The notes under the pieces: generated by a model
Database searches by the model: none
Told to the model about the DNA's origin: nothing
Seen by the model: the letters and a program-made list of their open reading frames with translations, nothing else
Part shown: in pieces, positions 1 to 8,831 of the stretch
How positions within the stretch are numbered: position 1 is the stretch's first letter
Layout of the letters: every line of letters starts with the position of its first letter
Position numbers and translations under genes: made by a program
IMG/VR virus record: IMGVR_UViG_2648501498_000009
Direction: 5' to 3' (one strand)
Length of the DNA stretch: 8,831 nucleotides
Source of the DNA: a virus
Taxonomy: Duplodnaviria; Heunggongvirae; Uroviricota; Caudoviricetes

Positions 1-67
1 CGGAAACGATGATCTGGCAGCCTGAGTTCACAGATAAAACACTCTCCAGGAAACCCGGGGCGGTTCA
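1..67 (+). mobile_element. Right terminus of an IS3-family insertion sequence (IS629/IS3411-like), partial; the body lies left of the window
   Basis: Bases 2-25 read GGA AAC GAT GAT CTG GCA GCC TGA (…GNDDLAA-stop), which I recall as the end of an IS3-family orfB. The element ends …CCCGGGGCGGTTCA at 53-67, the complement of the TGAACCGCCCCGGG inverted-repeat start typical of this family. Lambda int homology begins abruptly at 68. Confidence 0.6.
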
Positions 68-176
68 ATCCGAACTCTTTACCCGTCCTTGGGTCCCTGT
101 AGCAGTAATATCCATTGTTTCTTATATAAAGGTTAGGGGGTAAATCCCGGCGCTCATGACTTCGCCTTCTTCCCAT
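68..176 (-). pseudogene. int: Integrase N-terminal fragment (lambda Int-like, about 36 codons) truncated by the IS insertion
   Basis: Minus-strand translation from the ATG at 176 gives MGRRRSHERRDLPPNLYIRNNGYYCYRDPRTGKEFGL, matching the lambda Int N-terminus as I recall it. It then runs into the IS terminus. The start overlaps the xis 3' end as in lambda. Confidence 0.75.
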
Positions 177-372
177 TTTTGATCCTCTTCAAAAGGCTAC
201 CTGTTACTGGTCGATTTAAGTCAATTTTTACCGCTGATTCGTGGAACAAATACTCTCTTCCATCCTTAACAGGAGGAGGGAATATCCTGCACTCGCGTAC
301 CCATCGACGAACTGTTTCAAGGCTTCTTGGGCGCCGCTGGCGTGCGTTCCACTCCTGAAGTGTCAAGTACAT
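154..372 (-). CDS. xis: Excisionase Xis (72 aa), lambda-type
   Basis: The 72-aa ORF MYLTLQEWNARQRRPRSLETVRRWVRECRIFPPPVKDGREYLFHESAVK… is near-identical to lambda Xis as I recall it. Position and overlap with the int start fit lambda. Confidence 0.9.
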   Translation of the reverse strand: MYLTLQEWNARQRRPRSLETVRRWVRECRIFPPPVKDGREYLFHESAVKIDLNRPVTGSLLKRIKNGKKAKS

Positions 373-384
373 CGCAAAGTCTCC

Positions 385-398
385 GCAATTACACGCAA
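385..398 (-). promoter_or_regulatory. TTGC-N6-TTGC motif (cII-type activator site), candidate pI-like promoter -35 region
   Basis: Plus strand reads GCAATTACACGCAA, i.e. TTGCGTGTAATTGC on the minus strand, 13-26 bp upstream of the xis ATG. This is the same architecture as lambda pI, where the cII-dependent transcript starts inside xis. Confidence 0.4.
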
Positions 399-422
399 GA
401 AAAAGCCGCCATCAGGCGGCTT
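396..422 (-). terminator. Intrinsic terminator on the minus strand, upstream of xis
   Basis: Hairpin GCCGCC-ATCA-GGCGGC (405-420) flanked by A/T pairs, followed on the minus strand by TTTTTCTTG. Confidence 0.5.
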
Positions 423-590
423 GGTGTTCTTTCAGTTCTTCAATTCGAATATTGGTTATGTCTGCATGTGCTATCTGCGCCCATATCATCCAGTGGTCAT
501 AGCAGTCATTGATGTTCTCTGCTTCGATAACTCTGTTGAATGGTTCTCCATTCCATTCACCTGTGACTCGGAAGTGCATTTATCATCTCC

Positions 591-617
591 ATAAAACAAA
601 ACTCGCCGTAGCGAGTT
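591..617 (-). terminator. Intrinsic terminator-like hairpin, minus strand
   Basis: Stem AACTCGC/GCGAGTT with loop CGTA (600-617), followed on the minus strand by TTTGTTTTAT. Confidence 0.4.
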
Positions 618-620
618 CAG

Positions 621-649
621 ATAAAAGAAATCCTCGTCAGTGCGAGGAT
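621..649 (-). terminator. Second tandem terminator-like hairpin, minus strand
   Basis: Stem ATCCTCG/CGAGGAT with loop TCAGTG (630-649), followed on the minus strand by TTCTTTTAT. Confidence 0.4.
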
Positions 650-821
650 GCTGTTCATTGCTGCTATACACTTTTTTGCTCTCAACGTAAGCGGTAGCTC
701 ATTCTGTTGGGTTGGTGCAGTTGCTTTTAGGAAATGCTATTTACCCCTTAAACGTCGGCTGAAAGAGCTAAAATCCATGCAAAAAATTTACGCAATTTTG
801 TGTATTATTGTGCAGTAAGTA

Positions 822-1424
822 ATGAGCTATTTTCTGCGCAAAAAATGGATGGTAAATTTGTCCGGGGCAGGAAAAATTTTATGGGCGCTAAACATGAAAA
901 AAGATTCGTATCCTTATTTGATTTGCATGACAGTTTCAGGCCTGATCTTTATTTTCCTTTTCTTCTGGTGGCGGGCAGATATTTACAGGGTCACGTTTCT
1001 TAATCAGAGTATATCCCACTATTACATTCTGTTTAGCATGGGAATAGCTTTTCTGTTATCTCTGTTTTGGGTTAAGAAGGGGATAGTAAAACAAAGCGGC
1101 TGGAAGAGTCTGTCAGCATACCTTAAGGTTTATGCAGGGATGTGCATATTTGCTGGATTTTTTCTGATTATACCCCTTACAACACTAACTTATTTTTTGC
1201 CTGGAGAGACATCGTCTTATGTTGCACCGTATCGGTATACTTCCGGTAGTTCAAAAAGTTGTTCTGGAGCTGAGGTGGATGACCCCGATCTACATGAGAA
1301 TATTCGCATTTGCTATCCGTATGGCAATTATGAGTACGATAATATTATCTATGTTGAAAAGAAAATTAATACATTAGGTGCGGTAGTAACATATGCACAG
1401 ACCGCGCGTGATGATACTGAATGA
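822..1424 (+). CDS. Hypothetical membrane protein (200 aa from first ATG; alternative starts at 849 or 894), 3 predicted TM helices plus a roughly 75-aa C-terminal soluble domain; cargo gene of unknown function
   Basis: Long ORF in a visibly AT-rich block, on the strand opposite the pL operon. Three hydrophobic segments (YLICMTVSGLIFIFLFFWW, YYILFSMGIAFLLSLFWV, VYAGMCIFAGFFLIIPLTTLTYFL). A hairpin lies downstream. I recognise no homolog. Confidence 0.6.
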   Translation: MSYFLRKKWMVNLSGAGKILWALNMKKDSYPYLICMTVSGLIFIFLFFWWRADIYRVTFLNQSISHYYILFSMGIAFLLSLFWVKKGIVKQSGWKSLSAYLKVYAGMCIFAGFFLIIPLTTLTYFLPGETSSYVAPYRYTSGSSKSCSGAEVDDPDLHENIRICYPYGNYEYDNIIYVEKKINTLGAVVTYAQTARDDTE

Positions 1425-1458
1425 GATAGTATATAGCGGGCAAGTTTTAGTTAATTTA

Positions 1459-1496
1459 TCGAGGTAATATAATTTACCTCGACTCGTTTATTCTGG
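1459..1496 (+). terminator. Candidate intrinsic terminator for the plus-strand membrane-protein gene
   Basis: Perfect 9-bp stem TCGAGGTAA/TTACCTCGA with loop TATAAT (1459-1482), followed by T-rich CTCGTTTATTCTGG. It sits in a convergent intergenic region. Confidence 0.45.
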
Positions 1497-1634
1497 TATT
1501 AATATTTCGCTTTACGATCGATTTTTATCTGATGATATCATGCGGTTTTCATATACTGACTTACTGTCTTTTCTCCGTTAGCGATTTTCTCCTGCTCAGC
1601 GATGATTTTATCTTTGGCTTCTAGTTAATTTCGC

Positions 1635-1856
1635 TCACTTCGAACCTCTCTGTTTACTGATAAGTTCCAGATCCTCCTGGCAACTTGCACAAGTCCGACA
1701 ACCCTGAACGGCCAAGCGTCTTCGTTCATCTATCGGATCGCCACACTCACAACAATGAGTGGCAGATATAGCCTGGTGGTTCAGGCGGCGCATTTTTATT
1801 GCTGTGTTGCGCTGTAATTCTTCAATTTCTGATGCTGAATCAATGATGTCTGCCAT
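1635..1856 (-). CDS. TraR/DksA-family C4 zinc-finger protein (73 aa), phage Orf73-like
   Basis: Same length as TraR (73 aa), with CxxC-x17-CxxC (CCECGDPIDERRRLAVQGCRTCASC) and the conserved N-terminal acidic region. I recall a lambda pL-operon TraR homolog called Orf73. Confidence 0.75.
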   Translation of the reverse strand: MADIIDSASEIEELQRNTAIKMRRLNHQAISATHCCECGDPIDERRRLAVQGCRTCASCQEDLELISKQRGSK

Positions 1857-1908
1857 CTTTCATTAATCCCTGAATTGTTGGTTAATACGCTTGAGGGTGA
1901 ATGCGAAT

Positions 1909-1932
1909 AATAAAAAAGGAGCCTGTAGCTCC
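1909..1932 (-). terminator. Weak terminator-like hairpin between the 93-aa ORF and the TraR-like gene
   Basis: 5-bp stem GGAGC/GCTCC with loop CTGTA (1918-1932), followed on the minus strand by TTTTTTATT. Confidence 0.3.
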
Positions 1933-1954
1933 ATGATGATTTTGTTTTTCATGC

Positions 1955-2236
1955 TCACCGTTCCTTAAAGACGCCGTTTAACATGCCGATCGCCAGGCTT
2001 AAATGAGTCGGTGTGAATCCCATCAGCGTTACCGTTTCGCGGTGCTTCTTCAGTACGCTACGGCAAATGTCATCGACGTTTTTATCCGGAAACTGCTGTC
2101 TGGCTTTTTTGATTTCAGAATTAGCCTGACGGGCAATACTGCGAAGGGCGTTTTCTTGCTGAGGTGTCATTGAACAAGTCCCATGTCGGCAAGCATAAGC
2201 ACACAGAATATGAAGCCCGCTGCCAGAAAAATGCAT
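1955..2236 (-). CDS. Hypothetical early-left protein (93 aa from the ATG at 2236; possible 71-aa form from the ATG at 2170)
   Basis: ORF in operon orientation between orf63 and the TraR-like gene. Neither candidate start has a convincing Shine-Dalgarno. It occupies the lambda orf61/ea slot but I cannot confirm identity. Confidence 0.45.
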   Translation of the reverse strand: MHFSGSGLHILCAYACRHGTCSMTPQQENALRSIARQANSEIKKARQQFPDKNVDDICRSVLKKHRETVTLMGFTPTHLSLAIGMLNGVFKER

Positions 2237-2246
2237 TCAGTGGTTG

Positions 2247-2438
2247 TCATACCTGGTCTCTCTCATCTGCTTCTGCTTTCGCCACCATCATTTCCAGCTT
2301 TTGTGAAAGGGATGCGGCTAACGTATGAAATTCTTCGTCTGTTTCTACTGGTATTGGCACAAACCTGACTCCAATTTGAGCGAGGCTATGTGCCATCTCG
2401 ATACTCGTTCTTAACTCAACGGGAGATGCTTTGTGCAT
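2247..2438 (-). CDS. orf63: Lambda Orf63-like protein (63 aa)
   Basis: [23 protein letters not shown]…AEADERDQV matches my recollection of lambda orf63 in length, sequence and position. Confidence 0.7.
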   Translation of the reverse strand: MHKASPVELRTSIEMAHSLAQIGVRFVPIPVETDEEFHTLAASLSQKLEMMVAKAEADERDQV

Positions 2439-2599
2439 ACAGCTCCCCGTTTATTATTTATCTCCTCAGCCAGCCGCTGTGCTTTCAGTGGATTTCGGAT
2501 AACAGAAAGGCCGGGAAATACCCAGCCTCGCTTCGTAACGGAGTAGACGAAAGTGATCGTGCCTACGCGGATATTATCGTGAGGATGTTTCATCGCCAT
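2411..2599 (-). CDS. orf60a: Lambda Orf60a-like protein (62 aa as called; 60 aa if started at 2593)
   Basis: …[56 protein letters not shown]… matches lambda orf60a as I recall it. It lies immediately downstream of exo. Confidence 0.7.
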
Positions 2600-3270
2600 T
2601 GCTCCCCAAATACAAAACCAATTTCAGCCAGTGCCTCGTCCATTTTTTCGATGAACTCCGGCACCATCTCGTCAAAACTCGCTATATACTTTTCATTCCG
2701 CTCAATCACGACATAATGCAGGCCTTCACGCTTCATACGCGGGTCATAGTTGGCAAAGTACCAGGCATCTTTTCGCGTCACCCACATGCTGTACTGCACC
2801 TGGGCCATGTAAGCCGACTTTATGGCCTCGAAACCACCGAGCCGGAATTTCATGAAATCCCGGGAGGTAAACGGGCATTTCAGCTCAAGGCCATTGCCGT
2901 CACTGCATAAACCATCGGGAGAGCAGGCGGTGCGCATACTTTCGTCGCGATAGATGATCGGGGATTCAATAACATTTACGCCGGAAGTGAACTCAAACAG
3001 GGTTCTGGCGTCGTTCTCGTACTGTTTTCCCCAGGCCAGCGCTTTAGCGTTAACTTCCGGAGCCACACCGGTGCAAACCTCAGCTAGCAGGGTGTGGAAG
3101 TAGGACATTTTCATGTCAGGCCACTTCTTTCCTGATCGGGGCTTTGCTATCACGTTGTGAACTTCTGAAGCGGTGATGACGCCGAGCCGTAATTTGTGCC
3201 ATGCATCATCCCCCTGTTCGACAGCTCTCACGTCGATCCCGGTACGCTGCAGGATAATGTCCGGTGTCAT
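2590..3270 (-). CDS. exo: Lambda exonuclease (Red-alpha), 226 aa
   Basis: Full-length match to lambda Exo ([65 protein letters not shown]…GFVFGEQWR). Its ATG overlaps the bet stop (ATGA). Confidence 0.95.
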
Positions 3271-4052
3271 GCTGCCACCTTCTGCTCAGTGGCTTTCTGT
3301 TTCAGGAATCCAAGAGCTTTCACTGCTTCGGCCTGTGTCAGTTCTGACGATGCGCGAATGTCGCGGCGAAATATCAGGGAACAGAGCGGCAATAAGTCGT
3401 CATCCCATGTTTTATCCAGGGCGATCAGCAGAGTGTTAATCTCCTGCATGGTTTCATCGTTAACCGGAGTGATGTCGCGTTCCGGCTGACGTTCTGCAGT
3501 GTATGCAGTATTTTCGACAATGCGCTCGGCTTCATCCTTGTCATAGATACCAGCAAATCCGAAGGCCAGACGGGCACACTGAATCATGGCTTTATGCCGT
3601 AACATCCGTTTGGGATGCGACTGCCACGGTCCGGTGATTTCTCTGCCTTCGCGGGTTTTGAATGGTTCGCGGCGGCATTCATCCATCCACTCGGTAACGC
3701 AGATCGGATGATTGCGGTCTTTGCGGTAAATCCGGCATGTGCAGGATTCGTTGTCCTGTTCAAAGTCCATGCCGTCAAACTGCTGGTTTTCGTTGATGAT
3801 GCGGGACCAGCCATCAACGCCCACCACCGGAACGATGCCGTTCTGCTTATCAGGGAAGGCGTAAATTTCTTTCGTCCACGGATTAAGACCGTACTGGTTG
3901 GCGACGATCAGCAATGCGATGAACTGCGCATCGCTGGCATCACCTTTAAATGCCGTCTGGCGAAGAGTGGTGATCAGTTCCTGTGGGTCGACAGAATCCA
4001 TGCCGACTCGTTCAGCCAGCTTCCCAGCCAGCGTTGCGAGTGCTGTACTCAT
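3267..4052 (-). CDS. bet: Beta single-strand annealing protein (Red-beta), 261 aa
   Basis: Full-length match to lambda Bet ([66 protein letters not shown]…). Confidence 0.95.
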
Positions 4053-4057
4053 CCGTT

Positions 4058-4474
4058 TTATACCTCTGAATCAATATCAACCTGGTGGTGAGCAATGGTT
4101 TCAACCATGTACCGGATGTGTTCTGCCATGCGCTCCTGAAACTCAACATCGTCATCAAACGCACGGGTAATGGCTTTTTTGCTGGCCCCGTGGCGTTGCA
4201 AATGATCGATGCATAGCGATTCAAACAGGTGCTGGGGCAGGCCTTTTTCCATGTCGTCTGCCAGTTCTGCCTCTTTCTCTTCACGGGCGATCTGCTGGTA
4301 GTGACGCGCCCAGCTCTGAGCCTCAAGACGATCCTGAATGTAATAAGCGTTCATGGCTGAACTCCTGAAATAGCTGTGAAAATATCGCCCGCGAAATGCC
4401 AGGCTGATTAGGAAAACAGGAAAGGGGGTTAGTGAATGCTTTTGCTTGATCTCAGTTTCAGCATTAATATCCAT
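4058..4474 (-). CDS. gam: Gam RecBCD inhibitor (138-aa long form)
   Basis: Match to lambda Gam (…[59 protein letters not shown]…VDIDSEV). It overlaps kil by 46 nt as in lambda. Confidence 0.95.
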
Positions 4475-4572
4475 TTTTTATAAGCGTCGACGGCTTCACG
4501 AAACATCTTTTCATCGCCAATAAAAGTGGCGATAGTGAATTTAGTCTGGATAGCCATAAGTGTTTGATCCAT
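4429..4572 (-). CDS. kil: Kil host-killing protein (FtsZ inhibitor), 47 aa
   Basis: Internal ATG at 4572 of the 89-aa ORF gives [47 protein letters not shown], matching lambda Kil. The 5' extension in the ORF track is rejected. Confidence 0.85.
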
Positions 4573-4705
4573 TCTTTGGGACTCCTGGCTGATTAAGTAT
4601 GTCGATAAGGCGTTTCCATCCGTCACGTAATTTACGGGTGATTCGTTCAAGTAAAGATTCGGAAGGGCAGCCAGCAACAGGCCACCCTGCAATGGCATAT
4701 TGCAT
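4541..4705 (-). CDS. cIII: cIII (FtsH protease inhibitor), 54 aa
   Basis: Internal ATG at 4705 gives [54 protein letters not shown], matching lambda cIII. It overlaps kil by 32 nt as in lambda. Confidence 0.9.
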   Translation of the reverse strand: MQYAIAGWPVAGCPSESLLERITRKLRDGWKRLIDILNQPGVPKNGSNTYGYPD

Positions 4706-4777
4706 GGTGTGCTCCTTATTTATACATAACGAAAAACGCCTCGAGTGAAGCGTTATTGGTATGCGGTAAAACCGCAC

Positions 4778-5146
4778 TCAGGCGGCCTTGATAGTCATAT
4801 CATCTGAATCAAATATTCCTGATGTATCGATATCGGTAATTCTTATTCCTTCGCTACCATCCATTGGAGGCCATCCTTCCTGACCATTTCCATCATTCCA
4901 GTCGAACTCACACACAACACCATATGCATTTAAGTCGCTTGAAATTGCTATAAGCAGAGCATGTTGCGCCAGCATGATTAATACAGCATTTAATACAGAG
5001 CCGTGTTTATTGAGTCGGTATTCAGAGTCTGACCAGAAATTATTAATCTGGTGAAGTTTTTCCTCTGTCATTACGTCATGGTCGATTTCAATTTCTATTG
5101 ATGCTTTCCAGTCGTAATCAATGATGTATTTTTTGATGTTTGACAT
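4778..5146 (-). CDS. ea10: Ea10-like early protein (122 aa)
   Basis: 122-aa ORF 72 nt downstream of cIII in operon orientation. Length and position match lambda ea10; the sequence is consistent with my recollection but I am less sure than for the Red genes. Confidence 0.7.
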   Translation of the reverse strand: MSNIKKYIIDYDWKASIEIEIDHDVMTEEKLHQINNFWSDSEYRLNKHGSVLNAVLIMLAQHALLIAISSDLNAYGVVCEFDWNDGNGQEGWPPMDGSEGIRITDIDTSGIFDSDDMTIKAA

Positions 5147-5162
5147 CTATTCATATCCTCAT

Positions 5163-5192
5163 AGATAAAAAATCGCCCTCACACTGGAGGGC
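5163..5192 (-). terminator. Intrinsic terminator upstream of ea10 (minus strand)
   Basis: Stem GCCCTC/GAGGGC with loop ACACTG (5175-5192), followed on the minus strand by ATTTTTTATCT. Confidence 0.45.
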
Positions 5193-5254
5193 AAAGAAGA
5201 TTTCCAATAATCAGAACAAGTCGGCTCCTGTTTAGTTACGAGCGACATTGCTCC

Positions 5255-5282
5255 GTGTATTCACTCGTTGGAATGAATACAC
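5255..5282. repeat. 9-bp perfect inverted repeat GTGTATTCA…TGAATACAC with 10-bp spacer
   Basis: Seen directly in an intergenic region between two terminators. It could be an operator-like protein site or an RNA hairpin. Confidence 0.4.
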
Positions 5283-5310
5283 AGTGCAGTGTTTATTCTG
5301 TTGTTAGTGC

Positions 5311-5337
5311 CAAAAATAAAGGCCGACTATGCGGCCT
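5311..5337 (-). terminator. Intrinsic terminator immediately downstream of the 149-aa membrane-protein gene
   Basis: Stem AGGCCG/CGGCCT with loop ACTATG (5320-5337), followed on the minus strand by TTATTTTTG. It starts 5 nt after the stop codon. Confidence 0.55.
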
Positions 5338-5341
5338 GAAA

Positions 5342-5791
5342 TTACTTAACCAATGATGCTGCATATTCGATAAGGTAAAGCTTTGGAGCCAGCAAAATTT
5401 CTAACCATGTCATATTGGTTACTACAGCAATAATAAAACTTACCCACAGAACAAAAACTGCAGCTAATGGTAAGATTAGAAAACTAATCTCACCGTTACT
5501 TTCCCAAATCATAGTCGGTTTGTATTTAGTCTTCCCCTTATCCCATGACCATCCTTCATCATCGAACTTACCAATTTCAACTTTTTGGTACTGTTTCTTC
5601 ATAAACCAGAAAACCAGCGGGATTGTTAAAATGGCTATTAATGTTTTAATCAGGCTATCAACCATATTCCATAGCAGCAACTGATGAACAACATCAGGAA
5701 TCTGTGCCTGGCTAAATGAGACAGCCGCGTCTATTCCATTACTGGCTTTTTGCAATAGTTCTATGAGAATCTTATTTGCCTGTTCTTCCAT
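5342..5791 (-). CDS. Hypothetical 2-TM membrane protein (149 aa) in the N-proximal sieB/ral accessory slot; possible superinfection-exclusion-type function
   Basis: AT-rich ORF with a good RBS (GGTGA, 5 nt before the ATG) placed right after the N stop. Two hydrophobic helices (LIKTLIAILTIPLVFWFM; ISFLILPLAAVFVLWVSFIIAVV). It has its own terminator. The function is inferred from position only. Confidence 0.6.
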   Translation of the reverse strand: MEEQANKILIELLQKASNGIDAAVSFSQAQIPDVVHQLLLWNMVDSLIKTLIAILTIPLVFWFMKKQYQKVEIGKFDDEGWSWDKGKTKYKPTMIWESNGEISFLILPLAAVFVLWVSFIIAVVTNMTWLEILLAPKLYLIEYAASLVK

Positions 5792-5799
5792 ATATCACC

Positions 5800-6099
5800 T
5801 CAAATAAGTGGTTTGCTGCCTAATTTCATTTTCTGGCGACCAACACAAGTCACACCCATTTCACTGCGTGGCTTGCTGTAGTAAATACGGTTCTGTTTAC
5901 GCTCGACTTCTTCTGCCTTCTGGCAGCGAAGGCTTCCGAGTGATGCTGCTTTATCTGCTCTGACGCAACCAGAGAGCTTTAGCGCAATCTTTCGCGCCAG
6001 TCGCTGCTCTTGCATTGCCTGTTCACGTTGAGCCTGTCTGCGTGCTCTGCGGCGATTTCTGGCGTTATCGTCAGCCAGATATGTAATGACTACTGTCAT
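5800..6099 (-). CDS. N-family transcription antitermination protein (99 aa)
   Basis: Strong GGAGG RBS. N-terminal arginine-rich motif (NARNRRRARRQAQREQ). The C-terminus KQNRIYYSKPRSEMGVTCVGRQKMKLGSKPLI resembles lambda N (…KNQRTWYSKPGERGITCSGRQKIKGKSIPLI). It is the first gene downstream of pL/nutL. Confidence 0.85.
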   Translation of the reverse strand: MTVVITYLADDNARNRRRARRQAQREQAMQEQRLARKIALKLSGCVRADKAASLGSLRCQKAEEVERKQNRIYYSKPRSEMGVTCVGRQKMKLGSKPLI

Positions 6100-6212
6100 G
6101 TTGACCTCCGATGATTGACTTTAGCGGTGACGTGACGGGGGGTGGGAGGTTAATTCCCTGATGCTGTCGCGCGGCTGCACTTCACATCACCCCAAAGCCA
6201 ACTACTCTTTGG

Positions 6213-6255
6213 TTCCCGCATTTCGGCGGGACAATCCCATCAATGTTAAAGAGCC
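6213..6255 (-). promoter_or_regulatory. nutL (boxA plus boxB)
   Basis: Minus strand reads GGCTCTTTAACA (boxA) then the hairpin TCCCGC-CGAAAT-GCGGGA (boxB). The boxB core is identical to the one in nutR at 7367-7384. Confidence 0.65.
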
Positions 6256-6289
6256 TGCCAATCTGTTCCGTTTGGCTACCAGCGTCCTG

Positions 6290-6335
6290 CTGATGACTTA
6301 AATTTAAGATTTCTTTAATTTGTGGTCAAGAGTGT
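6290..6335 (-). promoter_or_regulatory. pL promoter with oL operators (P22-type ATTTAAG…CTTAAAT sites)
   Basis: Minus-strand -35 TTGACC (6324-6329) and -10 TAAATT (6301-6306) at 17-bp spacing. An 18-bp operator ATTTAAGATTTCTTTAAT (6302-6319) overlaps it, with further TTAAG/CTTAA sites nearby. Confidence 0.5.
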
Positions 6336-6393
6336 TTTTGAAGAAAACTTAAATTTTATTGCAGGGCTTAAGTTTTGCTTTGATTTTTAAAGG

Positions 6394-6419
6394 AAAGAAA
6401 AAAGGGGCGAATGCCCCTT
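6394..6419 (-). terminator. Intrinsic terminator for the repressor gene
   Basis: Stem AAGGGGC/GCCCCTT with loop GAAT (6402-6419) followed on the minus strand by TTTTTTCTTT. The repressor stop codon lies inside the hairpin. Confidence 0.7.

Positions 6420-8831: not shown

What the first reader, a model, noticed from the sequence alone, without database searches (positions are those of the whole stretch)
1..176. int disrupted at about codon 36 by an IS3-family element, so the prophage is bracketed by two different IS elements
Lambda Int homology (MGRRRSHERR…TGKEFGL) stops at 68 and abuts the IS terminus …CCCGGGGCGGTTCA. Together with the IS50-like insertion in O, the segment int'–xis–Red–immunity–O' is flanked by two unrelated IS elements. 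It can neither excise (no Int) nor replicate, yet it retains intact Xis, Red, Kil, Gam, cIII, N, repressor, Cro and cII genes. This looks like a grounded prophage remnant whose recombination, immunity and cargo genes are kept.
Basis: partly seen in the sequence, partly recalled or inferred. Interest (0 to 1): 0.5.

Follow-up and report, generated by a model that had tools for sequence, protein, structure and literature searches.

The report
IS1203-interrupted lambda int at a contig end
The integrase gene of a lambda-like E. coli prophage is cut at codon 37 by a common insertion sequence (IS1203/IS629); this is an ordinary kind of prophage damage, and the "bracketing" by two insertion sequences is largely a result of where a draft assembly broke.

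Summary
Window 176..68 (minus strand) encodes 36 residues identical to phage lambda Int, plus a 37th (Leu) formed by chance across the junction. Bases 1-67 are 100% identical to the right end of the IS3-family element IS1203/IS629. The right side is also as described: the replication gene O is cut after codon 121, inside the first ori iteron, by the IS50-like IS4-family element ISEc13 (8119-8831).

The window is an entire 8,831-bp draft contig (JHSF01000110.1). Both ends are assembly breaks inside multicopy IS elements, so nothing shows that the prophage ends there. In two of three related complete genomes, the same IS sits in the same int as a simple insertion, with the rest of int and ybhC beyond it.

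The genes in between (xis, exo, bet, gam, kil, cIII, N21, cI21, cro, cII) have the same lengths as in intact relatives. The allele occurs only in a few near-identical short contigs and in none of 5,426 complete E. coli genomes. This points to recent damage rather than selected retention.

IS-disrupted lambdoid prophages are well documented. Interest is low and the kind is already known.

The parts
1..67 (+). Right end (IRR side) of an IS1203/IS629-type IS3-family element. The transposase reads left to right and its stop codon is the tga at 23-25. The terminus ...CCCGGGGCGGTTCA ends at 67. The rest of the IS lies beyond the contig end.
   Evidence: 67/67 identity to annotated IS1203 copies. Position relative to the transposase CDS was read from reference copies.
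68..176 (-). int' fragment: start codon plus 36 codons of a lambda-type integrase, which is about half of the arm-binding domain. No core-binding or catalytic domain is present. The ORF reads on into the IS, and the predicted fusion product is 89 aa.
   Evidence: The fusion ORF was reconstructed.
154..372 (-). xis (72 aa), intact. It overlaps the int start by 23 nt, as in lambda.
   Evidence: PF07825 and phrog_629 excisionase, E=1.4e-22. Same length as in H10407 and lambda imm21.
2590..3270 (-). exo (226 aa), intact.
   Evidence: PF09588. Same length as in H10407 and lambda imm21.
3267..4052 (-). bet (261 aa), intact.
   Evidence: PF03837 RecT. Lengths compared.
4058..4354 (-). gam (98 aa), intact.
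   Evidence: PF06064. Lengths compared.
4429..4705 (-). kil (4429-4572, 47 aa) and cIII (4541-4705, 54 aa), both intact.
   Evidence: PF06301 and PF02061. Lengths compared.
5800..6099 (-). N antiterminator of the phage-21 type (99 aa).
   Evidence: phrog_271, E=1.6e-36. Same 300-nt length as N in lambda imm21.
6418..7068 (-). imm21-type CI repressor (216 aa, HTH plus S24 peptidase).
   Evidence: Same length as WP_001095981.1 in H10407. The best phage matches are lambda imm21 and DE3.
7149..7721 (+). cro (7149-7334, 61 aa) and cII (7443-7721, 92 aa).
   Evidence: PF14549 and PF05269. Lengths compared.
7756..8118 (+). O' fragment: the first 121 codons of replication initiator O. The ORF continues for 7 IS-encoded codons to a stop ending at 8142. 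The last 16 nt (8103-8118, atccctcaaaacgag) are the left part of ori iteron 1.
   Evidence: PF04492 and phrog_2365/277, profile positions 1-122 of 232/318. Comparison with the lambda imm21 ori sequence.
8119..8831 (-). Part of ISEc13 (IS4 family, IS50-like). It comprises the inside-end-like terminus CTGTCTCTTGATCAGATCT and the 3' 233 codons of the transposase. It runs off the contig end.
   Evidence: 98.8% identity to annotated ISEc13. Weak DDE_Tnp_1 and Tn5-dimerisation matches.

Best explanation
A copy of IS1203/IS629 (IS3 family; by established knowledge it moves by copy-out/paste-in and makes a 3-bp target duplication) has transposed into codon 37 of the lambda-type int gene. The host element is a lambdoid prophage with phage-21 immunity, in an E. 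coli draft genome. The right end of the IS faces the 5' stump of int, and its transposase converges on int.

The stump encodes only about half of the arm-binding domain and none of the catalytic domain, so this gene copy cannot make Int. A second, unrelated IS (ISEc13, IS50-like) has inserted into O at codon 121, inside ori iteron 1. This removes both the initiator and an intact origin.

The window is the complete contig. It ends in both IS elements because short-read assemblers cannot traverse multicopy repeats. The most likely situation (inferred, about 65-70%) is two simple, recent insertions inside a larger prophage. Its int 3' part and attL would lie beyond the left IS, and its O 3' part, P and late genes beyond the right IS.

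Functionally (inferred), the prophage is locked and cannot replicate in cis. It still expresses imm21 immunity and, on derepression, the pL operon (N, cIII, Kil, Gam, Red, Xis).
For: - **Int identity:** the int fragment is identical to lambda Int over 37 residues and matches PF09003.
- **IS1203 end:** 67/67 identity to the IS1203 right end.
- **Source:** the window equals the whole of contig JHSF01000110.1.
- **ISEc13 junction:** it lies inside iteron 1.
- **Precedents:** simple IS1203 insertions occur in the same int, in the same orientation and flanked by ybhC, in N32 (3-bp duplication 'cag') and NZRM4165, and at another position in UTME-9.
- **Gene integrity:** all genes in between have the same lengths as in H10407 and lambda imm21.
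- **Distribution:** the exact O' protein is found on 10-19 contigs only, all of 8.8 kb or less, with 0-3 mismatches to the window. Neither junction occurs in 5,426 complete E. coli genomes.
Against: - The far side of either IS is not in the window and could not be recovered.
- The predicted reciprocal junction GCCTAATC|TGAACCGCCCCGGG was absent from GTDB representative genomes and JGI metagenomes. The observed junction was absent from those collections too, so this null result is uninformative.
- No target-site duplication could be checked.
- No expression or excision data exist.
Confidence: 0.85

Rival explanations
1. True remnant. The IS copies mark the real ends of what is left of the prophage. 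IS-mediated adjacent deletion, or recombination between IS copies, has removed the 3' part of int with attL on one side and the O 3' part, P and late genes on the other.
For: Both ends of the phage DNA coincide with IS termini. IS629 is associated with genomic deletions in EHEC (abstract of PMC9943667, seen). Nothing beyond either IS could be retrieved.
Against: The contig must end at multicopy IS elements whatever lies beyond them. In the complete genomes where the same IS sits in the same int next to ybhC (N32, NZRM4165), the 3' part of int and ybhC lie directly beyond it. All 8 kb between the IS elements is undecayed, which is unlike old remnants.
Confidence: 0.28
2. Selected or reversible 'lock'. 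Under this reading, inactivation of int by IS1203 is favoured or targeted so as to domesticate the prophage while keeping immunity and Red. It could be reversed by IS-excision-enhancer (IEE)-promoted excision of IS629-type elements.
For: There are four independent IS1203 insertion sites in lambda-type int, all in the same orientation. IEE promotes IS629 excision, and IEE-mediated IS excision restores lacZ in STEC O121 (PMC9943667 and PMC9397093, abstracts seen).
Against: IS1203 has up to 50 copies per genome and inserts into very many genes; more than 1,000 different chimeric ORFs read into this IS end. No rate or enrichment test was done. It is unknown whether the source genome carries IEE. 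An intact kil in a locked prophage is a liability on induction (general lambda knowledge).
Confidence: 0.05
3. Assembly artefact: the int'/IS join is a chimeric join made by the assembler.
For: The join lies 67 nt from a contig end.
Against: The sequence shared between int and the IS terminus at the join is a single base, too short to cause a false join. The same contig is recorded in 2 samples, with 8 further similar places. The structure is exactly what a real IS insertion looks like at a repeat-induced contig break.
Confidence: 0.02

Closest known systems
IS-disrupted defective lambdoid prophages of E. coli O157:H7 Sakai (Sp3, Sp11 and Sp12 with disrupted int; Sp4 with an IS in nu1), Asadulghani et al. 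2009, PMC2669165
   Same: These are lambdoid prophages in E. coli whose integrase or other key genes are inactivated, by IS insertion among other lesions, while many other genes remain intact.
   Different: The present case is a different prophage (lambda int/xis/red with imm21 immunity) and a different insertion allele, at int codon 37. This allele was not found in any of 5,426 complete genomes. It also carries a second hit, by ISEc13, in the ori iterons.
IS1203-interrupted lambda-type int next to ybhC in E. coli N32 and NZRM4165 (complete genomes)
   Same: The int family, the IS and the orientation are the same, and the insertion is in or near the arm-binding domain. NZRM4165 also has the same gene order (xis, 55-aa ORF, 200-aa ORF, traR...).
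   Different: The insertion sites differ: nt 139 and about nt 189, against nt 109 here. These are therefore independent events. In those genomes the far side (int 3' part, ybhC) is visible; here it is not.
Phage lambda imm21 / DE3
   Same: The window is 96% identical to it over about 75% of 68-8118. Gene order is the same from int to O, and N (99 aa) and cro (61 aa) have the same lengths.
   Different: Lambda imm21 has an intact int (356 aa) and O (299 aa). Its ea8.5/ea22 and ral regions are replaced here by other accessory ORFs (822-1424 on the + strand, and 5342-5791).
Engineered defective lambda prophage of recombineering strains such as DY380 (from my own knowledge, not checked here)
   Same: That construct is a non-excising, non-replicating lambda segment that keeps the repressor, N, kil, gam, bet and exo under pL control.
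   Different: It is man-made, by deletion of cro-bioA, and keeps an intact int and xis. The present case arose naturally, by two IS insertions.

Membership tests
IS3 family, IS1203/IS629 element | Terminal inverted repeat of the TG...CA type with the element-specific sequence TGAACCGCCCCGGG | tested here: met
   Window 67..1 (minus strand) reads TGAACCGCCCCGGGTTTCC... and is 67/67 identical to annotated IS1203 copies.
IS3 family, IS1203/IS629 element | orfA/orfB transposase made by a programmed -1 frameshift (DDE) | not testable with these tools
   Only the last 25 nt of the transposase ORF lie in the window. Reference copies carrying the identical end are annotated with a programmed frameshift.
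IS3 family, IS1203/IS629 element | 3-bp target-site duplication flanking a 1,310-bp element | not testable with these tools
   The other junction lies outside the contig. Its expected form...GCCTAATC|TGAACC, was not found in the searchable collections. Reference copies are 1,310 bp long, with duplications 'cag' and 'gca'.
Lambda-type tyrosine integrase | N-terminal arm-type DNA-binding domain (PF09003) | tested here: met
   Residues 1-38 match profile positions 1-43 of 74 at 60 bits and are identical to 1KJK. Only about half of the domain is present.
Lambda-type tyrosine integrase | Core-binding and catalytic domains (PF00589, with the catalytic tyrosine) | tested here: not met
   These domains are absent from the window. 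The intact homologue in H10407 has PF00589 at residues 179-345. The feature here is a gene fragment, not an integrase.
IS4 family, ISEc13 (IS50-like) | 19-bp IS50-type end and a Tn5-like DDE transposase | tested here: met
   The end CTGTCTCTTGATCAGATCT starts at 8119. The stretch is 98.8% identical in nucleotides to annotated ISEc13. Because the ORF is truncated, the DDE_Tnp_1 and Dimer_Tnp_Tn5 matches fall just below their cutoffs.
IS4 family, ISEc13 (IS50-like) | 9-bp target-site duplication | not testable with these tools
   The other end lies outside the contig. Reference copy A25 shows the 9-bp duplication cgaagagag. The duplication expected here is caaaacgag (8110-8118).
Composite transposon | Two copies of the same IS (or compatible ends) flanking the cargo | tested here: not met
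   The left element is IS3-family IS1203 and the right is IS4-family ISEc13, with unrelated ends and transposases.
Lambdoid prophage early region with imm21 immunity | Gene order int-xis-(ea)-exo-bet-gam-kil-cIII-N-cI-cro-cII-O, with high identity to lambda/21 | tested here: met
   The window is 97% identical to the H10407 prophage over 67-5800 and 5908-8115, and 96% identical to lambda imm21/DE3.

The most novel reading that the evidence does not exclude
IS1203/IS629 insertion into the 5' third of lambda-type int genes is not random damage. On this reading it is a recurrent, orientation-biased and possibly IEE-reversible switch that grounds prophages while leaving immunity and Red functions available. 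The basis is four independent alleles seen here, all in the same orientation.
Probability: 0.04. Interest if true: 0.45.

Novelty: already known. Interest (0 to 1): 0.1.

Why it matters
It matters little beyond annotation. The feature documents one more way in which a lambdoid prophage in a pathogenic-type E. coli lineage becomes locked and unable to replicate. It also illustrates a general trap: in short-read draft genomes a contig 'bracketed by IS elements' reflects the behaviour of the assembler. The IS ends say where the contig stops, not where the mobile element stops. If the recurrent, same-orientation hits of IS1203 in int proved to be non-random, that would be of modest interest for prophage domestication.

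Tried and rejected
**Searches for the source junctions**
1. I looked for the same junctions in 5,426 complete E. coli genomes. No contiguous match was found. The six '80% or more' hits for the int junction were two-piece matches to different insertion sites.
2. Exact-pattern scans for the observed junction in GTDB representative genomes and JGI metagenomes returned 0 hits each.
3. The same scans for the predicted reciprocal junction GCCTAATC|TGAACCGCCCCGGG also returned 0 hits each. This is uninformative, because the lineage itself is absent from those collections.
4. I reconstructed the predicted 89-aa int'-IS fusion ORF and looked it up by exact sequence. It is not in the collection.
5. A homology search with that fusion returned only other genes fused to the same IS tail and no int fusion. 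No assembly that crosses the IS at this site was therefore available.
6. A literature search for the accession (JHSF..., GCA_001265845) returned 0 papers, so the strain and pathotype were not identified.

**Readings and side checks set aside**
7. I first wondered whether ISEc13 starts at 8106, because some BLAST hits extend that far. I rejected this. The flank in strain A25 only resembles the window by chance, and A25's 9-bp duplication places the IS end at the base equivalent to 8119.
8. PADLOC and Pfam searches of the accessory ORFs (200 aa and 149 aa) gave no hits.
9. The composite-transposon reading was rejected because the two IS elements belong to different families.

Full report
**What is at 1-176**

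The minus strand of 176..1 translates to MGRRRSHERRDLPPNLYIRNNGYYCYRDPRTGKEFGL, followed by NRPGFPGECFICELRLPDHRF.
- The first 37 residues are identical to the arm-binding domain of phage lambda integrase (PDB 1KJK/1Z1B, E=3.6e-23).
- They match Pfam PF09003 at 60 bits, covering profile positions 1-43 of 74.
- xis (154-372, minus strand) overlaps the int start by 23 nt, as in lambda, and is full length.

Bases 1-67 are 67/67 identical (E=3e-26) to the end of elements annotated 'IS3-like element IS1203 family transposase'. Such elements occur in 4,068 of 5,426 complete E. coli genomes, with up to 50 copies per genome. By my own knowledge, IS1203 is an iso-form of IS629.
- Reference copies show that this is the right end, immediately 3' of the transposase.
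- In window coordinates the transposase runs on the + strand and stops at the tga at 23-25.
- The terminus ...CCCGGGGCGGTTCA ends at 67.

Comparison with the intact int of ETEC H10407 places the break after int nt 109, the first base of codon 37. Leu37 is recreated by chance from the IS terminus.

**The right side**

O (7756-) is homologous to lambda-type O through codon 121 (phrog_2365/277 positions 1-122). At 8119 the sequence becomes CTGTCTCTTGATCAGATCT..., which is 98.8% identical to ISEc13, an IS4-family element. By my own knowledge this matches the inside end of IS50.
- A reference copy in strain A25, with its 9-bp duplication, fixes the IS boundary.
- Alignment with lambda imm21 shows that the insertion lies inside ori iteron 1: atccctcaaaacgag|gga.
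- 'IS50-like insertion in O' is therefore right. The insertion destroys both the initiator and the origin.

**What the segment is**

The best intact relative is a prophage in ETEC H10407 whose int lies next to ybhC (by my own knowledge, the lambda attB region). It is 97% identical over 67-5800 and 5908-8115. The best phage matches are lambda imm21 and DE3, at 96% identity.
- N (99 aa), the repressor (216 aa) and Cro (61 aa) are of the phage-21 immunity type.
- xis, exo, bet, gam, kil, cIII, ea10 (DUF2528) and cII have exactly the lengths seen in H10407 and lambda imm21.

**The caveat that changes the interpretation**

The window is identical to the whole of contig JHSF01000110.1 of assembly GCA_001265845.1.
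- Both ends of the contig lie inside multicopy IS elements, which is where short-read assemblers stop. 'Bracketed by two IS elements' therefore describes the contig and not necessarily the prophage.
- Three complete genomes carry IS1203 in this same int family in the same orientation. In N32 and NZRM4165, where int lies next to ybhC, the 3' part of int and ybhC follow directly beyond the IS.
  - N32: insertion after nt 139, with the 3-bp duplication 'cag', which confirms a simple insertion.
  - NZRM4165: insertion at about nt 189 (the left IS end was not located, so no duplication was checked).
  - UTME-9: insertion at about nt 540-600, with the duplication 'gca' and a 3' int fragment beyond the IS, next to mdtA.
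- I therefore rate a simple insertion inside a larger prophage as more likely (about 0.65-0.7) than a true two-sided remnant (about 0.28). It cannot be decided from available data.

**Attempts to see beyond the IS**
- Neither junction occurs contiguously in the 5,426 complete genomes.
- Exact scans for the observed junction and the predicted reciprocal junction found nothing in GTDB representatives or JGI metagenomes.
- The reconstructed 89-aa int'-IS fusion ORF is not in the 15-billion-protein collection.
- A homology search with it returned only other genes fused to the same IS tail.

**Age and distribution**

The exact O'-IS fusion protein is recorded on 10 contigs (19 contigs read), all of 8.8 kb or less. 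They come from NCBI, Logan and ENA gut-type assemblies. Those I could compare differ from the window by 0-3 bases.

Taken with the absence from complete genomes, this points to recent events in a narrow clone. Intact ORFs are then expected without invoking selection. An intact kil in a prophage that cannot excise or lyse is, from general lambda biology, a cost on induction rather than a benefit. The statement that the genes 'are kept' is therefore unproven.

**Mechanism**

*Shown:*
- An IS1203 right end is joined to int codon 37.
- An ISEc13 end is joined to O codon 121, inside iteron 1.
- The early, recombination and immunity genes in between are uninterrupted.

*Inferred:*
- IS1203 arrived by copy-out/paste-in transposition and made a 3-bp duplication, expected to be ATC.
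- No Int can be made from this copy, because the stump lacks half of the arm-binding domain and all of the core-binding and catalytic domains. PF00589 lies at residues 179-345 of the intact homologue.
- O and ori are non-functional.
- The repressor still confers imm21 immunity and holds pL silent.
- SOS induction would express N, cIII, Kil, Gam, Red and Xis without excision or replication in cis.
- Excision in trans by a co-resident lambda-type Int remains possible if attL and attR survive. Defective O157 prophages are excised, replicated and transferred through inter-prophage interactions (PMC2669165).
- IEE-promoted IS629 excision could in principle reverse the lesion (PMC9943667, PMC9397093), but whether the strain carries iee is unknown.

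**Comparison with known systems, and novelty**

IS insertions and disrupted int genes in lambdoid prophages of E. coli are textbook observations. In O157 Sakai, Int is disrupted in Sp3, Sp11 and Sp12, and nu1 of Sp4 is disrupted by an IS (PMC2669165). Both IS elements and the phage backbone are known at 96-100% identity. It is not a composite transposon, because the two IS elements belong to unrelated families.

The particular allele (nt 109) is not present in complete genomes, but it is only one more instance of a known phenomenon. My verdict is: a real feature, ordinary, already known, interest about 0.1.

The only mildly unusual point is that all four independent IS1203 hits in this int family have the same orientation, and three of them fall in the first 190 nt. 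This is a small sample without any normalisation. I give a 'targeted or selected, possibly reversible lock' reading about a 4% chance.

Noticed in passing
window 1-176; L012 2241-3550; L014 about 1740-3050; L013 2241-3550: There are four independent IS1203 insertions in lambda-type int genes, at nt 109, 139, about 189 and about 540-600. All have the IS right end next to the 5' part of int, so the transposase converges on int. The sample is small and there is no normalisation.
   Followed up: partly
window 8103-8119: ISEc13 is inserted exactly inside ori-lambda iteron 1 (atccctcaaaacgag|ctgtctc...). It therefore splits the origin as well as the O reading frame. The expected 9-bp duplication is caaaacgag.
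   Followed up: yes
L001 13060-13090 (ETEC H10407 prophage): The closest 'intact' relative has its four ori iterons collapsed to a single one (atccctcaaaacaggggga), and its O gene is annotated as frameshifted. That prophage is probably replication-defective too, through a different lesion.
   Followed up: partly
window 822-1424 (+), with a hairpin at 1459-1482: A 200-aa ORF lies on the strand opposite to the pL operon and replaces lambda ea8.5/ea22. Its sequence looks hydrophobic in the N-terminal half, suggesting a membrane protein (by eye; not tested). Its C-terminal 88 aa match phrog_1416 (function unknown). It has no Pfam or PADLOC match and is followed by a terminator-like hairpin. Annotated 603-nt (200-aa) hypothetical ORFs occupy the same position and strand in the H10407 and NZRM4165 prophages. 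It is a moron-like accessory gene of unknown function.
   Followed up: partly
window 5342-5791 (-): A 149-aa ORF (phrog_3054, function unknown, no Pfam or PADLOC match) lies between ea10 and N, where lambda carries ral. Its sequence looks hydrophobic, suggesting a membrane protein (by eye; not tested). The ral and sieB genes of H10407 are absent here.
   Followed up: partly
window 396-422: A GC-rich hairpin that resembles a terminator on both strands (403-422) lies downstream of xis. It coincides with a mosaic boundary between related prophages and with the point where a Logan contig from another sample (L004) begins.
   Followed up: no
window 1-67 (minus-strand reading frame); proteins P0016-P0135: More than 1,000 protein clusters in public data share the same 52-aa tail (NRPGFPGECFICELRLPDHRFRWKHNKLF...). 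The tail is produced by reading from an interrupted gene into the right end of IS1203. Some carry names inherited from the disrupted gene, such as 'FimD' or 'BfpM-like protein'. Others are stumps of a P4-type integrase and of an O-like replication protein.
   Followed up: partly
window 8119-8140; L011 3040-3065: The two ends of ISEc13 resemble the Tn5/IS50 inside end (CTGTCTCTTGATCAGATCT) and the outside or mosaic end (CTGTCTCTTATACACAAAT) respectively.
   Followed up: no

What the first reader, a model, noticed from the sequence alone, without database searches (positions are those of the whole stretch)
700..1500. AT-rich, opposite-strand 3-TM membrane-protein cargo gene in the xis–Red accessory slot
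Where lambda carries ea8.5/ea22, this prophage carries a plus-strand ORF of up to 200 aa (822-1424) with three TM helices and a C-terminal soluble domain (…CSGAEVDDPDLHENIRICYPYGNYEYDNIIYVEKKINTLGAVVTYAQ…). It is AT-rich against a roughly 50% GC lambda-like backbone, runs against the pL operon, and has a hairpin terminator (1459-1496). That is the signature of a lysogen-expressed horizontally acquired cargo gene (a 'moron'). This int-proximal slot is a known hotspot for anti-phage and superinfection-exclusion cargo. I recognise no homolog, so it is the best candidate here for an undescribed single-gene defence or exclusion function. The start codon is unresolved (ATG at 822, 849 or 894, none with a strong SD) and I could not define a clean sigma70 promoter; only a -10-like TATTAT at 803-808.
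Basis: partly seen in the sequence, partly recalled or inferred. Interest (0 to 1): 0.75.

Follow-up and report, generated by a model that had tools for sequence, protein, structure and literature searches.

The report
Prophage membrane-protein cargo gene, untested
A small self-contained gene cassette in this lambda-like prophage (identical to one in classical phage 434) encodes a conserved 176-residue inner-membrane protein of unknown function. Its relatives are among the commonest cargo in the known anti-phage hotspot of P2-like prophages, so it is a good but still untested candidate for a protein that protects the host cell from other phages.

Summary
A plus-strand ORF (822-1424) lies against the pL operon between xis/ORF55 and orf73. 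It is AT-rich (GC 0.39, against 0.52 for exo/bet), has three hydrophobic helices and a C-terminal domain, and is followed by a hairpin.

Corrections:
- The true protein is 176 aa, starting at ATG 894. All nine other loci examined lack any in-frame start upstream, and one has a stop inside the "extension".
- It is not without homologues. It is 100% identical to phage 434 gene CPT_434_36, is present in 915 of 5,426 complete E. coli genomes (ECs0804 in O157 Sakai), and is 52% identical to "System #4 (3 TM)" of Rousset et al. 2022. That system is the fourth commonest cargo (470 occurrences) in the P2 gpA-gpQ (tin/old) defence hotspot; it was catalogued there and is absent from that paper's table of tested systems.

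A 775-bp block (757-1531) containing upstream motifs, ORF and hairpin is shared between the lambda-type and P2-type contexts. dN/dS is 0.08-0.33, and the gene stays intact in decaying prophages. Conservation concentrates on the predicted periplasmic face, a disulfide-capable five-strand beta-barrel with no informative fold relative.

No characterised homologue was found in Pfam, NCBIfam, PADLOC, PDB or P22 SieA. The best reading is an envelope-level superinfection-exclusion or anti-phage protein. That function is inferred, not shown.

The parts
757..1531 (+). Mobile cassette ('moron'): one contiguous homology block shared with the E. coli P2-like prophage copy, covering upstream region, ORF and hairpin
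   Evidence: blastn of window 757-1531 against L016 5864-6636: 76% identity over 778 columns, E = 3e-160. Salmonella P2-type copies match 761/798-1392.
778..814 (+). Conserved upstream element: an A-tract (780-789), then TTGTGT (798-803) and TTGTGCA (808-814) direct repeats 10 bp apart. The phage 434 record annotates this as a 'CII binding site'.
   Evidence: Conserved in lambda-type, P2-type and partly chromosomal contexts, with 2-3 repeats (alignment A3). It is the only TTGTGY-N4-TTGTGY match in the window. 434 annotation. The window's canonical CII boxes are TTGC...TTGC.
822..893 (+). Open 5' extension of the reading frame; probably not translated. It overlaps the conserved promoter-like motifs.
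   Evidence: No in-frame start upstream of the conserved ATG in 9 of 9 other loci, and a stop codon inside it in T16R.
850..858 (+). Extended -10-like motif TGGTAAATT, which predicts a transcription start near 865. TTTTCT at 830-835 would be a weak -35.
   Evidence: TG(G/A)TAA(A/T/G)TT is conserved in 8 of 9 loci at 35-39 nt from the ATG. It is not significant on its own within the window (3 found, 1.6 expected). No experimental transcription start is available.
883..885 (+). Weak Shine-Dalgarno-like GGG, 8 nt before ATG 894
   Evidence: Read from the sequence. A G-rich run lies at the same place in homologues.
894..1424 (+). Coding sequence, 176 aa plus stop: a 3-TM inner-membrane protein
   Evidence: Conserved start. 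dN/dS 0.08-0.33. 100% identical to phage 434. AF2 pLDDT 87.
912..971 (+). TM helix 1 (aa 7-26), a signal-anchor with its N-terminus in the cytoplasm
   Evidence: Hydropathy; AF2 helix 5-29.
972..1013 (+). Loop 1 (aa 27-40), predicted periplasmic, with the conserved I-x-R-x-T-F-L motif forming a short strand
   Evidence: Invariant I30, T34 and L36. AF2 strand 34-36.
1014..1070 (+). TM helix 2 (aa 41-59)
1071..1127 (+). Loop 2 (aa 60-78), cytoplasmic and strongly basic (5 K/R, net charge +5)
   Evidence: Charge count. No invariant positions among 19.
1128..1202 (+). TM helix 3 (aa 79-103)
1203..1403 (+). C-terminal domain (aa 104-170), predicted periplasmic: a five-strand small beta-barrel. The invariant Cys codons are at 1260-1262 (C123) and 1311-1313 (C140).
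1459..1492 (+). Intrinsic-terminator-like hairpin (9-bp stem, 6-nt loop) with a T-rich tail
   Evidence: Terminator scan. RNA fold z = -2.8. Partly conserved in the P2 copy, with one compensatory pair but a shortened T-tract.

Best explanation
Window 757-1531 is a horizontally mobile, self-contained cargo cassette (a 'moron'). It consists of a conserved upstream control region, a 176-aa ORF (894-1424) and a terminator-like hairpin.

The product is a small inner-membrane protein. Its N-terminus is in the cytoplasm, it has three TM helices, and its only sizeable soluble part is a ~70-residue five-strand beta-barrel with two invariant cysteines. That barrel faces the periplasm together with a conserved first loop.

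The most likely function is envelope-level protection of the lysogen against other phages, that is, superinfection exclusion. The periplasmic face would bind either an incoming phage's DNA-delivery apparatus (tape-measure or ejection proteins) or the periplasmic part of an inner-membrane entry factor. Genome translocation across the inner membrane would then fail without killing the cell, as with P22 SieA or HK97 gp15.

Shown: the gene is real, its start codon, purifying selection, cassette mobility between two phage families, retention in decaying prophages, and predicted topology and fold.

Inferred: expression in lysogens, anti-phage function, and the entry-block mechanism.
For: Real, selected gene:
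- 57 clusters at 50% identity share one ~170-aa architecture.
- dN/dS is 0.08-0.33. Against the remnant copy there are zero non-synonymous changes at dS 0.06.
- The exact sequence occurs on more than 1,000 contigs.

Cassette mobility:
- One 775-bp block, including 137 nt upstream and the hairpin, is shared by lambda-type and P2-type prophages.

Location:
- Homologues in four genera lie between portal gpQ and replication gpA of P2-like prophages.
- That locus holds P2 old and tin and many validated defence systems (PMC9122126).
- A 52%-identical member is the fourth commonest 'system' there, with 470 occurrences.

Host-beneficial retention:
- The gene is intact while int, bet and exo are pseudogenes or IS-disrupted in O157 Sp3.
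- It is also intact in a dsdC/torI-adjacent remnant in two unrelated strains.

Where it acts:
- Cytoplasmic parts are tiny and not conserved (0 of 19 invariant positions in loop 2).
- The predicted periplasmic domain holds 20 of 67 invariant positions, including two Cys.

Precedents:
- P22 SieA has 162/164 aa, 3 TM helices, its own promoter and an uncertain start, and blocks DNA injection (PMC10883804).
- HK97 gp15 is a moron-encoded inner-membrane exclusion protein whose homologues are mostly chromosomal and confined to Enterobacteriaceae (PMC3594210). The distribution here is the same.
Against: - No experiment of any kind exists. There is no hit in PADLOC, Pfam or NCBIfam, and PHROGs gives only an 'unknown function' family.
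- There is no homology to SieA (hhalign probability 0.1%) and no informative fold relative.
- The P2 hotspot also holds non-defence cargo, such as partition systems and cytolethal distending toxin, so location there is suggestive only.
- Rousset et al. catalogued the family, but it is absent from their table of tested systems. It is also absent from the held supplements of two large E. coli defence screens, which could mean either untested or negative.
- Homologues of 42-48% identity are embedded among ordinary chromosomal genes with host-like GC-rich flanks, which suggests a cellular role for at least part of the family.
- The promoter is only a conserved motif; the consensus scan finds no sigma-70 promoter.
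- Topology is predicted, not measured.
Confidence: 0.45

Rival explanations
1. Lysogenic-conversion envelope function unrelated to phages. The protein could be an orphan immunity or protection protein against membrane-targeting toxins (pore-forming colicins or microcins, CDI or T6SS effectors). Alternatively it could be a stress or virulence-related envelope factor, like lambda Bor/Lom or Cor's colicin M protection.
For: - It is a small polytopic inner-membrane protein whose conserved face is periplasmic. That general shape matches immunity proteins to pore-forming colicins (own knowledge).
- Chromosomal homologues lie among ordinary genes in Enterobacter, Klebsiella and Cedecea.
- It is retained in defective prophages of pathogens such as O157 and O104.
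- The P2 hotspot also carries non-defence cargo.
- Moron products have diverse non-defence roles (PMC3594210).
Against: - Pfam gives no hit at E <= 1 apart from a weak DUF6057 match, so nothing points to colicin or microcin immunity or any other family.
- No cognate toxin gene is adjacent in any context examined.
- The family is enriched in a locus where most tested unknowns turn out to be antiviral.
Confidence: 0.22
2. Abortive-infection membrane effector. The protein senses an envelope perturbation caused by infection and then permeabilises or depolarises the inner membrane, killing the cell before phage release.
For: - In known systems, transmembrane proteins in these hotspots are usually thought to be suicide effectors (PMC9122126).
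- Three TM helices could oligomerise into a pore.
- It sits in the hotspot.
Against: - It is a single gene with no partner sensor in any context.
- It has almost no cytoplasmic surface with which to sense phage components.
- The TM helices are the least conserved parts, with no invariant residue in TM2, which is unlike a pore lining.
- It is stably carried in 17% of complete E. coli genomes.
Confidence: 0.13
3. A CII-activated gene or antisense transcript acting at the lysis-lysogeny decision. The TTGT-N6-TTGT site at 798-811 would be a CII box, as annotated in the phage 434 record. CII would then drive rightward transcription through the gene, antisense to the distal pL operon, by analogy with paQ.
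For: - The 434 curators annotated this site as matching the CII consensus TTGY-N6-TTGY.
- The window encodes a CII homologue (Pfam Phage_CII, E = 4e-44).
- The orientation is antisense to pL.
Against: - The repeats are longer (TTGTGCA) and are conserved, in 2-3 copies, upstream of the P2-prophage copies, which have no lambda-type CII as far as I know.
- The window's canonical CII boxes at pI (385-398) and pRE (7476-7489) are TTGC...TTGC, not TTGT...TTGT.
- The pattern is expected about 2 times by chance in the window.
- The spacing to any -10-like hexamer does not match pRE or pI (read from the sequence).
- The gene persists in Sakai Sp3, where the region between bet and the late genes has no annotated repressor or cII.
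Confidence: 0.08
4. A spurious or decaying ORF with no function.
For: - Gene callers in some records miss or split it; 2B8 is annotated with 159- and 150-nt fragments.
- It has a weak Shine-Dalgarno sequence and no consensus promoter.
Against: - dN/dS is 0.08-0.33 across genera.
- 20 C-terminal positions are invariant at 42-78% overall identity.
- AF2 gives a confident fold.
- The ORF is intact in hundreds of genomes.
Confidence: 0.02

Closest known systems
Rousset et al. 2022 (PMC9122126), Table S5B 'System #4', the '3 TM' single protein of the E. coli P2-like gpA-gpQ hotspot
   Same: - Same protein family: 52% identity over 168 aa, E = 3e-57, with the same CSGAxVDDPDL...ICYPYG...LGAVVTYA motifs.
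- Same size and 3-TM annotation.
- Single-gene cargo.
   Different: - The window copy sits in a lambda-type prophage between xis/ORF55 and orf73, not in the P2 hotspot.
- System #4 was only catalogued (470 occurrences). Its sequence is absent from the table of tested systems.
Phage 434 gene CPT_434_36 (UMO75300.1, 'putative membrane protein'), and the same gene in phages 2B8 and mEp332 and in O157 Sakai (ECs0804)
   Same: - The 176-aa protein is 100% identical (99.4% in mEp332), and the DNA is 99.8-99.9% identical (98.5% in mEp332) over 600-1700.
- Same slot and orientation.
   Different: - The 434 record starts the CDS at TTG 858 (188 aa) and PGAP at ATG 822 (200 aa). Comparative evidence supports ATG 894.
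- 434 has an extra ORF114 between xis and ORF55.
- No function is assigned anywhere.
P22 SieA (inner-membrane superinfection-exclusion protein)
   Same: - About 160-176 aa, three predicted TM helices and no cleavable signal peptide.
- Its own promoter inside a prophage, an uncertain start codon, and confinement to Enterobacteriaceae prophages (PMC10883804).
- This is the proposed mode of action by analogy.
   Different: - No sequence or profile similarity (hhalign probability 0.1%).
- SieA's conserved motif FxRYPxEAxxFNK is predicted to be cytoplasmic, whereas here the conserved domain is predicted periplasmic.
- SieA sits between genes 16 and 9 of P22-like phages.
HK97 gp15 (the first 'moron' product; inner-membrane exclusion protein, YebO-related)
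   Same: - A moron cassette with its own promoter and terminator and deviant GC.
- A small inner-membrane protein.
- Homologues confined to Enterobacteriaceae, many of them outside prophages (PMC3594210).
   Different: - gp15 is a different and much smaller protein (single TM helix, from my own knowledge) in the tail operon.
- No Pfam or PHROG link to it was found for the protein studied here.
P2 old and tin (the canonical occupants of the gpA-gpQ hotspot)
   Same: Homologues of the gene studied here occupy the same locus as single-gene, prophage-expressed exclusion cargo.
   Different: Old (an ATPase/TOPRIM nuclease) and Tin are cytoplasmic proteins with unrelated sequences and mechanisms (own knowledge; PMC9122126).

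Membership tests
Moron (Juhala/Hendrix sense, as summarised in PMC3594210) | [quoted passage not shown] | tested here: met
   Gene GC 0.388 and GC3 0.373, against exo 0.518/0.608, bet 0.528/0.588 and xis 0.475.
Moron (Juhala/Hendrix sense, as summarised in PMC3594210) | An obvious addition between genes that are otherwise neighbours in related phages, spread by horizontal transfer | tested here: met
   The slot content differs in lambda, 434 and this window. The same 775-bp block is found in P2-like prophages.
Moron (Juhala/Hendrix sense, as summarised in PMC3594210) | Own terminator | tested here: met
   Hairpin 1459-1482 with a T-rich tail, z = -2.8. It is prediction only and is only partly conserved in the P2 copy.
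Moron (Juhala/Hendrix sense, as summarised in PMC3594210) | Own promoter | tested here: inconclusive
   The consensus scan finds none upstream. A TGnTAAnTT extended -10-like motif and upstream repeats are conserved across contexts. No transcription-start data are available.
Moron (Juhala/Hendrix sense, as summarised in PMC3594210) | Expressed from the repressed prophage | not testable with these tools
   No expression data were found for ECs0804 or for the RefSeq accessions.
P2-hotspot 'System #4 / 3 TM' family (PMC9122126, Table S5B) | Sequence homology over the full length | tested here: met
   52% identity over 168 aa, E = 3e-57. Family alignment.
P2-hotspot 'System #4 / 3 TM' family (PMC9122126, Table S5B) | Located between gpA and gpQ of a P2-like prophage | tested here: not met
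   The window copy lies between xis/ORF55 and orf73 of a lambda-type prophage. Homologues P0039, P0044, P0048, P0052 and P0055 do lie in the P2 locus.
P22 SieA family | Sequence homology, including the FxRYPxEAxxFNK motif | tested here: not met
   hhalign probability 0.1% with 5 aligned columns. The motif is absent from the sequence.
P22 SieA family | Inner-membrane protein of ~160 aa with three TM helices | tested here: met
   Prediction only: hydropathy and AF2.
P22 SieA family | Blocks DNA injection by superinfecting phage | not testable with these tools
   Requires infection assays.
Known or candidate anti-phage defence systems (PADLOC-DB v2.0.0) | Match to any model | tested here: not met
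   0 families at E <= 1.
Curated protein families (Pfam-A, NCBIfam), which would include any colicin or microcin immunity, YebO, SieB or holin models they hold | Match above threshold to any model | tested here: not met
   Pfam gives only DUF6057 at E = 0.25, 10.6 bits against a cut-off of 29.8. NCBIfam gives none. PHROGs gives phrog_1416, 'unknown function', covering the C-terminal 88 aa only.
Lambda CII-dependent promoter | TTGC-N6-TTGC box flanking a -35 region, with a -10 about 12 nt downstream; dependent on CII | tested here: inconclusive
   The site is TTGT-N6-TTGT. The window's pI and pRE boxes are TTGC...TTGC. The repeats are conserved in P2-type contexts. No suitably spaced -10 is visible. 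Binding cannot be tested here.

The most novel reading that the evidence does not exclude
The protein founds a new family of single-protein, envelope-level anti-phage exclusion factors. A three-helix membrane anchor would present a disulfide-stabilised periplasmic mini-barrel, with no characterised structural relative, that intercepts the DNA-delivery machinery of incoming phages.

The family travels as a promoter-ORF-terminator cassette between the accessory slots of two unrelated temperate-phage lineages, lambda-like and P2-like. It may have been recruited from a chromosomal enterobacterial gene. Its conserved upstream TTGTGCA repeats would be an operator for a host factor that tunes expression.
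Probability: 0.35. Interest if true: 0.7.

Novelty: new member of a known kind. Interest (0 to 1): 0.55.

Why it matters
If the function is confirmed, this would assign a role to one of the most abundant unexplained cargo genes of E. coli prophages. It is present in about 17% of complete genomes, including O157:H7, O104:H4 and O121, and is the fourth commonest item in the P2 defence hotspot.

It would also add a structurally new example to the very small set of inner-membrane superinfection-exclusion proteins whose targets are known.

The protein is encoded, at 100% identity, by classical phage 434. That makes the question directly testable with existing strains and genetics.

The shared cassette also gives a clean example of cargo exchange between the lambda exo-xis region and the P2 cos-proximal hotspot.

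Tried and rejected
Searches that gave nothing useful:
- Pfam, NCBIfam and PADLOC scans gave no usable hit.
- PHROGs matched only an unknown-function family built on a truncated 90-aa form.
- The afdb50 library was unavailable.
- A PDB sequence-profile search found nothing.
- Profile comparison with P22 SieA showed no homology.
- A profile search of 1.84 billion representatives found no new architectures or fused domains, only 57 clusters of the same ~170-aa form.
- Literature searches for accessions and locus tags (WP_000120060, UMO75300, ECs0804 and others) found no paper on the gene.
- The sequence is absent from the held supplements of Vassallo 2022 and DefensePredictor. The 2026 P2/P4 paper has no held supplements.

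Analyses and readings I dropped:
- A global pairwise alignment to find cassette limits inflated identity in non-homologous flanks. I replaced it with local blastn.
- I rejected the 200-aa, 191-aa and 188-aa starts.
- I rejected the upstream 56-aa ORF 648-818, annotated 'putative membrane protein' in 434, as part of the unit. It has no PHROG hit, and the cassette homology begins at 757, inside it.
- I rejected a lipoprotein or cleavable signal-peptide reading, because there is no lipobox and the Cys in TM1 is not conserved.
- The M60848 'ORF-22+' is in a different frame and has no support.
Full report
**1. The observation**

The window is the left arm of a lambda-type prophage. On the minus strand it carries xis (154-372), ORF55 (412-579), and orf73/TraR-like (1635-1856). 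These are followed by the orf61, orf63 and orf60a equivalents, then exo, bet, gam, kil/cIII and a DUF2528 gene. Next come a 149-aa unknown, an N-like gene and a P22-c2-like repressor (6418-7068). The rightward genes are cro, cII (Pfam Phage_CII) and an O replication gene cut off by an IS4/Tn5-type transposase fragment.

Its composition is clearly deviant. GC is 0.35-0.40 in 300-nt windows over 700-1500, against 0.44-0.55 on either side. The gene's GC3 is 0.373, against about 0.6 for exo and bet. Two other AT-rich islands exist in the window, at 4800-5800 and 6200-6600.

Hydropathy gives three segments above the 1.6 threshold. The terminator scan finds the 1459-1482 hairpin with a T-rich tail (4 sites in the region against 0.8 expected), and its RNA fold has z = -2.8.

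**2. The start codon**

Divergent homologues (42-78% identity) from Salmonella, Enterobacter, Klebsiella and Cedecea all begin at the residue aligned with M25, which is ATG 894.

I walked back from that ATG in nine other loci. None has an in-frame ATG, GTG or TTG before the first stop. In the E. coli T16R copy the 'extension' itself contains a stop, so PGAP aa there.

The protein is therefore 176 aa (894-1424). The 200-aa (PGAP), 188-aa (434 record, TTG 858) and 191-aa forms are over-extensions that happen to be open in this lineage.

**3. What it is identical to**

- The DNA of 600-1700 is 99.8-99.9% identical to phages 434 and 2B8, and 98.5% to mEp332.
- The 176-aa protein is 100% identical to that of 434 (99.4% in mEp332). 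These are the only hits among 50,697 phage records.
- The curated 434 record calls it 'putative membrane protein' (CPT_434_36). The genome announcement used InterPro, TMHMM and HHpred and assigns no function.
- The 801-bp region occurs in 915 of 5,426 complete E. coli genomes, always chromosomal, at 95-100% identity, and always annotated 'hypothetical protein'.
- In O157 Sakai it is ECs0804 in the defective prophage Sp3.
- I found no paper that mentions the gene by any accession or locus tag.

**4. Family, selection and structure**

An exhaustive HMM search of 1.84 billion representative proteins finds only 57 clusters at 50% identity. All are about 170 aa with the same architecture and no fused domains. 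The named sources are all Enterobacteriaceae.

dN/dS between genera is 0.08-0.33. Against the T16R remnant copy there are no non-synonymous changes at dS = 0.06.

AlphaFold2 with the family alignment gives pLDDT 87 and pTM 0.73. The model has helices at 5-29, 38-61 and 70-101, a short strand at 34-36, and a five-strand beta domain at 105-171. The isolated C-domain models at pLDDT 90.

The charge distribution favours an N-in/C-out topology:
- The N-terminus has 2 K/R residues.
- Loop 2 has 5 K/R residues and a net charge of +5.
- The C-domain has a net charge of -5.

This topology puts loop 1 and the C-domain in the periplasm. That fits the two invariant cysteines (C123 and C140) and the short loop-1 strand, which can only pair with the C-domain.

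Conservation is concentrated on that face. The C-domain has 20 of 67 invariant positions, and loop 1 carries the IxRxTFL motif. By contrast, the cytoplasmic loop has 0 of 19 invariant positions and TM2 has 0 of 19.

Fold searches are uninformative:
- Nothing is found in BFVD.
- Nothing is found by sequence profile in the PDB.

**5. Genomic context of homologues (the key result)**

Five lineages sit between the portal gene (Q) and the replication gene (A) of P2-like prophages: E. coli P0039 (78%), Salmonella P0044 (70%) and P0048 (59%), Klebsiella P0055 (56%) and Enterobacter P0052 (57%). They lie next to varied cargo such as a YafO toxin, an AAA_16 protein pair, ParM/StbA and methyltransferases.

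This cos-proximal gpA-gpQ locus holds P2's exclusion genes old and tin. Rousset et al. 2022 characterised it as a defence hotspot (PMC9122126).

It is 52% identical to the window protein over 168 residues (E = 3e-57). Its sequence is absent from their Table S2 of cloned and tested systems. It is also absent from the held supplements of Vassallo 2022 and DefensePredictor, and from PADLOC-DB.

So the family is catalogued and abundant, but as far as I can tell it is functionally untested.

More distant members (42-48% identity: P0069, P0068) and P0054 (55%) lie among ordinary chromosomal genes, such as LysR regulators, GGDEF proteins and PTS operons. HK97 gp15 and its YebO relatives show the same pattern (PMC3594210).

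**6. The cassette**

Local blastn shows one contiguous block, window 757-1531, shared with the E. coli P2-type locus at 76% identity. It runs from 137 nt upstream of the ATG to 107 nt past the stop.

An alignment of upstream regions from lambda-type, remnant, P2-type and chromosomal contexts shows three conserved elements:
- an A-tract;
- two or three TTGTGCA direct repeats with a 10-bp period (window 798-814);
- a TG(G/A)TAA(A/T/G)TT motif (window 850-858), present in 8 of 9 loci at 35-39 nt from the ATG.

I read the last as an extended -10, which predicts a transcription start near 865. That also argues against the longer ORFs. This reading is inference. Each motif alone is not significant in the window, and the consensus promoter scan finds nothing.

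The 434 record labels the repeats a 'CII binding site'. I think this unlikely for three reasons:
- The repeats are conserved upstream of the P2-prophage copies.
- They are TTGT rather than TTGC, whereas the window's own pI (385-398) and pRE (7476-7489) boxes are canonical TTGC...TTGC.
- No suitably spaced -10 follows them.

The hairpin is retained in the P2 copy with one compensatory A-T to G-C change, but also one mismatch and a shorter T-tract.

**7. Retention in decaying prophages**

In O157 strains the prophage at ybhC has an IS-disrupted exo and a truncated bet, or int and bet pseudogenes and no immunity region in Sakai Sp3. The gene remains intact in all of them.

In T16R and JSWP021, two unrelated strains, an identical 176-aa protein survives in a small remnant beside torI/dsdC. 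Its neighbours there are a frameshifted IS4, a broken YqaJ recombinase and a tail-fibre-assembly fragment. This is the pattern expected of a host-beneficial gene.

**8. Interpretation**

Three things are shown:
- It is a real, selected and mobile promoter-ORF-terminator cassette.
- It encodes a small polytopic membrane protein.
- Its conserved surface is extracytoplasmic.

The function is inferred. The hotspot location, single-gene organisation, orientation antisense to pL, retention in remnants and lack of a cytoplasmic sensing surface together favour an envelope-level anti-phage function. That would be superinfection exclusion by blocking genome entry, as with P22 SieA (162/164 aa, 3 TM, own promoter; PMC10883804) or HK97 gp15. 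It would work like those proteins but is not a member of either family, since homology to SieA was tested and not found.

My confidence is about 0.45 for exclusion specifically and about 0.55-0.6 for anti-phage function of any kind. The rivals are:
- a non-phage envelope or immunity function (0.22);
- an abortive-infection membrane effector (0.13);
- a CII-driven role at the lysogeny decision (0.08);
- no function (0.02).

**9. Novelty and score**

The gene itself is not new to databases and has been catalogued. Its function, however, is unknown, its periplasmic domain has no characterised relative, and its presence in two independent prophage accessory slots has, as far as I found, not been noted.

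If it is an exclusion protein, it is a new member of a known kind. I score interest at 0.55. It is a well-supported, abundant and immediately testable candidate, because it is in phage 434. It is not a surprising new principle, and no functional evidence exists yet.

Noticed in passing
window 5342-5791 (-): A second AT-rich ORF (GC 0.37) of 149 aa, with hydrophobic stretches and no Pfam hit; PHROGs matches only phrog_3054, 'unknown function'. It sits between the N-like gene and the DUF2528/cIII genes, roughly where lambda carries ral/sieB. It could be another membrane cargo or exclusion candidate on the pL strand.
   Followed up: partly
window 7711-8142 (+) and 8130-8768 (-): The O replication gene (Pfam Phage_rep_O) ends after 143 aa, where an IS4/Tn5-type transposase fragment begins (weak DDE_Tnp_1 and Dimer_Tnp_Tn5 hits). 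GC jumps to 0.56-0.59 at that point. The prophage in this window therefore looks replication-defective.
   Followed up: partly
window 372-412, compared with L001 (phage 434) 2333-2813: This prophage lacks the 114-codon ORF114 that 434 carries between xis and ORF55. This is further cargo turnover in the same exo-xis slot.
   Followed up: partly
window 599-649: Two adjacent hairpins lie here. The 630-649 hairpin scores as a terminator on both strands and corresponds to the 'tL4' terminator annotated in M60848. A second leftward terminator-like hairpin lies at 618-599. Together they insulate the cassette from ORF55/xis.
   Followed up: partly
window 385-398 (-), 7452-7465 (-), 7476-7489 (-): Canonical CII boxes (TTGC-N6-TTGC) occur at the expected pI position just upstream of xis and at the expected pRE position inside the start of cII. 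A third, half-canonical box lies 24 nt away from the pRE box.
   Followed up: no
window 648-818 (+): A 56-aa ORF annotated 'putative membrane protein' in the phage 434 record has no PHROG, NCBIfam or PADLOC hit. It also straddles the left boundary (757) of the conserved cassette, so it is probably not a gene.
   Followed up: partly
L006 (E. coli T16R) 3078-6487 and L025 (JSWP021): A tiny prophage remnant next to dsdC/torI keeps only torI, one hypothetical ORF and this membrane-protein gene intact. Around them are a frameshifted IS4, a broken YqaJ recombinase and a tail-fibre-assembly fragment. The same arrangement occurs in two unrelated strains.
   Followed up: partly
L010-L012 (Enterobacter) 5085-6510: In the Enterobacter chromosomal context the 169-aa homologue starts 17 nt after a same-strand LysR-family regulator gene and has GC-rich, host-like flanks. 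This suggests an old resident copy, possibly co-transcribed with the regulator. The Klebsiella homologue also abuts a LysR gene, in convergent orientation.
   Followed up: no
L021/L022 (Klebsiella P2-like prophage) 2281-5623: Immediately upstream of the homologue, in the P2 hotspot, lies a 790-aa AAA_16-like protein plus a 279-aa protein with no Pfam hit. This looks like a two-gene defence-system candidate.
   Followed up: no
PHROGs phrog_1416: The only phage-family model for this protein is 90 positions long and covers just the last TM helix and the C-domain (aa 113-200 of the 200-aa form). It was apparently built from truncated gene calls such as those in the 2B8 record, so automated annotation will keep under-calling this gene.
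   Followed up: partly

Follow-up and report, generated by a model that had tools for sequence, protein, structure and literature searches.

The window, that is, the whole stretch of 8,831 nucleotides that was analysed, corresponds to the early-left arm and the immunity region of a lambdoid prophage. On its - strand, a pL-like promoter is followed in order by an N-like gene, cIII, kil, gam, bet, exo, orf60a, orf63, orf61 and orf73. The gene under study, orf73, had been placed in the early-left operon by the first-pass annotation of this DNA, and this placement is borne out by synteny and by the location of all these genes on the - strand. The features of the window are the following:

154-372 (-), xis
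412-579 (-), orf55
1621-1638 (-), remnant of ea22, GTG-AGC-GAA-ATT-AAC-TAG (MSEIN*), overlapping the orf73 stop (alignment)
1635-1856 (-), orf73, encoding a 73-aa TraR-family C4 zinc-finger protein, A49 allele (ORF, Pfam PF01258, PHROG 54, PDB matches, identity with lambda Orf73)
1863-1958 (-), small ORF of 31 codons, with a GTG start overlapping the orf61 stop and an internal ATG at 1952 (ORF call, annotations, conservation)
1867-1871 (-), Shine-Dalgarno-like AGGGA for orf73, within the last codons of the small ORF (read from the sequence)
1906-1917 (-), U-tract UUUUUUAUUAUU, encoding Phe-Leu-Leu of the small ORF (sequence, fixed codon use)
1918-1932 (-), stem-loop GGAGCU-ACA-GGCUCC, the predicted terminator t2 of Bloch 2014 (scan, fold, listing in PMC4195576, conservation)
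1955-2236 (-), orf61 homologue, full-length, 93 aa (PHROG 303, E 2.5e-43)
2247-2438 (-), orf63
2411-2599 (-), orf60a
2507-2529 (-), stronger terminator-like hairpin inside orf60a, -18.1 kcal/mol, the predicted t1 of Bloch 2014 (PMC4195576)
between orf60a and the N-like gene (-), exo, bet, gam, kil, cIII and ea10
5800-6099 (-), N-like antitermination gene (PHROG 271 'anti-termination protein N-like', E 1.6e-36)
6214-6254 (-), putative nutL, with a boxA-like GCTCTTTAAC (6254-6245) and the hairpin UCCCGC-CGAAAU-GCGGGA (6231-6214) (read from the sequence, by analogy with lambdoid nut sites)
6301-6329 (-), pL-like promoter, TTGACC, 17-nt spacer, TAAATT, between the repressor and N-like genes (consensus scan)
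6418-7068 (-), P22-C2-type repressor
after the repressor (+), cro, cII and the first ~120 codons of a lambda-type O

The scan located terminator-like sites of the - strand before orf73 at 5337, 5194, 4754, 2529 and 1932. The one inside orf60a (2507-2529) is presumably the classical tL3. The N-like protein showed no match in Pfam. The loop of the putative nutL hairpin has a length of 6 nt (CGAAAU), unlike the boxB elements of lambda and P22, which have pentaloops.

The orf73 gene and its product

The orf73 ORF starts with ATG, stops with TGA and encodes 73 aa (MADIIDSASEIEELQRNTAIKMRRLNHQAISATHCCECGDPIDERRRLAVQGCRTCASCQEDLELISKQRGSK). The gene is therefore complete, as the first-pass annotation had stated. 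The same annotation had described the product as a TraR/DksA-like zinc-finger protein and had proposed a search with the Pfam profile zf-dskA_traR. This profile (PF01258) matched residues 33-64 with 35.8 bits, above the cutoff of 24.9 (E 7.7e-9), and the product also matched PHROG 54, 'DksA-like zinc-finger protein' (E 2e-25). Both matches are far above chance. In a phmmer search of the PDB, the product matched TraR (5w1s, 6n57) and YbiI (2kgo) with the cysteines in register. The description is correct.

The absence of the four zinc-coordinating cysteines had been set beforehand as the result that would speak against this description. All four are present: C35, C38, C56 and C59 form a CxxC-x17-CxxC zinc site and align with the cysteines of TraR. 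An alignment of the orf73 product, lambda Orf73, the homologues of five other lambdoid phages and TraR of the F plasmid showed invariance of D3, D6, A8, C35, C38, C56, C59, R46 and R47. The invariant DxxDxA motif is N-terminal and reads D3-I-I-D6-S-A8. The two arginines, R46/R47, align with R48/R49 of TraR, which make contacts with the rim helices and the beta' Si3 of RNA polymerase. Two extra cysteines, C36 and C53, are found in the orf73 product and are the same as in lambda Orf73.

The cutoff of NCBIfam TIGR02419 (C4_traR_proteo) was narrowly missed, with 55.7 bits versus 59.7 (E 5.6e-15), in a match spanning the full model (residues 3-64 on profile positions 1-64 of 64). Lambda Orf73, whose activity has been established by experiment, is a single residue apart, and its score against this profile is expected to be about equal. 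A single-sequence AlphaFold2 model of the 73-aa product had low confidence (pLDDT 58.5) and placed helices at residues 5-30, 43-47 and 56-70; a Foldseek search of the PDB with this low-confidence model returned no fold match. The published AlphaFold model of lambda Orf73 has a pLDDT of 93 (PMC8614690), and the gene, its zinc finger and the TraR-like model are reviewed in the same work.

The orf73 product is identical to lambda Orf73 in 72 out of 73 residues (99%), with A49 in the place of V49 as the sole change, and it is identical to the allele of phage 434. The exact protein is encoded in 57 of the 70 close loci of IMG/VR, and A49 is commoner than V49 among natural alleles. At the DNA level, positions 1623-2300 share 98% identity with lambda and 99% with phage 434. 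The gene order exo-orf60a-orf63-orf61-orf73 is kept, and the lambda locus likewise has orf61 and the small ORF upstream and the start of ea22 overlapping the orf73 stop. Judged by near-identity and synteny, 1635-1856 (-) is orf73 of the lambdoid 'exo-xis' block and the orthologue of lambda Orf73. The lambda protein is said to have been named Orf2310 (lambda nt 30392-30613) by Liu et al. in 2013.

The first-pass annotation had ascribed to this gene a TraR-type binding of RNA polymerase and a reprogramming of host transcription, and the near-identical lambda protein does act in this way. Purified lambda Orf73 occupies the DksA site of RNA polymerase, in competition with DksA itself (Gopalkrishnan 2022, PMC9239242). 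It inhibits rrnB P1 without ppGpp with an IC50 of ~50 nM, an activity weakened by D3N and D6N, and it complements a dksA deletion (PMC9239242). In the same study, phage yield (burst size) was 3-4 fold higher with orf73, and hosts grew more slowly when a defective, non-replicating prophage expressed Orf73 from pL. The A49 protein of the window would be expected to act like the V49 protein of lambda. The TraR/DksA assignment is thus already in the literature, including the rrnB P1 assay which the first-pass annotation had proposed, and since the function has been shown for a protein one residue apart, this copy adds nothing new on the protein. In general terms, orf73 is one route for a temperate phage to take over host transcription without the stringent response.

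In the comparison with TraR of the F plasmid (PDB 5W1S, 6N57/6N58), the common characters are the length of 73 aa, DxxDxA at residues 3-8, the CxxC-x17-CxxC site, the paired arginines and a predicted C-terminal helix. On the other hand, the orf73 product is only 32% identical to TraR and carries the two extra cysteines; TraR is encoded in the tra operon, whereas orf73 is a phage early gene. TraR and lambda Orf73 share the IC50 on rrnB P1 and the independence from ppGpp (PMC9239242). However, lambda Orf73 barely activates the tested promoters, with little or no activation of thrABC, argI and rpoH P3, possibly because of its two extra cysteines (PMC9239242), and it is therefore not a full functional copy of TraR. 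E. coli DksA shares with the orf73 product the Pfam zinc-finger domain, the site in the secondary channel of RNA polymerase and an acidic tip motif. It differs in being about twice as long, with its aspartates on a coiled coil, compared with 73 aa and a predicted single N-terminal helix here. DksA also requires ppGpp for full activity (PMC9239242).

The hairpin and the small ORF upstream of orf73

Upstream of orf73, the stem-loop is followed by a U-tract, which consists of UUUUUU (1917-1912) and then AUUAUU (to 1906). The element thus has the form of an intrinsic terminator, i.e., a G+C-rich stem-loop with a subsequent U-tract on the transcribed strand. The hairpin has 6 pairs, 4 of which are G-C, a loop of 3 nt and a folding energy of -8.6 kcal/mol, values for which the earlier wording 'weak' is fair. 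Shuffles of the hairpin gave -3.3 +/- 1.7 kcal/mol (z -3.1), and 1 out of 200 folded as well. In the whole window, there are 26 terminator-like sites versus 9.0 +/- 2.8 expected. Rfam showed no family at the hairpin.

The first-pass annotation had also placed a terminator just upstream of orf73. The hairpin and T-run are real, but they do not lie in a spacer. There are 61 nt between the end of the stem and the ATG of orf73, and both the hairpin and the U-tract are contained in the 31-codon small ORF at 1863-1958 (-). A role of the hairpin on the + strand was considered separately and rejected: its reverse complement is followed by ATGATGATTTTG instead of a T-run, and the 200-aa ORF of the + strand has its own terminator-like site at 1459-1482.

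Two terminators, t2_lambda and t1_lambda, were predicted for lambda and phi24B (Bloch 2014, PMC4195576). The published t2 and the element of the window share the site between orf61 and orf73, the core GGAGCUACAGGCUCC and the U-tract. They are one base apart (published ATCAGGGAGCT, window ATCATGGAGCT), with an energy of -8.3 kcal/mol in Bloch 2014 versus the -8.6 computed for the window. The lambda locus has the same core and U-tract, but its hairpin is formed by 8 pairs; a single G-to-T change beside the stem removes the two outer pairs in the window, and the energy changes from -10.2 (lambda) to -8.6 kcal/mol. This G-to-T variant is the commonest haplotype among close relatives, and the hairpin is invariant in 70 close loci. 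By RT-qPCR, the lambda mRNAs of orf73, ea22 and ea8.5 were less abundant than the mRNAs of the genes that precede t2, a correlative result (PMC4195576). In phi24B there is no such drop, and orf73 reaches a high level despite a hairpin identical to that of lambda (PMC4195576). Bloch 2014 compared two identical sequences and thus offered no comparative evidence, and that work makes no remark that t2 sits within a conserved small ORF.

The small ORF ends 6 nt before the orf73 ATG in the window and 1-6 nt before it among relatives. The Shine-Dalgarno sequence of orf73 lies in its last codons; its counterpart in diverged relatives is CGGGAG, and the records of phage 434 and lambda imm434 give an RBS at the corresponding site. 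The 31-codon ORF is also present in lambda, and in phage 434 and Lambda_2E9 it is an annotated CDS. The consensus of the peptide (30-31 codons) is MKALITR[SE]LK[RA]PFLLLAFTFNRINRQFREH. The peptide is conserved in 75 distinct haplotypes with synonymous variation of the codons. For instance, the C-terminal half R-I-N-x-Q-F-R-E/D is kept through synonymous changes, and one of its arginines uses five codons. The small ORF showed no match in PHROG. Ribosome profiling, as related second-hand in PMC8614690, detected a 31-aa peptide, 'orf2313', in this region of lambda. By its length and position only, the small ORF is probably the counterpart of orf2313. In some of the loci L123-L291 the frame is open further upstream, and the peptide there may be the tail of a longer protein.

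For the comparative analysis, ~280 loci with relatives of Orf73 were gathered from IMG/VR, with an identity of Orf73 down to ~50%; some of them match Enterobacter phages. These relatives gave 110 distinct upstream sequences. A hairpin with a T-run was found in 85 of the 110; its distance to the ATG is 56-62 nt in 77 of them and 23 nt in the other 8. When the same detector was applied to 108 nt upstream, 84 of 109 haplotypes were positive, versus 0-15 of 109 in each of eight control windows.

At least five stem cores occupy the same position, namely GGAGC/GCUCC, GGUCGC/GCGGCC, GGGAC/GUCCC, GGGGC/GUCCC and GCCUCU/AGAGGC. The GGUCGC/GCGGCC class pairs one base out of register, because the coding frame forbids indels. 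Column-wise covariation over all relatives is thus impossible; it was counted in the 19 sequences of one pairing register, and the shifted class was described separately. In these 19 sequences, 91.4% of the cells are paired, versus at most 71.7% after sliding of the 3' arm, changes on both sides occur in 4 of the 8 stem pairs, and the covariation score was reached by none of 500 shuffles. In the peptide, the amino acids specified by one arm change together with those of the other, as E-A, S-R, G-V and P-E. The codons of the U-tract are almost fixed, with TTT in 75 of 75, TTA in 70 of 72 and TTG in 60 of 70 cases. At its other positions, the small ORF mostly uses TTC for Phe and CTG for Leu. 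Judged from the codon table, selection acts on both the RNA and the peptide of the small ORF.

One clade has no small ORF; it retains this stem, closed by a UUCG loop, in a genuine spacer at a distance of 23-24 nt from the ATG of orf73. The Stx-phage-like clade (L091-L120, and L010 from phiSTEC1589-Stx1c, 366-390) has an orf73 homologue which is 71% identical and an unrelated upstream gene. Its 47-nt spacer includes a GGAGC/GCUCC stem, a UUCG tetraloop and U6. As the stem is kept after an unrelated gene, the terminator seems to cross a mosaic boundary together with orf73.

The compensatory changes of the stem and the fixed codons of the U-tract support a real intrinsic terminator. These comparisons argue for a selected RNA element of terminator form, which travels with orf73, and the hairpin would probably terminate transcription. 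The protein and the predicted terminator t2 have both been published already, and in this respect the observation is correct but ordinary. The modest new value is comparative: as read from the aligned relatives, t2 gains covariation support and is a terminator-like element written into a conserved micro-ORF that abuts orf73. With its covariation and its location in a micro-ORF, the control of orf73, ea22, xis and int becomes directly testable.

Proposed expression of orf73 and alternative explanations

Taken as a whole, it is highly probable that the locus is orf73 of the exo-xis block, encoding a TraR-type inhibitor of RNA polymerase which is expressed from pL with the help of N, behind a short intrinsic terminator. 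On loss of the repressor, the pL-like promoter (6329-6301) would fire, and the N-like protein, together with the probable nutL, would let RNA polymerase pass the terminator-like sites. In this scheme, orf73 would belong to the delayed-early part of the pL operon, some 4.4 kb downstream of its promoter. Several terminator-like sites stand before it, and for this reason RNA polymerase would have to be N-modified to reach it. The dependence of orf73 on N is thus what its position in the operon predicts. The last barrier would be the short intrinsic terminator at 1906-1932, 61 nt before the ATG and within the 31-codon ORF. With its predicted N-terminal DxxDxA helix, C4 zinc globular domain and C-terminal helix, Orf73 would then enter the secondary channel at the DksA site. 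There it would inhibit the promoters of rRNA and ribosomal proteins without ppGpp, resulting in slower host growth and more phage.

Two alternatives concern the element before orf73. The hairpin and T-run may not be a working terminator, and may instead be a by-product of small-ORF coding or another RNA element, for example one that stabilises a 3' end or is a target of processing; this reading retains a modest chance of being correct. It would agree with the location of the element wholly within a conserved small ORF, with the short stem, which is weaker than that of lambda, with the lack of an Rfam family at the hairpin and with the high expression of orf73 in phi24B despite the identical hairpin (PMC4195576). 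Moreover, ribosomes on the small ORF, if it is orf2313, could stop the hairpin from forming. Nevertheless, the covariation of the residues encoded by the arms is required by base pairing and by no obvious protein constraint, and the almost exclusive use of TTT, TTA and TTG after the stem departs from the codon use elsewhere in the same ORF. In addition, the stem and the T-run persist, in a true spacer, in the clade from which the small ORF is missing, and the role of a stabiliser would account for the stem but not for a selected U-tract. According to the other alternative, orf73 is mainly transcribed from its own sigma-70 promoter, p1, which lies over the hairpin (-35 TCATCA, -10 TTTTATTAT), and is independent of pL and N. 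The BPROM score of p1 was 4.82 (Bloch 2014, PMC4195576), the best -10-like hexamer, TATTAT, lies within the U-tract, and the RNA of orf73 and ea22 was high in phi24B after induction with H2O2 (PMC4195576). The predicted promoter is, however, weak. The consensus scan gave none on the - strand at this site, and the 21 nt from TCATCA to TATTAT are too long a distance for sigma-70. In diverged relatives, the hexamer has become TATTGC or TATTGT and the '-35' is altered, whereas the hairpin is kept. Ribosome profiling also places the synthesis of lambda Orf73 at 5-20 min after pL induction, alongside the other pL genes (PMC9239242). A main role for p1 is thus decidedly improbable.

The third alternative refers to the protein and holds that Orf73 acts mainly in a specific way, by promoting lysogeny or by blocking host replication ('bin'), and not through a general reprogramming of transcription. 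When orf73 was deleted, host survival fell and lysogenisation became less efficient (Wegrzyn laboratory, as summarised in PMC8614690). Another group, cited in PMC8614690 and PMC9239242, reported a lower phage yield and a shift towards lysogeny due to Orf73. Orf73, ea22, ea8.5 and orf55 are further implicated in blocking the initiation of host replication (PMC9239242). On the contrary, the biochemistry of lambda Orf73 indicates binding of RNA polymerase and promoter-specific inhibition, and dnaA mRNA was reduced weakly if at all (PMC9239242). The 'bin' and lysogeny phenotypes may also stem from the same effect on RNA polymerase, so that the two roles are not exclusive. As the main role of Orf73, such a function seems quite unlikely, and the inhibition of RNA polymerase is the preferred reading.

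The placement of t2 in a micro-ORF suggests attenuation that is sensitive to translation. In leader-peptide attenuators of the pyrBI type, a short ORF runs through the hairpin of an intrinsic terminator, and a close ribosome could block termination. By analogy only, the arrangement in front of orf73 is the same, with a short ORF running through the terminator hairpin. It differs in that the peptide of the small ORF is itself conserved and in that the operon already has N antitermination. The hairpin and the small ORF may tentatively be seen as a dual-coding module, in which translating ribosomes would mask the stem, and the readthrough into orf73, ea22, xis and int would be set by the coupling of transcription and translation together with N; we consider this unlikely on present grounds. 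If true, an attenuator module would stand before a protein that itself shuts down ribosome synthesis.

Mosaic joints and the state of the prophage

The prophage had been called otherwise defective. Gene O is indeed cut after ~120 codons, at ~8106-8120, by an IS4-family element of the ISEc13 type (8106-8831; NCBIfam transpos_IS4_3, E 1e-75), but this insertion is the sole support for a defect within the window. The IS end CTGTCTCTTGATCAGATCT and the adjoining sequence form a 14-bp perfect inverted repeat (palindrome 8121-8151). We take this end to resemble the inside end of IS50. The O::IS junction gave no match among GTDB representative genomes in an exact search, and none among complete E. 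coli genomes, of which none contained more than 90% of the window either. As lambda Orf73 slows its host from a defective prophage (PMC9239242), a defective prophage that is SOS-inducible and has an intact repressor, N-like gene and orf73 could still cost host growth.

Downstream of orf73, the homology with lambda ends in the ea22 remnant, where DNA of the phage 434 type starts (blast breakpoint at query position 224, i.e., window 1623). Here, ea22 gives way to this DNA after five codons. The same replacement is found in the viable phage 434 and is therefore not a defect. The 434-type DNA (~600-1622) carries an ORF of 200 aa on the opposite strand, at 822-1424 (+), which belongs to PHROG 1416 (unknown function) and is a 'putative membrane protein' in the record of phage 434. 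With its own terminator-like hairpin at 1459-1482 (+), this ORF has a moron-like arrangement.

The orf61 homologue is one ORF of 93 codons in the window and in phage 434, with an A6 run at window 2105-2110. In lambda, an A7 run splits it into 'orf61' and a second ORF, in agreement with the truncated look of lambda Orf61 noted in the literature (PMC8614690).

The control region (5800-7721) is mosaic and includes the P22-C2-type repressor, a P22_Cro and the N-like protein (PHROG 271). It is flanked by lambda-type cIII, gam, bet and exo on the one side and by lambda-type cII and O on the other. Rfam Lambda_thermo, the thermoregulator of cIII, matched at 4660-4718 (-) with 88.5 bits (E 4e-21). Between xis and orf55, an 8-bp G+C-rich hairpin (403-422) is terminator-like on both strands, and the record of phage 434 has an annotated terminator at the corresponding site (PMID 6305007).
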